Source: Blastocladiella emersonii ATCC 22665 (Eukaryota > Fungi > Blastocladiomycota). From it: DNA of 64,000 bases. The DNA lies in the NCBI GenBank assembly GCA_025594325.1, contig JANHCV010000002.1:1302001-1366000 (forward strand), in the 5' to 3' direction. A model generated the notes under the pieces. It had not been told where the DNA came from, ran no database searches, and worked only from the letters and a program-made list of their open reading frames with translations. The translations under genes were made by a program, and so were the position numbers. Shown here one piece after another: positions 1 to 64,000 of this stretch (its first letter is position 1; each line of letters starts with the position of its first letter).

Positions 1-372
1 CGCCACGTCCCACTCGGTCCCGCGGGGCAGGGGTACGCGGGCCCGACGGTGCACGGCGCCGCGCCCGTGAACGTGCCGATCCCGGACCTCCCGCCGCTCC
101 TCGCGCAGCAGCCGATGCAGCAGCAGCAGCAGCAGACGCAGCAGCGCGCGTCCGTGATGCCCGGCGCCGTACCGATGCACCCTGCCGCCCAGCACCAGCA
201 GCAGCAGCAGCAGCAGCCGGAGGTCCAGCAGCAGCAGGGCCCCGCGCTCGCGTACCGGTCGGGCCCGCGGTCCAACGAGCCGCAGCTGGTGATCCCGTCG
301 CAGCCCGTGCCGCAGCAGGCGCAGGTCTACCACCAGGGCAACGGGCCCATGTCGCCCGGCTACGACGACTAG
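1..372 (+). CDS. 3' end of a gene entering from the left; Gln/Pro-rich low-complexity C-terminus
   Basis: Frame 1 is open from base 1 to TAG at 370-372; CAG-rich polyQ tracts; no recognisable domain in the visible part. Confidence 0.6.
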   Translation, partial: RHVPLGPAGQGYAGPTVHGAAPVNVPIPDLPPLLAQQPMQQQQQQTQQRASVMPGAVPMHPAAQHQQQQQQQPEVQQQQGPALAYRSGPRSNEPQLVIPSQPVPQQAQVYHQGNGPMSPGYDD

Positions 373-856
373 ATGGCGACGACGAGCGCGCATAGCTGAC
401 GCGCGCACGCCTCCCGCCTTGCCTTACTCATTGCACACACATGTTTCGCTTACTAAAAGGATCCGTAATACATTGTACACCCACTTCTTGCTCACTCATC
501 GCTTAGCTAAAGGAGGGGGAGCGGGGATCGGGCGCGGAGGTGGAGGCGACCCGCGCTCGCGTTCTCCATCGACCGCCGCGGGTCTCCGCACTTGCCTCTC
601 TCGCGCTCCTTACGCACTCGCATGAATTTCCTTGCCGGATATCACGCACGCGGATCTCACTGTATCCGTTGTGGGAGCGGCGACCATCGACTAGGCACGC
701 CGGCCGCGCGCGCACGATGCGAAGTGGACGCGAACGCGACCTTCCTCGCGCGTGTTGCGCCACGCCGCGTTCTCTCGAGTCCCCACCGGATGCCGTGCCG
801 CGCGCAGCTCACCGTATCCGTCGCGCGGAGAGCGGGTTCCGGTGCAGGGGCCAGGT

Positions 857-863
857 TATAAAA
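857..863 (+). promoter_or_regulatory. TATA box of the 2OG-Fe(II) oxygenase gene
   Basis: TATAAAA about 65 bp upstream of ATG 928 in otherwise very GC-rich DNA. Confidence 0.55.
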
Positions 864-927
864 GGCGCGGGCGGCCCGCCCTCCCTTCCATGGCCAGCAG
901 CGACTAGCAACCAACGCATCGACGACC

Positions 928-2190
928 ATGACCATCACCGCCACCAAGCCCCCGGCCTCGGCCTCGGCACTCCTCGACGTGCCCGTGTTCGACCAGATCC
1001 CGGTGCTCGACCTGTCGCCCTTCGCGGGCGTGCCGATCGGCAGCGAGGACCCGGCGACGCTGGCGGCCATGGGCGCGTTCCTGCGCGACGCGTGCACGAC
1101 GACGGGCTTCTTCCTGGTCACCAACCACGGGCTCCCCGAGTCGCAGCTCGACGCGACGTTTGCCGCGGCGCGCCGCATGTTCGCGCGCCCGCTCGCCGAC
1201 AAGCTGGCGACCAGCAGCGGGTCGGGCCGCGGGTATCTGCCGCTCGGCGGCGAGCTGCTCAACCCGGACAAGCAGGTCGACGGCGACGTCAAGGAGGTGT
1301 ACGGGCTCGGGCCCGACGGCGTCCCCTCGCCCTTTGTCCCGCCGCCCGAGGGCACCCCCGAGGTTGTGGCCACCATGGCCAAGACGATGCACGCGCCCAA
1401 CAAGTGGATCGCCGACGACCCGGCGTTCCGCGACACGGTGACGGGGTACTACGACGCGGTGTCGCGCGTCGCCGACCGCGTGCTGCGCGTCCTCGCCGTC
1501 GCCATGGGCCAGCGCGCGTCCTTCTTCCACGACGTCGGCGGCGACTACCCGTTCGGCCACCTGCGCCTCGCGCGGTACCCGGGCGTCCCCGCGGACGCGG
1601 TCTCAGAGGCGCGCATCGGGTGCGGCGCCCACGCCGACTTCGGGTGCATCACGGTGCTCGCCGCCGACGACGAGGGCCTGCAGGTGTACCTGACGCCCGA
1701 GGCGACGCGCAAGTACCTCCCCGCCACGCACCAGGTTGACCGCGACGCACCCGTGTCGGCGCACCACACGTCGCTCGAGTACGCGCACACGCGCGGCGGC
1801 GCGTGGGTCCGTGTCCCGCACGTCAAGGGCGCGTTCGTCGTCAACATCGCCGACATGGTCGCGCGCTGGACGAACAAGCGGTTCAAGTCGACGCTGCACC
1901 GCGTCGTCTACACGGCCGACGGCAAGGACCGCATCTCGCTGCCCATGTTCTACGACGTCGGGCTCGCCACCGAGGTCACCGTCCTGCCCGAGTTCCTCCC
2001 CGGCGGCAAGCTCGCGGACCCGAGCGAAACCAAGAACCATTTCCCCAAGACGGTCACCATGGCCGAGCACTTCCGCGACATGTTCTCCGTCTACCGCAAG
2101 GACATCAAGGCCGAGGACGAGGGCAAGGTCAAGGTCGGCATGAACGACGCGTCGGTGACCGCCACCACTCCCGTCGTGGCCGCCGAGTAG
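928..2190 (+). CDS. 2-oxoglutarate/Fe(II)-dependent dioxygenase (isopenicillin N synthase/DIOX_N family), intronless
   Basis: IPVLDLS and ACTTTGFFLVTNHG N-terminal DIOX motifs; HxD (GAHADFG), distal His (STLHRV) and RxS (RISLP) iron/2OG ligands. Confidence 0.9.
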   Translation: MTITATKPPASASALLDVPVFDQIPVLDLSPFAGVPIGSEDPATLAAMGAFLRDACTTTGFFLVTNHGLPESQLDATFAAARRMFARPLADKLATSSGSGRGYLPLGGELLNPDKQVDGDVKEVYGLGPDGVPSPFVPPPEGTPEVVATMAKTMHAPNKWIADDPAFRDTVTGYYDAVSRVADRVLRVLAVAMGQRASFFHDVGGDYPFGHLRLARYPGVPADAVSEARIGCGAHADFGCITVLAADDEGLQVYLTPEATRKYLPATHQVDRDAPVSAHHTSLEYAHTRGGAWVRVPHVKGAFVVNIADMVARWTNKRFKSTLHRVVYTADGKDRISLPMFYDVGLATEVTVLPEFLPGGKLADPSETKNHFPKTVTMAEHFRDMFSVYRKDIKAEDEGKVKVGMNDASVTATTPVVAAE

Positions 2191-2240
2191 AAGTTGAAGC
2201 ATATCTCTTTTGTTACTTGCTACCCTGTGAGTATACCTCG

Positions 2241-4793
2241 TTACTTCCACGCAAAATCGTCGCCCCACCCGCCCGAACTCGCGCTCGCACTCGGCTTCGC
2301 CGCCGGCGCCGCTGCCCCCGCGGCCGCGGGCGTCGGGACCAGCGACGGGAACGTGCCGAGCCCCGCCATCGGCGCTGGCGCGGCCGCTGCTGCTGGTTTC
2401 GCGGCCGGGATCTCGAACGCGCCCCACGCGTCGTCGGTGCCCCACCCGCCCGTCGTTGCTGCCGTGGTAGAGGAGAAGGGACCCGATGGTGGTGGCGCGA
2501 ACGCGCCGAACCCGCCACTGCTGCTCGTACCGCCGAGCGGCGCCGTCATGGACCGCGTCGCCGCAGCCGGAGTCGAGGACGACGACGACGAGGGTGCGGG
2601 CGGCGGAGTCGGCCACGTGAACCCGGCGCCGATCGACGCTGCTGGCTTGGCCGCCGCCGCCGCCGCCGCGGTCCCGTTGGTCGCCGTCGAGCCGAATGCG
2701 CCGAACGGCGCGGCGGCGGATAGCTTGGGTGAGCTGGACGAGGAGCCCGACCACGCGCCCGCTCCCGCCGTCGTCGAGGCAGTAGTGGATGGGAGCGCCT
2801 GCGAGAACGCGTCGCCCCAGCCGCCCCAGTCGCCGCCGTCGTCATCTGCAGACTTGCTCTGAGCGGCAGCGCCCGAGGTAATGGTCGACGTCGACTGCGC
2901 TGCCGAGGCAGACGCTGACGTGAGCCCGAGCGGTTTCGGTGTTGCCGCGTTGTTACCCGAAGATACGGACGACGCGGGCCCCCACCGTCCGGGCATCCCG
3001 AACGACGTGTTGCTTGCGCTCGTCGTCGCCATCCCCGTCGCAGGCGACGACGGGCCCGTCATTCCCGACGACGACCCAGCGTTCGCCGCGGTCGCGACGG
3101 CGACCGCCGCCTCGGCCTCAGCGGGGGGCGCGGCAGACTCGGGCATGGCGTTCGCCGCGTCGCGGACGACGGCGAGCATCGCCTCGACGAGCTGCAGCGC
3201 GAGGGCGCGGGCGGGTTTCTCCGAGTCGAGGAGCACGGGGCAGACCGCGGGGAGGAGGCGCGCGGCCATGTCGGGGGCGTTGAAGTACTCGAGGCACGCG
3301 ACGAGTCCGTTGAGGGCGGCGACGCGGGCGGGCGGGAACGCGTCAGCGAGGGCGCGCGTGAGGCCCGGGATCAGGACCTTGCTGCGCATCGAGGACGAGA
3401 GCGAGGGGGCGATTTTCGCGAGGCACACGGTGGCGTTGGTCCGGATGCCCGGTTCCGGGTCCGTCTGGGCCTTGCCGAGGTGCCGCAGCACGTCGCCGTT
3501 GAGCAGGCGCTCCGACATGCGAGGCGCCAGGAGGACCATGGACTTGATGGTGTGCTCGCGGATCACGGGCGTCGTGTCGGCGAACCCGATGGCCACGTGC
3601 GGGAACAGCTTGTCGACGAGCTTCTTGTCGAGGCGCGTGACAAAGAGCGGGAGCGACTCGAGCAGGGCGAGCCGGATGGCGCGGTCCGTCAGCGAGAAGA
3701 GCTTGATGAGCGACGGGTTGACGAGGACCTTGAACTCGTCGTCGGTCAGGTTGGCGGCGATCTTGAAGATGGGCGACAGCGTCTTGGGCGCCACGGTGCC
3801 GTACTCGAGCGCGTTGAGCAGGATCGGCAGCACCTTGTGCTTGCTGAACTGCACGGGGAACTCGTCGACGGCCACGGCGATGCGCTCGATCAGGTGGTTG
3901 CGCTCGCGCTCGTCCATGACCGCCATGTTCTCCATGGCCGAGCACACGGAGACCAGCGGCGACGACGCGAACACGGCGCACTGGATGAAGGCCACGGGAT
4001 CGGGCCGCTGCGCGGGTTCGTGGGCGAGGAACGTCGCCATGTACCGGTGCAGGTCGCCCGCGCCCGGCATGGTCGGCGGTACCGCGGCGCGGATCAGGGC
4101 GCCGAGCTGGTACCGGTCGTGCGCGAACGGCGACGTCTCGTTGAGCTTGGTCCCGCGCGCCTGCACCTCGGGCGGCACGTACGGCTGCGCGAGCAGGTGG
4201 CCGTGCGTGAACAGCGGGCCGTACGCGTCCGACGACGGCGTGACCAGCTCGAAGCCGCCGAGCTTCCACTCGCCGGCCTGCGTCACGAAAATGGACCGCG
4301 GCTGCAGGTTGCCGTGCATCACGTTGCAGTCCTTGTGCAGAAAGTGCAGCGCCGTCGCGATCTTGTACAGGCCGAGCTGCACGAGCCGGTGGTCCGCGTT
4401 CAGGTCGCACGCGACGACGCGGTCCGTCACGATGTACACGTTGCTGTCCGACTACAGACGCTGGGGGCGTCAGTGCCCAGGTAACAACCTTACACATCAC
4501 AGCAAGCGCACCATGTTCCCGTCAATGAACCTCAGGACCTCGGGATGCCGGATCGTGCGGAACCGCTTGAAGGCGTTCTGGGCGAGCGGCAGCAGCTCCT
4601 TGCGCGGGCCCGAGGCCTCAAAGTGGAAGACGGTGACGGGTGCGCCCGAGTCGCGCATGGTCGCGTCGTACAGCGTCCAGTGGCCGTGGTCGCCGGCCAC
4701 CTTGTCGCCCATGGCCACGTTGGGCAGGTCCTTGCCCGGGCCGACGACGCGCGACACGGTCGACCTGATGAAGCTCGAGACGAGGCTCGCCAT
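2241..4793 (-). CDS. SCY1-like pseudokinase with HEAT repeats (SCYL1/Cex1 family); intron 4452-4511
   Basis: ATG 4793; AFKRFRTIRHP, HGNLQPRSIFVTQAGEWKLGGFE pseudokinase motifs; HEAT region (DTTPVIREHTIKSM, DPEPGIRTNATVCLAKI); GTGCGC...TAG intron keeps frame; low-complexity WG-containing tail. Confidence 0.88.
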
Positions 4794-5037
4794 GGTGCGT
4801 TGCTGGTTTAGAGCGTGCCTCGCAGGGGCTACTACCGGGTTGCTTGGAGGAGCGGGAGGGCGGGCGGACACGTTGACGGTGGCGCGGCGACCCGAACGAG
4901 AGCAGCTGAGGCTGAGGCAACGTCACGTGCGTCGCTCGTTCGCGTCGCTCGGCGCGTCTCTCTCGCGGCCGCGCTCGCCGACCAAGTCAGATCGGGTTCA
5001 GCTCGTATATGCAGATCAATGCGACAAAGCTCGGTCA

Positions 5038-6415
5038 TCACGGCAGCAGGTGCGGCTTGTGGGTAGCAACCCACTTCTCGAGGTCGGCCCAGATATCGAG
5101 CACTAATGGGAGGTCGAGGTGGCGCTTGTTGCGGTGGACCGAGAAGACGCGCACGTTCCACGTGTTGACGTTGGCGGGCGTCTCCTCGTCGTGGTACTTG
5201 ACGTGGTACCCGCGCACGTTGGAGAAGAGGTCGACCGGGTTGGCCCACCGCCACCCGGTGAACTGCCACGCCATGCCGCCCGCGAACACGGCAATGACGC
5301 GGTCCCAGTCGGCGGGCGACGTGAGCCGGTCCGCCGAGTCGTACACGGTCACTTTCCACGCCTTCTTGCCGGGACCCTTGCGCACGATTTCGAGCGACGT
5401 CGGCTTGCCGTCCTTGGACGCGGCGCGCACCGACTCGGTCGTCTCGAACTTGGCGCCCTCGAGCAGCTGCTGCACGTTGAACATGCTGACCAGCGTGTTG
5501 AACCCGGGCGGGATCAGGATGATCGGGTCCGTGTCGCCGCCTGCGCCGCCCGCGCCCGCACCGCCGGTACGCCGCGCGAGACCCGTGCGTGCCGACAGGG
5601 ACTGCTTGCCGCGCGCCCCAGCGGCGGCGGCGGCAGCTGCGGCCGCGGGCGCCACGGGTTTCGGCGGCGCCTTGTTCCGGATGAACACGTCGTACGACAG
5701 CTTGGTCAGGTGCGTGAACACCTTGTTGCCGGGCGGCGTCAGGTACGTCGTGCGGTCGCGCAGCGTGTACTCGTTGCGCGCGATGCGCGCCGAGCGTTCT
5801 GCTTCGCTCTCCTATACGAGGGACGTGCGTGTCAGCGTGGCACTTGAACACGGCAGAAGCGGCGAAACGTACGTAAACGTCGTAACCAGCCGCCTGCGAC
5901 GCCGCGCCGCCGCCGACACCGCCGAGCGAGGTATCGGGCCCGAGCCCGACGAGATTGGACCCGCTCGCGAACCCGTTGGGTCCGTCCACGTCCATGGGGT
6001 CAGCGCCGTACGCGGCCCCACCATCTGCTGCTGCCGCCTCTGCCGCCGCGGCCGCTGCGGCCGCCGCGAGCAGACTGCACGTGGTCTTGGTGCCCTTGAG
6101 CCACTCGAGCAGCTCGGAGCGTTCCGGGACCGTGGTCGCCGTAGCCCCACCGCCGACCGTGATGGCGCCCATGAGGTAGCTGTTGAACTGCGCGTCGCGC
6201 ATCGCCCACGCGTACACGACGGACCGCAGCGTCAGCACGCCCTTGGTGCTGCGCAGCGGGACGGGTGTGTCGAGCGGCGTTGGTGGCGCGCCCTCGTCGA
6301 GAACGGCGTGCGTGGCCGTCGCGAGGTCGGCGGCGGGCGCGCCGGACGGCTCGGACCACAGCGGGACCGCGTCGCCGCGCGCCGTGATGCGCCGGATCGC
6401 GTCGAGCGTCTCCAT
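5038..6415 (-). CDS. CDC73: Paf1 complex subunit Cdc73/parafibromin; intron 5812-5872
   Basis: C-terminal DPIILIP, DWDRVIAVFAGGMAWQF, WNVRVFSVHRNKRHLD motifs; N-terminal YLMGAI...VPERSELLEWLKG; GTACGT...TAG intron joins in phase 0. Confidence 0.88.
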
Positions 6416-6702
6416 GGTGGTGTTCGGGGGCAGTTGCATGCACTGGCGGACGTCTTGCGTCGCCGTCGTCTCCTTCAAAAAGGGCGCGAGGCGAGCGAGC
6501 GAAGCGACGGAGCGGCCGCGGGGAGCACGGCGGGCTGCCACGCCCATCGGCGCGCTCTTTGCGTCAGCTGACGGACGCCGCCCTCGCCGTTGTGCGTGGT
6601 CGGTCGCGCCGGCCGCCGGCCGCCGACCCCCGCCTATACGCCGCGGCTGAGATTATCACGCCGGAATCCCGTCGCACCGCTTCCTGCAACGTAATCGCCA
6701 CC

Positions 6703-7032
6703 ATGCTCGCCAACGTCTTCCGCACCGCCATCGTATGTCGTGGCACTCGGGCCCATGACACCGAGCAGCTGCGACAGTTCGCTCACGCTGCGACCATGAC
6801 CGCCGTCTAGTCGTCGACCAAGGCCACCTACGTCGCCCCGTCGTCGGCGCTGTTCGCGCGCGACATCCTGGCCGACATCGCCGTGGCGGAGCTGCGCGCC
6901 TTCAAGCCCGCCGCCGCCGAGGTCACGGACCCCGTGCTGCTCAAGAAGTTCACGCCCCCGACCCCGCCGCCCACGGCCAAGGCCACCGAGGTCACCAAGG
7001 AGGAGCTCGAGGCCTACGCCAAGGGCAACTAA
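6703..7032 (+). CDS. ATP14: Mitochondrial F1Fo ATP synthase subunit h; intron 6733-6810
   Basis: MLANVFRTAI|SSTKATY...DILADIAVAELRAFKP...LLKKFTPPTPP...EELEAYAKGN* after splicing GTATGT...TAG; resembles the fungal subunit h pattern D..QDLYLRELKAYKP...F..P..P. Confidence 0.72.
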
Positions 7033-7226
7033 AGCGTCGTCCGACGTGTGTGTGTGTCTTGCTCCCCCCCCCCCACCATCCCTCTCTCCAACCCGCCCCC
7101 CGATTACGATGATACATATCTCTACCTCTCTACCCCGACCTGCGCGCGCTAATCCGATGAGGGCGAGAAGAAAGTCTAAGATACTATTGCTACACTTTTT
7201 GCTGCTGTTGCTGTTACTGCTGCTGC

Positions 7227-9749
7227 TCACGACTCGGCCCCCGTCGCCGCGGCCATGGCCAGCGACCCCTGCTGCTGCTCGGCAAACGACGACGACAGCG
7301 AGTCGAGCTCGCGGAGCGCGCGGTCGAGCTCGGCGTGGAACGGTTCCTTTGGCCGCGGCCCTGCTGATCCCGGCGCACCGCCGACATTGGGTGGACTCGT
7401 GTTACTCTCGCCCCGCGGCGGCGGTGGCGCCGACCCGACGACCTCGGGCGTCGGCGGCAGCTGCGCCGTGGGCGCCGACGCCATGAGCGCGGCCGCCGGG
7501 TGCCGCGGGAGCGTCGTGGCCGGCGGCGTGCCGGGCCCCGGCGGGATCATGAGCGCGCTGCCGTTGGCCGCCAGTGTCGCGGGGTCGAGGTAGAACTGCG
7601 GCCGCTTCGTCTGCGCAACCGCGGGAGGTGATGGCGGTGGCGGGAGACCAGGCGAGACCGCGCCCGCCATCGCAACCGCCGCTGCAGCCATAGCCGCGGC
7701 CGACCCATCGTCGTCGTGTCCCACCACGGGCGCGGCGTACACCATCTCGGACCCCTGGTTGCTCATATTGCTCGTGGCGCTGGCGCCGCTGGCGAGGACC
7801 ACGGTATCGGGCGGCGATGGCGGCTGGCCGGGCGGGAGGCTGCCGCGGCGGCGGAGCCCGCCGGCGCCCGCGAGCGCGGCGGCCATGGGCAGCAGCGGCG
7901 CGGACGGCGGGCCGAGCGGGACCCCCGCGGCCTGCGCGGCCACCGTGTCAATGACCACCGACTCGCGCGTGCGCCACCGCCGCTCGCGGACGACTTCGGA
8001 CTCGCTCTCGTACCCGCGGTCGTCGCCGCCGGTTGGGGTCGCGGGCAGCGCGTGTGAGGGGGCCGCGGTTGTGGGTGACGGGATCGCGGCGAGGCGCTGT
8101 GCGGTGCGTGATGGGGAAGGGACACCGCCGCCGTTCGGGACCACGGCGCGCGGCGGCTGGCTCGACATGCCGGGGACACGCGGCGGGGGTGGATCGTGCG
8201 TCGCTGCCGCGGCTGCTGGTGGCCGCGGCGACGGCGAGCTGGACGGCGACGGCGTAGCGGCCTGGTCGCTGCCGTGCACCGCGTGGAGCTTGCCGGGCTC
8301 GTCGGCGAGCATCTCGTCGTCGTCATCGTCTAGCCGGCCGCCTCCGCCGCCGACGGTGCGAAACGACCGCCCACTCGTCCCGGCGCCGCCCATGGACCGC
8401 GTGGGCATGCGCTCGCTGGCGGCGTGCGGGTACGCGTCGCGGCGCGGGAGGACGGGCGACGTGTTGAAGGCGAGGTCGGCCGCGTCCGAGAGCGAGCGGC
8501 GCTTGCGGCCCGAGGAGCCCGCGGATCGGCGCGATGCCGCGCGCCCGCTGGCGTTGTTGGCGGCGGACGTGGACGTGTTGAAGAAGCGCAGGTTGAACCA
8601 CCGCCGCTGCTCGCGCTCCTTGCTGTCCTTGTCCTTTTGCCGGCGCGACGACGACGAGGACGCCGCGGGCGCGTACTCGGACGGGAGCTGCGTCACGTCC
8701 GGCGCGCGGTCGCGCGACGGGAACTCCTCGGGCTGCGTCGCCGGGTGCTGGTTCCGGGACCGGCTGCGCCCGTGCGGCTGCGACTTGTACTGGCGCGCCG
8801 CGTCGGGCGCATCGGGCTGCTGCGGGTACTGCTGCGCGTACTGGTGCTGCGGGTGCGCGCCGGTTCGGTACGGGCGGTCGGACGCGGGGCCCTGCGGGTA
8901 CCCGTTGGGCCCGGGCTGTGGCGCCTGCTGCTGCTGGTGCTGCGGGTGGCCGCTGTACTGGTGGTCGCGGATGTAGTCGCCCGAGGGCCGCGCGACGCCC
9001 AGATTGCTCTGGGACGCCGTGGACCCGGGCGCGGCGTTGGTGCCGTTCCCGAGCAGGACCTGCGAGTGGAACGCCGGGTCGTGGGCGCGGTGCGCGCGCA
9101 TGTAGTCAAAGGGGAGGAACTCGGACTCAATGATGCGCATCTCGCGCGACTGCGAGCTCGGGTCCTTTTTGCGCGGCTTGGCGTGCAGCGGGTTCTCCTC
9201 GAGGAGGATCTCCTCGAGCTCGTAGCGGGCGTCGAAGTTGAGCTTGCGGTCGTCGGGGACAAAGGGCGGCTCGATCTCCTTTTGCTGCAGCAGGTCCCAG
9301 TCGATGCGCTTGAAGGCCGAGTGCGCCATGAGGTCGGCGTGACCCGCGCCCGCGATGCCGAGCCGCTCGCGCGGGTCGCGCTGCAGGAAGCCCTCGAGCA
9401 GCGACCGCATCCGGCGCGACATTTCCTCCGAGTAGGTGATGGGCTGCGTCTTGACCTTGTAGACGAGCTTGTCGACGCGCGACGCGGCGAAGGGGCGCTA
9501 CACGAAGGCGAGTCAGTCACGATGTCAAGGTTCCGCTGTTGGCGGGAGAAGGCGTACCTCGCCGTGGAGGCACTCCCACAAGACGATGCCGAGTGACCAC
9601 CAGTCGACGGCCTCCGAGTAGCCGACGTTGCCGTAGACCTCGGGGGCCATGTAGCCCTGGGTGCCCGTCTCGCTGGTGACCTTCTTGCCGGGCTCGAGGA
9701 TGGTGGCGCAGTTGAAGTCAGTCAGGTGGGCGTGGCCGTCGCCGTCGAG

Positions 9750-9781
<32 letters not shown>

Positions 9782-10328
9782 TGACGCGGCGCGAGTGCAG
9801 GTACATGAGGGCGGCGGCGAGCTCGGCAGCGTAGAAGACGGCCATGCGCTCGGTGAACTTGCCCATGCGGTTGATGTGGAAGCGCAGGTCGCCGCCGAGC
9901 ATGAGGTCGAGGACCATGAACTAGACGGTGCGATCCTTGGGGTGAGCGGGCGAGGTCGGAGAGGCGAAGCAGAGCGCGTACCATGTTCTCGTCGTCCTGG
10001 AAGGCGAAGCGCAGGTTGCAGATGGTCGGGAACGAAATGTTCTCGAGCAGGTTGCGCTCGCGGATGATGTTGCGGTAGGCGCGCTTCTTGATGCACTGGT
10101 CCTTGTTGATGTACTTGAGCGCGTACAGCTTCTTGGTGTCGCGCTTGACGACGACCTTGACCTTGCCGAAGGCGCCGCGGCCAATGGACCGGCCGAGCTT
10201 GAAGTGTCGCAAGTCGACTAGAGCGACAATGGTGTTAGGTTCCCCCGGCGTCGCGGCAGGATGATGGAGGAGATGGAGCAAGTACCCGGCGCATTGGCGT
10301 CGTAGTCGGAACTCCACTGGCCTCCCAT
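7227..10328 (-). CDS. AGC Ser/Thr kinase, STK32/YANK-like, with long disordered C-tail; introns 10218-10285, 9921-9981, 9498-9557
   Basis: IGRGAFGKV, YALKYINK, HRDIKPDNILLD, LTDFN, GTQGYMAPE, DWWSLG motifs and AGC C-terminal EPPFVP; three GT-AG introns restore frame; N-terminal MGGQWS. Confidence 0.88.
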
Positions 10329-11160
10329 GATGGTGGCGGGGGCGGGGGCGAGGCACGGAGCCGCTCAGACAGTTGATACAGGTGCTGACGATGGACGGCC
10401 GAGCAACGAGATTGCGGAAATGGGCGGCGGGTGCTGAGCAGGCAGCGTAATGGACAGCTGCTGCGCTCAACTCGGAGCAGCTCGGTTCGTCTCGTCTATG
10501 CGGCGGCGGCGGCAGCGGGTCCTCGCAGGGGACCGACGGCTGAGTGTGTGGGCAGCGTGCAACGGGTGCCGGTTGAAAGTGCAGGGAGAGAAGAAGAGAG
10601 CGAGCAGGTGGCGGGGGGTGGGTGGCACACGGGGGGCGAGCGAGCCTGGGCAAATGCGGCGTCGACTCCGCCACAGCGCGCAAGTAATTTCGGTTCCGGG
10701 GCCAACCTAGCACCGAGCTACGTTGTAGGGGTGCCGTTGCAACAAGTCGTATTCTCCGGGCAGAGGAGGGGCGCACTCCGTGAAAGCGGGGGCGGCGTCG
10801 GCAGCCTGGTCCGCAGCCGGCGCGGTCCCCCCACGCCGCGTCCAAAAATGGCGATCGGCGGGCGGCTGCCACGCGCATCATGGCGTCACCGCGGGCCGCG
10901 GGCCAGGCGTAGTCGCCGGCCGAATCGTTTCAGCACCTTGTCATCGCCTGCGCGGCCTATTCCCGGGCACGCCGGGGTGATCGGTGTGCTGATTGCACCG
11001 TCGAGATCGCGCAGCAACCGGTCAGGTGAACGCACCTGACGCGAGACGCGCTGCTGCTCAGCCTGCGCCACACTCGCACGCACGCTGGCCGACGCGATTT
11101 GCCGTTCGCTGATCGTGACGCACGCGCACACGCACGCACGACGATCGTGTACCCCAAAAC

Positions 11161-13918
11161 ATGAAGCAATCCGCGAAACCGGCCAAGCGCGCCGCGCCCG
11201 CGCCCGCCGGCGCCAACAAGAAGCAGCGCAAGAACTTCTTTAACGCGCCCGGCAAGAAGGCCGCCAAGGCCGCGGCCGATGCGGCTGAGCCCACCGCCAC
11301 CGCCGAGGAGCCCGTTGCCGAGGCCGAGGCCGCTGCGTCCGACGACACGACCCTCGATCTGAGCGCCATGGACTCGTGGGGGTGGAAGCCCGTCCCGATC
11401 CCCAAGGGCGCGCTGCTCTCGTCGTCGGGGTCCGACGACAGCAGCGGCTTCATGATGCTCGAGGAGCTGTCGGGCGTCGAGCTCGTCACCACCGGCTCCG
11501 ACCGCGAGGGCAAGCTCATCTCCTTCAAGAAGGCCACCCCGGCCGCCGCGGGCGCCGCCGGTAAGAAGTCAAGGAAGGCCAAAAAGGCCGCCGCCGAAGA
11601 GGAGGACATTCTCGCCGCCGCCGCCGCCGCTGCGTCCGTCGCCTCGGACTGCCCCTTCACCGAGGAGGAGATGGCCGCCATGGGCTTCATCCACGTCGAC
11701 ACTATCCTCGACGACGATCACCCCGACGACGTCAAGCGGCTCAAGCGTCAGGCCGCCAACGAGGCTGCGCGGCTCGCTGCGGAGCAGCAGGACGACGAGA
11801 GCGACGACGAGGAGGAAGAGGAGGACGCTAGCGACTTCGACATGGCCGCCGCCGGCGACGATGACGAGTCCGACGTCGAGATCGTCTCGGGCAGCGAGGA
11901 CGGCGAGGGCTGGGGAACCTCGTCCGACGCTGAGGCGGACGCGGCCGACTCGGACGACGACGATGAGGAGGCCGCCGAGCAGGCGCCCGCGACTGACGCC
12001 ATGGACGTGGACTCGGACGCCGAGCCCGAGGAGGAGCACGACGTTTCCGAAGTGTCGCCCGCCACTGCTCCCACCCCCGCTGCAACCCCCGCCGCAACCC
12101 TCGCCGCCCCAGTGCCGCGCCCCGAGCCCGCCGCGCCCGAGTTTGACGCCGACATGGCGTCGGCGTGGACCGCCGCGTCGCCCAAGCTGAGCGCGTGGCT
12201 CGTCAAGGGTCTGTCGGACCTCGGCTTCACGTCGCCGACGGCGATCCAGGCCAAGTCGCTGCCGCTCGCCATCGACCGCACGCGCAACGTGGTCGGTGCC
12301 GCCGAGACCGGTTCCGGTAAGACGCTGGCGTTCGGTCTGCCGATCCTCAACTACATTGCGACGAGCCGCGTCGTGCTGCACCAGCCCGTCGGCCTGATCC
12401 TGTCGCCGACGCGCGAGCTCGCGCTGCAGATCACCGAGCACCTGCGCGCCGTCGCCAAGCCCTTCTCCTTTTCGCACAAGCTCAACCGCGTCAACATCGT
12501 CCCGCTCGTCGGCGGCTTCTCCGAGGAGAAGCAGCGCCGCCTGCTCGCGGCCGACCCGCACATCATCGTCGCGACGCCCGGCCGACTGTGGGACCTGATC
12601 GAGTCGGGCCAGTTCGACGCCGACAAGGTGCAGGCCGTCAAGTTCCTCGTGCTCGACGAGGCCGACAAGATGCTCGAGAAGGGCAAGTTCAAGGAGCTCG
12701 AGAACCTCGTCGGCCTGCTCACCGCCAAGGTCATCACGTCCGAGTGGTCCGCCGACGACACGGCGCTCGCCGGCGGCGCGGGTCTCGCGGGCGACGCCAA
12801 GCAGCCTCAGCAGCCCCAGCGCCAGATGCTCGTCTTCTCGGCGACGCTCCCGACGTCGGGCCCGACGTACACGTTCCGCGGCAAGCCCCTCACGCTCAAG
12901 CTGCTGCTCAGCAAGCTCAAGCTCAAGACGTACGCGACGGTTGACGTGACGGGCGGCGACAAGGGCACGGCGGCGAACCTGATCGAGTCGCGCATCGACA
13001 CGTCGGCCGAGGACAAGGACGCGGTCCTGTACTACCTGCTGTCGCGGTACCCGGGCCGCACGCTCGTCTTCGTCAACGCCATCTCGTCGATCCGGCGCCT
13101 GGTGCCCATCCTCGGCCACCTGCGCATGGCCGTGTACCCGCTGCACGCGCAGATGCAGCAGCGGCAGCGCGTCAAGAACCTCGAGCGGTTCGCCGCGTCG
13201 GACAACGGGATCCTGATCGCGTCGGACGTGGCGAGTCGCGGACTCGACATCAAGAACATCGACCACGTCATCCACTACCAGGTCCCGCAGACGACCGACC
13301 TGTACGTGCACCGCAGTGGGCGCACGGCGCGCGCCAACGCCGAGGGCCTGAGTATCGTGCTCGTGACGCCCAAGGAGCTCCCCGCGTACCGCAAGATCTG
13401 CACCCAGCTCGACAAGTCGGCGATCCCCGAGTTCCCCGTCGAGGTCCAGTTCCTCGCCGCGTTCCGCAAGCGGTTCAACCTCGCCAAGCAGCTCGACCTC
13501 CTCGGCCACGCCAAGCAGAAGGAGGCCCACGCCAAGTCGTGGGAGCGCAAGATGGCCGAGGCGCTCGAGGTCGATCTGTCCGAAGAGTACGTTTCTCTGT
13601 CTCACATCGCTCCCGGGGATCACACTCACACGTTGTCTCGACTGTAGCGAGGTCGACTCGGACGAAGAACGCCGCGCGACGGACCGCACGCAGTCCGAGG
13701 CGATGCGGCTGCGGTCGCAGCTCGACGCGCTGCTCGAGCGCGCGATCCTGCCGCGCGGCACCAAGCGCCGGTACATCAACGCCGGGCTCGCCGAGGCGCT
13801 CAACACGTCCGCCAACAAGGCCATGCCGACGGTCGCGCAGTCGGCGCTCCAGGAGCTGCGCGTCCTGCGCAAGCAGAAGCGCACCGACCAGAAGAAGGTC
13901 AAGAAGGGCGTCGCGTAA
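11161..13918 (+). CDS. MAK5: DEAD-box RNA helicase MAK5/DDX24; intron 13587-13647
   Basis: Q motif GFTSPTAIQ, AETGSGKT, PTRELA, TPGRL, DEAD, SAT, RGLDI, YVHRSGRTAR; acidic N-terminus with MMLEEL motif; basic C-terminus. Confidence 0.88.
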
Positions 13919-13994
13919 CGAGTCGCGGGAAGTGATGAGACGAGGTCTTTACATACATAGGTTTCTTATTATTATTCGAGCGCGTTGGAGCAAG

Positions 13995-15908
13995 CTACTC
14001 GGCCGGGTGCTGGGCTGCCGCGGCGGCGGCGGCGGAGGCGGCCGCCATGTACTGCGCGTACCACGCCGCGTACTCGGGCGAGTTGTACTGCTCCTCGGTC
14101 AGGCTGCCGGAGCTCATGTCGAAGGGCGGCGGCGGGAGCTCGGGCGCGGCAGCGCTGGGCTGCTCCGTTGCTGCTGTTGCTGGTTCCGCGGCGGCAGCGG
14201 GCTCGGCCTCCTTGGCGGCGGCCGACGGCTCTGCGGCGGCCTCGGAAGCGCTTGGTGGCTCCTCTGCGGCCTTCTCCTCGCCCGTCGAGGCGGCGGCGCC
14301 GGCACCCGTCTGCTGCTGCTGCGGCAGTGGTGGCATCGGCTGGCCCGTGGACGCGAGCTGCCAGTAGTAGGCGTAGTACTGCTGGTAGTACTGCTGGTAC
14401 TTGGCGTAGTCGTCCTGGTTCTTGACGACGTCGGCCGACGGCTCGGGCGCCGCGGGGACAGCCGAGGCCGCCGCCGCCGCAGCAGCAGCAGCAGCAGCCG
14501 CCGCGGCGGCCGCGGCGTAGTCGACGGGCGCCGCCATGGGCGCAGCGACGCCGTACGCGGCAGCGTAGTCGGCGGCGGGCGGGTACTGCGCGTGCTGCTG
14601 CGCGTAGGGGTCCATTGGCGCGGCGGCAGCCGCGGGCATGGGCCGGTCGCGGTCGCGGCTGTAGCTGCTGCCCGTGTCGTAAAAGGAGCCGTTACGGTCG
14701 TCGTCGCGGAACCCGCCGCCGCTGGGCCCGCCGCGGTCGTAAAAGTCACGGTCACGGTCACGGTCACGGTCACGGTCGCGGTCGTACCCGCCGCCGCCGC
14801 GGCCGCCAAACCGGCTGCCGCGCTCGGCCTTCCAAACCTCGTAGTCGGCCTTGATCTGGTTGAGCAGGTCGGCGAGCAGGCTGCGCGCGGCGTTCATGGA
14901 CTCCTCGCCCTGGGTGGACGAGATGAAGACGTGGAGGGGCTCGTCGGCCTCGCGGCCCGTGGCGGTCTCGGTGTAGCCGGACCCGAGGCCGCGCAGCTGG
15001 ACGCGGGCGTTGGACGCGGTCTGGATGTGCTTGACGTAGGCGCCGCGCGGGCCGACGATCTTGGCGCGGATGTGGAAGTCGCGGTCGGGCTCCCAGTCGA
15101 TGGTCACCTTGCCGGTGAGCACGTTGCTCATGGTGCGCGCGGACCCGTAGCCGTACGTGGACCCGCCGGGGCCGCCGGGACCACCGGGCCCGCCCTCGCC
15201 GCGATCGGGCCGGTCGGGTCGCGGCGCGAAGGTGGCGCGCTCCGAGAGCGCCGGGTCGGGCGGGCGGTCCATGAGCTCGCGGATCTTGTTGGCGGCGGCG
15301 TCGAGCACGTCCTTCTTGGTCGCCGACAGGTGCAGGTGCAGCGGCGGGTCCATGGCGGTGGCCTTGGACCGGTCGGGGAAGTACTTTCCGCGGGTGGTGA
15401 TCTCGCACCCGGTCTCGCGCTTGATCTCCTGCTGCGTCTGGCTCTTGGTCAGCATGTACCGGTTGCGGCAGTCGTTGATGTCGATGTCCTCGGTGAAGTT
15501 CTCAAAGTGCTGCGGGTGCACGGGCAGGTCAGGCTCGTCGCTGCGGTGGTGGTGGTTACTGGCGAGACTGCTGCTGGTGAAGCTCCCGCCCGCGGCCGCG
15601 GCCGCCGCGAGCTCCTGCGCCTTGAGCAGCGCGGCGCGCTTGGCCTCCTCGATGGCGCGCGCGCGGTCCGCGTCCGACAGCGCCGACAGCGACGACGTCG
15701 AGCCGTTGCCCGACGGCGCAGGGTGGTGGTGGTGGTCCCCCGCGGCGGCGGCGCGCGACGCGGGCGGCGTCACGACCGGCGCCGGGTCGGCGGCCTGGTC
15801 CCAGCGGCGGCGGCGCGTCGGCTCCCTATACGCAGTCGTGACACGTCAGTTTCGAGTGGGGCGGGGAACAGTGGCAGAGCGAACGCACCGTGTCGGTTCG
15901 CCAGACAT
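13995..15908 (-). CDS. KH-domain RNA-binding protein (KHDC4/BLOM7-like); intron 15826-15888
   Basis: RRRRWDQ N-terminal motif after splicing; EDIDIND..RYMLTK..TQQEI..ETG..ITTRGKY and IVGPRGAYVKHIQ KH motifs; RD dipeptide repeat and Y/Q-rich tail. Confidence 0.82.
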
Positions 15909-16223
15909 GGTGGTGGTGACGGCGGCGGTTTCCGGCTCGATGCGTGGGGTCGATGCGTGGGGTGCAGCGCGCCGGACGGTTGCAGCGAGTCCGTGAAGGT
16001 GTTTTGCGTGCTTGGTCGGTGGCAGCGAGGGAGAGGAGGGGACCGCGACGGCGACGACGGCAGCGCGACAAGTCTCGAAGCGTCACGCCGCGTCACACGG
16101 CGCGTCTCCACTTCCCTTCTCGCTCGCGCCGATCACTTGTTCTCTCCCTTGAGCTCAAGGAACCCCACCTTGTATGGATCTTAACTAGCGCATAGTCGCA
16201 GCACGCATCAACATCACGAAGAA

Positions 16224-17998
16224 ATGGGGCCCCAACTCGTCCAGGGTGCGCTCTCCGCCCTCGAGCGCCCATCAGCGACCACCATCGCTTACCCGACCCA
16301 CCGCTAGTCGCCCCGGGCGTCGAGCAGCAGTCCGAGGCCGAGCGCATGGTGCTGTGCTGCGCGGGGATCGTGCGCGACCTCGTCGACTCGGTGCTGGCCA
16401 AGAACGCGGACGTGAACCTGAACGGGCTGCGGTCCAAGTGGTCCAAGCGGTACAAGCTGGCGGGCCAGCCGCGCCTCGTCGACATCATTGCGGCGATCCC
16501 GCACGAGCACCGCGCCGCGCTGGTCCCGCGCCTGCGCGCCAAACCCGTGCGCACCGCCTCGGGCGTCGCCGTCGTCGCCGTCATGTGCAAGCCGCACCGG
16601 TGCCCGCACATTGCCATGACGGGCAACATCTGCGTCTACTGCCCCGGCGGGCCCGACTCGGACTTTGAGTACTCGACGCAGTCGTACACCGGGTACGAGC
16701 CAACCTCGATGCGCGCGATCCGTGCCCGGTACAACCCGTTCGAGCAGTCGCGCGGCCGCATCCTGCAGCTGCAGTCGCTCGGCCACTCGTGCGACAAGGT
16801 CGAGTACATTGTCATGGGCGGCACCTTCATGGCGCTCCCCGAAGAGTACCGCCACTGGTTCATTGCGCGCCTGCACGACGCGCTGTCGGGCCACGAGTCG
16901 GGCGGGGACGTGGACGAGGCCGTGCGCATGTCGGAGCAGAGCCCCGTCAAGTGCGTTGGCATCACGATCGAGACGCGGCCCGACTACTGCCTCAAACCGC
17001 ACATCTCGCAGATGCTGCGGTACGGGTGCACGCGGCTCGAGATCGGCGTGCAGAGCGTGTACGAGGACGTGGCGCGCGACACGAACCGCGGCCACACGGT
17101 CAAGGCCGTGTGCGAGTCGTTCCACCTCGGCAAGGACGCCGGGTACAAGATCGTCGCGCACATGATGCCGGACCTGCCGAATGTGGGAATGGAGCGCGAC
17201 CTCGAGCAGTTCAAGGAGTACTTTGAGAACCCGGCGTTCCGGTCCGACGGGCTCAAGATCTACCCGACGCTCGTGATCCGCGGCACGGGCCTGTACGAGC
17301 TGTGGCGCACCGGCCGGTACCGCAACTACACGCCCAACGAGCTCGTCGACCTGGTCGCGCGCATCATGGCGCTGGTCCCGCCGTGGACCCGCGTGTACCG
17401 CGTGCAGCGCGACATCCCGATGCCGCTCGTCACGTCGGGCGTCGAGCACGGCAACTTGCGCGAGCTCGCCCTCGCGCGCATGCGCGACCTCGGCGTGACC
17501 TCGCGCGACGTGCGCACGCGCGAGGTCGGGATCCAGGAGGTGCACCACCGCGTGTCGCCGACCGACGTCGAGCTCGTGCGCCGCGACTACGCGGCCAACG
17601 GCGGCTGGGAGACGTTCCTGGCGTACGAGGACCCGGCTCAGGACATTTTGATTGGCCTGCTGCGCCTGCGCAAGTGCTCCGAGGACGGGACCTTCCGCCC
17701 CGAGCTGCGCGTCGACGGTGTGCCGCAGTCGGTCGTGCGCGAGTTGCACGTCTACGGGTCCGTCGTGCCCGTCCACTCGCGCGACCCGACTCGGTTCCAG
17801 CACCAGGGGTTCGGCACGCTCCTCATGGAGGAGGCCGAGCGCATCGCCCGCGACGAGCACGGCAGCTGCAAGCTCTCGGTCATCTCGGGCGTCGGCACCC
17901 GCGACTACTACCGCAAGCTCGGCTACGAGACGGACGGGCCGTACATGTCCAAGTGGCTCGATCGCGAGCCCGGCGATGACGGATGGGGCCGCTTCTAG
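16224..17998 (+). CDS. ELP3: Elongator catalytic subunit (radical SAM + GNAT); intron 16246-16307
   Basis: [65 protein letters not shown] motifs. Confidence 0.97.
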
Positions 17999-19084
17999 GT
18001 CCGCTCGAGTAATAGACGTTTAGTTCCCCACAGTTCTCTCCTGACTCGGCCACAACTCGACCCGCCGCTGCAGATCACACCGGCGCGCTGATGCCGTCAC
18101 TGTCCGTCGCGATCCTGTCGCCACTGCTGGACCAGGATGTTGGATGAACTCGTCGAGCAGCGCGCTGCCCTCGCTTCAGTTTCTGCACTTGCATGATGGA
18201 TGGTGCTCCGCCGAGGATTAACTAGCGTCGTACGTAGACGGCGCGGATGCACACGCTCGAAAGGAAGGCGAGGCGAGCAGCGAACAGCGAGACCGCGAGA
18301 GGCGCGAGAGACGCGAGAAACGCGAGAAACGCGCGGTCACATGATATCGCAACGCGTCTCGCATCGCACACGAGGCGGCGCCCCGGCCTCAGGCCGGCAG
18401 GTCGCTGGATCACACTTCAGAACGTGCACATGGTGAGCCAGTTGATCGGCCAGATGATGACGGCGGCTTACGCGATGCCCCTCGCGGTCACGTAAGACGC
18501 TTATTTGAGCGGCGCGACGATCACCGATCCCGGACAACTGCGCCATCTTCAGCACGCGATGCGACGACGAGCTGCACCCTCATTGACAGCCGCGGACAAG
18601 TTAGACGAAGGTGAAGCGCCTCCCCCGCGAGCCCAGCGACCTCGACGGCTGGGGTCACATCGCTCGTGGCCGAGGACGGACCACACGCCGTCCGCCAGCC
18701 GTCCCTTCCGCTCTCCTCTCCCCGGCCAGCCACGTCTTGGCCGACCGCGTGTCCGGGGCCTGCCACGGCGACGAGGCGCCGTTATCGCTGCTAACGCGGC
18801 GCCACGCCAGGCAGAGGCGCTCGATCGCAGGCGCGGTATGACGCATCGAGGGACGCCGGACCGGAAAAGTGGGCGACGCGCCGCGCTCTTCCGCCCCGCC
18901 CGCGTAACCGCGCTCCCGCTCCCAAACACGCCAGCGAATGAAATAAAATATCGGGCACTCGGTGCAACACCCCGTCTCCCTCAAGTACTCTGCGGATCCG
19001 GAAGGGACGGCGCTCTCCACTTGTCCGACTGCCGACGTCAGCTTCTCCGCTCCTTCACCGTGTCTCCCAACGCATCAACCGACC

Positions 19085-21720
19085 ATGCCGAAACAACAAC
19101 AAGCTCAGTCCGACGCTGCGGACCACGTCAAGCGGCCCCGCATCTTCCAGGTACGTGGGTTCCCCCGCCCGACTGCGCCACCATCCTGCCTTGTTGCTCA
19201 CACCCTCATGTTCCCCTCCTGCAGGCCTGCGACGAGTGCCGCCGCCGCAAGTCCAAGTGCGACGGGCAGCTGCCGTGCAAGCACTGCAGCGCCAACGCGC
19301 GGCAGTGCCAGTACGCGACCAACTCGAAGCGCAAGTCGCGCAACGCGCCCAAGTCGAGCGAGTCGCTCGCCCGCTGCGCCGACCCGAACGCGCTGCTGCT
19401 CAACGGCAACGGGTCCGCCGACGCCTCGGCCGCCGAGGGCTCGTCGCGGTCCAGCCCCTTCTCGGGCACCGAGTCGAGCCCCGACCCGGCACCATCCTCC
19501 TCGTCATCCTCGACGGCCGTCGTCCCCACCACGTTCCAGGTCCGCGCCTCACCGCCCGCGTCGTCGGGCCGCGCCGACATTGACCAGCACGACATTGACG
19601 AGCTGAGCGACAACCTGCTGTTCATTGTGCAGCTGGACGGCGACGGGCGCGCCAAGTCGTTCGCCAACCTTGGTCCCAGCAACGGCATCTCGACGCTGCG
19701 CGCGTGGTCGCAGACGCTGAGCGAGGGCGCCATCCACCACATCCACAACGCGCCGTCGGCGACGCGCGAGGCGCGCCGCGAGCTCAAGCTGTTCCCGCCG
19801 CGCCCGCTCGTCGACATGCTGCTCGGCGTGTACTTTGACTCGATGCACCGGTGGGTGCCGATCGTGGACCGCGCCGCGGTCGACGCCGAGCTCGCCTCGC
19901 CCACGCCCAACTACCTCTACCTGTACTCGATCCTCGCCATCGGCGCGCTGCACCACGAGGTCACCAACGGGCTGACCGTCACCAACACGCCCGTGCTGCT
20001 GTCGTGGGTGTTTGCCGAGCGCGCCAAGACGCGCCTGATGCCGATCGGGTCGGCGAACCTTCTGTCGATCGAGTCGCTCCAGGGTATGGCGCTGCTCGCC
20101 TACTACTCGATGAACCTGCACGGCAACGCGAGCTGGAGCATCCTCGGCATCGCGGCGCGTGGGGCGATAGATATGGGCCTAAATCATAATCCAACGGCCA
20201 ACCATTTCTTGCGCGGACGCGTCTGCGTACCGACGTGGGCGCTGACCATGGCCGCCATCTACTCGCTCGACCGGTTCGAGGCCCTCGTCAAGGGCCGCCC
20301 GATCATGCTGCAGGACACCGACTGCTGCTTCGTCACGGGCAACGAGTTCCTGCGCACGCGTGAGAACGAGGCGCGGTACGACGCGTCGCGGCTGCTCGAG
20401 CCCGACCACTACTTCGTGTGGTCGCTGCGCCTCGCCGAGATCACGGGCAAGGTGTCGACCACGCTCAACTCGATCGCGCACCGCCGCGACCTGCCCTTCT
20501 CGCTGCCCTTCCTCCACGGCCTGCTGACGGCGTTCCGCGCGCAGCTGCCCGCGCGGCTGCAGTTCAACCCGGCCGAGCCCGACCCCGTCACGCGCATCCA
20601 GGCCGCGACCATCAACCTGCGGTACTACGGGCTCGTCGTCTCGCTGTACCGGCCGCTGCTCTCGGGCCGGGCGGCGACGCTCATCGACTCGCCGCTAAAG
20701 CAGCAGTACCTGTCGCTGCTCGAGGGCACCTTCTGCGCCATGATCACCATCCTCGAGTCCACGCGCGCCGACCTGACGCACTACAGCAACATGCTGATGC
20801 ACGAGCTCATCGTGATCCTGTCGGTCGCCGTGGTCCTCGTCACGCACGACCACAGCGCCGGGCGGTCCACGAGCCGCTCAGTCATCGAGTACCTCGACCG
20901 GCTGTACGCGTTCGTCGCGCAGGCGAGCGCCGTGTGGCCGTTCATGACGCGGCCCGCGCGCATCGTACTCGACATCCGCGCGTCTATCCAGCAGGAGGCC
21001 CTCGACACGTCGGCGCTCGACGAGCAGCTCAACCTGTCGGCGGTCCGGTACAACGGCCAGATCGAGGCCGTCACGGACCTGTTCGAGTCGCCGCCCGACG
21101 CGCAGCAGCTCGCCGTCGCCCGCCTGTCGACGTGGTACCTCGACATGCGCCGCGCCTCGCTGCACGCGGCCACCGCCGCGCCGTCCGCTGCCAGCGCCGC
21201 CGCCGCCATGGCCGCGATGCGCCCCGGCGTCGTCCCCGCCCGCGTCCCGCTGTCCGTCGGCCAGCCCGGCACCACCAACGGACCCATGTTCAACTGCCAC
21301 GCACCGCCGTCGCCGCCGCTCGAGCGCCAGCGGCACAACGACCCGCTGCCGCCCGGCCCGCTCACGTTCGGCCAGCCGGCGCCGGCCGCCGCGACGGTTC
21401 TCCCCGGTCTCGCGGCGCCGATCCCCGGCGGGTTCACGGCGCCGTTCGTGTCGCTGCCGTCGATCCCGGACGTGCTGACGGCGAGCGATCTCGCGTCGAT
21501 TCTCGGTACCAGCACGAGCACGAGCACGAGCACTCCTGGCGGCGGCGGGTGGTCCGAGGCGACGAGCGCGGCTGCGTCGCCGGTCCCGTTCGGGCTGGGT
21601 CTCGACACGATGCTCCTGGGCGAGACGACCACGGGTGCGACGCCCGTGCCGCAGCTCGACTTTGACGCGTTCCTCGCGAGTATCGAGTCGGGCAACGTGT
21701 ACATGCCGCAAGGGACGTGA
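19085..21720 (+). CDS. Zn(II)2Cys6 transcription factor with fungal-specific TF middle domain; intron 19151-19224
   Basis: ACDECRRRKSKCDGQLPCKHC....C binuclear cluster split by a GTACGT...CAG intron; YF...H...PIVD, A.DMGL, DRF..L..GRP middle-homology motifs. Confidence 0.9.
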
Positions 21721-21843
21721 GCGAGCGAGCGAGCGTGTTTAATATAACGGAGAAAGTAGTTTTAAACGAATGAATATGGAGAGCACGAAGATGAGCGTGC
21801 GCGAGCAAATGTAAGGTAAGGGAACAATCACAACTAGCACAAC

Positions 21844-24800
21844 TTAGACGAACGCGGCAGCGCACGCGCCCGCGATCAGGCCGGCGCCCGTGGTGAGGAC
21901 GGCCTTGGGATCCGCAAACAGGCCGGCGCCGAGTCGCGCGGGGGCCGAGGACGGGCGGTCCTGGCACCGGTTGATGAACCCGAGGTCGTCGAAGAGGATC
22001 TCGGCGTCCGTGTTGAACTTCTGGAACGCGATGGCGTAGATGTTGCGCGGGTTGGCGGCCGCGTCGGCGAGCGGGATCATGACCTGCTTCTCGGTGCCGT
22101 CGAAGGTCACGTACTTGGACGCCTTGGCGAACTTCTGCTGGTCGAGCTTGCCCTTGCACCCGTTGGGGCGCGACGACAGCGAGATCTCAAAGTCGGCGCC
22201 CTTGGGCGCCGTCACCTTGAACACGAGGTGCGTGTAGTACGTGTACGCGTCGAAGCACCGCGCGTTGGCGTCGGTGATGCCCGAGTACCAGTACGTCGAG
22301 GCGAGGCGCGACTTGTCGGCCTGGAACACGAGCTTGTCGTCGCGCACCGTGAACTGCTGCGGGTCGCCCGAGGGTTCCTGGTACTGCACCATGAGGTTCT
22401 TGGGGTTGTACTGGCGGTTCCAGTCGTCGATGAGCGCGCCCTTGTACGTGCACTTGGTCTCGGGGCAGTCGAGCACCTCGACGGGCGGGACCAGCAGCGA
22501 GCGGAACGCGGCCACGGGCGACTTCTGGCCCTCGCCGTCGGCGGTCACGGCCGAGACCTGGAACTCGCAGATCGAGGCCACGTCGACGTCGAGCAGGTCC
22601 CACGAGTTGGTGGTGCCGGGGACAATGTGGGTCTTGAAGTTGCCCTTGGGCTCGGCCTGCATGAACTTGGACTCGCGGTAGTAGACAATGTAGTTGGTGA
22701 CGTTGGGCGCGTTCTTGTTGGCCTCGACCGCGGGCGGCTTCCACGACACGGTGCACTTGCGCCAGCCGTCGACCACGTTGACCTGGGCGGGCGGCGCCAC
22801 GGCCTTGTCGGCGGGCGCCTCGGGGAGCGTGAAAGGCTCGAAGGACGCCGTGATGACCGTGTCGTTCTTGTCGACGGTCACGACGCGCTTGAGGTCCTTG
22901 CCGCCCGTCGACCAGCCCGTGAACCGGAACGCCTGGCGGTCCGCGTTCATCTGCACCTCGTTGACCTCGAGCGACAGCGCGCCGCCCTGCAGGCCCGTGA
23001 AGGGGCACGGCGCCGCGCACTCGACCAGGTTGGTGAACACGAACAGTTTCTCCGGGTTGGTCGCGATCTTGACGGTCGCCGACTTGGGCGTCACGTACTT
23101 GGTGAGCGTGACGCGGAGATCGGGCGCGTCGGGGTGCACCACGTCGAGACCGAAGGTGAGGAACGACGGGAAGTCGTGGTCGGGCGACTTGAACGAGCCC
23201 TTGTTGGTGCCCTCGAAGGTGTTGACGAGGTGCGAGTGGCACGACTTGGCGTTGGGGCGGCACACGGGGCCCGGGTAGCAGTGGGCGATCAGGACGGTCC
23301 AGGTGAGCGCCGAGTTGGGGACGACGGACCCGTCCTCCTTCTTGGCCGACACCTCGAAGTTGACGTCGTCGCCGACGCTGAAGGCGTAGTCGGACACGGA
23401 CAGCTTGATGTCGCCCTTGATCTCGTAGCCGGGGAACACCTTGATCTCCTGGGTCGAGACGCCGTTGCCCTTGTCGGAGCGGACGCGCAGCTTGACGGTC
23501 ACAATCTCCTTCTTCTTGAAGGTGAAGGTGCCGTTGACGGAGCCGGTCTGGAAGCCCTGGCCGTAGTCCCACTCGTAGGTCATGGAGCCGCGGAGCGGGT
23601 CGACGGTGCCGGTGCCGTCAAAGTTGACGGTGAGCGGGAGCGCGCCCCACGGCTTGTCGGCCTTGACGCGGACGATGGGCGCGACGCCGCCCTTGCCGAC
23701 GTACTGGTACTTGTACACCTTGCCCTCCCAGATCTGGGTCACGTACAGGGCCTCGTCGGGGCCCCACGTCAGGTCGACGCCCTCCTCGATGCCCGTGAAC
23801 ATCATCTTGAAGTTGGCCGAGTTGACGTCGAGCTTGCCGTCCTTGCGCGAGATGACCCAGGCCGACTTGCGCGTGTAGTCGAGGAACCACACGGACCCCT
23901 TGTAGTTGGCGGGCAGCTTGTCGCCGCGGTACACGGCGACGCCCGTGATGGCCGACTGGCCGCCCGACGTGTTGATCACGTCACCAAACGAGTCGCGGTG
24001 GTTGTAGGCGAAGAGCGCCTTGGTCGTCTCCTTGTCCTGGTCGCGGTAGATGGCCTCGCACTTCTTGAAGTTGCGGTTCTGGACCGTGAGCGTGATCATG
24101 GGGCCCTCGAGGCACGGCCACCCGTAGTTCTTGATCTTGTCCTGCGGCGTCGAGTCGCCCTGGATCGGGTCGATGAGGTTGAGCTCCTCCCAGTCGGCGA
24201 ACCCGACGTCGCCGAGGTAGATCTCGTTGGTCTCCTTGTCGATGGCGAACCGGTACGGGTTGCGGAACCCGAGCGCGTGCGGGCGCAGCTGCGGCTTCTT
24301 GGTGTTGTCGTTGGTCCACGCCTCGAGGTCGGCCTTGGTCACGAACACCATCTTGCCGATCGGGTTGCCGACCGTGAGCGCCTGCATCGACCCGCCCGTC
24401 TCGGGGTCGTTGTTGGTGAGGGTCTTGCACTTGTTGGGCGCCTCGCCAAAGTTGAGCCCGTTGTCGAACAGCGTCATGTCGCCGGCCGACATGACCAGGT
24501 TGCCGTTCTTGTCAAAGTGCAGGTCGCCGACCTGGTGCGTCGTCGACGAGATGCACCAGTCGATGACGATGTTGGTGAAGTTCTCGAGACGCTGCAGGTC
24601 ATTGTTCCACTGGAAGCGCGCCAGGGCGTTGGAGCCCTCACACACGCCCGAGGCGCAGATGTCGTTCTACACGTTTGGAAGATGGTGAGCGAGATGTGGT
24701 CGTCGACGTGGCAAGCAAGTGAGGACGACGTACCCAGAGCGGGGTCGGGCCATCAACGGCGCCGTCACGGCCGTAGAAGACGTAGATCTCGTTGCGCTTG

Positions 24801-25436
24801 GGCCAGTCGGGGTGGATGGCGAGGCCGGTCAGGCCGCGATCAAAGTTGTTGAAGACCTCCTTGGTGCTACGGTGGTGGTCGGGGTAGGAGAAGGTTAGTT
24901 AGGGTTGAGTCGATGAGCGAGGGCGTGGTCGGGGTCGGGGTCGGGTGGCGACCGAGGGCAGTCGGCGGAGGGAGGGCCCACGGGGTCGGAGCAACCGCTG
25001 CGGCACACTCCGTGGGTCACCACCACCGGCAAACGCTGGCAAAACGCGACGGCCGGCCGCAGCAGGGTCCGCAGCGGCGGCATGAAGGTCACGGAAGGAG
25101 GCGAACAAGGCCACCCGCGACGAGACGAGGCGAAACGTACATGTCGGCGACCTTGACGGGGCGCACCTCGTCGACCGACTTGGCGTAGTAGATGACGCCG
25201 GCGCGGCCCGTGATGAAGACCTGGCCGTTGGGCGTGAAGCGCACGGCCGTCGGGTTCGGAAGCTTCTCCCAGAGCGGGTACAGGACCCAGTCGTTGGCGA
25301 GCGACTTGGGCACCGAGTTGGCGTCCGACTGGGCCAGGACCGCCGTCGCCGCCAGGGCCGCCACGAGCGCGGCGAGCGCCAGGGCGAGGAAGCCGCGGCC
25401 GCGGCCGGGACCGGCGCGGGCGGGGGTCGTCACCAT
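21844..25436 (-). CDS. Secreted glucose/sorbosone-dehydrogenase-like beta-propeller + PKD + FN3 + C-terminal carbohydrate-binding-like domain, probable GPI/TM anchor; introns 24867-25140, 24667-24733
   Basis: Signal peptide (FLALALAALVAALAATAVLA); FDRGLTGLAIHPDW, HQVGDLHF, HALGFRNPYRF, GDVGFADWEELN, NYGWP motifs of the GSDH family; PLTVNFDGTGTVDP...YEWDYG (PKD); VSWKPP...YIVYY...YEFQVSAV-type FN3; hydrophobic C-terminus. Confidence 0.8.
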
Positions 25437-27122
25437 GGTAGCGTAGTTGTGGCTGTTGTCTATGGGGGTTGCTGCTAGTGTGCGAGTGCGGCTGCTGCCA
25501 GTGTGCGACGAGTGCAGTAGGCCTAGAGGGTGATGATTCGTAGCAGAGCGCAACGGGGCGCGGAACACAAGGAGGAGAGAGAGAAGGTTAGCGTCGGTCC
25601 GCAGAGCGAGTTAAAAACGCCCCGGGGCAGCCGTGTGGCGGCGTCGCCGGCAGCGTATCGACCAACCAAGCCGCCCGCCCAGGTCGTGTTCTTCGCGGAG
25701 TGCGAATCCGCGCATCCATGCAAGTCATGCTCCCCGCGAACGAGCGAACGAGGGACTTTGGCGCGAGTGGCGCCTCGTCCCTCGGCAACGCGCTTACGAT
25801 CCATGGGCAGGGCAGGACAGCGGCGTGGGGGATGAGGGGAGCGGACCTTGGCGACGTTGCCGTCCAGTTTCTAGGGCGCCGTTGCGGGCAGTACAGCGGC
25901 ACGGATCCGAGCAGGTGCGAGGAGCGGGAGAGCGAGAGCGGGCGGGCCGGGCGAGGGTGAGGTGAGGCGGAGTGAAGCACGCACTCTTCTCCGATCGCGG
26001 CGAGCTGGGCATCGAGCAGCGAGCACGCAGTCCCTTGTCTTCGGGCGCACGTCGGTCACGGTCACGGCAAGGCGTAGCGCAACCCACCGCACCGCGCGAG
26101 ATGCTATATAGCTCCCTCGAGCCCTGCGTGCGGGACAGTCACGCGGGCTGCGGTGGCCACCGACCGGTCGGTTGGGGGCGCGCGAGACGCGTGTGCGTGT
26201 CTCGCACTCGGCGAGCTGCGCCACCACGGCGCCGCCGCGAGACGGAGGCGTGTCGCGTCGGACGCGTTCCTGCCCATTTCCGCGCGAGTTCTCACCCCGT
26301 TGTTCCAGAAGCCGAACCTTGGCAGCAACGCAAGCGTATGCAGCTGATCCGGGCAGGTGCAGCGGGTCCCTGGCTGGGCCAAGTCGGGGCGCCGCGAAGG
26401 CGAGACCACGGCCGACCGCGGCCCGATCGGGCGAGGCCGGCGCAACAGTGAGGCTACACTGTATGCATCCAGAGCATCAAGCGGTCCACGCCGCGCCGCG
26501 GCGATCGGCCAGGTCGGCACTGGCGGCGTGCGCGCGTGATCGCGCCGGCCGTGCGCGTTCGCGTCCGAATTCGCGCCCCGGAGACGGCAGCCGTGGGAAG
26601 GCGCGCTAAGCACATCACTGTGGCACCTTCGTATCGCGGCAGGGCGCGTGGGAGCGCGCCCGATGCGGAAGGACTTGCTTGGGAGCGAAGGTGCGCCGAC
26701 TTGGAGCCAAGGCCGCCGAGCCACCGCGGCCGCGGTCACGGGCCCCGCCGACGCGTCATTCATCTCGCCGCCGCGCCGCCATGCCCTGCGATGAGCGATT
26801 TCCCACAGTGCGCCCACTTGGACTCTAGAGGTACGGCGGCGACCGCCATCGGCCATGGCCACGCCCCACGGACGATGGCCGCGTCGCCCCCGCGCCCTGC
26901 GACTTCCCATATCTTCACCTTTGCCAAGACGCTGATGCAGCCGCAGCCCTTCGGTCGCCGTCTATCGCCGCCACCGCCATCGCCAAGGCCGCGCGCCGTG
27001 CTGCGCACTGGAAGGGCTAAGCTCCCAGTCGGCGCGCCGTGCCCGCCGTTCCTCGCGCTCGCGCTCGCGGGCGCGGCCACCGCCCCGCCCCGCTCTTGCC
27101 CGCCGCCCGCCTAGGAAACAGG

Positions 27123-27130
27123 TATATAAG
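27123..27130 (+). promoter_or_regulatory. TATA box upstream of the 27286 gene
   Basis: TATATAAG followed by a CT-rich leader before ATG 27286. Confidence 0.5.
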
Positions 27131-27285
27131 CTGTACCCGCGGCCCCCGTCCCCCTCGCTCTCGCTGGTCTCCTCAAGACAGACCGGTCAGCTCCCTGCTA
27201 CGCAATCAACGCACTCGACACGCGCGCGCACCGTGCTCCTCTTCTCCTCCAACAACAACCACCGCCACTCCTACTCGAATCTACG

Positions 27286-28298
27286 ATGGCTGCTCCCGCT
27301 GCTCCCGGTGGCGCTCCGCCCGCCGTGCCCCCGCCGGCCCCTGGCGCTGGCGGCGCAGGTGCTGGTGGCGCAGGCGCGGGGCCTGGTGCTGGGGCCGGGG
27401 CCGGTGGTGCTCCTGGTGCTGGCGCGGCCGGCGCAGGTGCTGGTGCGGCCGCTGGTGCAGGTGCAGGCGGTGCCGCCGCGGCGCCCGCTGTTCCCGTCGT
27501 CCTCGCTCCTCCGCCGCCGCCGGGCGCCGTCCTTCCTGCGTGCCAGGCGGTACGATCTCTTTCCCTCGACTACCGCCGCGTCTCGGCCATGGACGCTGAC
27601 CCACTCCCTCCCCCACCCTTTTCTCCTCCGCGTAGTGGCGCCCCCCTCCGCCCGGCGAGACGGCGCCGGCGTTCTGGGTGATTGGGTGCGTGCAGTCGGC
27701 GACGGGGTTCCAGTGCGGGCCGAACCAGCCGTTCGCGGAGCTGCCGACGTGCTCGCTCAGGAACTGGAACGCCAACTGCCCGCACCAGCCGTGGCTGCTC
27801 CCGCAGGTCCCGCCCGTCACCCAGCGCGTCCCCATCTACGGCTGCATCAGCAACGAGGCCATCCCGACCGGTTACCTGTGCCCGTCGCTCGACGTGGTCG
27901 TGCCGAGCGGGACCACGGACCCGTCGCTCAACGTCAACGGCAACGTCGACCAGCCGTGCTTTGTCGGTGCGTCTTCTCTTCTCGCTGGCGCTGGCCATGA
28001 TCACGGACCGTGTGCTAACCTCCGCACTCGCGCGACCATCGTAGCCCCGCCCAACACGACCACGACCGACATGGCCGCGGCGACGCCGTCCGACGGAATG
28101 CCGACGGACCTCGGGATGCCGACCGACTCGTCGACCGAGACGGCGGCGGCGGCCGAGCCCACGGACGCGTCGGCCTCGTTCGGCACCAGCACCAACGCCG
28201 CCATGGCCAACTCGGTCGTGCTCCCGATCCACACCCTCGCCCTCTGGATCGTCCTGCTCAACCTCATCTTTGCCGGCGGCATGCACCGCGGCGCGTGA
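27286..28298 (+). CDS. Hypothetical protein: Gly/Ala/Pro-rich N-terminus, 8-Cys domain, Thr/Asp-rich stalk, C-terminal hydrophobic helix; introns 27550-27635 and 27968-28044
   Basis: GTACGA...TAG and GTGCGT...TAG introns join three frames into one ORF ending LALWIVLLNLIFAGGMHRGA*; no family recognised. Confidence 0.6.
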
Positions 28299-28710
28299 GA
28301 TCGCGCAAATGGTTTTGGCTTCCTCGTGTATCGATTATCCTCCCCTCCCCTTCCCCTCCCTCGATCTGTATTTCCGCGCTCGTCGTGGTGCGCGCGTAAG
28401 CGTGTGCGTGTTGTAAGAATGAAACCCCTCCTTCTCTTCATCCTCCTTTCTCGTCTCGATGGGCGTGGTTGTTGCGGACTGAGCCCCGAGTGTTCATGGC
28501 CATGGTCATGGCCACGGGCGCGATCCATGGCCCGTGGTCGCGGTCACCGCTTCCATCCGCGCGCTACACCCTCAACTTCACGTCCTCAACAACCATCGAT
28601 TGAGAGAGCACCGATTGTATTCGATACCAGTAAACAAAAAAGGTTGGGTGGGGTAGTCTCGAAGAAAAAGTAGGTGGCTCACGGCGAACCACCGCACACG
28701 CGCACAACCC

Positions 28711-30059
28711 TTAGCGCACGGGCACGCTCCACTCGGACTTGATCTCGCCGTACTGGATGCCGAGGATCGTGTCGTTGAGGCGCTTGGTGAGCGGGCCGGC
28801 CTGGGCCTTGGGGTCCTTGGGGTCGAGCGGGATCGCGATATCCTTGCCGTTGTAGTGCACGTTCTTGATGGGCGACACGATGCACGCGGTGCCGGCGCCA
28901 AACATCTCGAGCAGGCGGCCCTCCTTGGCGGCGGCCTGGATGTCCTTCATGTAGATCTTGCGCTCGGCGACCTGGAACTCGCCCCACTGGCGCGCGAGGC
29001 CGAGGATCGAGTCGCGCGTGACACCCGGCAGGATGGTGCCGTCGAGGGGCGGGGTCACGAGCTCGCGCTGGCCCTTCTCGTTGACCCAGTACACGAAGCA
29101 GTTCATGGTGCCGACTTCCGTCAGCTCGTCGTTGGCGCCGTACAGCCACAGCACCTGCTGGTGGCCGCGCGCGTTGGCGTTGACCTGCGGCATGATGGTC
29201 GGCGCGTAGTTGCCGCCGACCTTGGCGTCGCCGGTGCCGCCGGGCCACGCGCGCACGTAGCTCGACTGCGCGAGCAGGCTGACGGCCGTGAAGCCCGTGC
29301 GGAAGTAGGGCCCGACGGGCGACGCGATCACGAACAGCATGGCCTTGGACGACGGGCCGACGCCGAGACTCGGCTGGGTGCCGATCAGCGTCGGGCGCAG
29401 GTACAGCGAGTAGCCCTTCTCCTGCGGGATCCACCGCTCCTCGGTCTTGACGAAGGCCTTGATGCAGTTGACGAGCTCGTCCTTGTTGAAGGACGGGAGG
29501 GCGAGGCGCGACGACGAGCGGGCGAGGCGCGTCATGTTCATGTCGGGGCGGAACAGGCGCACGGTGCCCTGCTTGTCCTTGTACGCCTTCATGCCCTCAA
29601 AGCACTCCATGCCGTAGTGGAACACGGTGCACGACGGGTCGAGCGACAGCGGGCCGTACGGCAGGATCTTGGGCGCGCCCCACCCGGCGGCCGCGTCCCA
29701 CTCGATCACCAGCATGTGGTCGCTGAACTCCTTGCCGAACACCAGGTCCTTGAGCGGCACCAGCGGCTTGGGCTTCGTGTTCTTGGTGATCTGCAGCTTG
29801 GCCGACTAGGCGTCCGCGCAAGGGTGTCAGCGCACGCACGCACGGTTCGTGTGTGCGGGTCGAGCAATCGGCGTACCGAGAGGTCCGCGGCCGAGGGCTG
29901 CGGGGACGCCGATGCCGCGGCGAACGCGCGGGCCGCCGTGCGCATGGCGACGGGGCGCGCAACGTTGGCGCGGGCGACCGCGGGCGACGCCGCCGACATG
30001 GACGCAAGGAGACGGCGCGCCGCGGCGCCGCTGCTGCCGAGAAGGAGGTTGCGGGACAT
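28711..30059 (-). CDS. BAT1: Mitochondrial branched-chain amino acid aminotransferase; intron 29806-29876
   Basis: Arg/Ser/Ala-rich presequence; FSDHML, FHYGMECFEGMKAY, LFRPDMN, GDAKVGGNY (PLP Lys), TEVGTMN, ILPGVTRDS motifs. Confidence 0.95.
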
Positions 30060-30450
30060 GCTACGGATTCGGTGCGTGCGGGTCGGTCAGCGCCGGCAGG
30101 GACGCATGTGTGCATGATGTGGCGTACATGGTGGGTGGGTGAGTGCGCGTATGCAAGACGCGAGGGGGGGGGATGGGCGGGCAACGCTTGGGAGCAGGGA
30201 CCGGCGGGAGAGAGAAGGGACGGCGGGCGGCAGGGCGCGGGACACGGCGGCAGCCGACCAAACGATGTTGGGGCACGCCGGGTGAGCCCGCGGACTCTAA
30301 GGAAAAAAAGCGACGCGTTGCGCCGCCCGCCAACGGGCCGCGTGGCGCCAGCTGACCACGGCGCAACCTTACCGCGCCGCGCGACTCACGCCAAGAGTCA
30401 CCATCACCTCGCCCATCGTTCTCGCGGAACCACGATCACACACACACACC

Positions 30451-32307
30451 ATGACGCAAATGGAACGACCGAAGCTGGCGGCCAAGCGGCCCGCCGCCGC
30501 CGCCGCCGACCCCGCCGCGACCGCGACCGCGGACCCGCCGCGCAAGCGGACGCGCGCGTTCCCGCCGCAGCCGTCGGTCGCGCCGCACCCGCTCGGGATC
30601 CGGCCAATGGGCAACCTGCTGTTCGCGCGGAGCGAGCCCGGGTTCGTCGACACGCGCGGGCGCGGGCTCGGTCCGTTTGCGCGGTTCGACGACGAGTTCC
30701 TGCTGGCGTTCCTCGTCACGTACCTCGACGACCCGCGCGCGCTGTGCGCGCTGGGCCGCGCGTCCAAGGCGTGGTACGCGTTCTGGGCGTACGACGAGAT
30801 CTGGAAGGGCTGGGTCCTCGAGCGGTGGCGTGACCTGCCGCCCGGTGGGCCCGTCCCGAAAGTTTACGTGCCGACGGGATGGCGGCACACGTATATCCAC
30901 CTGGTCGTGGGCACGCCCGTCGAGCAGCTCGCGCAGTCGCCGCTCGTCGCGGACCCCGTCCAGATCCCGCACCTGTACTCGGACCTGCTGTTCCACCCGC
31001 ACCTTTACGCGTCGACGCCGCTCGCGTACCTCGTCGACATGCTCGAGGCGCTGACGGCGACGGGCGTCGTGCGCGCCATGGACGCCGTCGACCGGCCCTC
31101 CGTCGACGCGTTCGTCGCGGCGTACGAGGCGCCCAACAAGCCGTGCATTCTGCGCGGGTGCATGGCCGAGTGGCCCGCGATGCGCGGGGGCGCGTGGAAC
31201 TGGGACGCGCTCGCCAGCCGTCTCGGCGACGTCCCGCTGCGCGCTGAGGCCGTCGACATGCTGCTCGCCGAGTACCTCGCGTACATGAATGCGCACCCGG
31301 CCGACGAGGCCCCCGTGTACCTCTTCGACAAGGACTACCCGAAGCAGGGCGCGGGCGGGTGCGAGCTCGCTGCCGGGTACACGGTGCCGCCGTACTTTAC
31401 CGCCGACCTGTTCTCGGTGCTGGGCGCGACGCGGCCCGACTACTCGTGGCTGATCGTCGGGCCCGAGCGGTCCGGGTCGTCGCACCACAAGGACCCGAAC
31501 TCGACGTCGGCGTGGAACGCCGTGATCCGCGGCGCGAAACTGTGGCTCATGTACCCGCCGGACCTCGTGCCGCCCGGCGTGTTCCCGAGCGCTGACGGCG
31601 CCAATGTGTCGACGCCCGTCTCGCTCATGGACTGGTGGCTTAACTGGTTCCCGCAGACCCGCCAGCTCGTCCGCGGCGTCCCGCGCGACCGCCGCCCCGT
31701 CTGGGCCGTGTGCCGCGAGGGCGAGATCGCGTTTGTCCCGTGCGGGTGGTGGCATACCGTCATCAACCTCGAGCCGTCCATTGCTATCACGCAGAACTAC
31801 GTCTCCCAGCACAACCTGCGCAGCGTCCTCGAGTTCCTCTTCTGCAACCGCGAGATGATCTCGGGCTACGGCAACGCCGACGACGCGGCGGATACCGTTG
31901 GCGGAGCGACTGCTTCTGAGGACAACGCTGCTACCGAGGCACCCGCCGCTGCGACCTCCTGCGCCGCCGCGCCGTCGACTGCAAGCAGCGCGCGGCCCGG
32001 CGGCAACGGCAACTGCGTCGACGCGCGCCGCCTGTACGAGGACTTTGTGCAGGGTCTGCGGACGCAGCGCGGCGACGACGCGGCGCTCATGTCGGTCCTC
32101 GACGCGTTCGTGCGCGAGGTGGTCGAGCCCAAGCAGGCGCAGAAGTCGGCGGGCGAGGGCGTTGTCGAGTGCAACGTCAAGACCGAGCCGTCGCTCACGC
32201 TCTGGGAGTCGATTCTCGCGGGCGACGGCGGGGCCGGCGCGCAGCAGCAGCAGCAGCAACAGGGCTCGCACGAGCAGGGCAGTTTCCTCGCGTCGCTGTT
32301 CGGGTAG
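30451..32307 (+). CDS. F-box-like + JmjC dioxygenase (JMJD6/PSR-like), intronless
   Basis: F-box-like FDDEFLLAFL...LCALGRASKAWY; YLFDK, IVGPERSGSSHHKDPNSTSAWNAV (HxD), FVPCGWWHTVINL (His). Confidence 0.88.
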   Translation: MTQMERPKLAAKRPAAAAADPAATATADPPRKRTRAFPPQPSVAPHPLGIRPMGNLLFARSEPGFVDTRGRGLGPFARFDDEFLLAFLVTYLDDPRALCALGRASKAWYAFWAYDEIWKGWVLERWRDLPPGGPVPKVYVPTGWRHTYIHLVVGTPVEQLAQSPLVADPVQIPHLYSDLLFHPHLYASTPLAYLVDMLEALTATGVVRAMDAVDRPSVDAFVAAYEAPNKPCILRGCMAEWPAMRGGAWNWDALASRLGDVPLRAEAVDMLLAEYLAYMNAHPADEAPVYLFDKDYPKQGAGGCELAAGYTVPPYFTADLFSVLGATRPDYSWLIVGPERSGSSHHKDPNSTSAWNAVIRGAKLWLMYPPDLVPPGVFPSADGANVSTPVSLMDWWLNWFPQTRQLVRGVPRDRRPVWAVCREGEIAFVPCGWWHTVINLEPSIAITQNYVSQHNLRSVLEFLFCNREMISGYGNADDAADTVGGATASEDNAATEAPAAATSCAAAPSTASSARPGGNGNCVDARRLYEDFVQGLRTQRGDDAALMSVLDAFVREVVEPKQAQKSAGEGVVECNVKTEPSLTLWESILAGDGGAGAQQQQQQQGSHEQGSFLASLFG

Positions 32308-32372
32308 AGTGATAAATACATGGCAGTTGTATTGCATAAGTGGTTCATAGAGGAGTCCCTCTCGCGCAGCGA

Positions 32373-34261
32373 TCAGACGCCGTGGTCGTGGCCGTTGGTC
32401 GTGGCCGCCGCCGCCGCCGCTGCTGCTGCGGCCTTCTTGGCGCCCTTGGCCGCCTCCTCCTCGAGGATCTTGTCGAACTCGGCCTGCGCGGCCGCGAGCG
32501 TCTCGTCGGTCATGAGCTCGGCCGCGAGCGCGCCATGTTTCGCGCCGGCCGTGGTCCCGCCGGACGTGGGCCGCTTCGCGGCCTGGGCCTTGAGCCGCTT
32601 CTCGCGGGCGGCGGCCTCGAGGGCCTTTTCGCGCTTGGCCTCGCGCTCGAGCATCTGCGAAAACGCGGCCTTCTCGCCGGGCTGGATGCGGGCGAGCGAG
32701 TCGGACAGCTCGAGCAGCGTCGTGGACCCGTCGCGCGCCGACACGGCGACGACACGGCCGTGTTCCTGGACGCGCAGGGCGTGCACGGGGCTCGACCCGA
32801 CGGGCACCGTCAGCGTCGGCGCGTTCTGCTTGAACAGACAGTCCCACACGTCGATGCTGCCGTCGGCCTTGCCCGTGAAGAAGACCGAGGGGCGGACCGG
32901 CGACCAGCACCCGTCCGTCAGGTACGACGTGTGGTACCGCGTCGACAGGATATTGCTGCGCACGTCCTCGGACCACACCTTGGCCGACCAGTCGCCGACC
33001 GTCAAAAAGTTCTTGGTGAAGAACGGGTTGCGCTGCAGCGCGCGGACTGGGCCGAAGTGGCCAGAGTACGAGTGCGAGATGCGGTCGGCGGGCGTCTTGG
33101 CCTTTTTGTTGCACATGGCGATGAGGCCGGCTTCGGTGCCGACCATGAATTTCGTCGGCTATAAGCGCGCTAGTTAGTTCGATCCGATGAGCGGGAGGAA
33201 GCGCGCAAGCAAGTACCATGGTCGGCTCAAAGTCGAGCACGGTGCCGCCGACGATGCGCGCGTTCTTCTCGGCGTCGAGCATGAGCGACTCGGTGGGCTC
33301 GGACAGTTTGCGGATATCCCACCACAGGACCTGGCCGTCGGCCGAGGTGGAGAAGAACTCGGACCCGGTCTTGGACTGGACCCAGGCGACCGAGTAGACG
33401 ACGTCGCGGTGGGCCTTGTCGATGGCGCTGCTGTCGACGGGGTACGACCCTTTGCGGGTGTCCCAGTACGCGACGATGCCGTTGTAGCTCCCACCGACGA
33501 GGATGTGCGGGTCCTTGGGGTTGTACTTGATGCACACGAGCGGCGAGGCGGGCAGGATCGACTGGTCGGGCAGGTTCGGATTCTCAATGTCCCAGATGTA
33601 CGATTCGTACGTCATGCCCATGGGCGTGCGCTGGAAGTCGAGTACCGAGTAGGCCACGGCGATCTTGTTCCCGTCCTCGGGGTACCACGACAGCGCGGTC
33701 GCGGCGCGCTTGACCGGGTTCGGGTCGCGGTACACGTTGAGGGTCTTGGCCGACGGCGGGTCCGTGCTCAGCTCCTCCTTGACGTTGGTGAAGTACTCGC
33801 CGTAGATGTCGATGGCGTTGTTCTGCTTGATGGTGTGCTCGACCGTCTACTGCCGCTCGCGTGGTTAGCGGTGTTGCTGTGCTCGCTCGCGCGGATCAGC
33901 ACGCCGCGGGACGTGCCTCGCTCAGCGACTTGACGACGCGCATGTACTCCTCGTCCTTTTCGACCTTGCGGCGGTACCGCAGCGTGTGCTCGACGTCCGA
34001 GGCGTCGACATCCTTTGGCCACCCGCCCTCGGTGTGCTGGATGCCGACGTTGGCCATGACGATGGACTCGGTGTTGACCTCGTGCTCGCTCATCTCGGGC
34101 GCGGCCTGCATCTCGACCGTGATCGGGTTGCGCTCGACCACGGCGTCGGCGGCGGCCGCATCGGGCGCAATGTGCACGGTCAGGTCCGGCGGGCGGTCGC
34201 CCAGCAGCGGCTGGCGGCCAAACTCGCGGCGCTTCTTCTGGTAGACGTAGACGATTTCCAT
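32373..34261 (-). CDS. DNAI2: Axonemal outer-arm dynein intermediate chain 2 (WD40); introns 33847-33916 (GC-AG) and 33159-33216
   Basis: MEIVYVYQKKRREFGRQ, GGWPKDV, IKQNNAIDIY, PTKFMVGTE, QRNPF..KNFLTVGDW motifs typical of DNAI2/IC69. Confidence 0.93.
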
Positions 34262-34536
34262 GGCTGATTGGTGGTCGCTTTGAGTGAAACGAGGAGGGAG
34301 AGGGAAGAAGTGGACGAGGTCAGTCCGCGGTGCGCGCCGGACGCGTCGCGCATCGCGACGCATGCCGGCAGGGGACGCGAGGCAGCACGTGAGCAAGAAC
34401 CGGAGACGCTTTTCTCGTCTCGCGCCTCTGCGATCGCTCCGCCGGCGCGCTCCGTTCCGCCTCCCCTCCGCTCTCCCTCGCCTCTCAACGCATCCGCCCA
34501 TCGCATCGCACTCGACTGAACACACATCCTCGCGTA

Positions 34537-36027
34537 ATGAACGGCCAGGCGCAGTTGCACCCGCACTACGCGCACGCCGGCGCCGCTCCGCCACCTCCAC
34601 CGCCGCCGCCGCAGGCCCACACCTACGCGGCTGCCATGAATTCCGCGCTGGCGCCGCACCGGCCGTCACACACGCACCAACACGGTGCGGGCGCCGCGCT
34701 CACCGCGTCCGCCGGTGGTGGCGCGCAGCTGAGCGTCAACTTCACGACGCTGCAGCCGTTCGCCGACGAGCGCATCGAGCTGCCGCCATCGGCCGCGCAC
34801 GTCGCGCCGACGGTGCTGATCGATCCGGTGGTCGAGGCGATCCGCAAGGCGTTCCCGGAGCGGTTTCTCGGGACGTGGCTGTACACGCACTCGTACTCGT
34901 CCTCCCCCTCCTCCGCCGATGGCTCGACCGACCCGCCGTGCGCGTCGGGCGTGCTGTTCCCGCCGCTCGAGCACCTCGTCAACGGCACGCTGCACGTGCG
35001 GATCCCCGCCTACCACCTGTCGTACAACAACCCGGCGGTGCGCCGCGCCGCCGTGTGGGGGACCGCCGTCTACACGGACGACTCGGACGTGGTCGCCATG
35101 CTCCTGCACGCCGGCAAGGTCACCCTGCCCGACCCCGTCCCGGAGAACACCCGGTCGGCGCCGTTCCACGCGCCGGGCGTCACGGACCTGCTCGTCAGCC
35201 TGCGCGTCTACCCGCGCCTCGAGCACTACCCCGGCACGCTCGCCAACCGCATCCGGTCGCGCGCGTGGGTCGACCACGACGGCGTGTCGCTCGTCATTGA
35301 GAAGGTGACGCCGCTGCAGGTACGCTGTTTGGGATTGACGCGTTCGGTGGGTAAAGGCTAAAACGCGTCCCGTGTGTAGCGCGGCGAAGCCTTACGCGCT
35401 GTAGGCCGGCGCACGCGCAAGCTGCTGCTGGGCCAGCGCCTGCGGATGCACGCGTGGGCGGTGCGCCGCGGGCGGCTCGCCGTCGAGGACCTGGGCGATG
35501 CGCGCGTCGGGTTCACGCCCGAGGGCATGCCGGCGCTCGTCTACACGCCCGACCTCGCGCCCACGCTCTCTGGCCGCGCGTTCGCCGTGCAGCAGGAGCA
35601 CCACGACCGGTACATCTTTGACCCGGTCCGCACCAAGGCCGGCGACACGACGTACGCGCTGCGGCGCGTCGCCCTGGTGGGGGATGGCGACGAGGCCAAG
35701 GCGACGCTCGTCATCACCGACGCGGCGTGGTCGTGCGACGTGGTGTTCCGCGACGACGGGATCGAGGTCACTGGGTCCGTCGACGTCGACGGCGTCACGG
35801 TCCGCAAGCGCGTGTTTGTCCGTGTCGACCGCGTCTGGTTCGTGCACTCGGCGACCGACGGCGGAAAGACCAAGTCGAGGCCAAGCAGCCGGTCCAGCGG
35901 TGGGGAGCAGCAGCCATCGGCGGCGACGGCGTCCACGGCCGCCGCGGCCGAGACTGCACCACCAACAGTACCAGAACCGGCTGCGCCCGCCAAGGACGCG
36001 GCCCCACCATCCTCGTCGTCGTCCTGA
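34537..36027 (+). CDS. RXT3: Rxt3-like histone deacetylase complex subunit; intron 35320-35379
   Basis: LGTWLY...VRIP......N..V..RAVWGT.VYTDDSD..AML.H.G...Y....N.IRSR.W..HDG.S Rxt3 domain; splicing continues the frame to TGA 36025-36027. Confidence 0.75.
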
Positions 36028-36156
36028 CGCTGCCCTCCTGTCCATTTTGCTCGCCAGTACAACTACAACTGTTTTGCCTTCCTCGCTGTGCCACCACCGC
36101 TCACGACGTCTCCCGCTCTCTCCGTGATCCGCAACCACTACTCCCATGCAATTCCA

Positions 36157-37723
36157 ATGGAGCGCAACCAGCGCAACTACCCGCAACGCACCCACCAGCA
36201 ATCGCGCGGCCGCGGCCGCGGCCGTGGTCGTGGCCGAGGTGGCAGCGGCGGGAGCTCTCGCAGCGGCATCCGCGACGAGCGCGCCGACATGACCCTCGTC
36301 GAGCCCGTATACCGCCGCCCCGCCTCCGCTTCCGCCCCTGCCGCCGCCGCGCCAGAACCCGGCCAGCCGCCCGCGCTGCCCGGCTTCTACTGGGACCCCG
36401 TCCGCAAGCGCTACTTTCGCGAGTCGAGGGACCACCCGCGGCCCGTCACTCCTGTTTCTACCGTGCCCGCTATGGCATCCGTGTCACCGAAACCGGCGAT
36501 CGAGAAGAAGCGTGAGCCGCAACGCCGGTACCGGTCGCTGCACCGGCTCGTCGCCGCGCGCGAGCTCGGGCTCGGGTGCATGTTCGCCGACCCCGCGGCG
36601 GCGATCTACCCGCGCGTCCTGACGTGTGCGCCCGCGGCGGCGAGGAAGCCGGTCGTGGTCGGTGTCGCGGGGCAGTGGTGGGACCATGGCACGTCGCCGG
36701 GGCTGCTCTACTGCGCGGCGGCGAGGAGGTTGGTCGGGACGCATCCGCGAGGGATCTGGTACGCCAGATTGCGGAAGGAGGGGATGATGGCGGAGTTGTT
36801 GACTTGGTGAGCGTAGCGAGTACATCTACAAGGACCAGCGGATCCCGTTTGTCCGACCGTGGATCGAGTTTGACGACGCTGCAGGGACCACGTCGCTCGC
36901 TGCGTATGGCGACCTCATCGTGTACGCTGTTGTCTCGCCGCCTCGCTACCTGAGCCGTCCACTCACCTTTCACCCCAACTTTAGCGCGGGCACCACCTCG
37001 ACCGCGTCCGGCCGGAGCTCGCTGTACCTCGCCGACCCACTACACAACGACCTCGACCGCATCACGACCTTCTCCGGCCACGCCGTCCTGTGCGTTACCT
37101 CGACCCCCGCAACGCTCCACGGCGTTGGCCTGACGCGCAGCACGTACGCCGCCGTGGACCCGTCGCGCGGCAAAGTCGTGTACCGCGCGACGCTCAAATC
37201 CGACCCGCTCGCCACCACCGCCCTCGACGCCCACGTCTTTGCCGCCGGCACGCGCGACGGCCGCGTACATCTCATCGACACGCGCGCGCGGCGCGTGGCC
37301 GCGGCGTACGCGTCGCCGCACTCGCGGAGGCGGAACAGCGATGAACTGGCGGGCGAAGAGGTCGTCTGGCCCGTATCCGCGCTCGTCCCGGACGGGGAAG
37401 CGGGCAGCGGCGTTGTGGTGCTGCACCGCGGCGCGGGGCGTGTCGGTGTGTTGGTGCCCGGGTACGGCCAGGTGCGCGTTGAGGCGCCCGAGGCCGATCA
37501 GGACCCGGCGGCGGCGATGGCGGTCCTGGGTGCCGCGCACGACCCCGAGTTTGGCGGCGTCGTGTGCGCACAGCCGCCGGGGAAGCCGTGGCTCCGTGTC
37601 TCGGCGAGCAGGCAGGCCGTGGTGCAGGAGTGGGCGGGGGTCGGCAGCGACAAGAGCTGCAGCGGGGTCGCCGTAGTTGGCGACGGCGGCGGGTGGGGCG
37701 TGCTGGGCGTGCACGCCGAGTAG
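36157..37723 (+). CDS. DCAF4/WDR21-like divergent WD40 protein; introns 36759-36816 and 36922-36984
   Basis: LPGFYWDPVRKRYF N-terminal motif typical of DCAF4-like proteins; AAGTRDGRVHLIDTR WDxR-like repeat; two GTACGC introns join three frames. Confidence 0.62.
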
Positions 37724-37796
37724 GAGGGAGGATTGAGGGATTGAAAAATACATTTTTGCCGTGGAATGGAGGCACACAAAAACTCGACGGTCTCGA

Positions 37797-38729
37797 TTAC
37801 ATGCGGAGGTTGAGCAGCATGCCGGGTCCGCTGCTCGCGGCGGCCCCACCAGCGCCCGCGGCGCCCGCACCGCCCGAGGGCAGGTAAGTGACGTTGGGCG
37901 AGTTGGCGAGGGTCGAGGCAATGTCGCGCGAGGCCTCGATGCGGCGGAACTCGACGAGGCCCGGGCCGGCCTTGCCGAGGGCCGACGAGATGACCTCGGC
38001 GGCCTGGGCGTTGCCCTCGGCGCGGATGATGGCGGCCTGCTTCTCCTGCTCGGCCTTCTCGACAATGAACTTGGCGCGCTCGGCCTCCTGCTGGGCAATC
38101 TGCTTCTGCTCGACGGCGGACGTGAACTCCTTGCCGAACGACAGGTGCGTGATGGAGACATCCTCGAGCTGGATCTTGAACTCGTTGGCGCGCAGGTGCA
38201 GCTCCTCGCGGATGCGCTCGGACACGAGCTCGCGCTGCGTGATGAGCTCGCTGGCGTCGAACTGCGCGACGATCGCCTTGAGCACCTCGTTACCGATGGA
38301 CGGCAGCACGCGCTCGTCGTAGTCCATGCCGAGCTTCTGGTAGATCTCGGGCAGCCGCTGCACGTCGGGCTTGTGCAGCACGCGCAGTGTCAGCGACACC
38401 ATCTGCATGTCGCGCGACCCGGTCGTCGTCGAGATGTTGCGCGGGCGCGTGCGCACGTCGTAGATGATGGGACGCTGCAGCCACGGCACCACAAAGTGCG
38501 TGCCCTCGCCCACCACGTCGGGGCGCACACCCTTGAGGCGGTCGAAGATGATGGCGCGCTGGCCACCCTGGACTAGACACGATGAAGAGGATTCGGCGTT
38601 GATCCTGTGTTCATAAAGCACAGTAAGAGTAGCGGGACCCACCATCGTACATGGCGGCCTGGGCCACCGAGGCCATGGCGCCGAGGCCAATGGCGATCTG
38701 CGTGAAGCGGTCGACGAAGCGCGATGCCA
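37797..38729 (-). CDS. PHB1: Prohibitin 1; intron 38573-38642
   Basis: [70 protein letters not shown]. Confidence 0.95.
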
Positions 38730-38972
38730 TGGTGGTGTTGGATACGTTGCAGCGAGTGCCGATTCGTTGATGCGTTCCCGGCGGCGAGGGATCGGCGGAG
38801 AAGCGAGGCAACGCAACGCGCGGCGCGGCGCGAGCAGCCGAAGGGCCCTTCAACACGGCCGCGTGGCACCAGCTGACCGCCGCCGATCGCCGACGCGTCG
38901 CCGCTTCGAGTCAGCCGCGCCAACGCGTTCGCTCACTCTCTCCGAGTCCCCAACAACTCACCCAGTAAAGCA

Positions 38973-39849
38973 ATGGCACCGACCTGGATCCCGCTCGAGT
39001 CCAACCCCGACGTCCTCAACGAGCTGCTCGTCAAGCTCGGCGCATCGTCCAGCTTCACGTTCCAGGACGTGTTCGGCCTCGACGTGAGTGGACCTCCCCT
39101 GCTCGGCTACTTCCTGAGACGCTGACCATCTTGTCGCGACAGGATGAGCTCCTCGCTATGGTCCCGCCTGCCATCGCCGTGATCCTGCTCTTCCCAATTA
39201 CCGAGAAGGTACGCGCCCACGCCTCCCGCCCATCCCGCCACTCGCTGCTCACACACGCCGACAGTACGAGAGCTTCCGCCGCACCGAGCAGGCCGAGCTC
39301 GCGCGCACGGGCCAGCCGGGGCTCCCCGCGTCCACCTACTTCATGCGCCAGACGGTCGGCAACGCGTGCGGCACCGTGGCCGTGCTGCACACGCTGCTCA
39401 ACAACGCCGACCGCGTTGTTGCGCCCGGTACCCCGCTCGCCGATATTCTCGCGGCAACGCGCTCGCTCAACCCCGACGAGCGCGCCAAGTACCTCGAGGA
39501 CGGCGAGACGGTCGCGTCCATCCACTCGCAGGTCGCCCAGCAGGGCCAGACCGCCGCGCCCGACGCCAACGAGGACGTGGACCTCCACTTTGTCGCGTTT
39601 GTCAACGTCGACGGCCACATTGTCGAGCTCGACGGCCGCAAGCCGTTTGCGATCGACCACGGCGCCGTGGATGCTGAGAACCCGGCGCTGCTTCCCGTAC
39701 GTTGCCCATGGCGTTTCTGCGGACTCATGACTTACTGACACTCGCTTGCTTGCGCGTAGAACGTGGCTCGCGTCGTGCGCAAGTTCATGGAGCGCGACCC
39801 GGGCAACATGCAGTTCACCCTCATGGCGCTCGCTGCCGCCGACTTTTGA
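38973..39849 (+). CDS. YUH1: Ubiquitin C-terminal hydrolase (UCH-L3/Yuh1 family); introns 39084-39142, 39209-39264, 39697-39759
   Basis: WIPLESNPDV, QTVGNACGT (catalytic Cys), DLHFVAF (His), ELDGRK (Asp). Confidence 0.93.
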
Positions 39850-39885
39850 GTCTCATGTACCGCAACACGATCTCGATTATGGTGA

Positions 39886-40740
39886 CTACTCTGGACTGCT
39901 CCCGCGCCGCGACCCCGACGTCGACGCGAAACTCGGCGGCGCTGAGCTCGCCTTGTCGAGCCGCAAAATGTGCGTCGCGACGCGCGCCGCCTGCTCCTCG
40001 CTGTGCGTCACCCACAGACAGCTGCCGTGCGCCCGAAGCGTCTCCTCGACCAGCAGCGTCGAGTCTGGGTCGAGCGCCGACGTCGGCTCTACAACGTAGT
40101 GGCGGGTGAGTCGCGCTGGGAGCGAAGAGTACAAAGAGGGCGTACCATCGAGCAGCAGCAGGTCCGGGTTGAGCGCGACGCCAATCGCCAGCATGATCCG
40201 CTGTGCCTCGCCACCCGACAGCTCCGTGAAGGGCTTCTGCCACAGCGCCGCGGGCACGTTCCACTGCTCGGCGAGGTCGACTGGGTCCTGGTGCCGCTCG
40301 CGCCGCGCGGCCTGTGCGCCGTACCGCGTCACTTCGGCAAAGAACTCGGCCGGCGTCGAGCGCATCAGCGGCGGGCGCTGCGGCACGTACATGGCGCGCG
40401 TTCGCCACTGCGTCGTGCCGAGGTCGGCGGGAGATCTGCGTCGTGGTTGTCGTCAGAGTGGGATCGGATAAGAGTGAAGGTGAATGGCGTACTTTCCGTC
40501 CAGCGTCACGACGCCCGAGTCGAACGTGTCGAGCCCAGCGATGCAGCGTAGTAGCGTTGATTTGCTAACGGTCCCTCATGTCAGTCACGGCGCGCATGAG
40601 CAGCCGGGTCCCGCAGAGCCGTACCCTGTCCCGCTCGGCCCCATCACGGCGACCACGGCCGGCGTCAGCGAGGCGTCGAGCTCAAACGACACGTTCGCAA
40701 AGAGCGGCGCCTTGGTCGCGTTGTCTAGCTTCAGATACAT
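39886..40740 (-). CDS. Stand-alone ABC ATPase (single NBD, no TMD; YbbL/FetA-, STAR1/ABCI-like); introns 40565-40624, 40436-40491, 40089-40145
   Basis: Spliced product has Walker A GPSGTGKSTLLRCIAGLD, Q-loop YVPQ, signature LSGGEAQR, Walker B/D-loop LLLDEPTSALD, H-loop VTH. Confidence 0.85.
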
Positions 40741-40876
40741 TTCAGCAAGTCGTGCGCTCGTGCGCGAGTTCCATGGGTTGTCCGAGTGGGGAGCCCGAGC
40801 AAGGGTGAGCGACCGCGGCAGTCAAGACGGCGCAACACGCTCACAGCCGGTCCTCGCTCTCTCTCATCTCGCGATC

Positions 40877-42274
40877 ATGGAAACGAATGAACTGCCACCG
40901 AGGGCGGCACCACACTTGCCGCTCGAGCTCATCGACGCTACCCTGGCGCAGTGCATCCGCGAAGAGCGTGACGACGACACCGAGGACGACCACGCTTCTT
41001 ACTTGCGACCCTACCTTGGTGTCGCGCCCGGTCTCGTCCTCGCACATCGTGCTGCTTTCTCGGCCTTTCCGCACGCGGATCTCGAGGCCGCAACGCGGTC
41101 GGGTCGGCTTGACGTCCTGAACATGTGGGCGAGCCTCGACGCCGTCTTGCGGGCCAGCATTCTCAGCTGGACCAGGACATCGCGCATCTTCGAGTGTGCG
41201 AGCCGAAGCGGGAACCCCGACGTGCTGAACTTTTGGGTGGACGCGCACCGCCGGCTCGGGATCCCGATCCAGTACACGCGTCACGCACTCGACTTTGCAG
41301 CAGACTCGCTCCTGTCGGAATCTCGTCCGGGCTCGCTCGTGCAAACTGCCGAGGACGCAACTCTTGCGGTCCTGGACTGGTGGGTCGCCCGCCACGTCGA
41401 GGACCCGGCCAGCTTCCCGGACCTACCGCACACCAACGCTCCGGCAGACCGCGCCTCGCGACACGGCCACGCTCGCGTGCTTGACTGGTGGCTCTCGTTC
41501 ACTCAATCCCGCGGACTCGAGTTCCAGTACTCTTCAGCTGCGGTCGACTTGGCTGCAAAAAACGGTCACCTCCACGTCCTCGAGTGGTGGCGCAAGCACG
41601 TCAGCACGGGAACGCTCAAGCTTGCGTCTCACTCGTCCATTAAAAACTTGACAAAAGCGGGCCGCACCGACTTGCTCGACTGGTGGGTGCACACGACCCA
41701 GTGGCCGATCCCCAAGTTGGCTGCGGGTGTTGCCATCGGTGAAGCGGGTCAAGTCGAGGTCTTGGGTTGGTGGTGGAACCACGCGCCTGCAGTTGTAGCG
41801 CACCAATACGAACCTTTGCTGACCCCGGCGCAAGCGTTCCCGCTGCTTCCGTACCGGGCACGAAGCGTGGACCAAGCGTCGATCCGCGGCGACTTTCCCG
41901 TACTTGATTGGTGGCTCGCTCGCGCCGCAGAGTATGCCATGCCGCCCGCCGACTTAATCCGCTACTCGTCGCTCGCCGTTGACCGCGCGCCGTCCGTCGC
42001 CGTGCTCAAGTTGTGGAAGGCGAGTGGGCTTCCGCTACTTCGCACGCACGATTGCCTCCTGTACGCAAGTAAAGGTGGCCGGATCGACTTGCTCGAGTGG
42101 CATCTCAATGGGCCAGGAGCCCACCTGCCCACGCAAGACCGCCGCACTGAACAGCCGATCCAGACGCCAATTAGGCCAGCGGCGGGCGTGATTGACACGG
42201 CGGGGAACCCAGAAACCGCGGCGTGGTGGACCGCGTACTGCCAGAAACGCTTCCAGGACTCGTTGTTGCGATAA
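40877..42274 (+). CDS. F-box-like N-terminus (LPLELID) + degenerate ankyrin-like 'VL[DE]WW' repeat protein, intronless
   Basis: ATG 40877; repeats such as ASRHGHARVLDWW, AAKNGHLHVLEWW, ASKGGRIDLLEW; codon usage visibly less GC3-biased than flanking housekeeping genes. Confidence 0.72.
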   Translation: METNELPPRAAPHLPLELIDATLAQCIREERDDDTEDDHASYLRPYLGVAPGLVLAHRAAFSAFPHADLEAATRSGRLDVLNMWASLDAVLRASILSWTRTSRIFECASRSGNPDVLNFWVDAHRRLGIPIQYTRHALDFAADSLLSESRPGSLVQTAEDATLAVLDWWVARHVEDPASFPDLPHTNAPADRASRHGHARVLDWWLSFTQSRGLEFQYSSAAVDLAAKNGHLHVLEWWRKHVSTGTLKLASHSSIKNLTKAGRTDLLDWWVHTTQWPIPKLAAGVAIGEAGQVEVLGWWWNHAPAVVAHQYEPLLTPAQAFPLLPYRARSVDQASIRGDFPVLDWWLARAAEYAMPPADLIRYSSLAVDRAPSVAVLKLWKASGLPLLRTHDCLLYASKGGRIDLLEWHLNGPGAHLPTQDRRTEQPIQTPIRPAAGVIDTAGNPETAAWWTAYCQKRFQDSLLR

Positions 42275-42791
42275 CAGATTTGCCGCGACCGCCCCACCGC
42301 TCGTCCCTATCAGCTCGCACGGGCACTTTAAGACGGCGGTGAACGCGCTGGAGCAGCTGTACCGGCAGTCGGTGACGGCGCCGCGCCGCGTGCAGCTTGC
42401 GCGCGAAGAACGCGATTGACACGCCATCGTGCTCCGCGATCTACCGCAGTCGTCGCTCTCTCGCCATAATATACGTTTAGAGTCGAATGATCAGCGGCGC
42501 CCGGAGGTAACACGTCTGGAAGAACTTCTCCTCAACCCTGCGCTGAAATGCAATCATGATCGGCGCGACGCGTCTCGCGTTCGACGCGTGACTGATCAGT
42601 GATCACGCGCTTTTTGCGACGCGTCTCCCGAGGTCGCGTTCTTGCTTGCGCTTTGGACCATCTCCCGGCACGTTGAAGAAAAAAGAAACGGAAGCGTAAT
42701 CGAAACAAAAAAGGTTAGGTTCCTCAATCTACATCGAGGCGAGACGGGGATCACGTTGTGGGCAGGATGACGAGAAGGGGCCGGCAGCAGG

Positions 42792-43628
42792 GTGTCGATT
42801 CACGGGAGCCTTGCAATTCAAACGCAGTTCAACTGCCGCCGCCGGTCCTCGCTGATGCTCGCGTCCGCCATCAACCTGTGCCGCGCGAGGCGTGGCCCGT
42901 GCCTGCTCGCGCGCGTCGTCCTGTTCGCCCTTTTCCGCACGGTCATGGGCCTGATCGCGCATTCGTCGTGCCTCAAGTCGACTTTCATCATTGTCGCGGG
43001 CCCGTGTGCGTCGACGCAACAACGTCGGAAAGCTGCTCCTGTGCGTGCTCCACGGCGGCGTCCTGTCATCTTCGCGCGCCCGCTCATCGGCCACCTGCGC
43101 CGCGCGAGCCGGTCCGGGTTCGCGACGTCGGCGACCACGCTGCGCCGGCTCCTCCGCAACCAGACGATGCGGCTCTCCGTCGCCATCTTCGTGTACCTCG
43201 TCACGTCGATCCTCGGCCTCGCCAACGCCGTCGACCCGAGCACGCTCTATGTCTTGTTCTCGGCGCAGAACGCGGCGGGCGTGTGGGCCGCGTGCGCCGC
43301 GGCCGCCGCCACATCGCGCAACGCGTCGTAGAGCGGGCTCACGGGCGGATCGACGTCGTCGAGTACCGGGCGGAACGTGCCATTTGGCGGCCTTGGCGCG
43401 CCGTCGACAGGCAACCTCACTGGGAACAGCAGCAGCGGTACCATCCGCGGGCCAAGCACACAAGTCGGTGCATATCCGCCGTCTAGAACGCGCGCGTCGA
43501 GCTCGATGCTCCTCGCGTCGCCGCTCAAGGGATCCGGCGCCGTGGGATCGAGCTCGGGCCGGCTCGCCGCGCCCGCGGGGCTTTCCGTGTCGACAATGGA
43601 GCTGCGCGACGAGTGCCGTGTATGCTAG
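42792..43628 (+). pseudogene. Remnant of a multi-pass (7TM/GPCR-like) membrane gene
   Basis: Hydrophobic segments alternate between two frames around 43000-43070; TM-like MRLSVAIFVYLVTSILGL and LYVLFSAQNAAGVWAACAAAA; in-frame TAG at 43329-43331 is followed by a Ser/Gly-rich tail in the same frame. Confidence 0.35.
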
Positions 43629-43858
43629 CGGGTGATCAATATACATTAGTCGCGATCTAGGCCATGGCGGGCGGTGATCAAGGTCATGGTCAAGACGGCC
43701 ATGGCCACAACACGATCACAGCAGCTGGTTCATGAATGAGCGCTATTGCGTAACGAACACATGAGGAACACGAAAGAAGTATGTAGCACGAAAGAACGTA
43801 TATTTTCACACAAATTGCAGCGAATGAGGGTATAGGCATCACCGCCGCGCGCTCGCAC

Positions 43859-45028
43859 TTACGAGCGCTTGTTGCCGCGCGTCGGCGACTGAGGACGGCG
43901 CTGGTCCTGCTGCTGCTTCTGCTGCTGGGTCGGGGCCTGCTTCTGCTGAGCGGGAGCCTGCTTGATCTGGGCCGCGGCCGGCACCTGCTTGGCCTCAGGC
44001 GACTGCGCGCGCTGCTGCTGCTGGGCGGGCGCTTGCTTGGCGGCGGGGGCAGCCTGCTTCGACTGCGCCGAGAGCGGGCGCGCCGCGGCGGCCTGCTGCT
44101 GCTGCTGCTTGAGCTGGGGCTGCGCCGACTGGGCGCGAGCCTGATGCTGCTGTGGCGCGGCCTGCTTGATCTGCGGCGACTGGGCGCGAGCCTGAGCGGG
44201 GGCGGCCTTCTGCTGCTGCGGGGCGGCGGCCTTGAGCTGCTGCTGCGGGACGGCGGCCTTGATCTGCTGCTGCTGAGGATCCGCGGCGGCCTGCTTGGTC
44301 TGAGCCGACTGGGCGCGAGCTGCGGCCGACTGCTGCTGCTTCTGCTGGGCCGGGGCCTGCTTGGCCTGCTGGGAGGGAGCAGCCTGCTTGATCTGGGCCG
44401 GAGCCTGCTTCTGCTGGGCGGGAGCGGCCTGCTTGACCTGCGCCGACTGAGCGCGCTGCTGCTGCTGCTGAGAGGGCGCCGCGGCCTGCTGCGCGCGGGC
44501 CTGCTGCTTGGGGAGCTGCGACGCCATCCACTGCGGGACGCGGGCCTCGTCGAACATCCACGCGCCCGAGAGGAACGCGTCGTCGGGGTGCTCGCGGACG
44601 GGCGAGGCGCGGTACACCTGCGCAGCCTGCTGCTGCTGCTTGGGCTGCGCCGACTGGGTGCGGGCGGTGGACTGCTGAGGAGCGGCCTGGGCCTGCTTGA
44701 GCTGAGGCGACTGGGCGCGGGCCTGAGCGAGCGCGGTCTTCTGCTGCTGCGGGGCGGCGGCCTTCGCCTGCTGCTGGGGACCGGCGGCGGCCTGCTTCGG
44801 CTGCGCCGACTGCGCGCGAGCCTGCTGCTGCGGAGCCTGCTGCTTAGCCTGAGGCGACTGCGCGCGAGCCGGAACGGCCTGCTGCTGTTGCTTGGACGAC
44901 TGCTGCTGCTGCTGCTGCGACTTGGCGGCGGCGGCGGCGGGCGCCTGCATGGTCTTGGCGTTCGCGGCCTGGGCCTGCTGCTGGTGAACAGCCTGGCGCT
45001 GGGCGGAGTTGATCTGAGTGCGACCCAT
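43859..45028 (-). CDS. Gln/Ala/Lys-rich repeat protein with about ten ARAQS[AP]Q.KQ units
   Basis: 389-aa intronless ORF, host-like codon usage, TATAAAG at 45115-45121 on the minus strand; short unique core HPDDAFLSGAWMFDEARVPQW. Confidence 0.7.
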   Translation of the reverse strand: MGRTQINSAQRQAVHQQQAQAANAKTMQAPAAAAAKSQQQQQQSSKQQQQAVPARAQSPQAKQQAPQQQARAQSAQPKQAAAGPQQQAKAAAPQQQKTALAQARAQSPQLKQAQAAPQQSTARTQSAQPKQQQQAAQVYRASPVREHPDDAFLSGAWMFDEARVPQWMASQLPKQQARAQQAAAPSQQQQQRAQSAQVKQAAPAQQKQAPAQIKQAAPSQQAKQAPAQQKQQQSAAARAQSAQTKQAAADPQQQQIKAAVPQQQLKAAAPQQQKAAPAQARAQSPQIKQAAPQQHQARAQSAQPQLKQQQQQAAAARPLSAQSKQAAPAAKQAPAQQQQRAQSPEAKQVPAAAQIKQAPAQQKQAPTQQQKQQQDQRRPQSPTRGNKRS

Positions 45029-46491
45029 GTTGGAAAGGATGAGGTAGGAGTGACTTGATGCTTCTTGAGATGCAAGAGTGAAGAACGGTACGAGAAGGGC
45101 GAGGCGAGGCCGATCTTTATAGGGTCGGGCCGGCTCGTTCCTACGCTGCGTGCCTGCATGTTCACCACCGAGTCAGCGCATTCGCATTTGCGGAGTGCGA
45201 CTGGCTGTTGACCGGTTCGACTGACCAGGTGGTGCTGCGGAGTGGCGTGCGAGACACGGTGCGAGACATTTCGGCCGCGACCACTCAGCGCGCGCCGCGG
45301 TCACGCCGTGGCTGAGAATACGCGTCGCGCCACTCCAGCCCTTCTGCCGCTCTTTTCGCGGCCCGTTGAACTTTGAGAAGGGTTGAGCGATAACTCACAA
45401 CGGCAAGCAATGCTCGCTTCAAAGAAATGGTAGCGTATCCGGCGACTCGCGTCGCTATCCGTGGTCACTTTGGCGGAAGTTGGCGAGCGTTCCGTTCAGG
45501 GCTCGGCTCGAGCCGAGCGCGTTACGGCGCTGGTTTCAAGGCGCCCGCCTCGTCACGCATGCGAGTAGGAGTGTGACTCAGCAGCGTAGCCACGAAGTCT
45601 TCCTGGACCTGCGTGCCGAGAAGCATGGTGTGCCGTGCTCAAGCGTCCCGATGTGGTGATGGGGCTCGTTTTTGGGGTGAGGCGTCGTGTCCAGTACATG
45701 CACGCGACAGGGAGAAGGTGTGCACGGCCGCCGCCCGGCGGCCGTGGAAGAGTGTCGGTGAACTGATTCTATGCTTACAACCTTAAATGCAATTCGTTCC
45801 CGCGCGTCATGCTTGCCGCGAGCGCGGACCGGACAGGGCGAACGTCGACGGCGCCCCCGTCCTCGCCGCCCATGGTCGGAACTGCGGACACGACGCTTGT
45901 CAACGTCGCCGAGCTGCCAAACGCGGGCGAACCCCTTGCCGCAACTTCGTTACCCATGACCATCTCATGTTGGCACGCAGCACCGGCAGCTGGCCTCGCG
46001 ACCCGCCGCCGCGCGGCGGACACGGCCGGCACCGCGGCCGACAGCTTGGCCGCGATCTGCGCGTTGCGCACGTCGAAGACGGCGATCGCGCAACTCGCGT
46101 CGCCCTTCGAGGCCGCGGATCGCGTGGATGGCGCGGACCGGTGGGTGTGTTTGGGCCGATCCACCACCGCGGCCTTGTTGCAACGCATCGGAACTGATTC
46201 TCCCAACTCTTTCCACGCTTGGTCGGCCGTGGTCGCGTCCTGTTCAGCGACGAAAGGACACGCTACCGATCGGTCTGGCGGACGCGTTGCGCCACGCGTG
46301 GCGAGGTAGCTTTGTTCTCAGTCCTTGCTTCCCGAACACGCGGGAAGCCTTGTCAATGAGAGACTGGAAGAAGGTGAAGCAGCCGAGGGGAAACGACGCG
46401 GGTCGACATCTTTCCGAATTGTGCCCCACCGCGAAGTATCGCAGGCTTAAGATCACCCGCGGGCGTGACGCGAGGGCAGGAGTGCGGCGAT

Positions 46492-46535
46492 GGGAGTGCG
46501 CGAAGGAGGGTGAGGGAGTGCGCGAAGGAGGGTGA
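46492..46535. repeat. 22-bp tandem duplication (GGGAGTGCGCGAAGGAGGGTGA x2)
   Basis: Read directly: two identical adjacent copies. Confidence 0.9.
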
Positions 46536-47434
46536 GGGATTATCACGCGCGAGCTGTCACTCAGGACAGCCATCAGGCGTGCGACGCTATTCCGTGGGTA
46601 TTGCCCTCGGCGGTCTTGGCGGAGGTCGCGATCGCCCGCGGCCGCGAGACGTTATGCCTTGACAACGTACGCGAGACGTCACTGCCGCCCCTGGCGCCCC
46701 CACCAACTGTTTGACTTTGGAGGCGCGTCATCCGGCGGACCTTCGCTCTCGAAGCGCCGAGACTGACGAGTTGACGACTAGAAGGTGCGTGAGCCATGTT
46801 CGCCCACAAACGCAGAAGCCCGCCTCCAGCCGGCTGCGCCCATCCCGCGCCACGGCAATCAAGCTCTGGTGTTCCCTGTTCCTAGTGTTGGACCGGACAC
46901 GTTCGCCTCGCGCCGGCGCCGGTGTCGATGCGCGCCGCGAGCGCCCGAGCCACCGCTGCGGGCGTCACGCCATGCGTTCGAGCATCCTTCTCGCCGCCTT
47001 CTCGCCGCTTCCAGAGTTTTCTCGGCCGCCCCTCATGTTCAATCCCCCGCCTCCGCCACCCACGTCGACCAACATCTAACTCGCTGCCCCCTGCCCCTTC
47101 GCCACGCCCGAATACGTCCTGCGTCGCGCTCGTTCTCGGGCCCGCCCTCGTCTAGAGCTCCGCCCGCGCGGGAAGCACCTGGTCGACCCCTTCGGCCTCA
47201 AGTTTATCGTGACCCGTTCGGGACGCGGTGTCTCCGAGTCGTGTACGGCGCCCCCGTCTTCGACGCGTTCGCGTGCGCGCCCTGTGCGGCCCGACTCGAG
47301 TGTTGTGGTCAGCGCCCGTTCAGCACTCGCGACACGCGCCTCTTCGCCGGCCCTCGCATCCCACGATCCTTGCTTCCATCCTCGCCTCGCACACGGCCGG
47401 CGCATCCTTGCCCGCACCGCTCGCAGTCGCATCC

Positions 47435-49521
47435 ATGGAGCCCCGCCGGACCGCGTCGTACCATGCCGACGATGGCCGCGATGCTGGCCCTCGCCGCGCC
47501 GCGTCCAGCGGCGTCGCCGCCGTGACACTGCCGCCCCCGCCGCACGCCGCCGCACGTGTCGCGCAGAAATACGGTCCGCCGGGCCCGCGCGCGCTCGAAT
47601 ACGCGTCTCGGAGTGCGCCATACACGGCGACCGATGCAGCGTCTGTCGCCACGGCGCACGCGTGGCTGCTCAATGGCGGCCGCCGCGTCGTTCACGCCGG
47701 CACGCGCGCGAACACGGGTGTCGAGCCGCGCACCGAGTACTCCGACCACGGCGTCACGCATCCCGGCTACGGCTACAGCTACGACGCGAACCACGCGTCG
47801 CGAGCAACAGAGATATCGCCGATCGCAGGTGGTGGCACGGCGTACGCCCGCCTCGAGCACTCGGGCAACGGCCATGGTCGAGTGTATCGTCCACCTGCCC
47901 ATCGACACTACGGCGCTCATGTCCACGCAACGCCGGCGCGCCAGCATCACGTACCGCACCATGGCGACGACGGCGGTGCTCACGGGCACAGGCCGCACCC
48001 GCCGCAAGACTACCGCAGCATCGATCCGTATCAGCGCTTCTATCAGCGCCCGTGTCCGCGCGAGCACCAGCACTGCTACGCCGCGGCACCGTCATCGGCC
48101 CCAGCTTACCCGCAGCACGACCCTGACCGCCCGCACCATCACCCACGCTCGCATCATCAGCCATCGCACCATTTCGGCGACGCCCGCCCGTCGATGCCGG
48201 ACCTCGAGTACTACCACGCCGACGAGCGCGCCGTCGCCGTCCCGGTACACGATTCTCGACACCACGGCTCGCGCGCCGCCCGCGACTGGCCCGTCGGACC
48301 CGGGACCGCGCACGAGCGTCACGAAGGCTCGCTCGACCCGCGTAACGGCCGACGAACGCGGTCGGCGCGCGCGACCTCCATCCCCGTCAGCACCGCGCCT
48401 CCGCACCAGCAGCACCACTTTCTCGACGTGAGACTAACGCCCGCGGCGCCGGCACGCCCGCTTCACCACTACAACTTCTCGCACTCGGACTACCACTCGC
48501 ACGTGCATCCGCGCGAGTACCCGACGCAGGTGGCCGCGGCGGCGCCCGACTACCCGCACTACCGCCCCGTCCCCTCGCACGCGGCCGCCACGGCTTCGCC
48601 GACACCGTGTTTCGCGCCGGCCGACCGATGCGGCGTGTCCGACTCGATGGCGGGGATGGCCCACGCGGCGCGATCGGGCGTCGTTGCCCTCGCCGCGCTC
48701 GCCGCTGCCGCCGGGGCCAGACCTGGTGCTCCGCCGACTCGGGAAGCTGCTGCAGCGGCGCCGAACGTACCCGTGCCCGCGCCGCAGCTGGCGCCGTTCT
48801 CCGCCGCGAGCACCGCGGCCGCGGCCGAGGACGACCCCCGATCGCGCGCGTCGGCCGAAACGGGCGATAGCGACACCCAGGACGCGACACGGGTACCGTA
48901 TGCTTGGCGCCACACCACGCGTGCGCGACAGTCCCCCGATCACGCGTTGCTCACCCCGGCTTCCACGCGCTCCACTTGTAGCCGCGGCGCGAGTTCTTCG
49001 TCTTCGACCGCGAAAAGTACCGGCTCATGGAGCTCTCGCTGCAGACGCCGGCGACGCCGCACTTCCCTGCGGGCCTGACGCGTAAACGGTGGCGCCGCAT
49101 CATGTCGTACCTCGAGCTGCGGCCCGAGAACCCGCCGCGCCGCACGCTGACGTGGAAGGGGTGCGCGCTGTGGCTCGCGCCGGCCGAAGACTGGCGCGAC
49201 ATCATTCTGCGCAAGTTCCACCTCCCGCCCAACGTCGCGGCCGCCGACCCCGCCGGCGCGTCGGTCGCGCTTATGGGAGAGCACCGTACCTTCACGCAGA
49301 CGCTCAAGTTGGTGCGTGAAACAGGCTAGTCTGCGTCGGCCACCTACTGACTTGAAGCGCGCCGCTCGTAGGTTGCGCGGAGGTACCAGACGCGCCGGTC
49401 GCGCGCGGGGATCCCGCTCGAGCTCGTCGAGCAGGTGTGCCACGAGTGCCCGTGCTACGCCCGGCAGCAGGCTGTGGAAGCTGCCGTGGCCGCGGCCGTG
49501 GCCATCGACGGCGGTCACTAG
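47435..49521 (+). CDS. His/Pro/Tyr-rich protein with C-terminal integrase-type H2C2 zinc-binding domain; introns 48893-48981 and 49312-49371
   Basis: Two phase-0 GT-AG introns yield IILRKFHLP...GEHRTFTQTLKLVARRYQTRRSRAGIPLELVEQVCHECPC, matching the H..(H)..T...V...Y.....P..LV..V...C..C integrase Zn-finger spacing; no DDE domain follows. Confidence 0.65.
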
Positions 49522-49761
49522 CTTTGATGGGAGGACCGCCGTCGTCCTCCCGCCCGCTCCACCCTTCTCCCCTTCTCATTTCCCTCGTCTTGATTTTTCT
49601 CTATCATGCACTCTATGTTTCTCGTCTACCATCGCATCTCCATCGCCGGACGAGCCACGCGTGTCGCTCATGAGCAAGTGCAGCGCGGAAGTCACGGTTG
49701 AAACGCGCCACGTTCACTCCCCTCTCCCTTCGCGCCGACCTCGAACTCTCTCAAATGCACC

Positions 49762-50598
49762 ATGGAAACGAATGAACCTCTCCTCGGACTTGATGCATTG
49801 CCACTGGAGCTGCTCGATCAAGTTCTCGTGCTGAGCTGCCCTCACAGCACGCTTGTCTTCGCCGCTCGCGCCAACAGCGGCGCGGCCCGTTCGCCAATCA
49901 TCCTGCTTTTATGGGCGCAACGGGCCACCCTCTCTGCCAGCTTCGAAGCCTATCACCACTCGACCGACTCCTTCGTCGATGCCATGGGTGAACAAATCGA
50001 TATGTTTGGCCGGGAACTCGACGGCTACTTCTCTCCGTCGCGCCAGTGGCAGTTCCCGTTCGCTGGGTACCTCAAGACGCGCTTTCCGGGCACGCTGCGA
50101 ACCGGAACGGGTGGCCTTTGTGGTGGCCAGCACCCTGATGTCCTGCGCACGCGCCGATCGCAGCCCTGCACGGCGCCCGTCCTCGATGACGTTTACCGTC
50201 TGCGGCCCTACGATGCGGGCGTCGCGCTTACGGACCTCATCTCGGAATTTACGTACGAGCAGCTGCTGTCTCGGCCAAGTGGAGTGCTGCCCCCGAGGGG
50301 CTCCTCCCTCCCCACTTTCTTATTGGATCTCAATGACGTCGACGGGATGCTTTCATGTCTCGACCGACTCGCACTCGTTCTCCCTTGTGTTTGGACCGAA
50401 AAAGTACCTATTGAGCTTTGGTCGAGAATCTGGCTCATCGAACACGCGCCAACGCACGGCCGCCTGTGTACCATCCTAATCCAGCATGAAGAGTGTGAGT
50501 TGACAAGTTTTTTTCGCGCGACGCCCCTGACAGGAGGTTGCTGTAAGGGGGATCGGGCGTCGCGAGGGTCCTCGAGACTTGTGGATCGCAGTGAATAG
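49762..50598 (+). CDS. Hypothetical protein with METNE...LPLELLD F-box-like N-terminus; possibly truncated
   Basis: 278-aa ORF; first 16 nt identical to the start of the 40877 gene; remainder lacks the WW repeats. Confidence 0.5.
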   Translation: METNEPLLGLDALPLELLDQVLVLSCPHSTLVFAARANSGAARSPIILLLWAQRATLSASFEAYHHSTDSFVDAMGEQIDMFGRELDGYFSPSRQWQFPFAGYLKTRFPGTLRTGTGGLCGGQHPDVLRTRRSQPCTAPVLDDVYRLRPYDAGVALTDLISEFTYEQLLSRPSGVLPPRGSSLPTFLLDLNDVDGMLSCLDRLALVLPCVWTEKVPIELWSRIWLIEHAPTHGRLCTILIQHEECELTSFFRATPLTGGCCKGDRASRGSSRLVDRSE

Positions 50599-50925
50599 CA
50601 ACGGCACATGGGGAAGGCTGGTTGGGGCGGCGGGAGTGGAACGTGCCACAGGAATCGCGGTCATGTGAGTGGCTGAACGCGTGAGTGCGATGCACGCGGG
50701 AAAGCTGATAGTGGACATAGAGTAGTAACGTATCACGGGGAGTGCGCTATGAGAGAATGGTTGAGACTTGGGAGCCGCAGAAAGCAGTAAAGGGGGTATC
50801 AAGAAACACAGGGAAGGCTGGATGCGGACGTTGATTGGACGTCGCCCGCGGCGAGGCAGCCGATGCCGTACGGGAGATCACGACGGTCGTTGCAGCCGCG
50901 AGGTGCGCTGGCTTTGGGGCAGCCA

Positions 50926-52348
50926 CTACAGGGGATGGGGAACGTCGCGACAACGGCTGCGGCGAGGACGCGTCGAGGCGACGGACGCGGCGGCGGCCAC
51001 AGAGGCAGCGGCGGCGGCTTGCACAACGCGCTCTGCGATGCGGCGGGCGAGGAAGAGGACATACTTCTTCTTGAGCTCGGGCGACCAGCCGGGCTGCCCA
51101 AACGGGAACAGCAGCGGGAACGCGAGCGGCTCGTACTCGGCCGACAGGACGTTCATGCACTCGTCGTAGAAGCGGCCGTTGTGGTGGCCAGCATCGAGCT
51201 TGAGCGCGAACACATAGGGCAGGTGGTTCTGCTTGGCACGGGCAAACGGCACGAGGAGGGCGGCCGAGTCAAGGATCGGACCCAAGCGACGTGTCGATGC
51301 GCACGATGGGCGTCTCGACCGCGGACCGCGTGTCCTTGATGATGTCGCGGATCTTGACGTAGCCGCGGACCAGCGGGTTCGACTCCTGGAGGATGTCGCC
51401 GAGCGCCTTGACCAGGCGCACCGTGTAGCTACAAAGATGTGGTTCTCCGTGAGTGTGAGTGCGTTCGAGTCGTGGATGTAGTACGACGGCAGACCGGTGC
51501 CGACGCTGCGCGCCACGTCCTCGATTTCGCGGCGCGACTCGAGTCCGTTGGCGAGGAAGCTCTCGCCCAGCGCGGCGTCCGCGCCATCGCCCGCGGCGGC
51601 AGACGATGATGAAGTAGCATCAGGGCCACCGGCGGCTGCAGCTATGGCGGCGAGCGACGTACCACGTTGCGCCCCGCAGCACCGAGAACCTGAGGCGCGA
51701 GTTGTGCACGTCGCACGGGTTGGTGCAGGCGCCCGGCGGCGTGAGCACGGCAGTCATGGCGAGCCGCGAGTTGTGAGCGCGCGCGAACCGGCGCAGGTCC
51801 GCCTCGCGGGCGATGAGCTCGAGGAGCGCGGGCGGGCAGTCGGGCACGACACCCTGATCCACGAAGAAGGCGCGCACGTCGCCGTCCTTGCTGCAGCACA
51901 TGGAGTCAGGCTCGACCGACTTCTGGTTGATGGTCATGGAGCCGTCGGCGCGGACCCTTGGTGTTGGCGCGGACGCGGTGCAGCAACGGGGACGTGCAGT
52001 TCCTGTACCGCTTCCACGCGAAACGGATCGGGCGCGCGTTGAGGGCGGCCTGCACGTCGTCCGGGTGCACAATCGGCGCAGGGGGATCTCGGGCGGCGGC
52101 ACGTCGGGGAACACGACGGGCGACGGCGGGGGCGACACAGGCAGCGGCAGCATCTCGGGGCGGACGAACGGCGAGGGCGTTGGGGTCTCGGGGAGTGGCA
52201 CGGCGGGCGAGCCCGCGACCGACAGCGGCGTGGAAGACGGGGAGGGATCGACGACGGGCTGGGGCGCGGATGGCTGCGACGATCGGGACGTGCGTAGGCG
52301 TCTGCCGCGTGGGTTGCGGTTGAGTTCCGGAGCGCCCAGGCTACGCAA
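50926..52348 (-). mobile_element. Helitron Rep/helicase N-terminal fragment, split over several frames
   Basis: CCSKDGDV...PDCPPALLEL...FARAHNSRLAMTAV, LRGATWY, LGDILQESNPLVRGY and YEPLAFPLLFPFGQPGW match in order the conserved Helitron Rep N-terminal motifs (CCxxG.V, YNS.FAFTS, NPYV, YDPLxYPLLFPxGExGW); HUH and helicase motifs are absent. Confidence 0.75.
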
Positions 52349-52958
52349 ACCATGGAGAACGTTAGAACTGGCATGATGCTGTCCATGCCATCAGAACTGA
52401 AAGTACTTGTTGGCGGAAACGGTAAGTTGACGTGGACGGCGAGGCGCAGGACCGTGCGACATGTAGTGGCCGTGCGGAACGATGCCGCACTGCGGGAGAG
52501 CGGAAAGGCCGATAGGGTAGTAGGCGAAGGTCGGGGCAAAGCCATGGGGGAAGGAGCAGTGGTAGCCGACTGCGGCGGCGGCGCTCAGAGGGCAGGGTAG
52601 AGCAAGGGAGGGGCGGCGAGCAAGGATCGGAAGCTGCATCAGCGGCGTCAGGGGCGGATGGAGCGACATGGGAGGAGGCGGTAGGGACGATGCTCGTGGG
52701 AGGAGAGCCAACAGGGAGCGACACAGCGTAGGGGGACGGCGAGAGGTAGAGGGGCGGGTCGACGGCGAGGCCGGCAGCGCCGGCTGAAGCGGCAGACGGT
52801 GGTGGGTGCCGCGAGTCAGATGCATGGGGTGCCGAGCATTTTGGAGAATTCTGTATTGGGAGGGAGGGAGCTGAGGGGAAGAGCGCCGAGGTCGGGGGTG
52901 GGCGACGGAGGGGAGGAGAAAAAAATCGAAAGGCCGGTCAGAGGTGGGCTGAGATCAT

Positions 52959-53863
52959 GTGAGTATTTTGTGGCGCACGACTGGGATCGCCGCCGGATTT
53001 GCGGGCGTGCCTAATGGTATTTTGAAGTTTACGGGTGCCTTGGTGCTTGCGGCGCTCACCTGCTGGAACCTGGACGCCACCGACTCGTTTCTGCGGAACG
53101 TGTTCGAAGCGGCTCGAGTCCTTGGTGTGGAAAAAATTTTTAAACCTTCACTCGCACTGCTTTCCCATAAGGCACTCTCGTCCTTCCTTCACTCTGACCC
53201 TTTGCTTGTTGATTGCACTTGTTTCTGCAAGCGGATCTACCTCCTTCTTGATCACCCGTGCGAAGCGCATAAGGTCGCGAGCGCTCTCACCGAGCACTTT
53301 TCGACGCTTCTAGCTTCGTCCACCTCCTTTGAAGCCCTAGACGCGGTTATCGATGAGCTCAATGCTGACGATGGCGCAGGCAGCCCAGGAGTGTACCGTC
53401 ATCGTTGCCGTTACGCACCACTGTATTGAGCGTCTGTTGAATCTCATGGAAACTATCAAAGAAGTTGTAAGTACCGATGACGACGCCTGAAAGACCGAAG
53501 TTGCGCCTATTTTCGCGCTTGGGCCGCCGCCGTATCGACCCATTCTACCTCCCTACCGCCCGTCGCCTTGCCGAGCTTCTCAACGCTTGTCTGTGCGATG
53601 CGCCCAACTCGGTTACTGTGGGTGAACCACTGGACCTCGTCGTCTGGTCCATTCTTGGAGCCTTGGCCAAATACAATCCGTCCTTTGTTGTAGATCACGT
53701 CATCTCCTTGGAGCGAGGAGACTCTGATTTGGATGCGGAAACTCGTCGCTGGGGGCCAAGAGCGGTCCCGAAGCTCTGGCCGCGTCGGGGGTTGACTTGG
53801 CACTCTTACGGTCCATGGTCCGTGAACTCGTCTCCCGTGGTGAGATCGAGTGTGCCAGGCTGA
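52959..53863 (+). pseudogene. Degenerate ORF fragments of unknown family
   Basis: Two protein-like ORF pieces (52959-53429, 53477-53863) in relatively AT-rich DNA separated by stops; no motif recognised. Confidence 0.3.
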
Positions 53864-54693
53864 TCGAGGCGGGCATCACCGCTGTCGCCGACTCCAGTGA
53901 CTTTCCGTGGGCCATGGAAGAAAAGGTTGAGTCTCTCTCCTCTGACGACTGTTGATGATTGAGCTGTATGTTTTATTTGGAACGATATACTCTACGAGTC
54001 GCGTGCGAGAGGCAATGAAGCGCGATGCGCCACAGTCAGCTGATGAACGCTGACGCCACTCAGCACGTTCACATCCCCTTGACCCGGCAGCTCGTTCGCC
54101 CGACTCTGACCCAGTATCGCAAAATGAAGCTCATGAAGACATCAGCACTGGGCGCAACGCACTCGGCGCGCGTCAGCCTACCGCTTGAGATCATTGACAA
54201 CATCCTGGCGCGGTGCATTGGGCGCGTTCGCAAGTCCGGCGCCCAAGGCCCGCGCGCCTGTGCCCTTTTGCCGTACCTTCGCGTCGTCCGCGGACTCGAC
54301 CTTGCTCTTCGTGCGTCATTTGACGCATTTCCTCACACGCAGCTCTTGGCGGCTACGCAAAAGGGTCGGATGGATGTTCTCAAACTCTGGGCCAAGATCA
54401 ACCCGCGAACATGCCCGTTTTGAGAGGCCGACGCGTGCAAACTTGTTAACCAGGCCAGCTGCAGCGGCAATGTCGACGTACTTCAGTGGTGGTTTGACAT
54501 GTGGCGCAGGTGGCAGCACCTTGTACCTTGCTTCAAATTTGACCAGAATGCAATCGACCGCATCTGCCACCACTTCCTCATCTCGTCGGTGCCGCTCACC
54601 GAGGTGACCGATCCAAAGCACGCTTCCACATTGTCGCAAGCCGAAGATTCGATTTTGTCCGTCCTTGCTTGGTGGGCCGATCATCTTGACCAC

Positions 54694-54879
54694 TGTCACG
54701 GTTCAGTGATCCGACGGCTCGGGCTGGTGGCGCGGGCTGGTGGCGCAGTCCCTCATAAGCCGAGCGTTGCCCTCGCTCTCCCTCTCTCTTGTCATTCGTG
54801 ATACAATCCTTCATTATCCGGCTAGTCATTCCTCGTGGCACAAGACCCTCCCCCTCGGCACCTTACACTTTGTATCACC
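54694..54879 (+). repeat. Left terminal inverted repeat (186 bp)
   Basis: Exact reverse complement of 56043-56228; contains 13-bp tandem GGGCTGGTGGCGC x2 (54721-54746). Confidence 0.95.
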
Positions 54880-54921
54880 GTAAAACCCCCTCCGAGCGGT
54901 GATTTCTTCCACGACGGCAAA

Positions 54922-55998
54922 ATGATAACGCTGGCACAGTTCCTCGAAAAGCTGGCGACGTTTGACGTTGCGGCCATTGTCCCCGAGTACCAGCTCGCGC
55001 CGTGGCGCGACCTGGTCATGCCGTACGAGGACAAAGCCAAGCTCGTCTTCCTCGCGCTCAACGTCGCCAGCGACTACTGGCAACTGGGCGTGTCGACCGA
55101 GGCCCGCGCGGTCGCGGCCAAGCGGCGCGCCGAGACGGCGGAGCGCCGCGCGTATGCGCTCGAGGTCGAGCTGCGGCAGACGCAGCAGAGCCAGCCGCTC
55201 AACGGTATCCTGCAGGGCGAGCTCGACAGCATCCAGGTCAGCAGCGCGCGCGGGCCGGGCGTGGGCGTTGATGGCTTCACGCCGGCCGCGATGCACGCGC
55301 TGATGCGCATGAATTCGGTTGACGGCGTCAACTTCAAGGTCAAGAGCGCCATCACGCAGTACGAGAGCATCCTCCAGCTCACGTTCAACGTCCCGGAGAA
55401 GTTCAAGATTGCGCACTTCCACGGCAAGCTGACGGGCAAGGTGCTCGAGGCCGTGGAGCTGGCGATGGCCGGGTCCAAGTTTGAGGACTACGGCTCGTTC
55501 AACGCCTACATCTCCCTCGTCAAGTCAACGCAGCCGGCCGAGAAGTCGGAGACCGAGTACGCGCACGAGCTCAAGAACCTCAAGTACGTGCGCGGCGCCA
55601 TGCCGGCGCGCGATTTCGTCTCCAAGTTCCGCCAGACCGCGTCCGGTGCAGGCTACCGCGCGCTCAGCGAGCTGGCGATGCAGTTCTACCTGGTGGTCAC
55701 GGCCGGCAACTCGCCGCTGGCCGCGGACGTGGCCTTCGCCTCGCTGCGCAAGGGCTACCGTTTCGACAAGATGGTCGAGCACTTCCTGGTGCACGAGGGC
55801 GGGGCGACGGGCGTCGCGGCTGAGCTCGTCCCGGACCCAGACGCCATGGACGTTGGCGCGATTCGGCAGTGGGCGGCGGCGCACCAGGGCCGCGCCCTCA
55901 CTGACATCAAGTGCTACAACTGCAAGGGCTACGGCCACAAGGCGGCTGATTGCCCGTCGCCCCCGCGCTCGTCGTCGGGAAACGCCAGTCGGGCGTAG
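54922..55998 (+). CDS. gag: Ty3/gypsy-like Gag (capsid-like region + CCHC zinc knuckle)
   Basis: ATG 54922, 358 aa, intact; PDAMDVGAI motif followed by CYNCKGYGHKAADC (CX2CX4HX4C) and SGNA, the usual arrangement at the end of gypsy-type Gag. Confidence 0.82.
   Translation: MITLAQFLEKLATFDVAAIVPEYQLAPWRDLVMPYEDKAKLVFLALNVASDYWQLGVSTEARAVAAKRRAETAERRAYALEVELRQTQQSQPLNGILQGELDSIQVSSARGPGVGVDGFTPAAMHALMRMNSVDGVNFKVKSAITQYESILQLTFNVPEKFKIAHFHGKLTGKVLEAVELAMAGSKFEDYGSFNAYISLVKSTQPAEKSETEYAHELKNLKYVRGAMPARDFVSKFRQTASGAGYRALSELAMQFYLVVTAGNSPLAADVAFASLRKGYRFDKMVEHFLVHEGGATGVAAELVPDPDAMDVGAIRQWAAAHQGRALTDIKCYNCKGYGHKAADCPSPPRSSSGNASRA
55977..55983 (+). other. Candidate -1 ribosomal frameshift slippery heptamer G GGA AAC
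   Basis: X XXY YYZ heptamer in the correct phase just after the zinc knuckle; the -1 frame closes at TGA 56094-56096. Confidence 0.6.
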
Positions 55999-56042
55999 CG
56001 GAGCAGGCCGCGACGTCCTCGAAGCCAAAACCTGCGGATTTG

Positions 56043-56228
56043 GGTGATACAAAGTGTAAGGTGCCGAGGGGGAGGGTCTTGTGCCACGAGGAATGACTAG
56101 CCGGATAATGAAGGATTGTATCACGAATGACAAGAGAGAGGGAGAGCGAGGGCAACGCTCGGCTTATGAGGGACTGCGCCACCAGCCCGCGCCACCAGCC
56201 CGAGCCGTCGGATCACTGAACCGTGACA
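56043..56228 (-). repeat. Right terminal inverted repeat (186 bp)
   Basis: Exact reverse complement of 54694-54879. Confidence 0.95.
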
Positions 56229-57264
56229 ACCACGATCCAGCGGCATTCCCGAGCCTCGCGTCCACCCATCTCCTAGTCGCCCACGCCTCAACCTTCGGCC
56301 TCACGCGTGTTCTCGACTTCTGGGTGAACTTCACGCACACGCGGGGTCTCAAGTTCAAGTTCACTGCTGGTGCAATCGAGATCGCTGCGAGGTACAGCAA
56401 CACTGCAATCCTTGATTGGTGGCGCAGCTTTTTCGCAACGCATCCCAGCGATCTCGTCCTAGGCTTGGCGCTAGTGCAAGCAAGCGATGCGGAACATATT
56501 CAAGTTCTCAATTGGTGGCTCGACGTGGCCAAATGGCCAGTACCGCATGGCCTAGCGCGCGATGCCATCAAGTCAGCGCATGAGGGTGGTCGGACCGCTT
56601 CGCTTCGTTGGTGGATACGCCAGTCTCTGCGCCTTGCAGGGGGCCAACTCGGCGTCGCACATAGCCCCCAAACTCAGGCCACATTGCGCTCCTAGTTCGC
56701 CGAACTCAGTCTGGACCGGGTGTCCATCAATGGCATCATTCCAACGCTCGAGTTTTGGCGCAAAAGCTTGATGGAGCGCAGGAAATCGAATCCAGCTGCG
56801 CGGCAATTAGTCAAATACACGTCGGACGCGATTGACGGGGCCAAGTCAGTGCAAGTGCTCGAATGGTGGCGCACCTCGGGCCTCCCTTTCAAGCGCACGA
56901 CGTGGTGCCTGTGGTCAGCTTCCGAGTGCAGCAGGATTGATGTCCTCAAGTGGCATCTCGAGGGCCCTGGTGCGTCGCTGCCAGTCAAGGATCGCGACGG
57001 CCGTACTCTGCGACGTCTCGATCCTGACCACGGTGACATGGACTGCGCGGGATCCGCCAGGTGCCTGGACTGGTGGCTCGCGTACTACAGCCGCCGCGGG
57101 GTTCCGCCCCGCTATTCGCTGGCCGCGCTCACCTATGCGCGCAAGCACCCCAACAAGGACGAAATCCTTGCCTGGTGGAGGGAGTCACGGTTGCAGAAGT
57201 ACGGGTCGTATCGCTATATTTGACGTTGTCAGGTCCGCCATTGTATTCCGATAATCGGGACCAA

Positions 57265-58334
57265 TTACTGGCCCTTATACTGCGGCTTGCGCTTCTCGGC
57301 GAACGCCTTGAGGCCTACACGCGTGTTGTACCAGTCAGCAATTTGCTCGCGCGAGTGATCGAATGGAGAAGCACTGTACCCTCGAGCCGGTCCTGGGTCG
57401 GGATCACCTGGGCGTAGCACTTCTGCTCGATGGCGAGACCCGACGCGAGGTCGACCTCAGTGCCCTCGTCGACGGCGCGCTTGGCCATCCGAAGGGCGAT
57501 CGGACCCTGGGGCACGATCTCGCGAGCGAGCGCGATCGCTGCGTCCTCGCCGCGCTCAGCGACGCGGTTGACGAGGGCGATCTGGAGGGCCTCCTCGGGC
57601 AGCACGACGCGGCCCGTGAACATGAGCTCCTTGGCGCGGGGCACGCCGATGAGGCGGGGCAGGCGCTGGGTGCCGCCGGCGCCCGGGATGATGGCGAGCT
57701 TGGTCTCGGGGAGGCCGAGGCGGGCGCCGGTGCCGGCGGCGCGCAGGTCGCAGCACAGGGCGAGCTCGAGGCCGCCGCCGAGCGCGGCGCCGTCGAGGGC
57801 GGCGATCGTGGGCGTCCGCAGGTTCTGCAGCTCCGAGAAGCTCGCGCGCAGCGACGAGACGAAGGACGATACCTCGTCGGGCGTCATGGTCTTGCGCTCC
57901 TTGAGGTCGGCGCCCGCGCAGAACACCTTGTCGACCAGACTGCGCACCACCACGACGCGCGTCGCCGGGTCCGCGCGCAGGTGCGCCAGGCACTCGCGGA
58001 ACTCGGCGAGGAACTGCCGCGACAGCGCGTTCTTGGCCTTGGGCCGGTTGAGCGAGATGACCGAGATGCCTGGTCGATGAGCGGCGGGCAATCAGCCGAG
58101 GCGATCGCGCGCGCAAGTCGACGTCCACGTCCACGTCGGCAGCGACGTACCGGCGTCGTCGCCCTGGAGCGGGGTGACGTAGCACTCGCGGTCGGCCGAG
58201 GTCACATCCTTGGTCGACGAGGCCGTCGACACGAAGCGGAAGGCGGCGCCGCGGGTCGCCGCGCGGGCGGCGGCGGCGGGCGTAGCCGACGCGGACACCC
58301 GGGCCGTGGTGCGGAGCAGCTGGCGAGCAAACAT
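57265..58334 (-). CDS. Mitochondrial enoyl-CoA hydratase/methylglutaconyl-CoA hydratase (AUH-like); introns 58070-58150 and 57315-57379
   Basis: Presequence MFARQLLR; [71 protein letters not shown]. Confidence 0.9.
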
Positions 58335-58624
58335 GGTGATACGTTGCAATGAGTGAGGTGCTTAAAGGGAAGAAAGAGAGGGAGAGCGGAGCAAGGCGAG
58401 CTTGAGGGGGCCGGGCGCTCGGGCGGCGGCGACGAGCGGATCCCCAACATCACCTGATATTCCGGCGCGCCTGAAACGAAACGAGAGACGCGCTGCGCCA
58501 CAGCAAGGAAGGCGTGAGACTGAGAATGATTCAATTGCAATACGGAGGGGGCGGTAAGGTGAGAGGAGCGCCACGACGGCGACTCCGGACAAGACGTGAA
58601 GGAATGAGGGAGAACACACACGCT

Positions 58625-61600
58625 CTAGCGGACGTGCAGCTGCGCCGCGGTGCCGAAACACTCGAGTGCGGGCTCCTTGTCGGCGTCCATGATCATCGAC
58701 TTGGGGATCCCGAGGCAGAGGTCGTTTCCGGGCGCGCACGTCGCATCGGACATGAACCACGTCTGCGCCGCGCGCAGGGCGTTCACCGTGGCGAGCGTCG
58801 CGTTGCCCGGCCCGACCGGGTGCGGGCACCGCGGGTGCACGTACAGGACGGCGCGCTCGCACACGTCGGGGGTCTCGCCGCACCCGATGTTGTGCGGGAG
58901 GACCGTGGTGTAGTCGCGGACAGCGGCCTTGCCCGCGGCCGACGCCTTGCGGCACGCCTCGCGCGACAGGCAGAACTCGGCGTTGGTCGCGAGCACGCGG
59001 GTCCACGCCGCGGGCACGTCGTCGTTGCTGGTGATCTCCGACGACAGGAACGCGCGCAGGAACGCCTGGGTCCCGGGCGTCGCGCGGTACATGGCCGCGT
59101 CGAGCTCCGCCGCGCTCGTCGCCGCGCCCTTGTCCCACGCCATGGCCACGTCGGCGCCGATCGGGTCGAGGTAGCTGCTGTACGACGACCACACGTCGCG
59201 CACGTACGCCATGTCGGGCCGCGTCAGGTGCACCGAGAACCCGAGCCGCGTCAGCTCGTACGCGACGCGCATGTTGGTCCACGACACGAGCGGCGCCACC
59301 TCGTCGTCGCCGCCACCGTCGAGCTGCGCCGCGTCCGGCGCCGGTACCGAGTCGGGACTGACGGCAGCAGCGGGCTCGGCCTTGCCCGACGCCGAGAACG
59401 CGCGCGCGTCAAAGCACGGCATGTTGAGCGACCGGTGACACTCTTCGAGGCTCGCGTCGTCGTCCACAACGAGCAGGATCGCGGGCGACTTGCCGTGCTT
59501 GACGAGCGAGTAGACGAGGTTCTCGGTGATCCGGCGGTGCGCCGCGCGGTACGGCACGACCGACAGCTGCTTGGACGCCGCCGCACTCGTCTCGAACGCC
59601 GCGTGCGCGAGCGCCGAGAGGTCGCGGGCGAGCGGGCGGTACCGGAACTCGAGCGTGCCTGGCGGCAGGAGCCACGGCGTGGCGGCGAGGTTCTTGACCA
59701 TGGCGACGATCTCGGGCCGCGCCGCCACGTCCTCGGGGTGCAGCGCGTCGTGGATCAGCTGGCGCATCTCGGTCGTGAAGTCGCGCTCGGCGCGGAACCC
59801 GAGCAGCTTTTTGGCCTTGCACGTATCGGCGAGCGTGCCGATCAGGTCGTTGCGGCGCTCGCCGACGTGCCGGTGCTCGGGCGAGACGAGGTCCGCGACC
59901 TCGTGCACCGAGTGCCCGACGCCCGTCCCGCTGTTGATGACCAGCCCGTGCAGCGGGCTCTGCTGCGCGAGGATTAGCGACTCGCCAATGTCCTTGACGT
60001 GGATGAAGTCGCGGTAGTGCGACCCGTCGCCCTCGATGGGCAGCGGCACGCCCTGCTTGAGCTTGTCGACAAAGATGCCCGTTACAATCGCGTACCCGCC
60101 CGACGTCGGCTGCCGCGGGCCGTACACCATGAAGAACCGGACCGAGACCGTCTTGAGCCCGAAGATGTTGTCGTACATCTCCATCTGCGTTTCGCCCTCG
60201 TACTTGGTCGCCGCGTACGGCGTTAGGAGGTTGGGCGCGTCGATCTCGGACATGGGCACCTTGCCGTTGCCGTAGTACGTCGAGCTCGCCGCGTACACGA
60301 CCTTTTTGACGTTGGCGTTGCGCGACGCGTTGAGCACGTTGATGGTCCCGTAGACGTTGGTGTCGAGGCAGAACTTGGCCATGTCGGGGTCCTTCATCGA
60401 CGGCGCCACCTTGGACATGGCCGCGAGGTGGTACACGTAGTCGACGCCGTCGATCGCCCCGGCGACCTTGGGCTTGTCGAGAATGTCGCCGTACATGAAC
60501 TCAAAGTCCGGGTTGGCCGACTACACGTTTGCCTTGCGTTAGCGGTTGGGCGGTGGGACGAAGAGTGAGAGCGCGCGCGTACCAGGTTGGCGATGTTGCT
60601 TATGTAGCCCGTCGAAAGATTATCGAAAACGCGGACCTTGTAGCCGAGGTCGAGCAGCGACTCGACGAGGTTGGACCCGATGAAGCCCGACCCGCCCGTG
60701 ACGAGCACCTTGGTCCCGGGCGACGGCTCGGGCCGGCGCCGCTCAAACTTGAGGTCGTGGCACGGGTCGCGGCCCGCCGTCGCGTGGTTGATGGAGGACC
60801 GCAGCACGTACGTCTGGAGCGACGCCGAGACGAGGAAGGTGACGGCGACCAGCGCGCCGAGCCAGTCGACGAGCGTGCGGTGGCGCGAGAGCGCGGCGCG
60901 GACCTTGCCGCGGACAACACACGCGGAAGCCGAAGTGTCGGTGGAGAGCGGGTGGTGCGCACGCGTCGGATGCTGCTGCTGGCCCGCCGACTCCTCGGTC
61001 AGTGCGACCGTCTCCATGTCCTGGTCCGGCGACGGGCTAAGCGGGACCTCGGCCTCGTCGATGACGGTCGCGGGCGCGAGGGTCGCGTACGACGAGGAAG
61101 TCGACGACGCGTCGAGTCCGAAGCTCTGGCCATGCGATGAACGCACAGCGCGCAGCTGTGGGACCGCGCGGAACACGAGCGCCGCGGTCGGGACGGCCAT
61201 GAGCGTGAACGAGAGGACGACCATCATGCGCGTCGACTCCGAGTCGATGGCCTCGGGCCACCACGCGACGAAGCCGACGAGGAACTGCGCGAGGATCAGC
61301 GGGAGGATGTGGAAGAGCGGTGACGACGGCGCGAGCGAGCTCGAGTACGTGGAGCGGACGCGCGAGGCGCACAGCGCGAGGAGGGCGGCGTTGAAGACGA
61401 GCGAGGCAATGTTCGAGGCGCCGTTGCGCAGCGACTGGTCGGCCGAGACGCCCGTGGCGAGGAGCGTGCCGCCGAGCACCACGGTCGCAACGATGAACTG
61501 GCGCGGGAGCGCGCAAGCCGAGGCGGTGGTCTTGGGCAGCGGGTCCGAGAGGCTCTCGCTGGGCGCGTCCGAGCTGGTGGCGATGTTGAGGAAGATGGAT

Positions 61601-62301
61601 GAGCTTGCGCCCAGGGCGGCGAGCGAGCCGAGCGCGGACCACGAGAGCGTCGAGGACAGCGAGAGGAACAGAATGGCGAAGCCGATCATGAGCGACGAGC
61701 TCTTCCACGAGCCGAGCCCGCGAGCGGCGGCCGAGGCGTGGGCCTCGAACACTCGGCCGCCCGACGGCGGCCCGTCCAGCTTCTCCATGTCGTGGTCATG
61801 GTCGTGGTGGTGCGCCGACGAGGTCTGCTTGGCGTAGTGCACGCCGACGACGGTCGTCTACACTCGGGTCGCAGGTGAGTTGAAGAGGTCGATCGCGATA
61901 CTCGCAGCAGATCGTACGAGGACAGCGTAGGCAAAGAACGGGTCAGCGAGCTCGGTGGTCGTGTTGAAAGCCACGAGCCAGACACTCATGAGCAGGCCCT
62001 GCGCCGCGGCGGCGAGCCAGTTGACGTCGGCGGACGCGAGCAGCGACCCCGTGGCCAGCTGGACCAGGGTGAGGGTGGTCACCTCGGCCAGGGCCAGCGA
62101 AACGGACGAGCTGGTGGCCTCATGGTCGGGGTTCGAGAGCAGGAACGAGAGAAGTCTAGAAACCGCCGCGATCGGCCGTCACGTCAGCGTCGGTCGTGGC
62201 CAGAGCGAGCTGGAGGCTTCATACAGGCTGCGGTTCATCCACGCGAGGACCCCGACGGCCAGCGGCGCGGGCCGCGGTAGAGCCCATACACCGCGAGGCA
62301 T
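58625..62301 (-). CDS. Fusion protein: multi-TM (DMT/nucleotide-sugar-transporter-like) + extended SDR NDP-sugar epimerase + nucleotide-diphospho-sugar transferase-like (GT77/PF03407-like) domain; introns 62156-62224, 61858-61917, 60521-60582
   Basis: Three canonical introns (GTATGA, GTACGA, GTACGC donors) join one frame from ATG 62301 to the stop at 58625; about ten hydrophobic helices, then [40 protein letters not shown]; C-terminal LVVDDDAS..C...[30 protein letters not shown]. Confidence 0.78.
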
Positions 62302-62498
62302 GGTGGTAGACGGTGGAGGGTGTCGCGAGCGAGAGCGGCGAGGGGCGACTGACTGATCACACTCGACGCGCGGCGGAGTGCATGCATTTAGCTTCCATCA
62401 GGAAGCGGTGAAGAGAACCGGCGCCGGTCGCCCGCGCGGAAGTCGGACTCCCACGGGTCCGCGTCGCGGCGTCGCGGCGAGGCGGATCGGCCGCGACG

Positions 62499-62657
62499 AC
62501 GCGTGATCCACGACGCGTCTCCCACCCGTGTCTCGCGCGCGGCGCGGTTCACACGGTGACGCGTCGGCCGCCACGTGAGCGCACCTGATCAACGCGTCGT
62601 TCGCGTTCGCGGGGGAGACGTCACGCGATGTCACGCTGACGGAACGCGTCTCCCACC
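62499..62657. promoter_or_regulatory. Cluster of five ACGCGT (MluI/MCB-like) sites in a divergent promoter
   Basis: ACGCGT at 62499, 62513, 62559, 62592 and 62644; 14-bp direct repeat ACGCGTCTCCCACC at 62513 and 62644. Confidence 0.45.
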
Positions 62658-62947
62658 GACGCGACGCGCCGCGCCCCTCGAGCACGCACGCGCGAGACGG
62701 ATCACCCCTTGCTTGTTCTCGCGCCGCGTCCCGCCGTCGCCCTCGCTGTCTGTCTTGGCACGATCCTTGGCCACGACCGCACACCCCACGCCACCACGAC
62801 TGGCAGGGTACGCGCACCCAATCTCTCCTCCTCTCTCGGACGCACGGCCGAACGCACTGACATCTCATCCCATCCACCGACACTCACGCACTCACTTTCA
62901 TCTCGCGCGCTCTCTCACCCACAGTACTCCCCACCTTCACCCTCGCC

Positions 62948-64000
62948 ATGAACATCAGGACGCGTCTCGTCGCCGGGGCGCGCCCCTGGCCCATCGGCTA
63001 CGTGTTTGCGTCGGCCGGCGCGCTGCTGCTGACGCGCAACCTGGTCCAGCGGACCGCCGAGTTGCCCGTGGCGCAGGCGACGCCGTTCCTGGTCGTGGCG
63101 GTCCAGTACGCGCTGCTGTCGTGGCTGCTCGCGCTGGTCCCGAGCTCGACGCGCAGCACCAAGCTCATCGACGTCGAGTCGCAGTCGTGGGCCGAGTGGA
63201 CGCGCAGCACGCTGCCGTGGGGTCTGCTCGTCGGCCTCGGCGCCCTCGCGCAGACGCACGCGCTCGGCGCCATGGGCCCCGCCGCCTCGCTCACCGTCTT
63301 TCTCCTGTCGCGCCTCCTGATCCGCTCGCTCGTGTTCCCGGCCGCCGCCAACGCCACGCAGGCGTCGGGGCTCGCCATGCAGACCCAGATGATGGCCGGC
63401 CTTATGTTTGTCGGCGGCGGCGTCGCCATGGCGATCGCCCGCGCGTCGGCCGACTCGGCCGCGCTCTCGCTCATCTACGTCGTGTCGCTCATCACGGTCC
63501 ACGTCGCGTCCGCGTGGGCGTACGAGGCCCACCTCTCGGCGCTCCACGCCAAGGCCGGCTCGGCGCTCGCCCCGTCCCCGACCCACGCGCTCGGCAGCGT
63601 CGTGTCCCGCGCCGCGTGCGACCTCGAGCTGCTCGGCTCCGTCTCCACTGTACGATCATTCTGCCGAACCATCTTAGTAGCACACGGACTGACCCTCATC
63701 TCTCCCCGACAGATCGTGAGCGCCATGTCTATCCTCGGCTTCGTGCTCTTCGACCGGTCGGCGCTGGCCACGTCGCTCAACCACGCCAAGTTCCCGCTGT
63801 TCACGCTGACGATTCTCGGCACGGCCACGGCGCTCGCGCACCTGTGCAAGCAGCAGGACGACATCGAGCTCGGTCTGCGCACCCCGGCCATGATCGAGCC
63901 GACGCTCGCGCCGCCGCCGCCCGTCCTCGCGCGCCGCCTGATCCGCGACATTGCCGCGGCCTCGGTCGCATGGCTCGCGGGCACCCCGGCCGACGCGGCC
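62948..64000 (+). CDS. Multi-pass membrane protein (DMT/nucleotide-sugar-transporter-like), runs off the window; intron 63650-63712
   Basis: ATG 62948, open to the window end; at least eight hydrophobic helices; 63-bp in-frame GTACGA...CAG intron with CTGAC branch; absent from the ORF track because it has no stop in the window. Confidence 0.65.
   Translation, partial: MNIRTRLVAGARPWPIGYVFASAGALLLTRNLVQRTAELPVAQATPFLVVAVQYALLSWLLALVPSSTRSTKLIDVESQSWAEWTRSTLPWGLLVGLGALAQTHALGAMGPAASLTVFLLSRLLIRSLVFPAAANATQASGLAMQTQMMAGLMFVGGGVAMAIARASADSAALSLIYVVSLITVHVASAWAYEAHLSALHAKAGSALAPSPTHALGSVVSRAACDLELLGSVSTVRSFCRTILVAHGLTLISPRQIVSAMSILGFVLFDRSALATSLNHAKFPLFTLTILGTATALAHLCKQQDDIELGLRTPAMIEPTLAPPPPVLARRLIRDIAAASVAWLAGTPADAA

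Follow-up and report, generated by a model that had tools for sequence, protein, structure and literature searches.

The stretch of DNA analysed here, called the window below, comprises 64,000 nt of the genome of Blastocladiella emersonii ATCC 22665 (assembly GCA_025594325.1, contig JANHCV010000002.1, forward-strand positions 1,302,001-1,366,000), and positions within it are counted from its first nucleotide. It holds a unit of 1535 bp that is enclosed by a 5-bp target-site duplication, ACCAC (left copy 54689-54693, right copy 56229-56233, both read directly from the sequence), and that starts with TGTCAC and ends with GTGACA. Its termini are formed by inverted arms of 186 nt each (54694-54879 and 56043-56228), spaced 1163 nt apart and 100% complementary, and a search of the window with the leading 30 nt of the arm finds just two occurrences, against none expected by chance. 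Between the arms lies an intact gag of 358 aa (54922-55998, plus strand; defined by its ORF, by Pfam and by synteny with the pol of sibling copies), with a CCHC zinc knuckle (PF00098, E 7.3e-6) and, directly upstream of the knuckle, a DAMDVGA motif. A scan of ORFs within the 1535-bp unit found none for pol, a transposase or a recombinase. In all of this we agree with an earlier, sequence-only reading of the same DNA: direct reading of the window confirms the perfect arms, their ends and the duplication that it described, and both the intact gag with its CCHC knuckle and MDVG motif and the absence of pol, transposase and recombinase were recovered.

Comparison with the siblings of this copy elsewhere in the genome allows the arms to be dissected. 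Each 186-nt arm consists of a 174-bp LTR and the 12 nt found 3' of the 5' LTR. On the left, the 5' LTR (54694-54867, plus strand, TGTCAC...CTTACA), whose borders come from comparison of 5' and 3' LTRs at 12 loci, is followed by the 12 nt CTTTGTATCACC, which hold a 2-nt spacer and the primer-binding site (PBS; 54868-54879, plus strand, from the sequence and sibling comparison). On the right, an inverted copy of these 12 nt (56043-56054, minus strand, from comparison with full-length copies) leads into an inverted 174-bp LTR with its U3 end outward (56055-56228, minus strand, ...GTGACA, from the arm and the siblings), and the 5-bp duplication is flush with both U3 ends. Comparison with the pol of the sibling at locus L002 (7029-10889 there) further reveals a remnant of the pol frame at 55950-56046 (plus strand), in which the first ~30 codons are retained; one truncation event has removed the other ~3.8 kb of pol together with the polypurine tract and the 3' LTR in sense orientation.

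The flanks of the unit belong together. An open frame that ends ...AWWADHLDH (54424-54693, plus strand) forms the upstream half of an interrupted host exon, the downstream half begins DPAAFPSL... (56234-56692, plus strand), and the two are in one frame once 1540 nt are removed. By tblastn they align contiguously to an uninterrupted paralogue of the host gene at 41180-41773 (plus strand), covering 41180-41401 and 41402-41773, respectively. Pfam searches with the four host ORF pieces returned no family. Judged by this collinearity, the unit is inserted into an exon of a predicted host gene.

The family to which the unit belongs was defined from the 13 annotated gag loci of the B. emersonii assembly, all of which were fetched, and copies lacking an annotated gag lie outside the count. 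At all 12 loci other than the window locus, the arm sequence is found as direct 174-bp LTRs around a 5291-bp element (5287 bp in one copy). Without exception these siblings have LTR ends TGTCAC...CTTACA, perfect 5-bp target duplications, all twelve mutually different, and a purine-rich tract, GGAGGGGGAAGGGGAGATAG, directly 5' of the 3' LTR. The sibling pol encodes 1286 aa in the -1 frame relative to gag; that of L002 matches the Pfam families RVT_1, RT_RNaseH, Integrase_H2C2, rve, SH3_Tf2-1 and Chromo and includes an aspartyl protease, giving the order PR-RT-RNaseH-IN with a chromodomain after IN that characterises chromoviruses, and the best solved relative of the sibling pol is Ty3 Gag-Pol (E 4.6e-144). 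The siblings are assigned to the Ty3/gypsy chromoviruses because they combine direct LTRs and 5-bp duplications with a pol containing protease, RT, RNase H, integrase and chromodomain. Their 12 full-length copies are 99.7-100% identical, with gag and pol open in 11, and a solo LTR of the family is present at locus L006. The pol genes are absent from the deposited annotation. On these sequences, the family is a very young, previously undescribed Ty3/gypsy chromovirus of a model blastoclad fungus.

The 12 siblings share with fungal Ty3/gypsy (Metaviridae) chromoviruses whose domains resemble those of Tf1/Tf2 direct TG...CA LTRs, 5-bp duplications, a CCHC gag, a polypurine tract and a PR-RT-RNaseH-IN pol with a Tf2-1-type SH3 domain and a C-terminal chromodomain, but the family Gag is very divergent, and the window copy differs further in having an inverted second LTR and neither pol nor a polypurine tract. 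The window copy follows the full-length copies at 99.1-99.4% identity over element positions 1-1359 and then passes into the inverted LTR, an arm found in 1 of the 13 annotated gag copies, and its LTR is 100% identical to LTRs of several full-length siblings. Five substitutions in its gag are private to it. With its second LTR inverted and pol and the polypurine tract absent, it does not qualify as an intact member, and by sequence comparison it is a defective derivative and a non-canonical member of the family.

The sequence-only reading had held that the unit fits none of the known classes and is a non-autonomous hybrid mobilised in trans. This new-class interpretation fails because the 12 other annotated gag copies are all ordinary direct-LTR gypsy elements with pol; the architecture of the window unit is represented once among the 13, with no sign of cut-and-paste movement. 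A sole copy amid ordinary relatives is also what that reading had itself named as contrary to its proposal. The copies with the same ends that it had suggested looking for do exist, 12 of them with different 5-bp duplications, all with direct LTRs and none inverted. Two of its other points stand: the insertion is young, and it has the features typical of a DDE (retroviral-type) integrase working on a pair of identical ends.

The identification of the ORF as a Ty3/gypsy-type Gag, also proposed from the sequence, is supported chiefly by its position, an ORF of identical type lying upstream of pol in the 12 full-length siblings. The zinc knuckle is its sole Pfam match (Retrotrans_gag was not matched), PDB sequences gave only knuckle-level matches, and in a set of 5.8 billion proteins only its own cluster was retrieved, which consists of 13 genes, all from B. 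emersonii ATCC 22665. An exhaustive search of representatives returned knuckle matches and one true relative, a Catenaria anguillulae protein that is the sole full-domain relative found (27% identity). An AF2 model of residues 118-300 is all-helical (mean pLDDT 72), and the top Foldseek matches of two AF2 models were the Ty3 capsid, Arc, PNMA2, the PEG10 CA-CTD, Ty1 p22 and HIV CA, none with E<0.1. A capsid-like fold is only weakly indicated by the models, and the case for Gag identity rests more on placement 5' of pol in 12 elements. Near the end of gag, a slippery heptamer, G GGA AAC (55977-55983, plus strand), is a candidate site for -1 frameshifting from the gag zero frame into the pol frame; a hairpin lies 7 nt downstream of it in the minimum free energy (MFE) fold and is not significant relative to shuffled sequences.

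The 12-nt stretch CTTTGTATCACC after the LTR is identical in 13/13 copies. Priming by a tRNA 3' end was set aside because the PBS lacks a TGG start; a tRNA scan of the 64-kb window found none. The LTR does contain a 9-nt stretch, GTGATACAA (54798-54806, plus strand), 70 nt upstream of the LTR end, that is the exact complement of element positions 177-185 and is a candidate Tf1-type self-primer, self-priming of this type having been described previously (PMC4600332). If the RNA is taken to begin at 54798, its MFE fold has this stretch base-paired to the PBS; the leader fold is no better than those of shuffles. As in Tf1/Tj1, the PBS of the family is not tRNA-like and is complementary to a 9-nt stretch of the LTR, possibly at the 5' end of the transcript; the difference is that the complementarity here amounts to 9 nt and that self-priming is a candidate mechanism, folded with an assumed start site.

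The switch to the inverted 5' LTR occurs ~50 nt past the gag stop, where full-length copies read GGTGGTACAACG and the window reads GGTGATACAAAG, the exact complement of the PBS region. The first 4 nt of the inverted 12-mer, GGTG, are also found in the internal sequence and place the switch point here. GGTGGTACAACG is the sole site in the 5.3-kb element within two mismatches of the complement of the PBS region (a 10/12 match), and at both mismatched positions the window has the PBS version, as expected if strong-stop DNA served as the primer. Because 7.5% of shuffled internal sequences also contain a 10/12 match, the site need not be functional. Beyond the LTR, the inverted arm extends 8-12 nt into the nucleotides that follow the 5' LTR, and not into the polypurine tract or the flank adjoining the 3' LTR. 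An LTR joined to the PBS is the composition of plus-strand strong-stop DNA in the standard model of reverse transcription (PMC6894440), and, as far as its sequence goes, the arm matches it. The junction sequence occurs once in all sequence examined (the window and the gag loci).

On the best explanation, which we consider probable, the window copy is a one-off defective copy of a young, ordinary Ty3/gypsy chromovirus, made by mis-directed plus-strand transfer and then inserted by integrase. During reverse transcription, plus-strand strong-stop DNA, a copy of the LTR and PBS, would have formed, and its 3' PBS tail, in place of the normal pairing with the minus-strand end, would have annealed to the PBS-complement look-alike on a plus-sense template, ~50 nt beyond the stop codon of gag. 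Synthesis would then have run back across gag as far as the 5' LTR and yielded a short cDNA, LTR-PBS-gag-PBS'-LTR', with U3 ends at both termini, which the family integrase would have inserted into the host exon with the usual 5-bp duplication. The structure, the family, the site and homology of the junction, the duplication and the collinear host flanks are observed directly, and the mechanism is reconstructed from this single end product. The strand transfers would have followed one another in the order given; full double-stranding would need further steps, by a route that left no trace, and the integrase would have had to accept two U3 ends, a use that we assume from general knowledge of retroviral integrases. 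In Triticeae, complex LTR elements have been attributed to abnormal template switching followed by an integration that left a duplication (PMC1950507). There too, aberrant strand transfer led to non-canonical cDNA integrated as a unit with one target-site duplication, but the Triticeae elements are large two-parent fusions with direct shared LTRs, whereas the window copy is short and truncated and has an inverted LTR (PMC1950507). A literature search for exactly this inverted-LTR product found no published precedent. Older retrovirology reports of defective unintegrated DNAs with inverted LTR-containing duplications offer a lead towards one.

The alternative that fares best, though we consider it unlikely, is rearrangement after integration, in which a full-length copy entered at ACCAC first and a later replication or repair error switched at GGTG to the opposite strand of the 5' LTR and PBS, copied the LTR backwards and, by a second switch at the LTR end, passed to the right flank, deleting pol and the 3' LTR. 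This route, too, predicts identical arms, the internal junction does show microhomology (4 nt perfect inside the 10/12 match), and both LTR ends share ACA, so that a second switch at ...ACA/ACCAC is formally possible. However, two coordinated switches are required, the second exactly on the LTR terminus, where it would mimic integrase-made ends flush with the duplication, and an internally primed fold-back should keep the internal 12-mer, which the window replaces with the PBS version at both differing positions.

A distinct Gag-only class with terminal inverted repeats (TIRs), moved in trans by integrase as a unit in the manner of a Ginger-like element with a capsid gene, is highly improbable. 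Ginger1 and Ginger2/TDD have TIRs of 40-270 bp, TGTNR termini and 4-5-bp duplications (PMC2836005), and the window unit resembles Ginger2/TDD in its inverted repeats, TGTNR-type ends and 5-bp duplication (PMC2836005), in addition to which its gag is intact. Yet a Ginger element carries a gene for an integrase-like transposase but no RT, and Ginger elements form families with shared inverted ends, whereas the window unit encodes Gag only and, of the 13 annotated gag loci, is alone in its architecture. At the other 12, RT-RNaseH-IN lies between the same ends in elements with direct LTRs. The arms of the window unit are the LTR and PBS of the chromovirus family, the polypurine tract and sense 3' R that retrotransposition requires are missing from it, and no transposase-only partner was seen. 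We accordingly do not place it with Ginger/TDD. Nor does it belong with DIRS elements, with which it shares a gag and inverted terminal repeats but which use a tyrosine recombinase and normally leave no target-site duplication; the family has an rve DDE integrase and no tyrosine recombinase and makes 5-bp duplications. LARD, TRIM and gag-only families, defined by direct LTRs, a retained PBS and polypurine tract and multiple copies of the same truncated architecture, are likewise set apart from this unit by its inverted LTR, its missing polypurine tract and its one copy among 13 loci.

An assembly artefact, with the inverted arm made by a chimeric or fold-back read, has a similarly very small probability. 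The collections hold a single assembly of ATCC 22665, and so provide no independent confirmation, but it was built from PacBio HiFi data (~186x, reads of ~10.5 kb, deposited as SRR19593111) with Illumina polishing (PMC9730499), and such reads easily span 1.5 kb. Moreover, the host exon runs on from one flank to the other with orientation and frame unchanged, the 5-bp duplication is perfect and the paralogue is collinear across the site, whereas a fold-back chimera would invert the flank too. A history of two nested, oppositely oriented insertions and a subsequent deletion has a negligible probability: nesting is common for LTR elements and the family has left a solo LTR at L006, but the scenario is rejected because the inner arm edge is no LTR terminus and runs 8-12 nt into the PBS region, up to the homology patch, and a second duplication is absent. 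Autointegration was also rejected, because its junctions lie at LTR termini and its products are circles.

The window copy looks like a replicative dead end, because another round would require a polypurine tract and a 3' R in sense orientation, and it has neither. Transcription from its intact 5' LTR would give an RNA that encodes full-length Gag and whose R-U5-PBS leader would pair perfectly with the inverted arm, as a double-stranded stem of ~80 bp; on this basis the locus might influence its 12 active-looking siblings, as a source of hairpin RNA or as a Gag-only interfering factor, a prospect to which we give a low probability. Mu killer in maize is a natural source of hairpin RNA against MuDR, and Ty1 p22 is a Gag-only interfering factor. 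More remote still is the idea that the locus is an incipient Ginger-like element with inverted ends recognised by integrase.

The window unit is a curiosity and not a new kind of mobile element. An ordinary LTR retrotransposon can yield, as a by-product, inverted repeats that are long and perfect, have TG/CA ends and are flanked by a target duplication, and relatives should be checked before such an inverted-repeat unit is read as a new transposon class. The locus preserves, in nature, a record that fits two events usually studied only in vitro, misdirection of the plus-strand transfer to a PBS look-alike and integration of a cDNA bearing two U3 ends, and its study reveals in B. emersonii a previously undescribed chromovirus family with 12 full-length copies.

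The 1535-bp unit is bounded by perfectly complementary 186-nt arms (54694-54879 and 56043-56228) spaced 1163 nt apart, begins with TGTCAC, ends with GTGACA and has ACCAC at both flanks. The first 30 nt of the arm occur twice in the window, in the arms only, against a chance expectation of zero. The 358-aa product of an ORF at 54922-55998 has a CCHC knuckle, its sole Pfam match (E 7.3e-6), with DAMDVGA directly before it; besides this gag ORF, no polymerase-, transposase- or recombinase-like sequence was found within the 1535 bp. The structure described in the sequence-only reading (arms, termini, ACCAC, an intact gag ORF and no pol, transposase or recombinase) is therefore borne out in every particular.

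The gag protein is confined to one cluster, whose nine near-identical members represent 13 annotated genes, all from Blastocladiella emersonii ATCC 22665 (assembly GCA_025594325.1), and we fetched and compared all 13 loci, including the window copy on contig JANHCV010000002.1. The same reading had proposed a new hybrid class, which finds no support: among these 13 the window copy is the only one of its kind, and at the remaining 12 loci the arm sequence is repeated in direct orientation, in an ordinary gypsy element with pol. These 12 elements have perfect 5-bp duplications, all different from one another. They measure 5291 bp, except for one of 5287 bp, and are bounded by LTRs of 174 bp (termini TGTCAC...CTTACA); the 5' LTR is followed in each by the 12-mer CTTTGTATCACC, as in the window copy, and a purine-rich tract abuts the 3' LTR on its upstream side. 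Downstream of gag, in the -1 frame, a 1286-aa ORF represents pol, with aspartyl protease, RVT_1, RT-RNase H, integrase zinc, rve, Tf2-1-type SH3 and chromodomain matches, and Ty3 Gag-Pol as its closest solved relative (E 4.6e-144). Full-length identity to the reference copy (at locus L002) is 99.66-100%; all 13 copies have an open gag, and 11 of the 12 full-length ones an open pol, the exception (L004, 5773-11059) being 4 bp shorter through a single frame-breaking 4-bp deletion in pol. Direct LTRs, pol domain content, near-identity and open frames together identify an ordinary, very young Ty3/gypsy chromovirus. At locus L006 (2852-3025, minus strand) there is also a solo LTR of this family, flanked by a separate 5-bp duplication, GTCGG; a full-length copy in opposite orientation is 2.7 kb away. 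In the deposited annotation gag alone is called, the pol ORFs (7029-10889 in each of L002-L013) being uncalled, and the genome paper makes no mention of transposable elements.

Placement ahead of pol in 12 elements establishes the ORF as Gag. Pfam Retrotrans_gag does not match it, and outside the knuckle it has a single relative, a Catenaria anguillulae protein (27% identity over 229 aa), with which it has the DPMDIGA...CxxCxxxGH region in common. AF2 models are helical (pLDDT 72 for residues 118-300), and both Foldseek lists are headed by Ty3 capsid, Arc, PNMA2, PEG10, Ty1 p22 and HIV CA, none significant.

The window copy tracks the family at 99.4% identity over element positions 1-1359, covering LTR, leader, gag and some 50 nt past the gag stop, beyond which it becomes an inverted LTR. 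Each arm comprises the 174-bp LTR and the 12-mer found downstream of the 5' LTR, unlike the surroundings of the 3' LTR in full-length copies, which are polypurine tract and flank. At this point the window copy has GGTGATACAAAG, exactly complementary to the 12-mer that follows the 5' LTR, in place of the GGTGGTACAACG of full-length copies; this places the switch inside a 4-nt perfect overlap, GGTG, within a 10-of-12 match. Nowhere else in the element does a site come within two mismatches of this complement; among shuffled internal sequences, 7.5% contain a comparable site. Plus-strand strong-stop DNA consists of just such an LTR plus PBS copy, and its 3' PBS tail normally directs the second strand transfer (PMC6894440). 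We infer that this tail paired instead with the plus-sense look-alike directly past gag and would then have been extended backwards through gag as far as the 5' LTR. The product, LTR-PBS-gag-PBS'-LTR', would retain the 12-mer in the primer's version, which is what the window copy shows. Both cDNA ends would be U3, and the 5-bp duplication flush with the unit ends indicates that the family's integrase inserted the molecule as it would any copy, in keeping with the earlier suggestion of an integrase acting on two identical ends. Completion to a fully double-stranded molecule would have taken further steps that left no trace in the sequence. Complex LTR elements are known to arise by abnormal template switching and subsequent integration as a unit (PMC1950507), and the single-stranded PBS tail of Tf1 cDNA is known to search for homologous sequences (PMC11042837).

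A double template switch after integration could also yield an inverted LTR, but it requires a second switch landing precisely on the LTR terminus, and the 12-mer would then be expected in its internal version, not in the PBS version observed; we consider this route improbable. Nested insertions in opposite orientation are ruled out, the inner edge of the arm not being an LTR end; autointegration, which would give circles with junctions at LTR termini, is rejected, and an assembly artefact, which would have inverted the flank as well, is very unlikely. The assembly was built from HiFi reads of ~10.5 kb at ~186x (PMC9730499), so a large number of them must span 1.5 kb.

The insertion is genuine and located in a gene: the upstream open frame terminates exactly with the left duplication, the same frame resumes after the right duplication when 1540 nt are subtracted, and the exon halves align to window positions 41180-41401 and 41402-41773, directly adjoining each other, in a paralogue 13 kb upstream. 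The interrupted gene (54025-57223) is one of a multi-copy family that has repeated ...L(D/N/E)WW... motifs and matches no Pfam entry; its relatives include the paralogue (41180-41773) and a weaker one at sibling locus L003 (769-1179). G+C is lower at 52-58 kb (0.61-0.64) than in the remaining window (0.65-0.73). Called genes near two sibling elements have weak Pfam marks of families of viral type, Herpes_ori_bp (helicase-like; L002, 1-1431) and Pox_A32 ATPase (L007, 11876-13077).

The window copy has five substitutions of its own, which lie without exception in gag and not in the arms; two of the five change an amino acid in comparison with the nearest sibling, L011. It is therefore about as young as its siblings, which upholds the recent insertion first proposed. 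It retains a promoter-bearing LTR, the PBS, intact gag and the slippery site, and it lacks both the polypurine tract and a 3' R in sense orientation, so that under the standard model a further round of replication cannot be completed. The slippery heptamer, G GGA AAC (55977-55983; 7056-7062 in L002), is of the canonical -1 type in the gag zero frame, 15 nt upstream of the gag stop, with pol in the -1 frame; a hairpin predicted 7 nt 3' of it folds no better than shuffled sequences. The PBS does not contain the TGG typical of tRNA-primed elements, and 9 nt of it (54870-54878) are complementary to a stretch inside the LTR (54798-54806), which suggests candidate Tf1-like self-priming in a blastoclad chromovirus. 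Overall, this is a new Ty3/gypsy family of known type, with one instructive defective copy.
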